From positions 1 to 44,675 of the IMG/VR virus record IMGVR_UViG_3300028920_000119: a DNA stretch of 44,675 bases. One strand, given 5' to 3'. Source of the DNA: a virus (Duplodnaviria > Caudoviricetes). The position numbers were made by a program, and so were the translations under genes. Shown here in pieces: positions 1 to 44,675 of the stretch; position 1 is the first letter of the stretch, and each line of letters begins with the position of its first letter. The notes under the pieces are model-generated. The model was not told where the DNA came from, did not search any database, and saw only the letters and a list, made by a program, of their open reading frames with translations.

Positions 1-209
1 CAGGCCCTTGACACTGTATGGGTTGAAGTTCTGGGGGTCTTTCATAAGGTCATCAACAGCAGACTTGACAGCCGCGTGTTGGTCCACCACGGCAACCTTG
101 GACCGCTCATTGGCTCTGTTGTTGAGTATACGCATAGTCTCTTCGTAAGCGTCCGCGTCCTTGAGATTGTCAAGCTCTTCGACCTGCTCGCCAAAGCTCA
201 GGCCTTGAG
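1..209. repeat. Terminal overlap, copy 1 (circular assembly overlap)
   Basis: 1-209 equals 44467-44675 except C87 vs T44553. It lies inside a continuous CDS, so it is most likely a circular-assembly overlap. Unit genome 44,466 bp. Confidence 0.95.
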
Positions 210-1032
210 CCTCCCAAGACTTTACACGCTCGATAGCTTTCTTCGTCAGCATTTGCTTGCGGAGCTTCTCGGTCATGCCTGCATAGTACCGAGGATCGAT
301 GTCCTCCTCGTACAAAGCCATGTGCTTAAGAGCAGCCTCTGGATCTTCCTCGGCCAAAGCCTCCGTCACCTCAGCCAGGAGTGTATGCTTGGTGAGTGTG
401 ACCTTGGCATCGATGACTTCCTTGGCTTCCCCCTTGTGTAGTGACCGCACGTTGGCCTCTACTTCTTCGAGTTCCTGATCGATCTTCGAAGGAATAGCCC
501 TGTTCTGTACAGCCTCGATGATCGAAGTGTTAATGGCGGCTTCCTTGGTCGTCTGGTCAAAAGCTATGGCAGCCTTCCTCTGGAAGTTGATCATGTCGAC
601 CAGATGTGAAGCCTCGTAGTCCATAGTCGAGATGTCATAATAGTCAAGAGCCTGCGGGTTGAGACCATCAGCAAACTTCTTGCGGAGTTCCTGCATTGGC
701 ACTTTGTACGTCTCATACGAAGCCACGGCCTCTTCGCCCTTGGTCTGGAGTACTTCGTTCATCAACTCCTGGGAGGCGGTGCGGTACTGATTTATGCGAT
801 CGCGGGCAAGGGCCCTGTCTGCCCGGTCCCGCTCCTTCTCCATAATGCCTTCAAGAGCCGAGACGTATCCGGTAAGCTGTCGGCCCAGGTTCATGCCGAC
901 CGCACCAAGTTGAGCGAGAGCCTGAGCATCGTTGCTGCCGAAGCTCTCTGCTGTGGCAGATGCTGAGAATCTTACTCCGGGAAGGCCCCGAGTAAGTTCG
1001 GTCTTACCGCCGCTACCGTATGTACGCACCAT
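1..1032 (-). CDS. Internal virion (ejection) protein, 5' part; continues through the overlap into 44466-43534 (about 654 aa in total)
   Basis: Missing from the ORF track. ATG at 1032 with GAGG upstream; open frame MVRTYGSGGKTELTRGLPGVRFS... runs to base 1 and is in frame with 43534..44601. It lies between the small internal virion gene and the giant virion gene, as T7 gp15-like genes do. Confidence 0.8.
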   Translation of the reverse strand, partial: MVRTYGSGGKTELTRGLPGVRFSASATAESFGSNDAQALAQLGAVGMNLGRQLTGYVSALEGIMEKERDRADRALARDRINQYRTASQELMNEVLQTKGEEAVASYETYKVPMQELRKKFADGLNPQALDYYDISTMDYEASHLVDMINFQRKAAIAFDQTTKEAAINTSIIEAVQNRAIPSKIDQELEEVEANVRSLHKGEAKEVIDAKVTLTKHTLLAEVTEALAEEDPEAALKHMALYEEDIDPRYYAGMTEKLRKQMLTKKAIERVKSWEAQGLSFGEQVEELDNLKDADAYEETMRILNNRANERSKVAVVDQHAAVKSAVDDLMKDPQNFNPYSVKGL

Positions 1033-1042
1033 TGTTGTGTCC

Positions 1043-1669
1043 TCAAGTCCTCGGCTGCCTAAGGCTGTTGTTCAGGCCTATCATCTGATACGAAAAAACC
1101 TGGCCAGCAGACTGTGCCGCACCACCAAGCAAGGTAGGAGCCGCAGCCAAGGCCGGAGACGAGTTCTTCATGCTGGACAACCTGCCTTGAGCAGCATAGT
1201 TCCCGGCCTCCATATTGAAGCCCCAAGCTTCTCTGGCTGCATTACGACGTATGGTCATGGCATCCTCTTCGCCAAGCTGCGTCGTATCGAGAACTGTATC
1301 AAGCGGAGATCCTTCGTCCACTACCACACCAGACTCCGCGAATGCTACCCTCTGCATGCCCTTAAAGTGAGCCACTCGTCGTCGGTGCTGGAGTTCTGCC
1401 TCTTCACCTCTACGGATAGCATCCTCAGCCTGGAGGTTGGCTATCTGAGCATTCCGCTGCATGATCTTGGCGTTGTAGTCGTTCGCCGCGTTTTGTGCCT
1501 GCTGGTTAGCATACTGGCCATAGCCCGCCACACCTGCAGCGATGGCCGTAGAGGCTATAGAGAAATTGGCCACTGTGGCCATCATGCCTGCAGTAGCAAT
1601 CTGTGCGGAGGTAGCCGTCGCAGCAGCCGTCGCACCACCAAGAAGCATCGTTCCTGTAATCACGCACAC
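1043..1669 (-). CDS. Internal virion protein (Ala/Gln-rich, T7 gp14-like position)
   Basis: Starts MC, hydrophobic Ala/Gly N-terminus, QQAQNAANDYNA coiled segment, AFAESGVVVDEGSPLD motif; synteny. Confidence 0.7.
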   Translation of the reverse strand: MCVITGTMLLGGATAAATATSAQIATAGMMATVANFSIASTAIAAGVAGYGQYANQQAQNAANDYNAKIMQRNAQIANLQAEDAIRRGEEAELQHRRRVAHFKGMQRVAFAESGVVVDEGSPLDTVLDTTQLGEEDAMTIRRNAAREAWGFNMEAGNYAAQGRLSSMKNSSPALAAAPTLLGGAAQSAGQVFSYQMIGLNNSLRQPRT

Positions 1670-2154
1670 TGTTCTAGCTCCTTGCTGAGAACCGGATCAC
1701 GCTCACGCCAAAACCGGTAGAACAACTTGCCTTGGCAACCGAAGGTTTGAGGCTCCTTGTCAAACTCGAAGCCAGCCCAACGAAGCCATCGTATTGATTT
1801 CCGGCTCTCAGCATATGTCCAGTTCTCAAGATAAGGGTAATCCAGAAGCATGTCCAGTATGATAGCCTTGGTCCACCGGACCGCTTGGATCTGATGCTTA
1901 AAAAGCTCTTCCGTAGACAACATCCATGGACGACCCACCAAGCTGCTTATCGTGGCAGAGCCGACACCAAAAGCAAGTTCCGGCCTGCCATCCACAACAG
2001 CCACTTGCGTATAGTCGGACAACTCGAAAGACTGCTGAAGACCGTCGTCAGCAGACACCCCGAGCATGGCCTGTACCTCGGCCTCATCTTCTGGCTTCAA
2101 ACGACCCTTCATGCCATCAATGAGCTTCTGGGTTGCTCTAACTAAACTAACCAT
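1660..2154 (-). CDS. GNAT-like virion-associated protein (T7 gp13-like)
   Basis: LKPEDEAEV..PWMLST..LENWTYAESRKSIRWLRWAGFEF pattern; follows tail tubular B. Start moved to ATG 2154 (GAGG upstream). Confidence 0.7.
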   Translation of the reverse strand: MVSLVRATQKLIDGMKGRLKPEDEAEVQAMLGVSADDGLQQSFELSDYTQVAVVDGRPELAFGVGSATISSLVGRPWMLSTEELFKHQIQAVRWTKAIILDMLLDYPYLENWTYAESRKSIRWLRWAGFEFDKEPQTFGCQGKLFYRFWRERDPVLSKELEQCA

Positions 2155-4186
2155 CCATGTCCTCAAAACTCATACGCACACAAACAGACAAGATAGTAAG
2201 AGGAACAGGGTCACTATTCCGTACATACAGGCGAGCAACATCAGCCTCGTTGGGCTCAAGAAGTAGCTCAACATCACCGTTGAGCAAAGGTACTGCCTCA
2301 CCATAAGCTTCATCTGTCCTAACAGGTGCTTCATTTAGGTGGTCCTCGTCTGGGCCTGCCCAGAACGCTCTAGAGTCCTTCAGTCGTACTACAACAGAAT
2401 CGATCGATCTGTACTTATCCTGCAGGGTTTCACTGGAACCCACAGGTTCAAAGTCGAGTGTCTCTAAGTCCGAGGTGTAGCTAAGACCGATGTGGACAGT
2501 AGACGCCGTGACCGGCAGCGTCACCGAGCCAGAAGATACAACCAGGCCGCTAAGCACCACGCCATCGGCAAAAGCTACAACTGTTTCGCCTTCTAAGTGG
2601 TCAAGACCCGAGAAGGTATCAGTAGCCTCACCACTATAGCTGAGTCCGCTGTCAACGAAGAATGCGTCCTCTATGTCCCCGGTGGACATCCCGGGGTCAA
2701 GCTGCTCTATATACCTTACCGTCGAGCCGTTAATTGTACGCCTGACCACGAAGTAGACCATGTCAGAAGTACTATCACCCGAAGGCTGACAAGCTACGCT
2801 TTCGAAGTAGCCCTCAGTGGTATGTTGGTGCCACCCCCATACTCGCTGCTTCTTGTAGTAAGTCAGGCCGGAAAGAGTCCCATCATCGAACACAACCCAA
2901 AGTATTGGCTCGGGATTCTGCTGGAAGGCCCAGGACACAATCTCCTTCCTGTCAAACAGGTGGCGGGCCATAAGAGTCAGGTCATCGCTGTCGTAGTGGT
3001 CAACCTCGAAAGAGTAAGCCAGGTCTCGCACTGTGTTGCTCGTGATGTCCACAAAGAGTATGGACGAACCAATCACAACCGGGGCCAGTGTATGAGAGCC
3101 CCAGTTGCTTTGACGCTCCACCGCCGGTATGCCAGTCTCATCCCCGGCGGGGGTATACATCCGCCACTCGCCGCCAGTAGTGCCGATGATCAGGTCAGAC
3201 AGCGGAACCATCCAACGCACTTCGTTCACCTGCTTGGCATTGAGGGTGATGGACCAAGCTTCATCGGGTCGTCTTGGGTACGACCGGTTCATGTTCTCGA
3301 AGCTGCCTATCGCGGAGGCGAAGACCGTATCCGGCTTTTGGTTGCTCCTCGCCCGCAACAAGCGTTGCTTGTAGAACTCACCTACCGCCGGATATCGACC
3401 AGAGCCATCAAATGGGTTCTCCAGCACAGGGGGAACGGTAGTGTAGTCCGGGGTTATGCCTCCTGACGGCTCAGTAAAGGTCTTACTGTCGCTCTGGCCT
3501 ATCCAGCCGTATGTCCCACCTTGATTACCATCCTTGTAGATGTTGTAGTACTTGGCGGCGGTGCCTGCCTCCCAAGTCAAAGTGTCTCCTGGGTCAGCGG
3601 CAGCAGCCGAGGAAGCTACTGACTCCTCGCCGTCCTCGGTGACGGCTGTTACAACATAGTTGTAGTCAGTCCCAGACCCCACACTCCGGGTTAACTCAGT
3701 GGGTGCCGAAATGCTCGCTGTGTATGTCAACGCAACCAGGTTCCAAGAGTCGTGTGCCGACCGAGTCAGCTTCCTTTCCTGGAAAGACGGATGGAAGAGA
3801 TACATCACATCGGCTGACTGAGTGAACGTCAGCAGGGCAAGATCGTCCGAGCTATAGGGGGTGTCAATTTCGACTATGTCATCAGTAACATCATCACGCA
3901 CCAAGCCCCCATCCATCAGGATACGCATCTTGTAGTTGGAGAACTCAAGGAAGTACTTCTGAACCACAGAGAAAGTGAAGGGTATCAGGATGCTGGCGTG
4001 GCTGCTGCTGTATGCGTCATCGAGATACCGTAGACCTCCCCGGTTGGATACACCACCATGGACATGCGGTATGAAGTTCTTAACGAGTCTGGCGGCTGTT
4101 GGGTAAACATCAAGATCAGTACGACCGTACAAGCTTGGAGACCATTCGCCTCCGGTAAAGGATCTCTGGATTATGGAGATACTCAT
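2147..4186 (-). CDS. Tail tubular protein B / nozzle
   Basis: 679 aa; N-terminal QRSFTGGEWSPSLYGRTD, FTQSADVMYLFHP, YPAVGEFYKQRL, WGWHQH motifs typical of podovirus nozzle proteins. Confidence 0.88.
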   Translation of the reverse strand: MSISIIQRSFTGGEWSPSLYGRTDLDVYPTAARLVKNFIPHVHGGVSNRGGLRYLDDAYSSSHASILIPFTFSVVQKYFLEFSNYKMRILMDGGLVRDDVTDDIVEIDTPYSSDDLALLTFTQSADVMYLFHPSFQERKLTRSAHDSWNLVALTYTASISAPTELTRSVGSGTDYNYVVTAVTEDGEESVASSAAAADPGDTLTWEAGTAAKYYNIYKDGNQGGTYGWIGQSDSKTFTEPSGGITPDYTTVPPVLENPFDGSGRYPAVGEFYKQRLLRARSNQKPDTVFASAIGSFENMNRSYPRRPDEAWSITLNAKQVNEVRWMVPLSDLIIGTTGGEWRMYTPAGDETGIPAVERQSNWGSHTLAPVVIGSSILFVDITSNTVRDLAYSFEVDHYDSDDLTLMARHLFDRKEIVSWAFQQNPEPILWVVFDDGTLSGLTYYKKQRVWGWHQHTTEGYFESVACQPSGDSTSDMVYFVVRRTINGSTVRYIEQLDPGMSTGDIEDAFFVDSGLSYSGEATDTFSGLDHLEGETVVAFADGVVLSGLVVSSGSVTLPVTASTVHIGLSYTSDLETLDFEPVGSSETLQDKYRSIDSVVVRLKDSRAFWAGPDEDHLNEAPVRTDEAYGEAVPLLNGDVELLLEPNEADVARLYVRNSDPVPLTILSVCVRMSFEDMDG

Positions 4187-4831
4187 TTACCGCCTCGCTT
4201 TCACAAAGGCACTATCCGAGATCTCATGCCGGTGTCCCTCGTTAGCATTGCTGGCTTTGGCCACCCCAAGAACCACCAAGTACTCCTGATAGAGGTTCTT
4301 TGCAAGGCTCTGGCTTCGCTTCAGAGCAACAGCCATGGCTGAAGCCAACTGTAGGACCAGAGCCTGACTGAACAGACTATCGAAGACCACAGGGTTAGTC
4401 ACAGCAGCAGTGTAGACCAGGATCGCGTTCTCTTGGTTGGATACGATACGTCTGGCGTCCAAGTCTTCACTGGCCACCACCTCGAACTCAATCTTCTTGG
4501 ATGAAGAGTAAGTAGCCTGGGTATCATCGTAGTACGAATCGGGGTCCGCCGATGCAGTCTCGTCATGAATGCGGATAGCATTAAGACAATCCGTTGGGTA
4601 CTGGTACACATAGTCCCACCCAGAAACCGTCTCGTCACTTACCAGAGCCAGCGTCTGCTCTTTCCGTGCAAAGGTCCATGGGTGATCACGGAGTACAGCA
4701 TCACGAGCCACAGGGTAATGCAAGCTGCAAGCTCTCGCCTGCCTGGATGCTTCTGACAGAGACTGTATGCCAGGACATCCTAGCCTCGACAAAGCCAGGT
4801 TGCACAGTTGAACTTCGCTCACGCTTGACAT
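4187..4831 (-). CDS. Tail tubular protein A / adaptor
   Basis: SEVQLCNLALSRLG..YPVARDAVLRDHPWTFA..YQYPTDCL motifs; GGAG RBS. Confidence 0.88.
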   Translation of the reverse strand: MSSVSEVQLCNLALSRLGCPGIQSLSEASRQARACSLHYPVARDAVLRDHPWTFARKEQTLALVSDETVSGWDYVYQYPTDCLNAIRIHDETASADPDSYYDDTQATYSSSKKIEFEVVASEDLDARRIVSNQENAILVYTAAVTNPVVFDSLFSQALVLQLASAMAVALKRSQSLAKNLYQEYLVVLGVAKASNANEGHRHEISDSAFVKARR

Positions 4832-4848
4832 CTCAATTCTCCATTACC

Positions 4849-4906
4849 AAAAAACACCAGGGCCGGGCATCAGTCACCTCCATGTTCCTGCCGCCGGTCC
4901 TGGTGT
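4849..4906 (-). terminator. Putative intrinsic terminator after the lipoprotein gene
   Basis: Minus strand ACACCAGGACCGG...CCGGCCCTGGTGT stem followed by a T run; large loop. Confidence 0.5.
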
Positions 4907-4947
4907 CCGGTTGTCCTGGCCGGTCAACAGCCTCTGTACTACAAAGC

Positions 4948-5487
4948 TCACGGAGACAAGCCAGGGACGAAGTACTGCAGAAGCAAACTGGCAATCGAAT
5001 CAGTGATCTCACCAGCCGCTCTCATACGCTCTACCGTTGCTAGTGCCTCTGTCTGTGTTAAGCCTTCGAGCGACTTGGCGGCCTGCAAGTAGGCATCCAC
5101 CTGTTTGCCCATAGGCTCTGACAGATTGAGGTTCATAGAGTCAGCCTTGATAGTGATCTCACCACTCGTTGGGTCTCGGATAATCTCCAGGCCTTCGATA
5201 ACTACATCCTGCGGAGAGTTGACGTACAGCGTACCTTGTTCAAGTAAGATCGCGGCGATGCCAGAAGCTCCGGGGCCATTCACCCATATACCTTCAGCAT
5301 CAGCCTTGGATAGCTGCGGGCCTATGCCCAAGTTGGTAGCTTGCTGAAGGCCTTCGCCATTCATCTGACTCGTATTGGCTGTGGATGTAATCTGCTTCAG
5401 ATTACCATCCGGCTTCAGAAACGTCTGGTTGTGTGTGCAGCCCACGCACAGGGCGAGGACTAAAAGCAAGCAGCCTAGCATCTTCAT
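4948..5487 (-). CDS. Putative lipoprotein
   Basis: MKMLGCLLLVLALCVG-C signal peptide with lipobox-like Cys; AGGAG RBS. Confidence 0.65.
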   Translation of the reverse strand: MKMLGCLLLVLALCVGCTHNQTFLKPDGNLKQITSTANTSQMNGEGLQQATNLGIGPQLSKADAEGIWVNGPGASGIAAILLEQGTLYVNSPQDVVIEGLEIIRDPTSGEITIKADSMNLNLSEPMGKQVDAYLQAAKSLEGLTQTEALATVERMRAAGEITDSIASLLLQYFVPGLSP

Positions 5488-5522
5488 GTTGGTTCTCCTT
5501 CCGTCTCTTCCTGGTTCTCGGC

Positions 5523-5732
5523 CTACTCTTCGTCGTTGTCTTCGATGCCGAAGGGCTCACGAATGACCTTCTTGATCAAAGGCAGTATGAGCATGTCATC
5601 CAGCTTGTTGTCAGAAGCAGCCACCATGTCCTCTATCTTGTCGAGAGCCATGTCCACAGCCTGCTTGACCTTGTCTGGAGGAAGCTGCTCCAGGAGACTG
5701 GCCACGATCAACTGTATCATCTTCTTGACCAT
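5523..5732 (-). CDS. Hypothetical small helical protein
   Basis: 69-aa ORF in operon orientation with AGGA RBS; fills the gap between neighbours. Confidence 0.7.
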   Translation of the reverse strand: MVKKMIQLIVASLLEQLPPDKVKQAVDMALDKIEDMVAASDNKLDDMLILPLIKKVIREPFGIEDNDEE

Positions 5733-5743
5733 GTGTTTCCTGC

Positions 5744-6058
5744 CTAACTGAACAGATCGGGGTCAGCGGCGGCTTCGCCCCCAACCGCAGCCTCTGAGTC
5801 CTCCCCGGCATCTGGTTCCTTGGGTACCTCTTCGACCACGACCTCCGGCTCCTTCGTGAGAACCGTCCGTGGATCGATTGACTTGCTCTCAACCTCGCCA
5901 AGAGTTCTCGGCTCGCCCTCCTGAACCGTCTTGACGATACGAACCCTGGCCGCCGGGGCAAAGTACGGAGGTATATCCTTCCGCTCGGATGTCATTGCTT
6001 CTCCCACTTTCCACCGCCTGCCTTGGAAGAAACACTTCTTAACGCAGATGTACTTCAT
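5744..6058 (-). CDS. Hypothetical virion-region protein with acidic tail
   Basis: MKYICVKKCFFQGRRWKVGE N-terminus, acidic C-terminus, GAGGAG RBS. Confidence 0.7.
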   Translation of the reverse strand: MKYICVKKCFFQGRRWKVGEAMTSERKDIPPYFAPAARVRIVKTVQEGEPRTLGEVESKSIDPRTVLTKEPEVVVEEVPKEPDAGEDSEAAVGGEAAADPDLFS

Positions 6059-6081
6059 CGCATTCTCCTCTCGTCGATCAG

Positions 6082-6129
6082 AAAAAGGACAAGGGCTGCC
6101 AGGCTGCTAAAAAAGCCCGGCAGCCCTTG
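6082..6129 (-). terminator. Intrinsic terminator after the capsid/cement genes
   Basis: Minus strand CAAGGGCTGCC...GGCAGCCCTTG stem followed by TCCTTTTT. Confidence 0.7.
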
Positions 6130-6157
6130 CTGGTTTTCAGTCAGGGGGACGACTGCC

Positions 6158-6562
6158 TTATGTGTTGCTCTGGTGTTCCAGAACAAGACCGGCCGTGACC
6201 TTGCCTGCCGTCTCGGTGGAACCGGTGACCGTATAAGTCAACCGGAGATACCGAAGCTCGTTGCCCCATGGGACCGGAGGCAGCTTGAAGACATAGCCCG
6301 CCGCCAGCGTGGCCTTGACAACCACCGGCGTGTCCCACAGCAGGACGGCAGAGCCGAACGCCACATCGTCGTCGCCGTAGAGCGAGATCTTCATGTTGGT
6401 CAGGTCAGTGAAGGTGACATCGACATTGCAATGCACCTGCAGAGGAACACCCTCTGCTCCGTCCTTGGCAGCCACACCGGAGAGATCAATGATATTGTCA
6501 CTGACCTCAGTATCCCCGATGGCCTGCTCGTCGCTGAACATCAATTGCTTGTCCATTATCAT
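6158..6562 (-). CDS. Capsid cement/decoration protein (Bbp16-like)
   Basis: MIMDKQLMFSDEQAI..SDNIIDL..LRYLRLTYTVTG..AGKVTAGLV; directly after the capsid gene. Start ATG 6562 with GGGAG RBS. Confidence 0.85.
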   Translation of the reverse strand: MIMDKQLMFSDEQAIGDTEVSDNIIDLSGVAAKDGAEGVPLQVHCNVDVTFTDLTNMKISLYGDDDVAFGSAVLLWDTPVVVKATLAAGYVFKLPPVPWGNELRYLRLTYTVTGSTETAGKVTAGLVLEHQSNT

Positions 6563-6646
6563 GGTTTGTGTCTCCCAAGAATCCAAGTTTGGGTTCTGTT
6601 GTCACACTGTTTCTTATGTTAGCAAACAGTACCTCTCCTTGCCTCG

Positions 6647-7639
6647 TTAGGAGACAAGAGCTTCCGTGTCCAGGATAGCATCACACCGACGAACAGGAAT
6701 GCCGTCGTAGCTCAGAATCTGCTTTCCCTCGAAGTTGTCGAGGTTGAGCCGGATGTTACCCACTCGCTTGACCTGCCGACGAAGAATACTGCGGATCGTC
6801 TTGTTGCAGTATATCACCGGTGTTCCCATGCGGAGGTTCGGAGGAATCTCCAAAGCCTGGTCCAGCAGATCCTGGATGTCCGCGGAATCACCAGAAGCAT
6901 CCTTGGCCAGATCACTGACATCAATGTTGCAGATGCGTACAACATACCGCCAGTCACGGAGGCAGAGGCCAGCATCCCACTTGTAGTGGGCACGATAGCC
7001 TTGGTACTCGCCGCCTGCAGCGTCAGTCAGAGTGTCCTCACCCAGATCCTGGTGTTGGAGACCCGCCATGCTTCCCTTCGGGAAGATGCCGTGGCAGGTG
7101 TTCGGGCCCCACACAACCAGCCAGATCGAGGTGTTGTCTGTATCGTCGCTGCCGCCAGTGACGATGTTGTCGGCATTCTCTGCCGACAGACTCGAATACC
7201 TTGGTGCAAGACCAAGGAACTCCTCGGGGTCGGTGGAGGTGTTGCCGTAGAAGAGGGTCGATGCCATCTCCTGGTTCATCGCTTCCAGGAAAGGCCGGTC
7301 CTCCGACAATCTGAACTCAGCAGTGTTGCCGTTCAGGTCGGCAAGAGACTTGTCGATCTTGCTGTATGCTTCCAGCATACCGCAGGTGTCTGTCACCTGC
7401 ACAGACCGGCTCTTGCTCTGAGCAACACCGTAGTTCAGGATACGCCACGCCACCGTGGGAAGACCGGTGCGGACAGTAGTGCGGTGGCCGGTGGGCAAAT
7501 TGCCCGGAACCCACGCCATGTCCTCCAGGACTTCGTTGGTCTCGTTGAGGATCTCAACGATGGTAGCTGTCTTGCCATCAGGGTCAAGACGCTTGGCCCA
7601 GTCGGCCAGATTCAGAACGCCTGTTCCTACAGTTGCCAT
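6647..7639 (-). CDS. Major capsid protein (BPP-1/epsilon15-like)
   Basis: 330 aa; LADWAKRLDPDG..IVEILNETNEVLED..GHRTTVRTGLP..DWRYVVRICNID..GIPVRRCDAIL. Confidence 0.95.
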   Translation of the reverse strand: MATVGTGVLNLADWAKRLDPDGKTATIVEILNETNEVLEDMAWVPGNLPTGHRTTVRTGLPTVAWRILNYGVAQSKSRSVQVTDTCGMLEAYSKIDKSLADLNGNTAEFRLSEDRPFLEAMNQEMASTLFYGNTSTDPEEFLGLAPRYSSLSAENADNIVTGGSDDTDNTSIWLVVWGPNTCHGIFPKGSMAGLQHQDLGEDTLTDAAGGEYQGYRAHYKWDAGLCLRDWRYVVRICNIDVSDLAKDASGDSADIQDLLDQALEIPPNLRMGTPVIYCNKTIRSILRRQVKRVGNIRLNLDNFEGKQILSYDGIPVRRCDAILDTEALVS

Positions 7640-7692
7640 AATACGCTTCCTTGCGTTGCGTCAAGTAGCCGTCCTTGGCCACCAGACTGGTT

Positions 7693-8352
7693 CTATTTTG
7701 TACCGCCATACAGCGTGTCAGCAGCAGACTTGTCTGTGGCTTCTCCCGAAGAAGCTCCACCTGCCGACTGATCTTCGCCTAACTCTTTGTCAACTCTCGC
7801 CAGAAGCTTGATGATCTCGGGATTGTTGCCGTACCCGCTTCTGTCGAGCAAATCAAAGAGAGCCTTGGAACCGAAGCTGTTGAGAGTACGCTTCGCACGA
7901 GTGATAGTATCTTCATAGTTACTACCACCGAAATCAGTATCCTTCTTGATCTCGTCGACCCAGGCCTTCTGAACATCTTCGTACTGCTTGGCCTGTTGGG
8001 CCTGCAGATCCTGGGTGTGCTTAGCCGCCAGATCAACAAACTTCTGAGCTTCTGCCTGGGTCAGGTTGTTGGCCTTAGCCAACTCGGTGAAATTGCTCTT
8101 CGCCTCTTCCGCGAACTCATAACCCTCAGGGAGGGTAAAGTCCTCGTAGGCCTCTGGAGCCCCATCCTGATCCGTTTTGTCCTCAGCACCAGTCTTGTCA
8201 TCGGCACCGGCCTGACCTTGGTCATCAACCTTGCCGTCAGCACCAGCCTGGTCTTTGGTCGTCGCTTCTTCACCGGCTTCGCCGGTTAGCAGAGTGGAAG
8301 CATCGCCGTCGGGGTTAGCCTGGGCATCTGCATTTCCGTCTTCGCCTGCCAT
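7693..8352 (-). CDS. Capsid scaffolding protein
   Basis: Acidic low-complexity N-terminus, APEAYEDFTLPEG, GYGNNPEIIKLL, C-terminal AADTLYG; upstream of the capsid gene. Confidence 0.85.
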   Translation of the reverse strand: MAGEDGNADAQANPDGDASTLLTGEAGEEATTKDQAGADGKVDDQGQAGADDKTGAEDKTDQDGAPEAYEDFTLPEGYEFAEEAKSNFTELAKANNLTQAEAQKFVDLAAKHTQDLQAQQAKQYEDVQKAWVDEIKKDTDFGGSNYEDTITRAKRTLNSFGSKALFDLLDRSGYGNNPEIIKLLARVDKELGEDQSAGGASSGEATDKSAADTLYGGTK

Positions 8353-8367
8353 CTCATGCTCTCCTTG

Positions 8368-9504
8368 TTAAAGGCCTATACCTATCATTGAAACTGATAC
8401 TCTGTGATTATGTCCGGGTTCTTCCGGATATGTCAACAGCAATCTGGCAGCCCCATCTCCTGTCGCCTTGAAGGTGTACGTCTTAGGATCACCGGGAGTC
8501 CACACATCCAGCACATCCTGATCGTGCTGAGCCACCCCAAGCTCGAAAGCTGCGGACTCAGCCCAGGCACTCTCAGCCACTAAGTCAGAAGACTCGATGT
8601 AGCTACCATTGGCGGCCAGAGGATCACCTATAGGACTTGCAAACTCCTCGCCTATCTGCCCATAACAATCAGCACTGCTGTACCCAGGACAATCAGAAGC
8701 ATCAAACAAGTCAACATCTCCAGCACCTGTTGTGGGAGAACTAGTACCTTGAAGCTGCAGCTTCGCAGTCTCAGGAGTATCAACACCTGAAGTGTCGAAA
8801 CTCATATATGTCCTGTCAATACGAAGCGCACAAGTGGAAGCCGAACCAGCTACTATGCTTGAAGTCCCATAGCCTTCGGAAGTGCCATTGTCATGAACTG
8901 AATCCCATAATGCTTGGTCAATCGGGGCACCCTGATTAGTACGGTAGTGATCTCCAAAGTTGCCAAGAGCTACCGTGGTGTCTGGATCAAGATTGAGTCT
9001 GGTGTCCCCGGAGGGATTGCTGTCTTTCGACAACAAGAGCTTTTTAATAACCTCAAGCTCCAAGACCATCTCGCCCTTAACATAGTTTGGTTGAAAGTCC
9101 TCACCGAACTTCGCCCAGTCACGCATGAATAGCCCGAGCTTGGGACAGGCATCAAAGACATAACCTTGGACCTCGCTGCTGTAGTGTACTTTACTGCTGT
9201 GCTGCACCTTGTACATCAGCCTGTTCGCGGCCAGCTTGGCAACATCGAGGACAGGGCCGAAATGGTAAGCATCAGTTACATCACCCATCTTGGCCACATC
9301 CAACGCAGACTGGTCCTCTACGGCGTTAGGAACAAAAGAGATCCACTGGTCACCAAGAGCTATAACGTAGCTGTCCCGGGTTTTGACAACAGTAACCAAT
9401 TCGGACACCGGCACCAAAACCTTATCAATCTCCGCTGCTCTGAGAGATAGGTACTGACTGATATGGTTACCGTGTTGAATCCTAGTCTCTGTTAATGGTT
9501 TCAC
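8368..9504 (-). CDS. Putative head fibre/spike with C-terminal DNRLRE/CBM-like beta domain
   Basis: GTG start at 9504 with GGAGG RBS; RTYMSFDTSGV..AKLQL motif; downstream of the spike-base gene; ends MIGIGL. Confidence 0.5.
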   Translation of the reverse strand: MKPLTETRIQHGNHISQYLSLRAAEIDKVLVPVSELVTVVKTRDSYVIALGDQWISFVPNAVEDQSALDVAKMGDVTDAYHFGPVLDVAKLAANRLMYKVQHSSKVHYSSEVQGYVFDACPKLGLFMRDWAKFGEDFQPNYVKGEMVLELEVIKKLLLSKDSNPSGDTRLNLDPDTTVALGNFGDHYRTNQGAPIDQALWDSVHDNGTSEGYGTSSIVAGSASTCALRIDRTYMSFDTSGVDTPETAKLQLQGTSSPTTGAGDVDLFDASDCPGYSSADCYGQIGEEFASPIGDPLAANGSYIESSDLVAESAWAESAAFELGVAQHDQDVLDVWTPGDPKTYTFKATGDGAARLLLTYPEEPGHNHRVSVSMIGIGL

Positions 9505-9829
9505 CAGTAACCTCCACGGCTGTGCCCTCGACAAAGAGTTGCACAAGAACTCTCTGCTGGTGGCATGCCTGCCTGAGTGTACTCGCCAAAGCTATAGCCT
9601 CGCTCATTAGCTCGGCCTCTTGTGCCGCAGCATTCGCGGGTTTGTAATCGAGAAGAAGAACTACCTGCACCACAGGTTCATCCACAAAACCGTGAGTGAA
9701 CTTGCCCGGGAACCAGCTAACGCTGACCTCTCTGTCCATGGTGTATTTACGCAGAGCCTCCACGAAGGTGGTCTCGTCCGGCACACCTACATACAGATAA
9801 GCCGTTATAGCCGGTAAAACCTTCACCAC
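9482..9829 (-). CDS. Hypothetical protein (possible PII/ferredoxin-like fold)
   Basis: 115 aa directly after the stop of the previous gene, GAGG RBS; G-x-F...DEPVVQV...LRQACHQQRVLV pattern. Confidence 0.55.
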   Translation of the reverse strand: MVKVLPAITAYLYVGVPDETTFVEALRKYTMDREVSVSWFPGKFTHGFVDEPVVQVVLLLDYKPANAAAQEAELMSEAIALASTLRQACHQQRVLVQLFVEGTAVEVTGETINRD

Positions 9830-10084
9830 TTACCTCAACGCCACGATGTCTTCGGCATCTGTGCCGGTGTCGTACACCATGTCCGCCTGAATCGGCAGCA
9901 GGCCTACACCTACGTTGCCGAAGACGCAGTCCGAGCCGTCCGCCATACGAACCTTCAAAGCCCCTGCCGTACCAATGTACAGAGCCCTTGTCAGGTCGAT
10001 GGTGTTCGAGTCGTGTGGTGTAACAGCCGTAGCCGTAATCGCGGGGTTTCTCACATTGGGTACGTTGTGACCTCGCTCACTCAT
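9830..10084 (-). CDS. Head spike base protein (RcGTA Rcc01079-like)
   Basis: 84 aa; ATAVTPHDSN..TRALYIGTAGALKVRMADG..LLPI..VYDTGTDAEDIVAL matches the family pattern as I recall it. Confidence 0.8.
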   Translation of the reverse strand: MSERGHNVPNVRNPAITATAVTPHDSNTIDLTRALYIGTAGALKVRMADGSDCVFGNVGVGLLPIQADMVYDTGTDAEDIVALR

Positions 10085-10382
10085 AGTCTTTCTCCTTGTT
10101 CAGCATTATAGCTGTAATCTTCTCAGGCACAGCTTCAGCCAGATCGTTGAAGATCAGCAGGGCAAAGTTCCTGTGACCCTCAAGGAAAAAGGTCTGGCTG
10201 TTACCTGTGAATGTCGTAGAAAACACTTTGCCAATCTTCATCAATCGCTTGAAGAAACGAAGACCCTGCGGTGTAGCCGCAAGAGCCTTGATGTCATTCA
10301 ACTCCTGCTCACGCAGAAGACGTTGCTCTTCAGCTTGTTTCTGTATTGCTGCTTCATCCGCTACGTTGTGCTGCTTGCTCAT
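10077..10382 (-). CDS. Bbp19-like protein
   Basis: ELNDIKALAATPQGLRFFKRL..FSTTFTGNSQTFFLEGHRN; immediately after the portal. Confidence 0.8.
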   Translation of the reverse strand: MSKQHNVADEAAIQKQAEEQRLLREQELNDIKALAATPQGLRFFKRLMKIGKVFSTTFTGNSQTFFLEGHRNFALLIFNDLAEAVPEKITAIMLNKEKDYE

Positions 10383-12058
10383 GTGGGACTCCCTGTGACA
10401 ACCTCCAGCATACTCTTGTCCCCGACAGGAGTCTCCGAAGCAGTCTTGGCTGTTTCAGCAGCATTGCGTAGCTGCTCCTGCATGGCCATTGCCTGTTGCT
10501 GCTGAGCCCTCTGCTGCCGGATCGCAGCCACATCCTTGTTGCTTCGTATGATCTTCGGTGGGACGCCCACCATCACACTGTACGAGTCCACCGCCTCGTC
10601 CGCGTCGAACTTGTCGATGACCGACGGCGAGATAGAAGCCAGGGCCCCAACAAACTCAATGGTCTTCTCGATGCCCACCGTGCCCACAGCTTTTTGGGCC
10701 TGAGCCAAAATGGATATGTAATCCACCTTCAGGTCTTGCCCTTCAAGCTCCGGGGGGGCAGGGGGGACAAGACCGAAACGCAGCATGACATTATAGGTTC
10801 TGTTGATCGCCGGTTCGAGAAGCTCGGACTGCAGCCCCTCCAGTACCGGCCCGAGAACCTGGGCCTTCTCTTCGTAGAGCTTGGCGATCTCAGTGGCTGT
10901 ACGCTGCCGGTCATCCATGTTGATAATGGCCAGGAAGAGATCGTTATAGAAGCCTCTCTGGATACGCTTCTCCACACGATCGATCTCGAACGCCATGTTC
11001 TGGAGGTCAGGCTTGACCTGATAGACTGGGGTAAAGCCCTGCTGTCCCTGCTGCACATCGAGGTAGTTAACACCGCCGGACACTATCGTGCCGCCTTGGG
11101 CCCTCATGCTGGACGGTGCATTCATCGGCGGGTCGACCATCTTGTCAAGAGCCTTCAGCTTCTTCTTCTCCATGGACTGGAGCATCTTGACATCGCCAAG
11201 AACATCCATGCCGGGGGCGTCGCCATAGACGTTAGTCCCAGACACCTGCCAGCGGGGAGCCACAAAGGGCTTGTCGGCGTAGCCCTTCACTCGAAGGAAC
11301 CTGTCGGGGGTGCCGTGGTACTCATAGTAAACGGACTCATAAATCATACTGGCCGGAAGCCTCAACATGCTCCCTCTCTGCTTCGGCTGGATGCAATGAA
11401 CAATCTTGACAGGCTTCTCGGACTTATTGTTGTAAGCCGTTTGCACCGACTTGGAGCAAGACTCAAAAGTGAACATGTCGACCATCTGCCAGGGTGTCAA
11501 CTCTATGATCCGGTAGAGCGTGTCCACCGAGAACTGAGAGTTTTGGCCGAGAACATATTCACCTATAGTGAAGGGTCTGCATCGTATGACCTTGGTCGTG
11601 TCTTCATCGATGATCATCGCTGCAGTACCGAAGGGTGCAAGCTCGGAATAGATGTTGTGGACGGCACCGTAGAAGTTCGACCTGGCAAAGACGTACATCA
11701 TCCTGTTGCGTAGGGTGTGAAGCCACTGACGCACCGGCTGAAGCTCGGCCAGGGTGTCGTCGGCCGTGGTCAGAACAAACCAAGGTCTCGACGGAGAGGT
11801 CAATCCCCCTTGAAGACCAGAGGCTATGATCTTGATTGCCTCCCCTGCAGTGCCGTTGATGATGTTGCCGTGTTTCTTGGCCCCCCTCTTCTCGTCCAGG
11901 GAGTCACTGATAAGGAACCTACCTTTACGCGGCTGCAGGTAATCGACCAGTTCCTTGTAGTGCTGCTTCCAGCCCTGTGTTTCCAAGATCGAACGAAGAG
12001 CCTTATGTCGCTTGCGGTAAGGCTCCGTCACTGTGCTAGTGGTTTTTGTTGTGGCCAT
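10379..12058 (-). CDS. Portal (head-tail connector)
   Basis: 559 aa; LASGLQGGLTSPSRPWF-type motif, APRW..YG..PGMDVLGDVKMLQ, RTATEI..EEK..LGPVLE, VDYISILAQAQK. Confidence 0.95.
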   Translation of the reverse strand: MATTKTTSTVTEPYRKRHKALRSILETQGWKQHYKELVDYLQPRKGRFLISDSLDEKRGAKKHGNIINGTAGEAIKIIASGLQGGLTSPSRPWFVLTTADDTLAELQPVRQWLHTLRNRMMYVFARSNFYGAVHNIYSELAPFGTAAMIIDEDTTKVIRCRPFTIGEYVLGQNSQFSVDTLYRIIELTPWQMVDMFTFESCSKSVQTAYNNKSEKPVKIVHCIQPKQRGSMLRLPASMIYESVYYEYHGTPDRFLRVKGYADKPFVAPRWQVSGTNVYGDAPGMDVLGDVKMLQSMEKKKLKALDKMVDPPMNAPSSMRAQGGTIVSGGVNYLDVQQGQQGFTPVYQVKPDLQNMAFEIDRVEKRIQRGFYNDLFLAIINMDDRQRTATEIAKLYEEKAQVLGPVLEGLQSELLEPAINRTYNVMLRFGLVPPAPPELEGQDLKVDYISILAQAQKAVGTVGIEKTIEFVGALASISPSVIDKFDADEAVDSYSVMVGVPPKIIRSNKDVAAIRQQRAQQQQAMAMQEQLRNAAETAKTASETPVGDKSMLEVVTGSPT

Positions 12059-12091
12059 GTCAAGGACTTCCTTTTCCCGAAGGCCTGAAGA

Positions 12092-12301
12092 CTACTGACC
12101 TAGCAGAGTCTTCCGCTGGACGTTGGCCGCCGAGGAAACACCCAACGGTGAAGTTGCTATGGTGTCATCACGACCTGTCGCAGCCCTTCGCCTTGCAGCT
12201 TCACGATCACGAGCTTCTCTCGCAGCTACGTTGGCAGTATTATCCACCGGAGGCTCCACAACCTTCGGTATCGATGGTGTCTTTGGCTTACTGGTACACA
12301 C
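12092..12301 (-). CDS. Small virion-associated protein
   Basis: MCTSKPKTP..TIATSPLG..RKTLLGQ, typical of the small gene between TerL and portal; GGAG RBS, GTG start. Confidence 0.75.
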   Translation of the reverse strand: MCTSKPKTPSIPKVVEPPVDNTANVAAREARDREAARRRAATGRDDTIATSPLGVSSAANVQRKTLLGQ

Positions 12302-12313
12302 AGCTAAGCTCCT

Positions 12314-13894
12314 TTATTCGAAAAGTTCATACTCAGTCTGCACCTTGTCCGGCCCCGCTGTCAAGATTTTTGACCCAAGCGGAACCACCTCGCCATATGC
12401 AGAAAAGCTCCGGTCACCCCGGAGATCACTGTCAGGGAACTCGGCCCGGAGATCCGGATCGATGATCCTTGCCATACAATCCAGAACGTCGTCATGCAGT
12501 GCAACAGGAAAAGCCAGGTACTCGTTGTTCACAAACTCCTGCACAAGATCCCTGAGGTTATTCTCGTAGTCGGTGAAGAGCAGCCTCGGAGGCAGCCACA
12601 TCCGGCCCTGCTCGAACACAGGAACCAGCCGCCTGATCCTATCGAACTTGGGAGTCTGCCCACCAATTGGGCTGATGTTGAACCGGTAGTTCCGGATCTC
12701 CATCTCATATTCAATATGCTCGTTATCAGCCTGCAGGCCGTACTTCTCGTAGACGACCTTCAGTGGCTGCCACTTCCTAACGAGGTCGAACAGCCTTGAC
12801 GCCCGCTCAGTAAGATTGAGCCGGTCCCTGAAACCATCCAGAAGGTAGTAGTTCCTGTCAGGGGCCAGGGCTATGACGAGCATCACCGTGTAGTCATTCT
12901 CTTTCTTCTTCTCTCCAGCGGGATCGACCAGGATGTAGATGTTCCATCCCGAGGTCACCGACTGATCGATATGGGAGTAGGTTCGAAGCCAGGACTCCTG
13001 AAAGCCCATGGCCCTATCGGCCGTCGGGTTCTGAAGCATCTGGGCCGAGAAGATGTAAGGGCCCATCTCCCTCCGTTTGTCCCGGAGGGTCTGTTCCGGC
13101 ATGAAGACTGAAGCTCCATCGATGTCTCCGTTCTCTGTGGCGGGGTATATCCGAGGTATGGCCGCCTTACGCTCCATGATGATCTTGTAAGTGTCATTGA
13201 ACCTGTACCTCGTTCCGATGTACCGCTTGGCCCCACCCTCAGCCGCCAGGTTGAGACTCATACCCCATGCGTTGTTCACCTTCTCGATCTGCTCCGGCGT
13301 TGTGACCGACTCCAGAGTGACGACGTCATCGTAGATCATCAGCGTGAAGTGCCTGCTGGTGGGCTGGCCGTCAACGAGACCATGGGCCTCGATGGTGGCT
13401 TCCTTCGGGTTGCTGTCACGCTTGACGATAATGCCGTTGTCTATAGACCACTTCGGTGATTCACGCTTCGGGTTGGCCCAAAGGACATCCGGGAAGAGGC
13501 CTTTGAGGAACTCATTCTCCTCAAACTCACGCATGATCTGGCCGAGGAAGCTCTTCGAGATCGGCTTCGTGTGGCTGAAGATGCCGACAGTGATCGAAGC
13601 GTTGTTGAGGATGTCCTGGATCGTCTTGCCGAAGGTGATGATGGTTGACTTGTAATGCTCACGAGCCCACAGGTCGAGGAAGCCGTCAGGCTCGGCCTCA
13701 ACCTCGCGGACCCGGGCATACAGCCAAGGCTTGTTGATGTCCCGCCGGTTGCAGGCCACCGTGAGAAGGAAGAACAGATCTTCCTTGCACAGCCTCCGGA
13801 GATCGTCCGGCGAGCCGTCACGCATGACATTCTCATAGAGGCTGTTTGACTCCTCACGAATCAAATGCCCACAAAGCGTCTTCCGCTTCGGCAT
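12314..13894 (-). CDS. terL: Terminase large subunit
   Basis: Deviant Walker A WAREHYKST, Walker B IYDD, nuclease ILVDPA and HDDVLD; TGATG coupling to terS. Confidence 0.92.
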   Translation of the reverse strand: MPKRKTLCGHLIREESNSLYENVMRDGSPDDLRRLCKEDLFFLLTVACNRRDINKPWLYARVREVEAEPDGFLDLWAREHYKSTIITFGKTIQDILNNASITVGIFSHTKPISKSFLGQIMREFEENEFLKGLFPDVLWANPKRESPKWSIDNGIIVKRDSNPKEATIEAHGLVDGQPTSRHFTLMIYDDVVTLESVTTPEQIEKVNNAWGMSLNLAAEGGAKRYIGTRYRFNDTYKIIMERKAAIPRIYPATENGDIDGASVFMPEQTLRDKRREMGPYIFSAQMLQNPTADRAMGFQESWLRTYSHIDQSVTSGWNIYILVDPAGEKKKENDYTVMLVIALAPDRNYYLLDGFRDRLNLTERASRLFDLVRKWQPLKVVYEKYGLQADNEHIEYEMEIRNYRFNISPIGGQTPKFDRIRRLVPVFEQGRMWLPPRLLFTDYENNLRDLVQEFVNNEYLAFPVALHDDVLDCMARIIDPDLRAEFPDSDLRGDRSFSAYGEVVPLGSKILTAGPDKVQTEYELFE

Positions 13895-14484
13895 CAAAGC
13901 TCCTCGTCAATCTTGTCTTTGATGAGCTTGTCCAGCCGGGCTTCCAGACCCGGGAGGTTATGGACATGCTCGTGCTTGAATGGCTCGGTGTTGCTGAGGT
14001 CCAGGCGGTCGGGGGCGTTGAGACCCTTGATCTTGCAAAGCTGCTCAAGAGCCTTGAGCTTGTCGGAGGTCCTCAGCTTCTTCAGCAGCGTGTTGATAGA
14101 CTTCCGCTTGCCAGTCTCGTCATCTTCATCCATGAAGGCTTCCATCGCCTGGATGTCGAGACTGGCTATCGCCCTCCGGGTGGCCAGCGGAATTTCCTTG
14201 ATGCTCCGCAGGTTGCCATCCTCGTCGAAGATCTGGCTGATGTCGAAGAAGGCGACAAACGAAAGCTCACGAATGATGCGATCGGCCGTGGCTCCATACA
14301 GATCCATGGCCGGATCTGTGAAGACCTTGATCATCATCTTGACCTCGGAGGATTTCATGAGTTCCGAGGCCGCGGAACCTGCCGAGGCTCCCTCGGCACC
14401 GTAGGCGTCCCGGTAGGCAGCGGATTGGTTGCCGCCGTTGGCCGCGTAGGCGAGGGCGTACTTGATTTTGTTCTCTGTAAGCAT
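13894..14484 (-). CDS. terS: Terminase small subunit
   Basis: NQSAAYRDAYG HTH, ADRIIRELSFVAFFD, DKLKALEQL; ATG 14484 with GGAGG RBS. Confidence 0.85.
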   Translation of the reverse strand: MLTENKIKYALAYAANGGNQSAAYRDAYGAEGASAGSAASELMKSSEVKMMIKVFTDPAMDLYGATADRIIRELSFVAFFDISQIFDEDGNLRSIKEIPLATRRAIASLDIQAMEAFMDEDDETGKRKSINTLLKKLRTSDKLKALEQLCKIKGLNAPDRLDLSNTEPFKHEHVHNLPGLEARLDKLIKDKIDEEL

Positions 14485-14485
14485 G

Positions 14486-14869
14486 TCAGTCCTCCAGGAA
14501 GGCCTTGAGACCGAGCCATAAGGCTGAAAGGGTGCCCACGGCCATCGTGGTAACAATAGTGAGTATTATAGCAACAGAGACCCGCTCGCTGCGAAGTCTC
14601 ATCTGTCTGATCCACTTGTGGTTTTCCCGGAGAAGCTCTACTCCGGCATCGAGGTTGCCATCACCCAAGGCCGTCATCATACCGACGTGATTCCCAACAG
14701 CCGCGACTGAATCCTCGGTCAGCGAAGGAAATCGACAAGTATGGGGTGCCTTAGCCACCTCTTCACGGATGGCTTTCCGGATCTCCTCGAAGACATCATC
14801 CAGCGGAACCGCTTCGGTCTTGTCGGCCCCGGGGCGATGGAGGAGTATGTTCATCCCTTCGAGATCCAT
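14486..14869 (-). CDS. Membrane protein with C-terminal TM helix (holin-like candidate)
   Basis: ATG 14869 with GGAG RBS; hydrophobic VSVAIILTIVTTMAVGTLSALWLGL near the C-terminus. Confidence 0.5.
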   Translation of the reverse strand: MDLEGMNILLHRPGADKTEAVPLDDVFEEIRKAIREEVAKAPHTCRFPSLTEDSVAAVGNHVGMMTALGDGNLDAGVELLRENHKWIRQMRLRSERVSVAIILTIVTTMAVGTLSALWLGLKAFLED

Positions 14870-14917
14870 AATAACTCCAGTAGTTTGAATAGTTTTCAGG
14901 GTTAAGTAACTATAGAA

Positions 14918-14947
14918 ATTGTAGGGGTTAGTCGTAAGAGGGGGCAA
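14918..14947 (-). promoter_or_regulatory. Putative sigma70-type promoter for the packaging/structural operon
   Basis: Minus strand TTGCCC-18 nt-TACAAT in an AT-rich intergenic stretch. Confidence 0.45.
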
Positions 14948-15039
14948 GACATTTTTAGGGTCCACCCACCCCCCGAGCCTCCCCCCGCCGCCGAATCCCG
15001 GGGGTGGGGGTGCCCCGATCGGACGACCCCGGGTCGTTT

Positions 15040-15399
15040 TCAGGTCAGCAGGTCCGCGAGCCGGTCGGCCTCGCCCTGCTTGGCCAGCAAGGGCAAGAGA
15101 TCATCCGCCCGCATAACCAAGAGCCAAGGCTTTCCATTCCTCTTGTGAGCCACTACAGGGCTTTGACCCGGGCCAGCGTCGGCGGCCGCTTGGTCTATAG
15201 CCTTGTAGGCGTTGAACGACTCTACCCTCTTGACTTCGAAGTGCAGGAACCCATCCAAACATGTGCATACGTCCGGGCTATCCGGCGAGCCCTTGTATTG
15301 CTGGCCCCGGCGGGCACCTATGCCATGGGCCAGCAGGCAGCGGCAGAATTCACGCTCGCCCCGGGCCCCCTTGTCTCTGCTATTGATCTTCTTGGCCAT
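15040..15399 (-). CDS. Holliday junction resolvase (Hjc-like PD-(D/E)xK)
   Basis: NSRDKGARGERE..SPD..HFEVKR..PVVAHKRNGKPWLLVM. Confidence 0.85.
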   Translation of the reverse strand: MAKKINSRDKGARGEREFCRCLLAHGIGARRGQQYKGSPDSPDVCTCLDGFLHFEVKRVESFNAYKAIDQAAADAGPGQSPVVAHKRNGKPWLLVMRADDLLPLLAKQGEADRLADLLT

Positions 15400-15405
15400 G
15401 AAGCC

Positions 15406-15435
15406 AGCATACCACAGGGCCCTGCAGGGTGTCCA
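15406..15435 (-). promoter_or_regulatory. Extended -10 promoter; leaderless resolvase mRNA
   Basis: Minus strand TGGACA-18 nt-TATGCT preceded by TGTGG (TGn); ATG lies 6 nt after the -10; no SD. Confidence 0.65.
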
Positions 15436-15591
15436 GCCAGACCAGAGAGGCCCTATCCCACTTCTCGCCGGGGTTGGGCCAGCGGCGGGCCCTTGCGGCC
15501 GCTGGAGGGCCGCAGGGCCTGATGATCTTTCAAAGGTTTCATGGGGTCTCTATGGCTCTTTAGCTTACTGGGAAAACCCGGGTTTGGGCCC

Positions 15592-15797
15592 AATAGGGAC
15601 AAAAGGGCCCTAACCCCTAAAGGGGTCGTCCCTATTGTCCCTATTGGCTTTTCCAAGTCCAAGGCCGCCATACACTTAAGTAGAGGCCCTCTGTCCCTGT
15701 TTTGTCCCTATTGTCCGTATTTTCCTAATCCTTTTTGCATAAGGACTTACAAAGCACAAAATAATACGGACATAGAGCGTTGTCCGTTGTCCCTATT
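15592..15797. repeat. Iteron-like 9-mer cluster GTCC(C/G)T(A/G)TT; candidate replication origin
   Basis: Forward copies at 15628, 15637, 15693, 15704, 15713 and 15789; inverted copies at 15592-15600 and 15763-15771; non-coding gap between divergent operons. Confidence 0.7.
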
Positions 15798-15867
15798 AGA
15801 CCCTACCCGACAACCTATCAAACAGGCCTCGCCGGGCCCACCCGGCAAATAAATTTGATTTTCTTTC

Positions 15868-15896
15868 TTGACAGTAAATAGCCCAGACCCTATACT
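15868..15896 (+). promoter_or_regulatory. Strong sigma70-type early promoter
   Basis: TTGACA(15868)-17 nt-TATACT(15891), with an AT-rich UP-like tract AAATAAATTTGATTTTCTTT upstream. Confidence 0.9.
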
Positions 15897-15935
15897 TCAC
15901 CTATCGGCAATGACGCCGGACGGAAAGGACCCATT

Positions 15936-16715
15936 ATGGCATATACTCCAAGGCACCGACGGACTGAAAACAAGTCAACCCCCATCGCCGCCCTGAAGAG
16001 CCTCGCCGCGGCATACCGATCCCTGACGGACCTGTCCGGCCTGAAGCCAAGCATCAGCCTTGGCAACGTCAAGACCGGCTTCATTCCGAGCATCAGCCTG
16101 CCGCCGCTGTATACCTGCCCAAACTCCGCGGAGTGCCGCAAGTCCTGCTATGTTATGACGAACATGTTGCGAGGCCCTCACGCCGGAACGATCGCCAAGG
16201 CCTATGTCAAGAACTGGCTTCTCTTCCAAGCGGACGCCGACAAGTACTTCAGCGACGTCATAAGCCAACTGGCCAAGGTCTTCTCCAAGGGTATCAATAC
16301 CAAGGCCAAGAAGCGGCTGGCCAGCAGGAACACTAACCCGGCGGACATCTACACTCCTGACCTTGTCCGTTGGAACGTGAGCGGTGACCTGCCTAATCAG
16401 CGATACCTAGAGGGTGCCAAGGCCGTGGCCAAGGCGTTCCCGGGTGTCCGGTTCTTGATCTTCACGAAGAACTACGACACCGCCAGCCGGACCGGCTTGG
16501 ACTTCAGCGACCTGCCCGCCAATCTCGAAGTAGTGTTTAGTTGCTGGCCCGGTCAAGACCTGCCGACGGACACCAAAATACCAAGGGCTTGGCTGACCAC
16601 GGACGATAGAGCGGGCGACGAGCCCCGGACGGATTGCCTGATGAATTGCCAGACTTGCCGCAAGTGTTGGGCCCTGTCCGCCAACAAGCAGGCTATCGAA
16701 TTCGAAGTACACTAG
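15936..16715 (+). CDS. Gp88-like (radical-SAM-like, Cys-rich) phage protein
   Basis: SISLPP..TCPNSAECRKSCY (Cx5Cx3C), VRWNVSGD, FTK, C-terminal CLMNCQTCRKCW; GAAAGGA RBS. Confidence 0.8.
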   Translation: MAYTPRHRRTENKSTPIAALKSLAAAYRSLTDLSGLKPSISLGNVKTGFIPSISLPPLYTCPNSAECRKSCYVMTNMLRGPHAGTIAKAYVKNWLLFQADADKYFSDVISQLAKVFSKGINTKAKKRLASRNTNPADIYTPDLVRWNVSGDLPNQRYLEGAKAVAKAFPGVRFLIFTKNYDTASRTGLDFSDLPANLEVVFSCWPGQDLPTDTKIPRAWLTTDDRAGDEPRTDCLMNCQTCRKCWALSANKQAIEFEVH

Positions 16716-16722
16716 TCCCTCC

Positions 16723-16804
16723 GCCCGACGGCGTTCGGGCCGGTTCGACTCCGGCCCCGGGCATTGAACACCAACCGCCGCGAAGCGGCAGAAAGGACGT
16801 AGCA
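16723..16804 (+). ncRNA. tRNA-like intergenic repeat, copy 1
   Basis: GCCCG-ACGGCGTTC-GGGCCGG-TTCGACT-CCGGCCC-CGGGC-A, then TTGAACACCAACC, GCCGC-GAA-GCGGC hairpin and AGAAAGGA; next ATG 16805. Confidence 0.8.
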
Positions 16805-17560
16805 ATGATAGATTTCACGAACAAGTACCCGGTCACCCCCAAAGAGCGGACCCTTATCGGCTCCATCGTCAAGCGGGCGATTCACGAGCCCCAAACGGTC
16901 CTGCCGAAGAGCCGGACAGACATCCTCATAGCAGAGCTTGAGCTTACGGCGGCCCTCGCCGCGGCCCACGCCAACATTGAGGCTCTGGACCTGAACAGCA
17001 TGCTTGCCGCACCGCTGGAAGACCTGATGCACGACGTGGTCCGTATCCAACGCCATATCTCCAGCGATGGCACCAAGTTTGTTTCGCCCATCGGCCTGAA
17101 GTTCTCGATGCGGCGGGCACCTCTGCGGTACGTCTTGGCTGCCGACGTGGCTGGCCCGGAGAAGAGGTCCATCGAGCGACAACGCACCGGGCCCATGACG
17201 CTGGACGAGGCCCGCAAGGCAGTGATGGATATGTTCCCCGGGTCTGACGTCTCCTGCGGGCGAAAGACTGCCTCTCCGCAGGTGGTCAAGGTCTACTTGG
17301 CCCAGACGCCATACGGCGAGGGCCGTGTTAGCTCCGGCTTCATCTTCTCGATCGACAAGGCCGCCGACGAGCCCGAGGACGCCACAGACGTGGCGGAATG
17401 CTACCTGTGTGGCAAGACCCGGAGCAGGGCCGATCTTGCCTGCTTCGAGGACTCCAAGGGCTTCCACGAGGCCTGCATGGACTGCATAGCAGAGCAGGAA
17501 GAGGAAGACCGTATCTGCCGCGGCGAGATGGCCAAAGACCCGGCAGACTACCAAGAGTAG
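16805..17560 (+). CDS. Hypothetical protein with DUF6874-like N-terminal domain and C-terminal CxxC..CxxC
   Basis: True start ATG 16805 after the repeat SD; LDLNSMLAAP..DLMHDVVRIQRH; CYLC..CMDC. Confidence 0.7.
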   Translation: MIDFTNKYPVTPKERTLIGSIVKRAIHEPQTVLPKSRTDILIAELELTAALAAAHANIEALDLNSMLAAPLEDLMHDVVRIQRHISSDGTKFVSPIGLKFSMRRAPLRYVLAADVAGPEKRSIERQRTGPMTLDEARKAVMDMFPGSDVSCGRKTASPQVVKVYLAQTPYGEGRVSSGFIFSIDKAADEPEDATDVAECYLCGKTRSRADLACFEDSKGFHEACMDCIAEQEEEDRICRGEMAKDPADYQE

Positions 17561-17569
17561 ACGCATCCC

Positions 17570-17652
17570 GCCCGCTGGTGCCGTTGGGCCGGTTCGACTC
17601 CGGCCCCGGGCATTGAACACCAACCGCCGCGATGCGGCAGAAAGGACTCACC
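17570..17652 (+). ncRNA. tRNA-like intergenic repeat, copy 2
   Basis: GCCCG-CTGGTGCCGTT-GGGCCGG-TTCGACT-CCGGCCC-CGGGC-A, then TTGAACACCAACC, GCCGC-GAT-GCGGC and AGAAAGGACTCACC-ATG(17653). Confidence 0.85.
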
Positions 17653-18582
17653 ATGGCTAAGATCAACTACAGTGGAGCGGACATTGGCAAATGGGCGACA
17701 GCCAAGCATGGGATCATCCAGCAGGCTTCAGCCATCATCGAAGAGTACCGGGCCGACGGCTTGGACCTGACCCTGCGGCAGCTTTACTACCAGTTTGTGG
17801 CCCGCGGCATACTGGCCAACAAGCAGTCCAACTACAAGCGGCTTGGCACCATCATGAGCGATGCCCGGATGGCCGGTTTGATCGACTGGAATACGATCGT
17901 GGATCGGACTCGCAACGTGTATGGCACCCGGACGTGGAGCGATCCGGGCAGCTTCATTCACAGCATGCGGTACCAATTCGCCATTGACTGGTGGGAGGGT
18001 CAGGACAACTACGTTGAAGTCTGGGTTGAGAAGGAAGCCTTGGCTTCTGTGATCGGCCGGGCCGCCAGCCAGATGCGGGTGGACTACTTCCCATGCCGTG
18101 GCTACGTCAGCCAGTCAGCCCAGTGGCGAGCGGCCCGCCGTCTGGTGGACGCCCACAGGTCCGGCCGCAATCCGGTGATCATACACCTCGGTGACCATGA
18201 CCCGAGCGGCATCGACATGACCCGCGACATCTACGACAGGCTGGCGACGTTCTGCCAGCACGATGCAGGCTTCCAGCCGGAGGTCCGCCGCATCGCCCTG
18301 ACCATGGATCAGGTCGAGGCCCACACGCCGCCGCCAAACCCGGCGAAGCTGACCGACACCCGGGCCGCTGACTACGTCGCCAAGTACGGCCACGAGTCTT
18401 GGGAGCTTGACGCTCTGGACCCGCATACGCTCATAGACCTGATTACCAACGAGGTCGAGGGCCTCATCACTGACCCGCAGGCCTTTCAGGATCGGCGGGA
18501 TCTCGAAGTAGAGTACGAAGACAAGCTGGACAGTCTGGCTCAGGCTTGGCCGCAGGTTGAGCGATTTCTCGACACGCTGTAA
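17653..18582 (+). CDS. Topoisomerase VI-A/Spo11-like winged-helix + Toprim protein
   Basis: LTLRQLYY (candidate catalytic Tyr), VEVWVEK, RGY, LGDHDPSG (Toprim DxD), WELDAL. Confidence 0.8.
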   Translation: MAKINYSGADIGKWATAKHGIIQQASAIIEEYRADGLDLTLRQLYYQFVARGILANKQSNYKRLGTIMSDARMAGLIDWNTIVDRTRNVYGTRTWSDPGSFIHSMRYQFAIDWWEGQDNYVEVWVEKEALASVIGRAASQMRVDYFPCRGYVSQSAQWRAARRLVDAHRSGRNPVIIHLGDHDPSGIDMTRDIYDRLATFCQHDAGFQPEVRRIALTMDQVEAHTPPPNPAKLTDTRAADYVAKYGHESWELDALDPHTLIDLITNEVEGLITDPQAFQDRRDLEVEYEDKLDSLAQAWPQVERFLDTL

Positions 18583-18585
18583 CTC

Positions 18586-18668
18586 GCCCGCTGGTGCCGT
18601 TGGGCCGGTTCGACTCCGGCCCCGGGCATTGAACACCAACCGCCGCGAAGCGGCAGAAAGGACTCACC
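18586..18668 (+). ncRNA. tRNA-like intergenic repeat, copy 3
   Basis: Identical to copy 2 except the hairpin loop is GAA; next ATG 18669. Confidence 0.85.
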
Positions 18669-19229
18669 ATGATAGATTTCGGAAGCCTGAAGATAACGCG
18701 AGAGGAAGCCGACCTGATTTCCCAGATAGCCAAGCGGCTTGTCGAGATTCACCCGGGCCGGTTCCCTAAGTCGGCAGTGCTTGACTTGTCCATGAGCTTG
18801 GAGGCCTGCCACGCTCTGGCCTGCCCGCTCGATCTGGAGGCCATGGCCCTCGCTCCTGCCAGTGACCTCTTGCACGACGTCGTTGGCATACACCACCATC
18901 TGGACCGGGACACAGGGACCAGGCTGAAAGACTGCTTCGTGCCCCGGTACTCAACCAAGAGCCCGGAGCCGGGCACCTACTGGGCACGGTACAACGACAG
19001 CGGAGAGAATGCTCGGAGAGATTGGGAGCCAATCAGGATTCGCGGACCCTTCGGGGCCAATAAGACCTTGGGCATCGAGATGGACGGCACCTACTATGTG
19101 GACATGATTGGGTCCCAGTCTTCGGTACCGTGCCAAGCAGGACGAAACGTCCTGCAGCCGTACAGTTTTGGGAAGCCAACCGAGTGGTGGCTGGAGCTTG
19201 GTCCGAAGATCGAGGCACCGGCAGAGTAA
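18669..19229 (+). CDS. DUF6874-like domain protein
   Basis: MSLEACHALACPLDLEAM..DLLHDVVGIHHHLDRDTG..DCFVPRY; paralogous to the N-terminus of 16805..17560. Confidence 0.75.
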   Translation: MIDFGSLKITREEADLISQIAKRLVEIHPGRFPKSAVLDLSMSLEACHALACPLDLEAMALAPASDLLHDVVGIHHHLDRDTGTRLKDCFVPRYSTKSPEPGTYWARYNDSGENARRDWEPIRIRGPFGANKTLGIEMDGTYYVDMIGSQSSVPCQAGRNVLQPYSFGKPTEWWLELGPKIEAPAE

Positions 19230-19236
19230 CCACCAC

Positions 19237-19279
19237 TGAACACCAACCGCTGGCAGAGCCAGCAGAGAGGACGTGCAGC
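19237..19279 (+). promoter_or_regulatory. Partial repeat (3' module only: linker + hairpin + SD)
   Basis: TGAACACCAACC-GCTGGC-AGA-GCCAGC-AGAGAGGA; the hairpin sequence differs but pairing is kept; next ATG 19280. Confidence 0.75.
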
Positions 19280-19522
19280 ATGATGTTTGAAGACCTGATG
19301 GAAGTCAAAGAGACGGTGGAGGACCACCGCAGTGGAGTCAAGATCGAGAAGGCCATGTTCGACAAGGCCAAGGTCTTCGAGAGGCTTGAAGGTCTGGACC
19401 CCGAGGAGGCCGCCATCTACCTGAGTTCAGCAATCGGACTGCTGAACAGCGGGGCCCTGTCCGGGGCCAAGATCGAGGTGAATGAGACCACCGTGGTCCT
19501 GACGGAGAGGTCTAGGCTGTAA
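19280..19522 (+). CDS. Hypothetical protein (80 aa)
   Basis: ATG after the partial repeat SD; stop 3 nt before repeat copy 4. Confidence 0.7.
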   Translation: MMFEDLMEVKETVEDHRSGVKIEKAMFDKAKVFERLEGLDPEEAAIYLSSAIGLLNSGALSGAKIEVNETTVVLTERSRL

Positions 19523-19525
19523 CCC

Positions 19526-19611
19526 GCCCGCTGGTGCCGTTGGGCCGGTTCGACTCCGGCCCCGGGCATTGAACACCAACAGCCGCAACGCGGCAGAAAG
19601 GACTCACCACG
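19526..19611 (+). ncRNA. tRNA-like intergenic repeat, copy 4
   Basis: Same tRNA-like core as copies 2 and 3; hairpin GCCGC-AAC-GCGGC; next ATG 19612. Confidence 0.85.
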
Positions 19612-19785
19612 ATGAAACTTGCACTGTCTGACGAACGAAGTAGCTTGGCAATAGACCGTGATGCATTCAAGGTCAAGGTCACAGCCGAGCGGGAGAACAC
19701 CGTGCTTGAAGTAGAATTGACCCTCGTCGAGGCATTGGCGGCAGCCAAGGCTTTGGAGGAAGAGGCCGCTTGGCTCAGACGTTAG
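19612..19785 (+). CDS. Hypothetical protein (57 aa, not in the ORF track)
   Basis: MKLALSDERSSLAIDRDAFKVKVTAERENTVLEVELTLVEALAAAKALEEEAAWLRR; exactly fills the interval between repeats 4 and 5. Confidence 0.75.
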   Translation: MKLALSDERSSLAIDRDAFKVKVTAERENTVLEVELTLVEALAAAKALEEEAAWLRR

Positions 19786-19867
19786 CCCGCTGGTGCCGCA
19801 AGGGCCGGTTCGACTCCGGCCCCGGGCATTCTAACCAACAGCCGCAACGCGGCAGAAAGGACTCACA
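19785..19867 (+). ncRNA. tRNA-like intergenic repeat, copy 5
   Basis: First G is the last base of the upstream TAG; bulge CTGGTGCCGCAA; same T-arm core; linker TTCTAACCAACA; GCCGC-AAC-GCGGC; AGAAAGGA; next ATG 19868. Confidence 0.85.
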
Positions 19868-20071
19868 ATGAAGAGCATGCTGAACAAGTCAGCGACAAGG
19901 GCTGCTATCATGGCTGAGGTTGACCGGACAGGCAGGACCGGTGTGATCACGCAGATCGATCCTGCCGTGTTTGAGTACCTCGAATGGAAGTTGGGCATCG
20001 TCATACAGAACGTGGTCCATAACCACCCATCGGGATTCAAGACCCTGCAGCCGGGAGTAAGGAAGAGATGA
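19868..20071 (+). CDS. Hypothetical protein (67 aa)
   Basis: Starts after the repeat 5 SD; ATGA overlap with the next gene. Confidence 0.75.
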   Translation: MKSMLNKSATRAAIMAEVDRTGRTGVITQIDPAVFEYLEWKLGIVIQNVVHNHPSGFKTLQPGVRKR

Positions 20072-20469
20072 TGAAGCACACACTGGCAACAACCTTGGCA
20101 AGGTACATTCAAGCCCGCAAGAACTGCGAGGCCAGCGGCAACACAGAGTGGTTCGACATATGGACCGAGAGGATCACGAAGCTGTGTGAGAAGCACATGC
20201 CTCATGGCTCCGGCCTCGATGTCGGGTGTGAGCTAGACCTGCCCGCCTGTACGGCGAGGAAGCTGGTCATCGTGACCAGCTACCACCATATGAATGAGGC
20301 AGGCTTCTACACCGGCTGGACCGACCACAAGATCAACGTCACGGCCAGCCTGACCAGTGGCTTTGAGGTAACCGTGACCGGCAAGAATAAGAACGACGTC
20401 AAAGAGTGGCTGGCCACCCTGTTCACTGAGATCTTGGGCATGATGATTGACGAAGACGAGGAGGTGTGA
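20068..20469 (+). CDS. Conserved-type phage hypothetical protein
   Basis: MPHGSGLD..SYHHMNEAGFYTGWTDH pattern; translationally coupled at both ends. Confidence 0.75.
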   Translation: MMKHTLATTLARYIQARKNCEASGNTEWFDIWTERITKLCEKHMPHGSGLDVGCELDLPACTARKLVIVTSYHHMNEAGFYTGWTDHKINVTASLTSGFEVTVTGKNKNDVKEWLATLFTEILGMMIDEDEEV

Positions 20470-20696
20470 CTGTGCAGTGCATCAACATGAATCTGAGCAA
20501 AGACGGCGACGCTTGGGCTCTTAAGGTGAGCAGGCTCGATGTGGTTGGCGAGGACCAGCCGGTTATGAACGAGGCAGACACCGTGACGCTGAAGCTTAAG
20601 GCCTTCAGCAAGGAACTGGCATACAGCATGGCCACGGACCTGGCCTTCAGGCTGCAGGAGCTTGTGGACGGCAAGGTTCTGCTCGTGAGTACCTAG
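20466..20696 (+). CDS. Hypothetical protein
   Basis: GTGA overlap with the previous gene, GAGGAGG RBS. Confidence 0.65.
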   Translation: MTVQCINMNLSKDGDAWALKVSRLDVVGEDQPVMNEADTVTLKLKAFSKELAYSMATDLAFRLQELVDGKVLLVST

Positions 20697-20710
20697 AGAG
20701 GAGACACACT

Positions 20711-20977
20711 ATGCAACGTGTTAAACGATACCGGATACAAGAGCATGTCAAACCCCTTCGCTCGAACCGGAGCAACCTCCGGCTGCGGGACACTGACGGC
20801 CGGACAGAGGAGTACAGCATAGCTGTGACCGGCCAAGGCGATACCGGAGACGAGGCCTTCTCGAAGGCAGTGGACTTGCTGCGGGCATTCAACGTGGACA
20901 CGGAGGGCATCAAGTACACACCTTCGGCCAGTCTGTTCAAGGGCCCGATCTTCGTGACGATCCGCTGCAAGGTTTGA
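20711..20977 (+). CDS. Hypothetical protein
   Basis: GAGGAG RBS; in operon orientation. Confidence 0.7.
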   Translation: MQRVKRYRIQEHVKPLRSNRSNLRLRDTDGRTEEYSIAVTGQGDTGDEAFSKAVDLLRAFNVDTEGIKYTPSASLFKGPIFVTIRCKV

Positions 20978-20986
20978 TATTTTATC

Positions 20987-21015
20987 TTGACAAGAGAATA
21001 GCAGGGAAGTCTACT
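20987..21015 (+). promoter_or_regulatory. Putative second early promoter
   Basis: TTGACA(20987)-17 nt-TCTACT with an AT-rich upstream tract; context resembles the 15868 promoter (TCTTGACA..AATAGC..TACTT) but the -10 is imperfect. Confidence 0.5.
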
Positions 21016-21211
21016 TAAGTCTTCTCTGATGCGTACCGATGAAGTGTGTAATGACCTATGGAAGATCGGAGGTGCGACATGGTCTAAGTAGAACACGGCA
21101 GCAATGCCGACCACAATGAAATGCGGGCGAGGCCATAACGGCCTCGTCCCGGCGGCCCCACGAGGACCACCCGGACGATGCCGTTAACTACCAACCAGAA
21201 AGGAGAACAAG

Positions 21212-21763
21212 ATGTCCGAACAGCAACAAGAACAGGTGTATCAGTTACGCGAGAGCGAGCCAGCATTCCACATCGCGGACGTAGGCAAGGTGTACCAGAT
21301 GCCAGAGGCTGCCATCCTCCACTTCATCAACCAATGCACACTGCAGGTGTCCAAGGCCGGGGCCGACCCGCTCTTCTCTCTGACCGATGCAGTCTTGGCC
21401 GGACTCTTTTTCCGGCTGCACAGAGGTCTGGGCTTCTCGGTGAACAAGGCTAAACTTGTTTGCGATGAGCTTCGCCGTAGCAGGCTCCCGGATGGCAATT
21501 ACCTGCTCCATTACTACTACAGCAAGGTCATGGAGACCGAGAGGCTTGGCCAGCCTGTGATCACCAGCCTCTGCATGGCCTTCGACGAGAGTGGCGGCAT
21601 GATCCAGCCCGGCAGTGCAGAGCTAGGTGATCTGCTGCGGGAAGGTTCCGTAGTGCTGGTAAATTCCAACAGCTTGATCATCCCTATGCTGAACAGAGCT
21701 TCGGAGATGCTCGGCGTACCCCACGACACCGATGTTGTTTTGATCATGGATGGTGGTGAATGA
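21212..21763 (+). CDS. Putative MerR-like HTH protein
   Basis: AGAAAGGAG RBS; FHIADVGKVYQMPEAAILHF..LFSLTDAVL..LGFSVNKA resembles a MerR-type winged helix. Confidence 0.5.
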   Translation: MSEQQQEQVYQLRESEPAFHIADVGKVYQMPEAAILHFINQCTLQVSKAGADPLFSLTDAVLAGLFFRLHRGLGFSVNKAKLVCDELRRSRLPDGNYLLHYYYSKVMETERLGQPVITSLCMAFDESGGMIQPGSAELGDLLREGSVVLVNSNSLIIPMLNRASEMLGVPHDTDVVLIMDGGE

Positions 21764-21779
21764 TGAACAAGGGAATCAA
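21755..21779 (+). repeat. 25-bp direct repeat, copy 1
   Basis: GGTGAATGATGAACAAGGGAATCAA, identical to 22039-22063. Confidence 0.9.
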
Positions 21780-22047
21780 CATACCGAGCGTGCCGTTTGT
21801 GAAGCCCAAGGCCGAAGACATACTCCGCGAACTCGCCCAAGCCAAGGCCGAGATCGAGCGGCTGCGGGAGGTCGTAGATCGTATGCAACAACTGGTCTCT
21901 CCCTATGGCATGGCGTGTCGGCGTATGGGAGAAGCAAATGCCCAAGAAGGGAGTGCTTGGAGGGACCATTACGACAAGGTATGTGAGATTGGTGCGGAGT
22001 TGGCGGCGTTGGCTGAATCCGCCGAAGCCGTAAAGGAAGGTGAATGA
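21760..22047 (+). CDS. Hypothetical coiled-coil protein
   Basis: ATGA overlaps at both ends; ELAQAKAEIERLR. Confidence 0.7.
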   Translation: MMNKGINIPSVPFVKPKAEDILRELAQAKAEIERLREVVDRMQQLVSPYGMACRRMGEANAQEGSAWRDHYDKVCEIGAELAALAESAEAVKEGE

Positions 22048-22063
22048 TGAACAAGGGAATCAA
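22039..22063 (+). repeat. 25-bp direct repeat, copy 2
   Basis: GGTGAATGATGAACAAGGGAATCAA. Confidence 0.9.
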
Positions 22064-22862
22064 GAACAAAGTACTGACAGCCTTACTCATAGTAGTCTTA
22101 TCTGCGGTGCCTGGGTGTGATCTGGCGGGGTGGCCTGAGAATGAGGCCAAAGAGGCAGCGGCAGCACCCAGTGAACCAGATCATTACTGGTGGGTAGAGA
22201 TCAACTACCCCGGTATACCGGACCTGTACGACGGCCCTATGCAGAGTCTTCATGTTGTTCGGAAGTGGGCCAAGCCGATAGTCACCACTCGCCCGAGCGA
22301 GGTAGAGCGGCTGTACCTGAGGCTCAGCGAAGACCTGCATGGTGCCCCGGTGACTCCCGGCGTCAAGTTGCAAGACAACATATGGCCCTTCGACGAGATC
22401 AGGCGGGCGTGTAAGTTGACCGGCAGCAGCATCATCGTGATCGAGGCCGAGGGCGTCTGCGGTCGGGGCACGTTCCCGCCAATCGCCGACTGCGTCTTGC
22501 CAGACTGCGTTACCGAGGCATGGCTGTGGCCAGCAATCCGGGACAACGGCACGACAGACAAGTGGGAGGCCGCACTGCTGCGACAGGCCCGCCTGCTGGC
22601 TAAGGACGATCGCTGGCGGTTCATATCTCACCGCAAGGGGTGGGCACCCAAGAGCCAGTACACGGCGTGGGAACAGCGATCCAAGAGGATCACAGGTATG
22701 GTTCTGGCTGACCCCTTGGACATCTACTATGTAGGCGACCGGTATGTAAGCAAGGGTGGTTACTCCACTGAAAGTGCTTCGAAACTCGCAGGCGGTATTT
22801 ACTATCCCGGGGCTACCTATGCTCTGGAAACCGCAAATGCCCTGAACCGGTGGATGAGATGA
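22044..22862 (+). CDS. Putative lipoprotein
   Basis: Basic N-terminus, hydrophobic stretch, SAVPG-C lipobox-like site. Confidence 0.6.
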   Translation: MMNKGIKNKVLTALLIVVLSAVPGCDLAGWPENEAKEAAAAPSEPDHYWWVEINYPGIPDLYDGPMQSLHVVRKWAKPIVTTRPSEVERLYLRLSEDLHGAPVTPGVKLQDNIWPFDEIRRACKLTGSSIIVIEAEGVCGRGTFPPIADCVLPDCVTEAWLWPAIRDNGTTDKWEAALLRQARLLAKDDRWRFISHRKGWAPKSQYTAWEQRSKRITGMVLADPLDIYYVGDRYVSKGGYSTESASKLAGGIYYPGATYALETANALNRWMR

Positions 22863-23227
22863 ACCTGTTGGCAACAACCATACTGACTGCGTATCTGTCC
22901 GGCGGACTGGTGCCCCTGCCCGGGCAATGGCTGCCATGGTACACCGATGTCTCAGCGTACTGTCCCTGTGAGCAGTGCTGCGGCGTCTACGCTGACGGCA
23001 TGACGGCGGCCAAGACAAAAGCCAACCACCCACTGGCGGCAGCACCAAGCGTTATCCCCTTCGGCACACAGATGTACATCCCCGGGTACCAAGACTACTT
23101 GGTTAAGGTTGAAGACCGGGGAGGTGCCATCAGGGGCAACAAACTAGATCTACTGTACCCTACGCACCAAGAGGCTTTGGTTTGGGGCCGAAGGCAAATG
23201 GTCGTATGGGTCTACCTACCGGAGTAA
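22859..23227 (+). CDS. 3D-domain (MltA-like) cell-wall enzyme
   Basis: VSAYCPCEQCCG..DGMTA..IPFGT..VEDRGGAIRGNKLDL..EALVWG; ATGA overlap. Confidence 0.85.
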   Translation: MNLLATTILTAYLSGGLVPLPGQWLPWYTDVSAYCPCEQCCGVYADGMTAAKTKANHPLAAAPSVIPFGTQMYIPGYQDYLVKVEDRGGAIRGNKLDLLYPTHQEALVWGRRQMVVWVYLPE

Positions 23228-23231
23228 CCTT

Positions 23232-23627
23232 ATGTCCAATCAGCTATCAATGAAGTATGTAATTGAGCAGATGAATCGTGATCTGGATGGCATAGCCAAC
23301 CTGCCATCTACTTCTGAAGCCAGGTTCTCGCCTGAAACCCATGCCATAGTGAGCATGAACTGCGAAATGATCAAGCTCTGCTGGAACCTCACCGGTGCTG
23401 TCCGCGTGGCTAAGACTTGTGGCGACAGCCAGCGAGCCAAGTTCTTGCCTCGCATCCTTGAGGGTATCACAGACATCATAACCCAGAGGATTCGAATGGC
23501 CGTACCGGTCAACGGAGACACCTCGTACTACTTCGCAAAGTACAAGGCCGTACAACATCTGTACAAGAACTTCGCAAGGCAGTGGCTTCGTGACTTTAGC
23601 GAAGCATTGGTTGGTATAGATATGTAA
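23232..23627 (+). CDS. Hypothetical protein
   Basis: GGAG RBS; last gene before the terminator. Confidence 0.65.
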   Translation: MSNQLSMKYVIEQMNRDLDGIANLPSTSEARFSPETHAIVSMNCEMIKLCWNLTGAVRVAKTCGDSQRAKFLPRILEGITDIITQRIRMAVPVNGDTSYYFAKYKAVQHLYKNFARQWLRDFSEALVGIDM

Positions 23628-23663
23628 CTTCAGGTGGGCTTTCGTCCTTTCCCCACCTGCAGG

Positions 23664-23692
23664 AGCCCCGCCTCGTTGGCGGGGCTTTTTTT
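23664..23692 (+). terminator. Intrinsic terminator of the early operon
   Basis: AGCCCCGCC-TCGTT-GGCGGGGCT followed by a T run; an extra hairpin CAGGTGGG/CCCACCTG precedes it at 23631-23659. Confidence 0.9.
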
Positions 23693-23702
23693 ATGTACCC
23701 AT

Positions 23703-23740
23703 AAAAAGACCCCCACTGGTTGTCCGGGCCAGCGGGGGTT
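23703..23740 (-). terminator. Intrinsic terminator of the leftward replication operon
   Basis: Minus strand ACCCCCGCTGG...CCAGTGGGGGT-CTTTTT; back-to-back with the plus-strand terminator. Confidence 0.8.
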
Positions 23741-23790
23741 AGCCTCTGAGGCTCCGCGAGCATGCTGTGCCGTCAGCAGCCGCTCGCAGC

Positions 23791-24021
23791 TTACCGGAGG
23801 GGGTGCTTTTTGCGGTAGAGGCCGAGGGCTTCGTCGACTATTTTGGTCTTGGTCAGGAAGCCGTTGTTCTTTCGGACGAGCTTGTCCATGTATGCTTCAT
23901 TCTCCGGGCTGATGCAAGTACTGAACTTGGGCCAGTGCTTGGCATTGGCATTGCGACTGCCTTTTGGTCTTCCGGCTCCCGGTCTCTTACCACCTCGGGT
24001 TGTCTTGGGCTTAGTAATCAT
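23791..24021 (-). CDS. Small DNA-binding protein (RGGxRxGAGR + ribbon-helix-helix-like)
   Basis: TRGGKRPGAGRPKG followed by strand-helix-helix FSTCISPENEAYMDKL..KTKIVDEALGLY. Confidence 0.7.
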   Translation of the reverse strand: MITKPKTTRGGKRPGAGRPKGSRNANAKHWPKFSTCISPENEAYMDKLVRKNNGFLTKTKIVDEALGLYRKKHPLR

Positions 24022-24027
24022 GATGTT

Positions 24028-24057
24028 ATCCTACGAACTCTCCTGATTCATTGTCAA
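24028..24057 (-). promoter_or_regulatory. sigma70-type promoter; probable leaderless mRNA
   Basis: Minus strand TTGACA(24057)-18 nt-TAGGAT(24033-24028)-6 nt-ATG(24021). Confidence 0.65.
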
Positions 24058-24060
24058 GAT

Positions 24061-24405
24061 TCAAGCACAGCAGTTTTTGTACTTCTTGCCCGAGCCGCAG
24101 GGGCATGGATCGTTGCGGCCGGGAGCAGGACTGTTGCGTATGGTGTTCCGGTCACGCAGGGCTTTCTTGACTGCCTTCACAGCGTTGACTAACAGCTTGA
24201 TCTTGTCTATGTGTGTCTCCCGGTACAACACTTTGTTCGGATTCTCTGGATCTGTGATGGTGAAGGTCCAGTCCCCGGGCCTGCCTGCGAAGGACACGTT
24301 CTTCGGCCCAAAGATATTCTCTAGTGCTTCCGTCATCCTGGCCTCGCCCTGCTTAACCAAGGCCGCCTGGATCTCTACATATGCAGCATCATTTGATAGC
24401 ACCAT
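24061..24405 (-). CDS. SEC-C motif protein
   Basis: C-terminal [19 protein letters not shown]; AGGAG RBS. Confidence 0.85.
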
Positions 24406-24416
24406 TTCAACTCCTA

Positions 24417-26285
24417 TCAGTCTAAGAATGTGATGTCTTCACCCAAAGCTTCGACCATCAGCCAGTGCCGTGGCTTCCTGCTCGGTTTCAAGTGATAGTT
24501 AAACACCTTGCCTTTTCGGACAAGCTCTTTGCGAAGCAACGTAATGAGCTTCTCGCGTCTTCGTTTCTCGCTGTTCAACCCGGCTAGGATAAAGCCGTAG
24601 GTCGGGTCGGTGGCCAAGTCTTCAACCACTGAGGTCATGGCTATGCAGTCCCCCGGGATGTACCTGCTGGCCAGATAGTCCCCGAAGTTGCGTAGCTCTT
24701 CGCCTTCAGCCTCGTCAGCCGCAAGGGGCAGGAACCTGCCGGACTCCCAGTAGATTTCGATCTCTGCTCCACGCTTGGCGTAGTTGCTCTTCAGTCTGCG
24801 TAGCCATGTCCGGTCTTCCTTGGTGGCCAGAGCCAGTCTGTTGCGAACTGCGTTTTCCCAAGCTGTAGATCCAGAGAGCATGTCCCCTGTGTTCTGACCT
24901 GTACGCGAGGGGTGAGCCAGCAGGAGGATTGTCAGGTTGTAAGCTTGGGCCAGTGCTACCATGTAGTACTTGACCACCTTGTTGACTTTCTCTCTGACGT
25001 TCTCGTCGCCCATGTAGATGTCGCTGAGTGTGTCGAGGACCATCAGCTTTGGCTTGTGCTTGGGCAGAGTCTCAAGGAACGCTCGAAGCTCAGGCATGAA
25101 CGGCCCCGGCACTACGTCTTGGTTGTTGGCTGTGACCAAGGTGTTGTTCAGGCCAGCCCTCGGCCACAGGTAGCAGGGGTTGGGCATGTTCTTTTCATCG
25201 AGGAAAGCGAACTCCGGAGCTTTGCGTATGGACTCTACACGCCGGTGGAGTTCGTCTGCCGAGTCTTCGCAGTACACCCCGATGTACATCATGTCCTCTT
25301 GAACATCCATATCCAGGAACTTGCCACCTGCAGCTACAGATATGCCAAGCTGGAGACTGAGGAGGGATTTGCCAGTAGACCCTGCACCATATATCGATGA
25401 TATCTCACCCACAGGAAGCCACTCATCCAAGATCCATCGGCGGGCTTTGGCTTCTCCGGGAACAAAGCCGGACAGAGGTATGGGCCAGTCCTTCTTCCGG
25501 ACCATCTTCTCACTATCAGCCACATCAAAGAAGTCAGCCACGGCAAGAGCGTTGCCCCGGGGCTTCTTCGAGATACTCGCTGCGATCTTCCGCACCTGAC
25601 CATCAGGCATTGGCGGGTCGCATCGCTCTGCGTTCATGACCAGCAAGGCGGCAACCAGTTCCTCATAGGTCAAGCCTTGGGCTCGAAGCACACCAGCCCA
25701 TCGCGTCAAGGTGCTGTCTCTGCTGCCCTCCGCTATAGACTCGGCAACATGCTTGTCCTCTGGTCGTTCAAGAGGCTCTACTTCAGGGGTGATCTCCAGC
25801 AGCCACGGCGGTAGATCTACTACAGGAACATCGTGAAGAACTTTGTAGACTTTGCCGTGGACCATACTGCCGGGTGCTACCACATAGCCACCAGTACCCC
25901 GAGTGTCTATACCAGTGCCAAACTTGTCGGCTGTGTTGGGGTACTTGCCACGGTAGTAGAAGTGCTTGCCGCCTGACGGTGTGCCGACCATGAACGTGTC
26001 CGGCAGCACAGAGTTCTCAGCCTCTAGTCTCTCCAGACTTTTGTAGCCGTCGCGGTCGGTCTTGTTGTCAATATCCACAACAACCAGACCGGAGCCGCCG
26101 CAGTAGACACCCCAGTTACATCCCGGGTGGCGTTGGGCGTAGGTCTTGATGTCCTCTTCGTTGCTGTGATTGATGGCCCACTCCTGCCAGCCGCTCAGGG
26201 CAGGACGCTTCTGACCGGGCAAGACTGGGAACACTTTGAAGCCTCGATGGACTAGAGCCAAAACAGCTTCGACGGCGGGGCTCAT
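24417..26285 (-). CDS. Bifunctional primase-polymerase + PriCT + RepA-like (AAA_25) helicase
   Basis: [31 protein letters not shown]; [13 protein letters not shown]; Walker [27 protein letters not shown] 26285 with GAGGAGG RBS. Confidence 0.9.
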
Positions 26286-26512
26286 GGTTGCCTCCTCTTC
26301 CGTGAAAAGGCCGGATGCTTGGTTGTCTTGTTGAACAGCCAGTCCTGCCAAGGGATGGGTTTGTCAAAGAGATCCTGGCTGCACTGCTCTAGAAGCTTCG
26401 CCCGGGCAGGGGAACAGCCTCTACGTCGGGCCAGGATGTCACACAAATGGGCTAATCGAATTCCGGCCTTGGTTGCCAGAGCTTGCTTCATGCCGGGGGG
26501 CCAATATCTCAT
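26282..26512 (-). CDS. Cro-like HTH regulator
   Basis: KQALATKAGIRLAHLCDILARRRGCSPARAKLLE; ATGA-coupled to the primase; beside the divergent promoter region. Confidence 0.7.
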   Translation of the reverse strand: MRYWPPGMKQALATKAGIRLAHLCDILARRRGCSPARAKLLEQCSQDLFDKPIPWQDWLFNKTTKHPAFSRKRRQP

Positions 26513-26615
26513 ATCATTTCCGTTCCTTAAAGGGGTACCCTTATCATGGGTACACCCTTATAAGCTTTAGGCTACCCCGCCTCAAGAAGTTTTTGATTAA
26601 AGTGCCAGAATTATC

Positions 26616-26643
26616 TTGCGACCCGGTTTTGAATTGTTATCAT
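26616..26643 (+). promoter_or_regulatory. Extended -10 promoter; probable leaderless helicase mRNA
   Basis: TTGCGA(26616)-16 nt-TATCAT(26638) with TGn; ATG 26650 lies 6 nt after the -10; no SD. Confidence 0.6.
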
Positions 26644-26649
26644 GTGATC

Positions 26650-28068
26650 ATGTCGAAAGTGTCAACAATGTCAAAAGAGATACCGTGCCCCGCCGGGCTA
26701 TCCTACAGACCCTTCCAACTTGAGGGCATACGATACCTGCTGGACCACCCCGCTGCTTTGCTCGCAGACGAGATGGGCCTTGGCAAGACGGTACAAGTCA
26801 TCGGCATGGTCAATGCAGACCAGCAGTGCAAGTCGATCCTGATCGTTTGTCCCCCACACCTCAAGTACAACTGGCTACGAGAGTGGCAGCGGTGGACCAC
26901 CCGCAATTTGACAGTGGCAATGGTCGATCCAAAAGAGGACATACCAACTGCAGACGTGATCATTCTCAGCGAGGCAATCTTGGCCAGGCCGCAGATCAAG
27001 AAGGCTCTACGGCTTCGCAACTGGGATGCTATCGTTGTCGACGAGAGCCACCACTTCAAGAATCCCACCACCCAGAGGACTCTGCATCTCTATGGTGGTC
27101 GAGGTGTGAAGGCCCTTGACGCCCCCCGCCGCATAGCCCTTTCAGGCACCCCGATTCTTAACAGGCCCATTGAGATCCAAACCACCTTGGCGTGGCTTGA
27201 CCGGCCGGAGTGGTACGACAGGTGGAAGTTCGCACGAGCATACTGTGATCCGAAGAGGACTCAGTTCGGTTGGGACTTGTCCGGGCACAACATGAAGACT
27301 CTGCCCAATCTCCAGCGACGGCTCAAGGGCCACCTTATGCTTCGTCGTTTGAAACGAGATGTACTGCCGGAGTTGCCCAAGAAACAAAGACAGATCATCG
27401 AGCTTGATACACCGAGAAGCTTCGGCATCGGCTTCGACATATGGAAGAAACTGCTCAAGGGCACTGGGGCCAGTACTGCTAAGGATCTGCTGGAGGACGA
27501 ACAAGCTTTCCGGCAGGCCCTCAAGCTGCTGGAGGGTAGTAAGGATGTGCCCTTCGCAGACATATCCAGAGTGCGACGCGAGCTTGCAGACGCCAAGCTG
27601 GATGCCGTCAGGAACTTCATCAAGGATGCTGTTGACGGTTCGGACCATAAGATCATCGTCTGGTTCCACCACCGGACGATGGGCGAGCATCTCGCTTTCG
27701 AGTTCGGTCAGCAGGCTGTGCTTTACTACGGCGGGTTGAGCAGTACCAAGAAGGACGTGCTTGTACAACGCTTCAACGAAGACCCGAAGTGCCGGTTGTT
27801 CCTCGGCAGTCTGAAGACTGCTGGTACAGGGCTGACGTTGACAGCGAGCAACCACGTCATCTTTGCGGAGATGTTCTGGGTGCCCGGAGATATACAGCAG
27901 GCCGAAGACAGACCCCATCGTATAGGCCAGACAAAGAACGTGTTGATCCAGTACTTGGTAGCAGCCAATACCCTCGACGCCCACATGGGCAGGGTGGTTG
28001 TTCGCAAGCTGGATATTGTGGATACGGCTCTCGACAAAGATGAAGAGCTAGACCTTTTGCTGTCGTAA
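26650..28068 (+). CDS. SNF2-family (SMARCAL1/HARP-like) helicase
   Basis: LLADEMGLGKT, VVDESH, LSGTP, QAEDRPHRIGQ; start ATG 26650 or 26668. Confidence 0.92.
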   Translation: MSKVSTMSKEIPCPAGLSYRPFQLEGIRYLLDHPAALLADEMGLGKTVQVIGMVNADQQCKSILIVCPPHLKYNWLREWQRWTTRNLTVAMVDPKEDIPTADVIILSEAILARPQIKKALRLRNWDAIVVDESHHFKNPTTQRTLHLYGGRGVKALDAPRRIALSGTPILNRPIEIQTTLAWLDRPEWYDRWKFARAYCDPKRTQFGWDLSGHNMKTLPNLQRRLKGHLMLRRLKRDVLPELPKKQRQIIELDTPRSFGIGFDIWKKLLKGTGASTAKDLLEDEQAFRQALKLLEGSKDVPFADISRVRRELADAKLDAVRNFIKDAVDGSDHKIIVWFHHRTMGEHLAFEFGQQAVLYYGGLSSTKKDVLVQRFNEDPKCRLFLGSLKTAGTGLTLTASNHVIFAEMFWVPGDIQQAEDRPHRIGQTKNVLIQYLVAANTLDAHMGRVVVRKLDIVDTALDKDEELDLLLS

Positions 28069-28078
28069 GGAGAACGCC

Positions 28079-28723
28079 ATGTTAGATGCAGTAATCACAG
28101 AAGAAGGGGTGCTACGGATAGCACCAAACCCCTCATCCGGCACTGCGAGGTACGCACTGTCGCAGTGGTGGGGCCAGAACCGGAAGATCCAGTTTGTGTT
28201 TGGTGGATCGCAGGAGCCGTCGGGCCTTATGGCCTTGGTTCCTCACGCTGCGAGCCAAGCAGCCAAGCAGCAGGAGTCTGCTCCTGAGAAGCAGCAGGAG
28301 CCTGCTCCTGAGAAGCAGCAAGAAGAACCGGTTGGTGAGACCACAACCAGCGAAGCCACCGACAAGAGGGAAGAAGTCAAGGCCAGGCTCGACGAGCTTG
28401 GTGTAAAGTACAACAACCGCTGCCGCACCGAGACGCTTGAGAAGTTGGCTGCCGAGGCTGAGACCAAGCTTGCCAAGACAGAGCCACTGCCCGAGCCCGA
28501 CGACGATCCTCTCGGCCTTGATGCAGACGAGCCTTCAGAGCCCGATGTCTTCGAACCTATCTCGGCTGAAGACTTCCGTGAGTTGGTCAAGAACTTCGCA
28601 GCCAGCCACGGCACCGAGAGAGCCAAGCAGGTTCTGGCCGAGTTTGGTGCCGCGAAGATCAGCGAACTTTCCGATACGCAGAGGGCAGAAGCTGCGGTCA
28701 TGTACCGCAAGGCCTCCGAGTAG
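28079..28723 (+). CDS. Hypothetical replication-module protein (HeH-like segment + helical C-terminal domain)
   Basis: EEVKARLDELGVKY..TETL; AKQVLAEFGAAKISEL, as in genes preceding DUF2800; AGGAG RBS. Confidence 0.7.
   Translation: MLDAVITEEGVLRIAPNPSSGTARYALSQWWGQNRKIQFVFGGSQEPSGLMALVPHAASQAAKQQESAPEKQQEPAPEKQQEEPVGETTTSEATDKREEVKARLDELGVKYNNRCRTETLEKLAAEAETKLAKTEPLPEPDDDPLGLDADEPSEPDVFEPISAEDFRELVKNFAASHGTERAKQVLAEFGAAKISELSDTQRAEAAVMYRKASE
28265..28320 (+). repeat. 24-bp in-frame tandem repeat (about 2.3 copies)
   Basis: AAGCAGCAGGAG(T/C)CTGCTCCTGAG twice plus AAGCAGCA; encodes KQQE(S/P)APE. Confidence 0.85.
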
Positions 28724-28730
28724 GACAATC

Positions 28731-29960
28731 ATGAGCGATACCAAACACGCAAAACTGGCACCTTCAGCATCGAGCCGATGGATTCACTGCCCCGGGTCTA
28801 TCCGCCTGAGCGAGCAGGTGCCAGCGGATGAGGGATCAGTCTACGCCAGGGAAGGTACTGCGGCCCATCTGTTAGGGGCCCGGTGTCTTTCAGTGGAGGG
28901 CAGGGCACCTTTGCGAGCCCAGACCTTCCTTGGCAAGACGATCGTCGTGGACAAGCAGCAGTTCAAGATCGATCAGGACATGGTGGATGCCGTGCAGGAG
29001 TATGTTGATCTGGTCGGCTCTACTGCCCGGGTGCATATGTCTGTGGAGCATCAGTTCTCACTGGCTCATTACGACAAAGACATCTACGGCACCTCTGACT
29101 GCTGCATCCTCGAAGACTCGGACGAGGATGGGTACACACTGCACGTCATTGACTACAAGCATGGTGCCGGTGTACCTGTCGAGGTGGAGTGGAACACCCA
29201 ACTCATGATCTATGGGCTCGGGGCTCTGCGGCAGTACGAGCAGTTGATCAAGGCTGAGCCGAGGTTCACCAAGCCGATCAAGCATGTAAAGCTGGTGATC
29301 GTCCAGCCCAGAGCCCCGCACCCGGATGGCCATATCCGTGCATGGTCCATCAACATCGAGGATTTGAAGTACTGGGCTCTCAACGTGCTGGTGCCTGCTG
29401 CTAATGCAACACGGCAGGACAACGCTCCACTTCATGCTGGTAGGCATTGCCGGTTCTGTCCGGCGATGGCTGTTTGCCCGGAGATCGTCAACACCTCATG
29501 CCAACTGGCCAAGACAGAGTTCGGTTCGCCGGTCCTGCCGGAACCGGCAGACTTGACAAGCGAACAGGTCACCCAGGTTCTTGAGTTTGCCGAGTTGTTC
29601 ACATCCTGGGTGGGCCAGGTCATGAACTTTGTGCAGTCACAGATGGAGATTGGCAGGACTTTCGAAGGCTACAAGTTGGTAGCCAAACGTGCTAACAGGA
29701 AGTGGGTCAATAACGAAGAGGCCGCTGGCCTGTTAGAAGAACTACTTGGAGAAGATGCCTATGAAAAGAAACTGCTATCTGTAGCCAAGGCCGAGAAGGC
29801 TCTCAAGGCAGCGGGTGTGGAAGACTACAAAGACATACTTGCTGATGCGTGGGAGAAACCGGAAACCGGCTACACGGTAGCACCAGAAGACGACAAGAGA
29901 CCAGCCGTATCAACGCAGGCTTCGCTGGACTTCCTAGACGAAGCAGAGTTTTTGAACTAA
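28731..29960 (+). CDS. DUF2800 Cas4-like PD-(D/E)xK exonuclease
   Basis: HAKLAPSASSRWIHCPGS, EGTAAH, GTSD, VIDYKHG, QLMIYGLG, HCRFCPAMAVC; ATG 28731. Confidence 0.9.
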   Translation: MSDTKHAKLAPSASSRWIHCPGSIRLSEQVPADEGSVYAREGTAAHLLGARCLSVEGRAPLRAQTFLGKTIVVDKQQFKIDQDMVDAVQEYVDLVGSTARVHMSVEHQFSLAHYDKDIYGTSDCCILEDSDEDGYTLHVIDYKHGAGVPVEVEWNTQLMIYGLGALRQYEQLIKAEPRFTKPIKHVKLVIVQPRAPHPDGHIRAWSINIEDLKYWALNVLVPAANATRQDNAPLHAGRHCRFCPAMAVCPEIVNTSCQLAKTEFGSPVLPEPADLTSEQVTQVLEFAELFTSWVGQVMNFVQSQMEIGRTFEGYKLVAKRANRKWVNNEEAAGLLEELLGEDAYEKKLLSVAKAEKALKAAGVEDYKDILADAWEKPETGYTVAPEDDKRPAVSTQASLDFLDEAEFLN

Positions 29961-29992
29961 CGATGTCGACGATGTCAAACAGGAGAAACAAA

Positions 29993-30568
29993 ATGGATAA
30001 GGTAACAACCCCAGAGTTCCGCGTCAGCTTCCCCGCCGTCTTCGAGCCGGTGGCATTCCAAGGCGGCCAGCCGAAGTACTCGGTCACCATGCTCTTCCCG
30101 AAGGGTACGAACCTCGACACCCTCAAGGCCCTGGCCAAGGCTGCGGTTCAGGCCAAGTGGCCCGACCCCAACAAGAGACCCAAGTCGTTGCAGCATCCTT
30201 TCCGGGATGGTGACAAGGACAAGCCGGATCTTGACGGCTATGCCGGTCACATCTTCGTCAAGGCCACCAGCAAGATGCGGCCCGGCGTGATTGACAGCAG
30301 CATGAGCGACATCATCACGCCCGAAGATTTCTATGCAGGGTGCTACGCCAAAGCCAGCATCACAGCATACGCCTACGACACTGCCGGTAACCGCGGCGTG
30401 GCTTTCGGTCTTCAGAACTTGATGAAGACCCGGGATGGCGAGCCCTTCAGCGGCCGGTCCTCAGCACAGGAAGACTTTGCCGACGAGGCGAGTGCCGGTG
30501 TGACGCAGCAGGATCTGTCCGACGTTCTGGGTGAGCCCGATCCGAACGAGGAAGACATCCCCTTCTAG
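29993..30568 (+). CDS. DUF2815 ssDNA-binding protein (T7 gp2.5-like)
   Basis: RVSFPAVFEP, KYSVTMLFPK, PFRDGD, FYAGCY, GNRGVAFGLQN, acidic tail ending DIPF; AGGAG RBS. Confidence 0.92.
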   Translation: MDKVTTPEFRVSFPAVFEPVAFQGGQPKYSVTMLFPKGTNLDTLKALAKAAVQAKWPDPNKRPKSLQHPFRDGDKDKPDLDGYAGHIFVKATSKMRPGVIDSSMSDIITPEDFYAGCYAKASITAYAYDTAGNRGVAFGLQNLMKTRDGEPFSGRSSAQEDFADEASAGVTQQDLSDVLGEPDPNEEDIPF

Positions 30569-30595
30569 CAGGTCGGGGCTACAGGAAACTACCCA

Positions 30596-30633
30596 AGCGG
30601 GGAGGTGCTGCCCGGGCCTCCCTGCTGTCTTTT
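30596..30633 (+). terminator. Possible weak terminator/attenuator between ssb and pol
   Basis: AGCGGGGAGG/CCTCCCTGCT stem followed by GTCTTTT. Confidence 0.4.
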
Positions 30634-30649
30634 ACAGGAGATCATGGCC

Positions 30650-32644
30650 ATGCAGGTTGTCACACTAGATATGGAGACTCGAAGTGAAGTCGACTTACGA
30701 TCAACAGGTGTCCACCCCTACTCCGCACATCCGTCAACTGACATTATCTGCATCGCAGTCAAGAAGAACGATGAGCCTACCAAGCTTTGGCTTGGACATA
30801 GCTTCCGAGACTTCGCTGACAGACCTCTCTTGTCTAACGGAGAACTCAACCAGATGGTTGCTGATGCCGATGTCTTGGTAGCCCACAACGCGATGTTCGA
30901 GCGGGTGCTGTGGGACAACGTCATGCATGCGAGGTATGGCTTCTCGGCTATCCCGCTGAAGAAGTGGCGATGTACTATGGCTAAGACCAGTAGCCATGCT
31001 CTCCCCCGGGCCCTTGGCAAAGCATGCGATGTGTTGGGCCTCCAGCATAAGAAGGACAACAGGGGTCGCAGAGTCATGCTCAAGATGTGCAAGCCCCGCA
31101 AGCCGACCAAGAACAACAAAGCTAAGTGGCACGAGAAGCAAGATGACTTCACCATCCTCTTCGACTACTGCATCGATGACGTAGAGGCTGAGTGTGATCT
31201 GGATAGGTACCTGCCGGACCTCGAAGCCTACGAGGCAGGTGTGTGGAGGCACGACCAGGTTGTTAACGACCGAGGTGTATACGTCAACATACCAGTGATC
31301 CAGAAGCTGATTAACTGGACTGAACGAGAGCAGCAGCGTCTCTGCATGGAACTGCAAACCTTGACCAACGGCATGGTGCATACCGGAACCCAGGTTCTGC
31401 AGCTTAAACGCTGGCTGAAGACCAAAGGCTTTGAGGTATCAAGCTTGGATCAGGCCGCAGTTCTGGCCCTGCTCAAGTCTCCCCGAATGACGGATAGGGT
31501 ACGCAGAGTTTTGGAGATCCGGCAGTCTCTTGGCAAGACCTCAGTTAAAAAGCTTCAGAGCATGGTGGATAGGGCTGACGCTGATGGGCGTTGCCGAGGC
31601 ACCATACTGTACCACGGTGCTTCTACCGGTCGGTACTCTGGTCGAGGTATCCAGCCGCACAACTACCCACGAGACAGTTATCAGCCGCAGGACATTGAGA
31701 TCCTGTCTGGAATCCCGGAAGAAGATCTGGACTTGGTACGGCTGATCTACGATTGTCCTGTTGTGGCGGCCTCACGTTGCCTCAGAGGGATGATCCAGGC
31801 CGCCCCCGGCCACACCCTCCTCACCGCCGACTTCAGTGGCGTGGAGGCTCGTGGCCTAGCTTGGCTGGCCAGAGAGGAGGCGGTCCTCAAAGCCTATGCA
31901 GACAACCTTGACCCATACAAGGTGGCAGCCTGCGACATCTACCCGGGGGTCAGCTACGACGAAGTGACAAAAGACCAGAGGTTCTTTGGCAAGACACTGA
32001 CCTTGGCTTGTGGCTACCAAGGCTGGACCAAAGCCTTTCGTAAGATGGCTGAGAGCATCGGGTCTGACGAGGTCGACAAGCTCTCTGACGAAGTGATCAA
32101 AGAGAAGATATGGGCTTGGAGACAGGCCCGGCCAAGGACTACGGCATTATGGAAGAACCTGGAGGAAGCGGCCAAGCAGGCCACAGAGTATATCGGCAAA
32201 GCCTTCTCTGTTAATGGCATCACCTTCTATCGTGACAACGAAGACTTCCTGTATTGCCGCCTGCCATCAGGGCGACGCATTGCGTGGTACAAGCCCAACA
32301 TCACTATGGTGCAGAGACCCTACAAAGAGGAGAAGGTTCCTGCTCTGTGCTTCTACGGTGAGAACGCTGTGCATCAGTGGGGTCTCCAGTATACCTACGG
32401 CGGCAAGATCACTGAGAATGTCATACAAGCCTTGTGTCGGGATCTCCTCGTGCATGGCATGATCAATGTAGAGAAGGCAGGCATACCGGTAGTCCTCCAT
32501 GTCCACGATGAGATTGTGGCTGAAGTACCCGAGAAGGAAGCTGACCTTGACAGGTTTGTGGCACTCCTCACCGAGAAGCCCAAGTGGGCACAGACCTTCC
32601 CTCTGGAAGCCGAAGGCTGGACTGGAAAGGTCTATCGCAAGTAG
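30650..32644 (+). CDS. polA: DNA polymerase family A with 3'-5' exonuclease
   Basis: Exo motifs LDMET, AHNAMFE, YCIDD; pol motifs ADFSGVEAR, RFFGKTLTLACGY, HVHDEIV; start 30650 (or 30644). Confidence 0.95.
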   Translation: MQVVTLDMETRSEVDLRSTGVHPYSAHPSTDIICIAVKKNDEPTKLWLGHSFRDFADRPLLSNGELNQMVADADVLVAHNAMFERVLWDNVMHARYGFSAIPLKKWRCTMAKTSSHALPRALGKACDVLGLQHKKDNRGRRVMLKMCKPRKPTKNNKAKWHEKQDDFTILFDYCIDDVEAECDLDRYLPDLEAYEAGVWRHDQVVNDRGVYVNIPVIQKLINWTEREQQRLCMELQTLTNGMVHTGTQVLQLKRWLKTKGFEVSSLDQAAVLALLKSPRMTDRVRRVLEIRQSLGKTSVKKLQSMVDRADADGRCRGTILYHGASTGRYSGRGIQPHNYPRDSYQPQDIEILSGIPEEDLDLVRLIYDCPVVAASRCLRGMIQAAPGHTLLTADFSGVEARGLAWLAREEAVLKAYADNLDPYKVAACDIYPGVSYDEVTKDQRFFGKTLTLACGYQGWTKAFRKMAESIGSDEVDKLSDEVIKEKIWAWRQARPRTTALWKNLEEAAKQATEYIGKAFSVNGITFYRDNEDFLYCRLPSGRRIAWYKPNITMVQRPYKEEKVPALCFYGENAVHQWGLQYTYGGKITENVIQALCRDLLVHGMINVEKAGIPVVLHVHDEIVAEVPEKEADLDRFVALLTEKPKWAQTFPLEAEGWTGKVYRK

Positions 32645-32647
32645 AGG

Positions 32648-34003
32648 CTAGAGCTTCTTGATGTTGCACATCATGAAGATATTGTCTTCACCACTGCTCA
32701 TGTCGTAGCCGGTATTCCCGGCATTCGATACCCAGTATCGTAGCTCGAAAGCCTTGGTGTCTGCGATTGTAAACCTGCCAAACAACCTGCACATGTTTTG
32801 AGAAGTAATCGCAGTGGCTGTTCTCGTCGCCATAGCGAAGAGAACATCAGAGCCATCACTGACATTGCGTAGCTTGAAGGTGCCGAGCAGAGTGTTGTTG
32901 AACTGGCAGTTCACATCTATCTCATAAGTCCCTGCGGCTAGTTCAAACTGGTTGGGGTTGGAGCCTGCATCTTCGTTGCGGAAAGCAGTGACGATGCTAT
33001 CGTCATCATACTCCAGGGATGTAAGCTCCAAAGCGTTGGCCCACGAACCGGAGGACAGGGATTGGCCATTAGATCCCCCGCTCGCCGTGGACTGTACTAT
33101 CTGAGCCCAGGAAGGTGCTGATAGAGCAGTCACCTCGCTGTCAACATAGGCCTTGATGCTTTGCTGGCTGGCCACTGCAGTGGCACTGTCAGAAGACATG
33201 TCATCTTCATCCAAAAAGCTACTGCCGGACAGAGCCCCATTAAGCTCCAAGGTCGAATCGCAGACTACTGCACCGTCGAACTCAACTGCTGCATCAAAGG
33301 TGACTGCACTGGCAAAGCTGCAAGCACCAGAGAAGGACACAGATGTCACTGTCACTGTGCCGGTAAGCGTCGGGGTGGCCAGGGTGAAAGAATCCAAAGA
33401 GGCAAGAAGCTCGTAGCCATCTTCCGTGGCCTTGACAACCAAAACCTTGTCGGCATCTCCGGGGTTGATGCTCGGCAGACTGACACCAGCGGCGGCAGCT
33501 TCAGCGTCATCCTTGTAGCTCTCGCATAGGGCCGCTGACGCAGAGATGGCATTGTAGAGATCTTCCACTGTGCCATCGAAGTCATCAGGTTCCTCGTCGG
33601 CCGTCGAAGAGATCTTGAAGCAGCGATCGATCTCGTCCTGCTGTTGCTGGTTGACCATCATCAGATAGTCGAAGACGTCTTCATGGGTCTCAGCCAGCCA
33701 AGATCCTTGCTCTTCCAGATCAGTGAGTTGTGTCAGCGGTACAACTCTATCTATGGTCAGATGCTCGTCAGAGGCCGGGGCTGCTCTTCCGGCAGTCAAG
33801 ACCACATTGCCACCAGCAGCCTCACCAACGCCGGTAACAGTGTAGTCAGTGGTCTTGACCAGGATCTCCGGGTTGCTGCCGTCGTCATCAGACAGCGTCA
33901 CAACCAGATGGTCCTCATCCTTGATCTTGAACGTGTAGGCAAAGGTCTTGTTGTTGCCATCACCATCATAGGTGATGCTGGAAGTTGTAGTGCTAAGGGT
34001 CAT
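32648..34003 (-). CDS. Tail fibre (T7 gp17-like N-terminal anchor)
   Basis: ITYDGDGNNKTFAYTFKI..LTIDRVVPLTQ..HEDVFDYL N-terminus; FLDEDDMSSDSATAVASQQSIKAYVD; beta-rich C-terminus. Confidence 0.85.
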   Translation of the reverse strand: MTLSTTTSSITYDGDGNNKTFAYTFKIKDEDHLVVTLSDDDGSNPEILVKTTDYTVTGVGEAAGGNVVLTAGRAAPASDEHLTIDRVVPLTQLTDLEEQGSWLAETHEDVFDYLMMVNQQQQDEIDRCFKISSTADEEPDDFDGTVEDLYNAISASAALCESYKDDAEAAAAGVSLPSINPGDADKVLVVKATEDGYELLASLDSFTLATPTLTGTVTVTSVSFSGACSFASAVTFDAAVEFDGAVVCDSTLELNGALSGSSFLDEDDMSSDSATAVASQQSIKAYVDSEVTALSAPSWAQIVQSTASGGSNGQSLSSGSWANALELTSLEYDDDSIVTAFRNEDAGSNPNQFELAAGTYEIDVNCQFNNTLLGTFKLRNVSDGSDVLFAMATRTATAITSQNMCRLFGRFTIADTKAFELRYWVSNAGNTGYDMSSGEDNIFMMCNIKKL

Positions 34004-34006
34004 GGT

Positions 34007-37000
34007 CTAATCCTCTTCGTCGCCAACGATCTTCTTAACAGTGTCATCTATTTCCTTAGCCACCGTCAAGGCCGGTATGCCAAGCTGGAATTCTGTTGCT
34101 GCGGCCAGAGCTTTGAGAGCTTCAAGGTAGTCGCCCTCAGAGAGTTCCTTGATCGGTGTGACAATCGCGTTGTCGATCTGCTGCAGCCAAGGCTGCGTCA
34201 TCTTCACGCCACCGAAGGTGCCGTACTTGAGCCCTCGTGGTACAGTGTTGGCCCCGGGCATCCAGGATGTCCAATAGCTCGTGCCGTAGTACAACAGGTC
34301 AGTCCACGTCAGTTCTTCCTCGTCGTCGCCTGAAGGCACTAGGAGGGCCACCATGAGCGGCGGTAAAAGGTTCTCGTAGACCACATGCCTGGCGTAGTCC
34401 CTTGTGGACATCTTGCCCTCTGTCCAAGCATTGAAGTGAGTCCTCATACGACTACCGTACTTCATGGTCCAGCCGACGAAGGGGCTGATGGTCCAGCGGA
34501 TCAACCGGCCAAGAGCCGTGTTCCTTTTGCCGCCAGTCTGCCACAGGTTCTTGAACATGGCCGAGGACACTGGTTGGGTCTCAGCCACTATGTTGTCTGC
34601 GTAGCTGATAGCCGCATCGGCATCGCCGGTGGCATCAAGCTTCTGGTGGAAGGCAGCTAACCAAGTGGGATAAGCACCCATGATGTCACCGAGCCGGATA
34701 TTGACCAGAGCCATGTGCTGCAGATCCCGGAGTGTCACCTCTCTGCCCCCCACCTTAACACTACGCTTGAACGGACTGACCTGCTCGTAGAGCCGAGCCA
34801 TCTCGACCTCGATCTTATGAGCCCTGTCCCGCATGAACGGAGACATGGCCTCGACCGTTGTCACTGATTGGTACGGATGGGTGATCATCCTGGCTACGCC
34901 TTTCATCGTCGGGAGGATACCCAACTTCGAAATCGTAGAAGTCAAAGAGAAGGCCTGCTTCACGCCGGTCTTCAACCTGGCACCAAGGGCCTTGATTATG
35001 GCCAGCTTCTGGAAGGTCGATAGAACTTGGTCCAGGTTGTCGGCCACTGTGGGCTCCGGCCGGGCAATCTGGGAGAGCCAGGGGATCAAAGTCTCATACC
35101 GCTCTGCTCCCATCAAATCTGTATAGGCGTCAGCCCAGTCAGAATGCTTGAAGACCTTGCTGATGTCAGTAAGGATCTCGCTGAGGTGGGTGTACCGGAT
35201 CGTATCCCTGATGTGGCGATACAGTGGGCTGATGTTCAGTAGTATGGGGTTGCTGGAGCCGGTACGCTTCTTGGTGAAGCTGTCACGCGGCTTGTTCATA
35301 TGGTGGACGGCAGCAGCTTCGTTCTTGAGTATGTCCGCTTCGGTAAACTCAGCCACCTTGCGAGAGGCCTTGGGGTCATACCGCAGAGGATAGTAGCCGC
35401 CCCGGAGGGTAACTGTCTTGCCATCCGCCGTCGCAAGCCTTATGGGCTCAGCGGCTATGCGATCCAGGTGGACACCATTCAGACTGAAGTATGCTGCTTC
35501 CATGTCCGGCCACAAAGTCTCAATTGCGTTCCAGATGTCTTGGACCAATTGAAGCTCATGAGAGGTCAGCATGGCAGCTACGGCTCGAAGCTCTGTGAGA
35601 TCCATGTCGAAGCCATTCTGCAGCGTTTTGATCCCTGTCTCCGAGCCCATGTTGAGGACGAAGGACAAGACCATTTCGCCGGTCCAACCCTTGTAGCCAG
35701 CCGCCCGAAGCACTCCCGGCAAAGGGGCTCCTGGGATCTGGAAGGGCCGATTGCCAAACCGTTCTCTAAACCGCCGGGCCAAGAGGCCCAGCCGATCGTT
35801 GATGTCAACCAAGTACTTCTTCTCGAAGGCATCGAGAGCCTTGATCGCATCCTTCTGCCTGTCGAAGATGGCTTGGTGGAGTTTCTCGTTGGGGCCCATC
35901 TCTCCGTCCGGCCCCAAGTTGGTGTAGCCGTCAGCCCGCTTCAGGTCGAACAGCATGTGCATCGTTTCTGCACCAAGGTTCCGCAGGAAGGACCGGAGCT
36001 TGTGCATCCGCGAGTGGTTGGTCAGCGGGTCCACCTTCCTACGATTGAGCATGGGCCTTGCGGCTTCGGTTGCCACCTCGTCAATCACCCGGGCCGCTTC
36101 ATTCTTCTGGAGCTTTACAGCGTTGCGTCCTCTGGCCCCTATGACCTTTATACCTTGCATCAGGTCGAAGAAGTCAGTCACCGGCATGGTCCTGTAGTCC
36201 TGCTGTTGCTGGAAGTTTTTAACAGCATTCGGCAGCGGCACACCGGCGGGGCCCGCCTCGATCTCGCCGAGGGTGCTGGCAAAAGCCTCTTCAGTGACAT
36301 GTGGAGCATCTGTCCCGGCCAGACCGGCCTTGAAGAGTAGGTGGCGTATTACTTGACGGTGCCTATCCAAAATGCTCTTGGACTTGGCCAGGGTCTTGGC
36401 TTGCCTGATGGCCTGTTCGTGCAGCCGTCTTACGCGGACTGCTTCGGTCACCAAGAAGTGATTGATCAGTTGCTTCTCTTTGGCTTCCTGGGCTGCTTCC
36501 CAATCTTCCTTTATCACAGCAGCCTCGAACTGCCTACCGTACTTGGCCTCGGCCCGGGAGTACAGGTCATATCGTATGGCTTCAGCAACAGTCTTGGTTT
36601 CCAGTATGGCTCGGGCCGAGTCCCGATAGGCCTTCTCTTCGTACCGCCGTCTCGACCGGCCAGTCTGCTCTGCTATGTGCTTGGCCACGAGTCTTGCTTC
36701 GCTGAGCAAGTACTTCCGTTGAGCATCGTTGTGGTAGGCTTCCTCGCCGGGCAAGAACTCATCCCTAGCCAAAGTCTCCCGGATCTGTTCCCGGCGTTCG
36801 TCTATGAGTTCATCCACCCGGGTCTCGATAGCTGTAGCCCTCTTGGGTGACTTGGCTATGTCGGCAATCAAAGCCTCTTCGCTGTCATACTCCAACTCCA
36901 AAGCAAGCTCAGTGAGATCCAAAGTACCGTTGTTGGTCACCAGCCTCGGGTGGAGGGCCTTCATGGCGTTGTAAGCGTCTTCGCCGTACTCGGCCTTGAT

Positions 37001-40000
37001 CCTGTCAGCGTTAAGGCTACCACGGTCTATAGCAATCTGAACGGCTCTGTAGACCGGCATCGAGTCAACCTGACTGGCTGCCAGGCTCTGTATCCGTTCA
37101 CGCATACCGTCGGTAGCCAAGAAGGTTTTCAAAGCTCTCCGGACATGATCCTGCAGGGCCCTCTCTCGTGCTGCTACATGTAGTCTCTGCAGGTGTGCCT
37201 TCTGCCTTGCGTCACCGGGCATGGACCCCACAAGGGATTCATTGGCAGCATAGTAAAACCGCACTTCCTTCATCTCTGCTTCAGAGGCCAGCATGCTATC
37301 GAAGATGCCCCTTAGCGTGTCGTTCATACGGACGTCTTCCATACCACCAATTTGCCTGTAGAGATTCAGCATCCAGGTGCGGTAGTTCCGGAAGCTTTCA
37401 ACCAGCTTGGTAGCAGGAGCCTTGCCCTCGATCAGGTAGCCTTCGAATGCCTTGGCTATGAACTCGTGGGCCTCAGTGCCTAGCTCGGAATCACCAGTCA
37501 ACTGCCGAATGGCAACAAGATCTTTGGCCTCACGATCTGAAGCGGTGCCATCCGCGACACGCCGTTTCATGTCTTCCAGGAATATGTGAGCCAACTCATG
37601 AACGAAAGTTGTTACGTCCGCGGACTCGAACAACGTGATGATGGTCTCGGTGGGGGTAAACTGCACCCGACCTCTGGGGCGTTTCCGGTTGTTCTCTTCG
37701 GCCGCCTGATACAGTGTTAGACCATCGTGGGTGATCTTCGCCTGCAGATCCGGTGTCAGCTTTACAACCCACTGATCACCTAAGGACTCGAAACCCTTAA
37801 GAGGAGCCTGTTCGAGAACAGCATCAGTCTTCATGGACTTCAGCCACTTGCGGACTTGAGCGGGCAAGACCGTATCGTAGAAGATACGGAAGCCCTCCCC
37901 GCCCATGCGGAGGCCTCGTCCATCAAGTGTACGCTCCACACCTCTGGTTGTGTTGAAGGCGTTTGCGTTAAGTACTCGCTCGGCTATGTCCTTTCCGAGA
38001 TACGTCGCCAGAGACTTCTCACTCCTCGCCGTGAACTCCGCTTTCTTGGTGGACTGCAAAGCTGTCTGACCAGAGTTGTCGTATGCCACGTCATAACCTT
38101 CTACATGCACACTTCCATCAGGCCTTGTAACAGCAACTATCCGGTTCACACCCTTAAGCTTGTCCCAACGCTCACCGTGGATATTGCCGTTGGACCAAGC
38201 TATGGCCTCGTACCCTCCGTCAAGGGCTTTCAATACCATCTGCTTGAAGAGTATCAGAGACCAGGCATCCTTGAACGGACTCTCAGGAGCCCCCTTCCGC
38301 AAACGCATGTAGTTGGCAAGAGCAAACCTTGCTTGGTCCGCACTGGGAAGGCCTTCTATAGCGGTGAGGAAGTCTAAGATCTGTTTCTTGAGGTTAGCGT
38401 CGCTGATATAAAGTTCACTAGCGAAGTCCGGCAGGGAAGAAGGGTCGCCCCGCCCATCGTCTTGGTACTCCTTGTCCAGTTCCTTCTTAACATTCAGAAA
38501 GCCCAGGTAGGCTTGGGACCTGTTATTGTCTCTGTGTACAGCTTCTTCGGCGGTGAAGTACCCGAAGTCCCTTCCCTTCTGATGCAAGTCTGACTGAAGC
38601 TCTTCGAGGAACTGTGTGTGGTGTTCCTGGCCGCCTATTACAGCCGTCTTATCTGACACCCGAGTGAAACCTATGACGTTGGGTATCTGGTCCCAGTGGC
38701 CTGAGAATATCCAGGGTTCTGCGAGCCAAGTATCATCTATGGTCAGAAGGTACTCATCGTAATTGGCATTCAGCCTCGTAGGTCCACTACCATGCTCTGC
38801 ACCAATGGTGTACTCCATATACTTAACGTCTTCACCGTTGCTCAGGCGTTCCTGGTACATGCGGTCTATTCCAGCCTCCATGTCCCGGTCGTAGTAGTCC
38901 ATGAAGATGTCCCCCTCTATGGCATCGGCGGCTGTTTCGAAGCTTGAGTACTCAGTCTCTTCACCGGTTTCTTCATTACGCAGCATCACTCTGAAGTTGA
39001 GATCAGTGCCAAGCAGATAGTCATATTCGGGGTCAGGGCCAAACAACCTAAGCTGCGAATCGGTATTGGTGTATGCACCCCTCGGCCGTAGAGGATAGTC
39101 GTAGTCATCATAGACAACGATCTTCACTTCGCCTTCAGACTCAGAATCTATGGTGTACTCCTTCTCCCTGAGAGGCATGACTTCTTCCACCCATCCGGGC
39201 CTGGCTTTGGTTGGCATAAGCCGAACAACCTCAGCGTCTGTCAGCTTCCTTCCCAGACGAACTTCTAACTCCTGACGGAGAAGAGCTTCTGCTTGGTGAG
39301 CGAGCATAGAGTACCCTCGGTTGGGCTGAAACAGCCTTCGTCCGTCAAGGTACACAGCCTTTTGGTTTGGTATGTCTGGGCCGCCCCTCTCTTCATAGTC
39401 AGTATTGTCTGTGTGGTAAGAGATGTCGAAGGACTGAAGGTTTCCCTCTGAGTCGGGGAACTCCACAGTGCTGTACTGGTTTACTATATCCACCGTGTGT
39501 TCTGGAGCAGCATCCCAAGACGTATTGGGATAGTATTCTATGTCACCCATGTCAGGGCCCGAAGACCCACCTGTAATGTCAGAGTGCGTCCGGAACTCCA
39601 ACTCCACAAAGCTCTCTGCTACCAAGTCAATGATCTGGTCTCTGGTGATCGTTTCGTTTTCCGGCGTGTCTTCTATAAGACTCTTCAACGCAGGGATAGC
39701 TTTGTACTCTTCACCTGAGTAGCTCTTGGACTTACGGAGTGCAGCCAGCATCTGCTTTGGTGTACCCTTGGCCTGAGGAATATCCAAGGCTGCCTGATGA
39801 AGACCGGAGAAGAAACCACCATACCTCGGGGCTCTCTTGACAATCTCGCCACCTTGGTAATAGATCTGCTCGTAGATATTGGCGTTCTCGGTATCAAAGT
39901 TAATGCTCTTAGTCGACTTCACCTGCTTGGGGTCGAAGACGATGTAGTGAGCAGTGTCGGCATCAAGTGCCATGAATGGGAACTTATCTGAGACTGTGTA

Positions 40001-43000
40001 ATCGATGTAGCCATCGAAGCCCAGTTCCTTAAGAGCCCGGTTGATTATCTCGTAAGCAGCCGTGTACGGCGTACCGGGAATGGTGACGTCAGCCATACGA
40101 AGCTCGGCAGCGAGCAGCTTAAGAGCTATCCCTGCTTTCATGCCATCCTGTGGGAAAGCATGCATGAGGAACTCGCCTACGCCGGACAGGTCGTAAGCCA
40201 TGTAGTCCATGGCTATCTCACGAGCCTTTTCAACAAGGTCAAGCAGAATGCCGGAAGGCTCTGTGCCGTGGTCGGCCGCAAAGCGTTCTGCCGCCAGGGC
40301 CATGACTTCGTCATCCAAGACATTGGTTTTGTCGCCACCTTCGTCTTCCAGAAGCTCGTCATAGGCTTTGTCATAGTACTCCTGGAACTCGGGGTCGTTC
40401 TCAAGCTGGTAGGTGTAATCGAAGAATGTGGGGTTGTCCCCACCAATGATCACAGGGTTCTCAAGCTTTAGGTAGACTTCGAGCAGGACACCATCTTCTT
40501 GGTAGTCCAACTCTTCCTTAGCCCTCCGCATAGCCTCGTCCCAGTCATTGAGGTTTATGTCTTCATTGATAAGTTCTTCGGCTCTGCCACGGAGCTTAGC
40601 TTGGACATCACCTCCGGAGATATGGGCATAGTTGGCGTAAGCGTCTTCTTCCTTGTTGGTGAAGTAGAACCCCGGGCCCAGATTCGTCTCAGGGCCACTG
40701 GCTTCCGGCTTGAAGACCGAGAAGTCCCGCATGGTGCCGTGAAAGACCTTAAGCGGGTTGCCGTCTTCATCCACGACCACACTGGTACCGAACCATCGTT
40801 CGAGCTTTTCATTCCTGGTTATGTCACCGTTCTCGTCGTAGTCCACACCGGACTGGAAGACCTCGATGATATCCTTGACCGTCTGGACAGAATCAGCTTC
40901 TGTGGCTCTTGCAGCCCAAGCTTCTGCTCCCTCATCAAGATAGTCCTTGAGCTTCGTGAGATCCTGCACAGCCCTGTCGATGTCCAGTTCACCAAGAGCG
41001 ACGGCCGCGTCCCGGGCCAGGCGTTGCACCTCGTTAAACGCTGGCATGTTCCTGCGGGCCTCAGCGTACTCAGCGAGAGCAGCCATCAGTTCGGCTCGGT
41101 ATGCCTCCTCGGTCACACCCCTCACCTCGGCGTTGTTCTTGATGTTCTCCTCGAACTCTTTCATGAACCCATACGGTTGGGTAAGAGACCCGAGGATCTT
41201 CTCCACCTTATCCAGAACAATGTTGTAGCCTGCCGTCTTGTTGAACTTGAGGTCTTCCGTCATACGGTGGATCAAATCACCTGTATGCTCTATAGGCTTA
41301 AAGAGGACACCAGCCATGAGGTTTTGTACCTTGAGCATAGCAGCCTCAGGCACACCCTTCTGTTGGGTGGCTATGGTGTCATAGAAGTCGAGCCTCTCGT
41401 CCATTTCCATCTGTGACGGATGCTTCGCTCTTTCAGCCCTCTGGCGTCCTTGGACTTTGACACCATCTTGGTCGACAACCAAACGAAGCTTCAATGAATC
41501 GATCCACTCCTTGGGTGTCGTGCCCATCTCTGCCGCCACCTTGCTCGCACGAGCCCATAGCACACCCAGGTGTGCGTCGGCCTGCCCGGGGGTAAGGCCA
41601 GCACCACCCTCGTCCTTGGGGGTAACAAGTTGTTCACGGAGGTTCATCAGTTGACTTGGAAGTCTGTTCGTTGCCAACAGATCAGCAAACTCTTCCTGAA
41701 CCCGCTTCGCCTCGGCCCGGGCCCGCTCCACTAACTCTGCTTGCTCGTGGAGAGTAAGACCGTCAGCCTCAAGTCTCAACCTGGGTGTGAGCAGGGCTCC
41801 AGCATCTGTTCCGGCCAGCTTCGTAGATAGCTCTGATATGCTCAGTGTTATGTCCCCACCGGTAGCCTCTGCTTCGACTAGCTGGTCCTGCAGACTAAGA
41901 GACGCCACCACCTCACGAGCTACTTCCGGGGCCGCCTGCTGGAACTCTTTGAAGTCTTCACTGCTGATATAAGCAATGTCCTCTATCCCATTCTGTTCGA
42001 GAACCGTTTGGACAAAAGCTGTGTGCTTATCCGGAGACAGCTTGTGAAGCTTGTTCAGTTCTACAGCCTTGCCCAGATCAGTGAGGAAGGCCAAATTGCT
42101 CTTAAGGTGCTGTTGGTGGCGTATTGCCCGGGGAGAGGACGCAGCCGCACCTATGAGCGATAGGGGCAGCACAACCGCTCCCTCATACAGACCGTCCTTG
42201 ATGGTCGAAGGCAGGTTATCAAACACCCGGTCAACAATGTCCGACACGGACCCACCCTTGGCTGACTCCTCGGCGTAAATTCGAGTCATGTCCTCGGGGA
42301 ACTGCTGAAGAAACTCAGTACCATATTCCGTCACCAGCACACCAAGAAGTTCTTGGGCCAGCCGCCTTGATCCCGGTGCGGTCTTGAACCACTTCACCCA
42401 TTTGCCAAGAGCTACAAACTCCAGGGCCGACTGGACAAGAGCGTTCGCTGTAGCAGCCCGGATTGCTAAGTCTTCCGGCACACCCTGCAGGGTTAGCTGC
42501 TCGTAGGTGGTCCCAAAGATATAGCCCCCCATAACCGAGGCACCGGCCGTAGGAGATCCAGTGAAGTAGGTAGCAGCCAGGACACCTGCAAACTGGGGTA
42601 CGGTCTCAGCCACGCTGCCCAGATACTTTGTAAAGCCCTTCCTCTCAGCGAGCATGTCGGGTTCCAGGATCTCAGCCTTTGATAACCCATCGAGGAGATT
42701 TGCTGCTGTAGCAAAAGTGACATCAGAGCCCTTCTCTACCAATGTCCTGGCATTTAAGTAAAACTGGACGTCTCGCGGCTGGAACGCTTGCTCCCTATCC
42801 TGGCGAACGAAGAGACTAACAGGTCCTGGCATACCTAGTCCCAATTGCACCGCCCTCAGAGAAATTGCTCCGGTCTTTGCCAGACCCCGGACAAAACTCT
42901 TCCCACCCTCTTTGAACTTCTCCCAGACATACCGCTGTGGAGAAGCCGAAAAGCTGTGAGCCAGATCCTCGACACGAGCCAGGAGTGCGGCATCGTCCTT

Positions 43001-43537
43001 GGCAAGCACGGCGTTATCAGGGTCGGTCATGAAAGCAAGAGTCTTGGGGTACTTATACTCGCCCTCTTCGTCTTTCTCAGTCAGAGTCTTTATGACTTCG
43101 AAGGCTTCCTGCCAATCACTAGCCTCCTCCTGGTTCTTAAAGACCATGTCCTTGGGGATGCCCTGAATCTGGGCAACCTGTTGGACCTTCGCCGCCACCT
43201 CAGGCTTGATACCTCTCACTGTACGAAGAGCCCAGTCCAAATGCCCGCGGTCTGCAGTGACAGCGAGATCCAGAGCCTCTTCGTCGGGCATCTCTATCAG
43301 CATTTGACGGAAAGGCTCTACGCCGCCTTCGGCTTCTGTATCTCTGAAGAGGCGAGGGGTGTAGCCTTTCCCTGCTTCAAGCGGATCAACATCCGCGACG
43401 TATTCAGACCAACCCTTAGGGACACCAGAGTCCTCAGACTGAACGAACGTGGGCTCCTGTACAGGAGCCGTGACCTGACTGACTGTGTCTTCGACAGCGG
43501 GATCAGGAGTGCCGGATATCTCTTTAGGTACTTTCAT
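34007..43537 (-). CDS. Giant (3176 aa) internal virion / large polyvalent protein with ART-like and HExxH metallopeptidase-like domains
   Basis: T7 gp16-like position; WFG.S.VVDEDGNPLKVFHGT..GFYFT..VYLKLENP..GFDG..YIVFDPKQVKS (ART-PolyVal pattern); FVHELAH..HEFIAKAFEGYL. Confidence 0.8.
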   Translation of the reverse strand: MKVPKEISGTPDPAVEDTVSQVTAPVQEPTFVQSEDSGVPKGWSEYVADVDPLEAGKGYTPRLFRDTEAEGGVEPFRQMLIEMPDEEALDLAVTADRGHLDWALRTVRGIKPEVAAKVQQVAQIQGIPKDMVFKNQEEASDWQEAFEVIKTLTEKDEEGEYKYPKTLAFMTDPDNAVLAKDDAALLARVEDLAHSFSASPQRYVWEKFKEGGKSFVRGLAKTGAISLRAVQLGLGMPGPVSLFVRQDREQAFQPRDVQFYLNARTLVEKGSDVTFATAANLLDGLSKAEILEPDMLAERKGFTKYLGSVAETVPQFAGVLAATYFTGSPTAGASVMGGYIFGTTYEQLTLQGVPEDLAIRAATANALVQSALEFVALGKWVKWFKTAPGSRRLAQELLGVLVTEYGTEFLQQFPEDMTRIYAEESAKGGSVSDIVDRVFDNLPSTIKDGLYEGAVVLPLSLIGAAASSPRAIRHQQHLKSNLAFLTDLGKAVELNKLHKLSPDKHTAFVQTVLEQNGIEDIAYISSEDFKEFQQAAPEVAREVVASLSLQDQLVEAEATGGDITLSISELSTKLAGTDAGALLTPRLRLEADGLTLHEQAELVERARAEAKRVQEEFADLLATNRLPSQLMNLREQLVTPKDEGGAGLTPGQADAHLGVLWARASKVAAEMGTTPKEWIDSLKLRLVVDQDGVKVQGRQRAERAKHPSQMEMDERLDFYDTIATQQKGVPEAAMLKVQNLMAGVLFKPIEHTGDLIHRMTEDLKFNKTAGYNIVLDKVEKILGSLTQPYGFMKEFEENIKNNAEVRGVTEEAYRAELMAALAEYAEARRNMPAFNEVQRLARDAAVALGELDIDRAVQDLTKLKDYLDEGAEAWAARATEADSVQTVKDIIEVFQSGVDYDENGDITRNEKLERWFGTSVVVDEDGNPLKVFHGTMRDFSVFKPEASGPETNLGPGFYFTNKEEDAYANYAHISGGDVQAKLRGRAEELINEDINLNDWDEAMRRAKEELDYQEDGVLLEVYLKLENPVIIGGDNPTFFDYTYQLENDPEFQEYYDKAYDELLEDEGGDKTNVLDDEVMALAAERFAADHGTEPSGILLDLVEKAREIAMDYMAYDLSGVGEFLMHAFPQDGMKAGIALKLLAAELRMADVTIPGTPYTAAYEIINRALKELGFDGYIDYTVSDKFPFMALDADTAHYIVFDPKQVKSTKSINFDTENANIYEQIYYQGGEIVKRAPRYGGFFSGLHQAALDIPQAKGTPKQMLAALRKSKSYSGEEYKAIPALKSLIEDTPENETITRDQIIDLVAESFVELEFRTHSDITGGSSGPDMGDIEYYPNTSWDAAPEHTVDIVNQYSTVEFPDSEGNLQSFDISYHTDNTDYEERGGPDIPNQKAVYLDGRRLFQPNRGYSMLAHQAEALLRQELEVRLGRKLTDAEVVRLMPTKARPGWVEEVMPLREKEYTIDSESEGEVKIVVYDDYDYPLRPRGAYTNTDSQLRLFGPDPEYDYLLGTDLNFRVMLRNEETGEETEYSSFETAADAIEGDIFMDYYDRDMEAGIDRMYQERLSNGEDVKYMEYTIGAEHGSGPTRLNANYDEYLLTIDDTWLAEPWIFSGHWDQIPNVIGFTRVSDKTAVIGGQEHHTQFLEELQSDLHQKGRDFGYFTAEEAVHRDNNRSQAYLGFLNVKKELDKEYQDDGRGDPSSLPDFASELYISDANLKKQILDFLTAIEGLPSADQARFALANYMRLRKGAPESPFKDAWSLILFKQMVLKALDGGYEAIAWSNGNIHGERWDKLKGVNRIVAVTRPDGSVHVEGYDVAYDNSGQTALQSTKKAEFTARSEKSLATYLGKDIAERVLNANAFNTTRGVERTLDGRGLRMGGEGFRIFYDTVLPAQVRKWLKSMKTDAVLEQAPLKGFESLGDQWVVKLTPDLQAKITHDGLTLYQAAEENNRKRPRGRVQFTPTETIITLFESADVTTFVHELAHIFLEDMKRRVADGTASDREAKDLVAIRQLTGDSELGTEAHEFIAKAFEGYLIEGKAPATKLVESFRNYRTWMLNLYRQIGGMEDVRMNDTLRGIFDSMLASEAEMKEVRFYYAANESLVGSMPGDARQKAHLQRLHVAARERALQDHVRRALKTFLATDGMRERIQSLAASQVDSMPVYRAVQIAIDRGSLNADRIKAEYGEDAYNAMKALHPRLVTNNGTLDLTELALELEYDSEEALIADIAKSPKRATAIETRVDELIDERREQIRETLARDEFLPGEEAYHNDAQRKYLLSEARLVAKHIAEQTGRSRRRYEEKAYRDSARAILETKTVAEAIRYDLYSRAEAKYGRQFEAAVIKEDWEAAQEAKEKQLINHFLVTEAVRVRRLHEQAIRQAKTLAKSKSILDRHRQVIRHLLFKAGLAGTDAPHVTEEAFASTLGEIEAGPAGVPLPNAVKNFQQQQDYRTMPVTDFFDLMQGIKVIGARGRNAVKLQKNEAARVIDEVATEAARPMLNRRKVDPLTNHSRMHKLRSFLRNLGAETMHMLFDLKRADGYTNLGPDGEMGPNEKLHQAIFDRQKDAIKALDAFEKKYLVDINDRLGLLARRFRERFGNRPFQIPGAPLPGVLRAAGYKGWTGEMVLSFVLNMGSETGIKTLQNGFDMDLTELRAVAAMLTSHELQLVQDIWNAIETLWPDMEAAYFSLNGVHLDRIAAEPIRLATADGKTVTLRGGYYPLRYDPKASRKVAEFTEADILKNEAAAVHHMNKPRDSFTKKRTGSSNPILLNISPLYRHIRDTIRYTHLSEILTDISKVFKHSDWADAYTDLMGAERYETLIPWLSQIARPEPTVADNLDQVLSTFQKLAIIKALGARLKTGVKQAFSLTSTISKLGILPTMKGVARMITHPYQSVTTVEAMSPFMRDRAHKIEVEMARLYEQVSPFKRSVKVGGREVTLRDLQHMALVNIRLGDIMGAYPTWLAAFHQKLDATGDADAAISYADNIVAETQPVSSAMFKNLWQTGGKRNTALGRLIRWTISPFVGWTMKYGSRMRTHFNAWTEGKMSTRDYARHVVYENLLPPLMVALLVPSGDDEEELTWTDLLYYGTSYWTSWMPGANTVPRGLKYGTFGGVKMTQPWLQQIDNAIVTPIKELSEGDYLEALKALAAATEFQLGIPALTVAKEIDDTVKKIVGDEED

Positions 43538-44675
43538 GATGGATCATATGCGGGGTCGTAATCGCGGGTCCTTATGCGAGGAGTCCTTACACCAATAAGG
43601 CCTTTAGGACCAAGGATAACATCCTCAAGCGGGCTACGCCGATGCTTCTTTAGCTCACGCTCAAATGCCTTCTGCTCTCGCTCTTCTGCGGCTCTCTCCT
43701 CCTCAGTCTTGATCAAGTCCCACTCTTCAGCGTCTGGACCGGGGACAAAGGTCTTAATGTAATTGCCATGGATGTCGTAGACGTGGACCTCGGGTCCAGT
43801 CCTGACAAGCCACCTATCCGGTTGGGCCCCAGCCTTAGCTTCTGTGGAGTTTGTAGGCACACCGGGCTGGAACACAGCAGACTCAGGCAGCTTTTCTGGT
43901 TTGCTGTTCTTCAAGAATCTCAGCCGGTAAGGCTCGGACTTAAGCTCGAAGTTGTACTTCTTCTGCTCTGAACTGAACACCCCGGGGTCGTATGTGTACG
44001 TCGACAACTCTTCCCAGATGATCTTGTTAATCTCGCTCACCGTCCACTTACCCTCTGAGACAACATCCCGAGCGTTGATCCTCTCGTATACCACACCCAT
44101 AAGCTCCGATGTGCGTCGAGCCGCTTCGAATCTTTCTTCATCGCTGGCACCATATCCGGGGGTGAAATCCTTCATCTTGGATATGATGACATTAAGCTGC
44201 TTGTCTACGTCTGCACCAAAGCCCATAAGAGAAGACCGGGACCGGCCGGACTGGGTACCTTGGATGATAGCAGACTGCTCGTTAATCAGTTCCTTCAACT
44301 CAGGCTTGGCCAGCCGCTTTATGAGTTCAGGAGAAGTGAGATCCAACTCAGTGAAGTCAGAAGGGGCCATCTGCTTTATCTTGCTGTAGACACCCCAGTC
44401 AGTGTAGTCCGAGGGGCCCAGCATAAGCTGACGAAGCTCGGACAGATCCTTCATCTTCTCCACGGTCAGGCCCTTGACACTGTATGGGTTGAAGTTCTGG
44501 GGGTCTTTCATAAGGTCATCAACAGCAGACTTGACAGCCGCGTGTTGGTCCATCACGGCAACCTTGGACCGCTCATTGGCTCTGTTGTTGAGTATACGCA
44601 TAGTCTCTTCGTAAGCGTCCGCGTCCTTGAGATTGTCAAGCTCTTCGACCTGCTCGCCAAAGCTCAGGCCTTGAG
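43534..44675 (-). CDS. Internal virion protein, 3' part (continuation of 1..1032 across the overlap)
   Basis: Frame open to the window end and identical to the frame at 1-209; stop overlaps the ATG of the giant gene (ATGA). Confidence 0.8.
   Translation of the reverse strand, partial: QGLSFGEQVEELDNLKDADAYEETMRILNNRANERSKVAVMDQHAAVKSAVDDLMKDPQNFNPYSVKGLTVEKMKDLSELRQLMLGPSDYTDWGVYSKIKQMAPSDFTELDLTSPELIKRLAKPELKELINEQSAIIQGTQSGRSRSSLMGFGADVDKQLNVIISKMKDFTPGYGASDEERFEAARRTSELMGVVYERINARDVVSEGKWTVSEINKIIWEELSTYTYDPGVFSSEQKKYNFELKSEPYRLRFLKNSKPEKLPESAVFQPGVPTNSTEAKAGAQPDRWLVRTGPEVHVYDIHGNYIKTFVPGPDAEEWDLIKTEEERAAEEREQKAFERELKKHRRSPLEDVILGPKGLIGVRTPRIRTRDYDPAYDPS
44467..44675. repeat. Terminal overlap, copy 2
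   Basis: Matches 1-209 with one mismatch (T44553 vs C87). Confidence 0.95.

What the first reader, a model, noticed from the sequence alone, without database searches (positions are those of the whole stretch)
16723..19867. Early genes punctuated by repeated anticodon-less mini-tRNA elements (candidate tRNA-punctuation system)
SEEN: five copies (starts 16723, 17570, 18586, 19526, 19785) of GCCCG-[9-12 nt]-GGGCCGG-TTCGACT-CCGGCCC-CGGGC-A. Each begins 0-9 nt after a stop codon and ends about 40 nt before the next ATG. All paired bases and the 7-nt loop are invariant; only the bulge varies. The fold is a 12-bp helix (5+7) capped by a canonical T-loop (GGTTCGACTCC) with an unpaired 3' A, and the bulge always contains GG. 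KNOWN: the tRNA acceptor+T stack is 12 bp plus a discriminator base; D-loop GG docks on the T-loop; RNase P and RNase Z read this top half, not the anticodon. From memory, bacterial tRNA-Leu often begins GCCCGG.TGGTG and ends GCCGGTTCGA.TCCGGCCCCGGGCACCA, and LeuRS relies on A73 rather than the anticodon. INFERENCE: these are tRNA-Leu-like minihelices lacking the D, anticodon and variable arms and an adjacent CCA. They may let host tRNA-processing enzymes cut the early transcript into stabilised monocistronic mRNAs (analogous to mitochondrial tRNA punctuation, or to RNase III sites in T7 early RNA). They may also release ~42-nt tRNA mimics acting as decoys for tRNA-targeting defence toxins. 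I do not recognise a described phage element with this architecture.
Basis: partly seen in the sequence, partly recalled or inferred. Interest (0 to 1): 0.92.

Follow-up and report, generated by a model that had tools for sequence, protein, structure and literature searches.

The report
Mini-tRNA punctuation marks in phage operons
A marine-sediment phage places five ~42-base look-alikes of the top half of a tRNA between its early genes; the same conserved fold, absent from Rfam, fills the gene gaps of unrelated phages and separates guide RNAs in viral VIPR arrays, so it likely tells the host's tRNA-trimming enzymes where to cut long transcripts, though no cut has been shown.

Summary
The five elements are real (5 matches, 0 in shuffles) and belong to a large RNA family with no Rfam 15 match. 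With only the inner 7 pairs fixed, 78 of 94 viral hits complete a 12- or 13-pair stack (control 5%) and none is longer. A D-loop-like GG sits in the bulge, and CCA is nearly absent. The family fills 16 of 16 early gene gaps in cultured Gordonia phage VanLee, occurs in actinomycete integrative elements, and separates VIPR guide RNAs where other arrays use hammerhead ribozymes. Best reading (0.65): cis signals for host RNase P and/or RNase Z, like plant mitochondrial t-elements. This is inferred; there are no RNA data. The tRNA-Leu identity is not supported, because the discriminator varies. 'Stabilised' mRNAs are doubtful, because an RNase P cut would leave almost no 3' UTR. In context, competing folds score as well. 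The scan noted this family before on other DNA (e.g. e1-5891154, e1-5795439, e1-6055562). Those notes cite a preprint on bacterial minimal tRNA mimics ('tLRNA') that I could not read. Verdict: new variant of a known kind.

The parts
15868..15896 (+). sigma-70-like promoter (TTGACA-17-TATACT) heading the early operon
   Evidence: 11 of 12 consensus matches; consensus match only
15903..15935 (+). first leader: small hairpin + SD, no mini-tRNA (predicted primary 5' end)
15936..16715 (+). ORF, Pfam GP88 family
   Evidence: E 2.5e-20
16723..16763 (+). mini-tRNA copy 1 (5 bp, 9-nt bulge, 7 bp, T-loop, A73)
   Evidence: model R1 35.4 bits
16764..16804 (+). leader module (A/C-rich, 5-bp hairpin, SD)
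16805..17560 (+). ORF with N-terminal DUF6874
   Evidence: (scanned from 16808), E 3.6e-7
17570..17612 (+). mini-tRNA copy 2 (11-nt bulge)
17613..17652 (+). leader module
17653..18582 (+). ORF, PHROG 6247 ('DNA topoisomerase'); Topo VI-A/Toprim-like lead
18586..18628 (+). mini-tRNA copy 3 (the ARAGORN 'tRNA-Glu' call 18538-18628 borrows coding sequence and is judged false)
18629..18668 (+). leader module
18669..19229 (+). ORF with DUF6874
   Evidence: E 9.9e-23
19237..19279 (+). leader module without mini-tRNA; its hairpin has a different, still paired 6-bp stem
19280..19522 (+). 80-aa ORF, no family
19526..19568 (+). mini-tRNA copy 4
19569..19611 (+). leader module
19612..19785 (+). 57-aa ORF; last base of its stop codon is G1 of copy 5
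19785..19828 (+). mini-tRNA copy 5 (12-nt bulge)
19829..19867 (+). leader module
19868..20071 (+). 67-aa ORF, no family
23661..23689 (+). intrinsic-terminator-like site closing the rightward gene run

Best explanation
The five repeats are members of a widespread, covarying family of ~40-45-nt tRNA top-half mimics in phages and integrative elements, and they likely act as cis signals at which the host's tRNA-maturation endonucleases would cut a long early transcript into pieces. Shown by comparison: a T-loop caps a stack of 12 pairs (13 with a -1:73 pair) split 5+7, 6+6 or 7+5 by a bulge carrying a D-loop-like GG; elements lie on the sense strand just behind a stop codon or between guide RNAs. 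Inferred: the GG docks on the T-loop to mimic the tRNA elbow; RNase P would cut before G1; RNase Z would cut after N73, giving each downstream cistron the same ~40-nt hairpin+SD leader that the first gene gets from the promoter; the freed piece would be a by-product. Which enzyme matters most, and whether cutting raises or shortens expression, is open.
For: (1) Ruler. With only the inner 7 pairs fixed by the search pattern, 78 of 94 non-tRNA hits give a total helix of 12 or 13 and none 14 or more; swapped-upstream control 5%. In the pooled set, 96 of 105 form all five outer pairs (control 22%) and 78 of 105 are all Watson-Crick (control 3.8%); G-U pairs 28 against A-C 1. The T-loop-to-5'-end distance of 12 bp is the RNase P measuring rule, and acceptor/T-stem/T-loop hairpins are cleaved by E. 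coli RNase P (PMC11143913). (2) Elbow. GG at bulge offset 1-6 in 89 of 96 (shuffled bulges 49%); the bulge consensus resembles the D-loop of the Rfam tRNA consensus; several VanLee copies carry a 3-bp mini D-arm around UGGU or CGGU. (3) Ends. Purine at +1 in 86 of 96; C75 in 5, CC in 3, CCA in 3 of 96; CCA in 0 of 46 in an independent metagenome set. CC or CCA blocks B. subtilis RNase Z, which binds T-arm and acceptor stem and needs neither D-arm nor anticodon (PMC7479834). (4) Context. An upstream same-strand ORF stops within 80 nt in 111 of 157 viral elements (mirror strand 37). 16 of 16 gaps over 30 nt in the VanLee early arm hold an element. (5) Guide arrays. Elements separate GGY/NN tracts beside Vipr homologues (36% identity to SUSP1 Vipr; RAMP fold) in L042, L439, Trine and MakoManhole. 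First or last guides can lack one, so it is not an obligatory guide part. Other VIPR arrays are interspersed with hammerhead ribozymes (10.64898/2026.04.26.720920).
Against: No RNA ends, no enzyme assay. With flanks, the MFE of all five window copies is a different fold (often the bulge pairing with the 3' trailer or leader), z-scores -0.06 to -1.6; from G1 to the SD, 3 of 5 keep the tRNA-like fold. RNase P determinants are not optimal: U at -1 in only 11 of 96, no RCCA, and a -1:73 pair possible in 38 of 96. C74, present in 54 of 96, may hinder RNase Z (cytidines after the discriminator suppress it). A 5' cut would leave upstream cistrons with 0-9 nt of 3' UTR, which is hard to square with stabilisation. 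The element is dispensable in places: ORF 19280 lacks it, 0 of 21 terminase-related loci and 0 of 4 loci related to ORF 17653 had a significant match (many are short), and the SUSP1 array has none. Counts are not phylogenetically independent, and the search patterns fix the T-loop.
Confidence: 0.65

Rival explanations
1. The element is not cut at its 5' side. It stays on the upstream mRNA or guide as a tRNA-like 3' cap that blocks exonucleases and might receive CCA, like plant-virus tRNA-like structures or REP hairpins.
For: Tight placement behind stop codons, most within about 10 nt. In Theia it follows gene 88 with no gene for about 800 nt. In L437 each guide is followed by an element or a terminator; in MakoManhole one follows the last guide. 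RNase P features at -1 and 74-76 are weak.
Against: A barrier needs neither a fixed 12-pair length nor an elbow. In L439 the last guide has no element, and in Trine and MakoManhole one precedes the first guide. A 12-bp T-loop hairpin with a single-stranded leader is an RNase P substrate in vitro.
Confidence: 0.14
2. The element binds a protein or the ribosome on the uncut transcript and acts as a translation enhancer, antiterminator or loading site.
For: Always sense-strand and usually 20-130 nt before an SD and start. A competing fold that uses the bulge and trailer could make it a switch coupled to the ribosome at the nearby stop (inference).
Against: It also lies between non-coding guides and downstream of a glutamine-II riboswitch in seven loci. 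No common partner gene was seen. ORF 19280 keeps the SD leader without it.
Confidence: 0.08
3. The main product is the freed mini-tRNA, a decoy for host defence toxins or enzymes that act on tRNA 3' ends or elbows.
For: High copy number in early operons: 5 here, 16 in VanLee, 8 or more in G009. Plant t-elements are released and gain C/A (PMC1920247).
Against: No anticodon, no encoded CCA, variable discriminator and acceptor pairs. Copies are spread one per junction rather than arrayed. Use in VIPR arrays and integrative elements is simpler to explain as punctuation.
Confidence: 0.07
4. The repeats work at DNA level, as recombination sites that shuffle, duplicate or delete early-gene cassettes; the tRNA look is a relic of attachment-site origin.
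For: The window's copies are near-identical over about 98 nt, two cassettes carry DUF6874 paralogues, and one contig in run X3 joins 17585 back to 16737.
Against: VanLee's 16 copies differ widely in sequence but keep the fold. Compensatory changes and G-U over A-C point to an RNA on the sense strand. The X3 joint lies in a 47-nt repeat, longer than the assembly word, and may be an assembly artefact. Recombination is more likely how copies spread than what they are for.
Confidence: 0.05

Closest known systems
Plant mitochondrial t-elements and mitochondrial tRNA punctuation (PMC1920247, passages; PMC4394434, passages)
   Same: tRNA-like structures with a GGTTCRANYCC T-arm whose ends coincide with mRNA termini made most likely by RNase P and RNase Z.
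   Different: Those are organellar, about 74-nt degenerate cloverleaves with mapped ends. These are 40-45 nt, bacterial-virus encoded, used serially at most junctions, and have no mapped ends.
Bacterial minimal tRNA mimics 'tLRNA' (DUF2693-FD RF02926, salivarius-1 RF03030, skipping-rope RF02924); name and grouping come from earlier scan notes, preprint not read
   Same: Reported as small anticodon-less top-half tRNA mimics in bacteria; RF02926 has 49 positions, a similar size.
   Different: RF02926 and RF03030 give no match in this genome even at E 10, and no such family appeared in six other Rfam scans. Whether that preprint already covers this architecture or a punctuation role is unchecked.
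Synthetic acceptor/T-stem/T-loop model substrates of RNase P (PMC11143913, section 4 and passages)
   Same: 12-bp stack capped by a T-loop, cleaved at the canonical site.
   Different: The models are unbulged and carry RCCA; the natural family adds a GG bulge and avoids CC.
mascRNA/menRNA (RF01684; PMC10424219, passages)
   Same: Small tRNA-like piece cut out of a longer RNA. Three VanLee elements give weak sub-threshold hits (E 0.06-0.84).
   Different: Vertebrate, keeps a short anticodon-like arm, one per transcript.
Hammerhead-interspersed VIPR arrays (10.64898/2026.04.26.720920, section 9 and figure legends)
   Same: A processing module between adjacent guide RNAs.
   Different: Self-cleaving ribozyme there; here a mini-tRNA that would need host enzymes. 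The word tRNA does not occur in the three VIPR preprints' indexed text; their supplements were closed.
T7 early RNase III sites; P1/P7 C4 and P4 CI RNAs as RNase P substrates (recalled; C4 seen only as a reference title)
   Same: Phage RNAs shaped for a host processing nuclease.
   Different: RNase III sites are long duplexes; C4 and CI are single regulatory RNAs. phi80 M3 RNA was checked and is not this element.

Membership tests
canonical tRNA (incl. tRNA-Leu) | cloverleaf with anticodon arm | tested here: not met
   No Rfam tRNA hit; the one ARAGORN call borrows coding sequence; the 41-44 nt leave no room.
canonical tRNA (incl. tRNA-Leu) | fixed A73 Leu identity and CCA | tested here: not met
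   A73 in all five window copies but in 42 of 96 in the family; CCA in 3 of 96.
t-element-like processing signal | T-arm motif within an acceptor/T stack of 12 bp | tested here: met
t-element-like processing signal | position at boundaries of functional RNA units, sense strand | tested here: met
t-element-like processing signal | RNA ends mapped at the element's 5' or 3' boundary; cleavage by RNase P or Z | not testable with these tools
   No RNA run was listed for the window.
t-element-like processing signal | D-loop/T-loop elbow contact | tested here: inconclusive
   GG conserved (89 of 96) and mini D-arm variants exist; the tertiary contact itself was not modelled.
tLRNA Rfam families RF02926, RF03030 | match to the family covariance model | tested here: not met
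   0 matches at E<=10
tLRNA Rfam family RF02924 (skipping-rope) | match to the family covariance model | tested here: not met
   Not among hits of the full Rfam scans
tLRNA as defined in the preprint | structural definition given there | not tested
intrinsic terminator | hairpin followed by a U run on the sense strand | tested here: not met
   No + strand terminator call at any copy.
VIPR system (for related loci only, not the window) | Vipr RAMP homologue plus GGY/NN tracts | tested here: met
   L042 and L439: 36% identity to YP_009199429.1; GGY at period 5. The L437 protein was not compared.

The most novel reading that the evidence does not exclude
Bacterial viruses and integrative elements across several phyla use a ~42-nt minimal tRNA as a general, host-enzyme-driven punctuation mark that excises individual mRNAs and individual guide RNAs from polycistronic precursors: a bacterial counterpart of mitochondrial tRNA punctuation and a natural version of tRNA-spaced multiplex guide arrays, not described in the literature searched.
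Probability: 0.45. Interest if true: 0.85.

Novelty: new variant of a known kind. Interest (0 to 1): 0.72.

Why it matters
If true, RNase P and RNase Z have hundreds to thousands of unrecognised natural substrates in phage early operons. Gene-by-gene processing would be a common hidden layer of phage gene control, and some VIPR systems would mature their guides with host tRNA enzymes. The element would be among the smallest natural elbow mimics and a compact part for splitting transcripts or guide arrays in bacteria. It is testable now in cultured phages with laboratory hosts (Gordonia phages VanLee, Trine, MakoManhole; mycobacteriophage Theia).

Tried and rejected
Rfam: no gathering-score hit in the window. 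No relevant family at loose E-values in the early region or in 60 related loci, apart from partial tmRNA T-arm scores and weak mascRNA scores. The ARAGORN tRNA-Glu call was rejected. phi80 M3 RNA, a recalled candidate, is a terminator-like hairpin, not this element. Mycobacteriophage L5 has two T-loop hairpins near its right end, but R1 scores them only partially (E 0.03, 0.12), so they were not counted. A recalled idea that the bulge derives from the initiator-tRNA variable loop found no match in 466 loci and was dropped. Sequencing runs: no RNA holder listed; three DNA runs as contigs only, which cannot show RNA ends. Relatives found through terminase and the Toprim-like gene had no element, so the lineage gave no local covariation. 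An alignment-based locus search for Vipr relatives could not be run. Paper searches that found no description of this element. The VanLee announcement, read whole, does not mention the repeats. PMC10690425 reports five tRNA-like viral candidates that overlap ARAGORN calls; its 10,006 models were not inspected and could include this family. The supplement of PMC5737381 could not be read. covariation is on sequences pre-selected for pairing and is not relied on.
Full report
Setting. The window is a 44.7-kb virus record, 97% complete, with a 209-nt end repeat. It has a T7-like head-tail connector, GP7 capsid, family A polymerase, SNF2 helicase and primase-polymerase. Three marine-sediment DNA runs hold it. 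The host is unknown. A promoter-like site at 15868-15896 and a terminator-like site at 23661-23689 bracket a rightward run of small, mostly unknown genes.

The T-arm core occurs five times, against none in 100 shuffles. Each copy is a 5-bp outer helix, a 9-12 nt bulge with GG, a 7-bp inner helix, the loop TTCGACT and an unpaired A. The full repeat is about 98 nt, because a leader module follows: an A/C-rich stretch, a small hairpin and an SD. That module also stands alone before ORF 19280, and a similar hairpin+SD follows the promoter. The unit is therefore stop codon, mini-tRNA, leader, gene. A covariance model built from 24 non-window sequences scores the five copies at 32-35 bits (E below 1e-6); the next hit has E 0.8. 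There is no sixth copy.

It is a large family. Pattern scans found the architecture in unrelated viruses. A pattern fixing only the bulge TGGT, three inner pairs, the T-loop and A73 hits an estimated 540 stretches of IMG/VR. Of 123 matches in the 120 loci returned, 6 lay in ARAGORN tRNA calls; 110 of the other 117 paired all three free inner positions, and 81 also had a 5-6 bp outer helix. The same pattern hits about 2,900 metagenome stretches, where 46 of 110 distinct non-tRNA matches had the full fold. A related pattern hits about 210 genome stretches. Of the 80 named loci there, 35 were flagged as elements: 33 Actinomycetota and 2 Parabacteroides; the pattern favours GC-rich stems. Six of 60 sampled genomes of one Streptomyces-centred genus set had a copy. 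One such locus carries GntR, FtsK, Prim-Pol, DUF3631 and DUF2637 genes, as an actinomycete integrative element would (that label is my reading).

The unbiased test. I fixed only the inner seven pairs and the loop (124 loci, 99 distinct matches with enough flank, 5 dropped as ARAGORN calls). Total helix length was 12 in 43 and 13 in 35 of 94, shorter in 6, absent in 10, and never 14 or more; swapping upstream flanks gave 12-13 in 5%. Several of the ten 'absent' cases have an extra hairpin in a longer bulge. Pooled (105 distinct elements), 96 formed all five outer pairs. G-U outnumbered A-C 28 to 1. GG lay early in the bulge in 89 of 96 (shuffled 49%). Position +1 was a purine in 86, N73 varied (A 42, U 32, G 15, C 7), N74 was a pyrimidine in 80, N75 was U in 61 and C in 5, and CCA occurred 3 times. 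These sequences are related in groups, so the printed p-values overstate the case. The bulge resembles the D-loop of the Rfam tRNA consensus, and VanLee variants fold a 3-bp arm around it.

Context. A same-strand ORF ends within 80 nt upstream in 111 of 157 viral elements (mirror 37), mostly within about 10 nt; a downstream SD-led ORF was found in 59 (mirror 14). Clusters recur: 9 model matches in G009, 5 in G014, 4 in G005, one per gene junction. In cultured Gordonia phage VanLee all 16 gaps over 30 nt between genes 162 and 133 hold one by inspection; the model scores 14 at E 0.003 or better. Most share the window's layout: element, hairpin, A/C-rich stretch, SD. Other cultured phages have similar sequences. 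In seven loci a glutamine-II riboswitch lies within a few hundred bases upstream.

The most telling context is non-coding. In L042 eight elements bound seven GGY/NN tracts; in L439 three lie between four; in L437 two between three. Trine and MakoManhole have three each. The neighbouring proteins of L042 and L439 are 36% identical to SUSP1 Vipr (accession from 10.64898/2026.10.15.759431, passages), and the L439 model matches Csm3/Cas7-type chains. The VIPR preprint lists staggered and hammerhead-interspersed arrays (section 9 and passages). So the element stands where a cutting device is needed. SUSP1's own array has none.

Mechanism. Shown: fold conservation, fixed length, strand and position. 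From papers: RNase P measures 12 bp from the T-loop and cleaves acceptor/T hairpins (PMC11143913, section 4 and passages); RNase Z binds T-arm and acceptor stem and is blocked by CC or CCA (PMC7479834, passages); t-elements with the same T-arm motif form mRNA ends in plant mitochondria (PMC1920247, passages; punctuation model in PMC4394434, passages). Inferred: the family is cut by one or both enzymes. The avoidance of C75 points to RNase Z, the +1 purine and ruler to RNase P. Cutting at both sides would give each downstream cistron the leader that the first gene has from the promoter.

Against. There are no RNA data. With flanks, folding prefers other pairings in all five copies and is no better than shuffles, though such models ignore tertiary contacts. 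U at -1 is rare (11 of 96), C74 is common, and a -1:73 pair is possible in 38. A 5' cut would leave upstream genes nearly without a 3' UTR, so the outcome may be timed decay rather than stabilisation. Some elements have no gene close downstream (Theia), which fits a 3'-cap role too. Relatives found through terminase (0 of 21 loci) and the Toprim-like gene (0 of 4) had no match. One contig joins copy 2 back to copy 1; this may be recombination or an assembly artefact.

Known or new. No Rfam 15 family matches. Nine paper searches found no description. I also saw passages of 10.64898/2026.10.21.760802, PMC7302621, PMC10424219 and PMC10690425, the whole of PMC8320454, and no matching passage in PMC12191101. 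Earlier notes of this scan report the same kind of element in other phages and in VIPR arrays. They are unchecked leads, and I had reached the VIPR link before seeing them. They name a preprint grouping three Rfam families as minimal bacterial tRNA mimics; I could not retrieve it, and it, the closed bioRxiv supplements and the Fremin models may bear on novelty. It works like a t-element; it is not a tRNA and not a member of those Rfam families. Verdict: real, a new variant of a known kind, interest 0.72.

Noticed in passing
window 19237-19279: Leader module without the mini-tRNA; its hairpin stem differs in sequence but stays paired, which suggests the hairpin is itself selected.
   Followed up: partly
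window 20987-21015: A second TTGACA with a weaker -10-like hexamer before the 21212 gene run; not flagged by the promoter scan. Genes after 20068 have no mini-tRNA.
   Followed up: no
window 16737-17585 (run X3) and 16769-19552 (run X1): One contig joins copy 2 back to copy 1; in X1 the cassettes between repeats have depth 25-31 against 22 for the backbone. Possible repeat-mediated duplication or circle, or artefact.
   Followed up: partly
window 15936-16715; L174 664-1473: The first early gene is GP88 family; mycobacteriophage L5 has a degenerate T-loop hairpin directly before its gene 88.
   Followed up: partly
window 34007-43537 (-): 3,176-aa ORF beside the tail-fibre gene, not examined.
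   Followed up: no
L060, L122, L126, L183, L194, L208, L283: Glutamine-II riboswitch upstream of the element; in most of these a further conserved structured sequence without Rfam match follows it. Some variants insert an extra hairpin in the bulge.
   Followed up: partly
L444 2591-3394 (Gordonia phage Trine gene 40): The annotated start lies inside the VIPR guide array; the SD-led start near 2889 looks like the real one.
   Followed up: partly
L442 16208-17824: VanLee also encodes a Ro-like RNA-binding protein a few kb from its 16 elements; any link is untested.
   Followed up: no
L467 1074-1454 (-): A stand-alone RapZ C-terminal-domain gene directly follows an element in an actinomycete integrative element.
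   Followed up: partly
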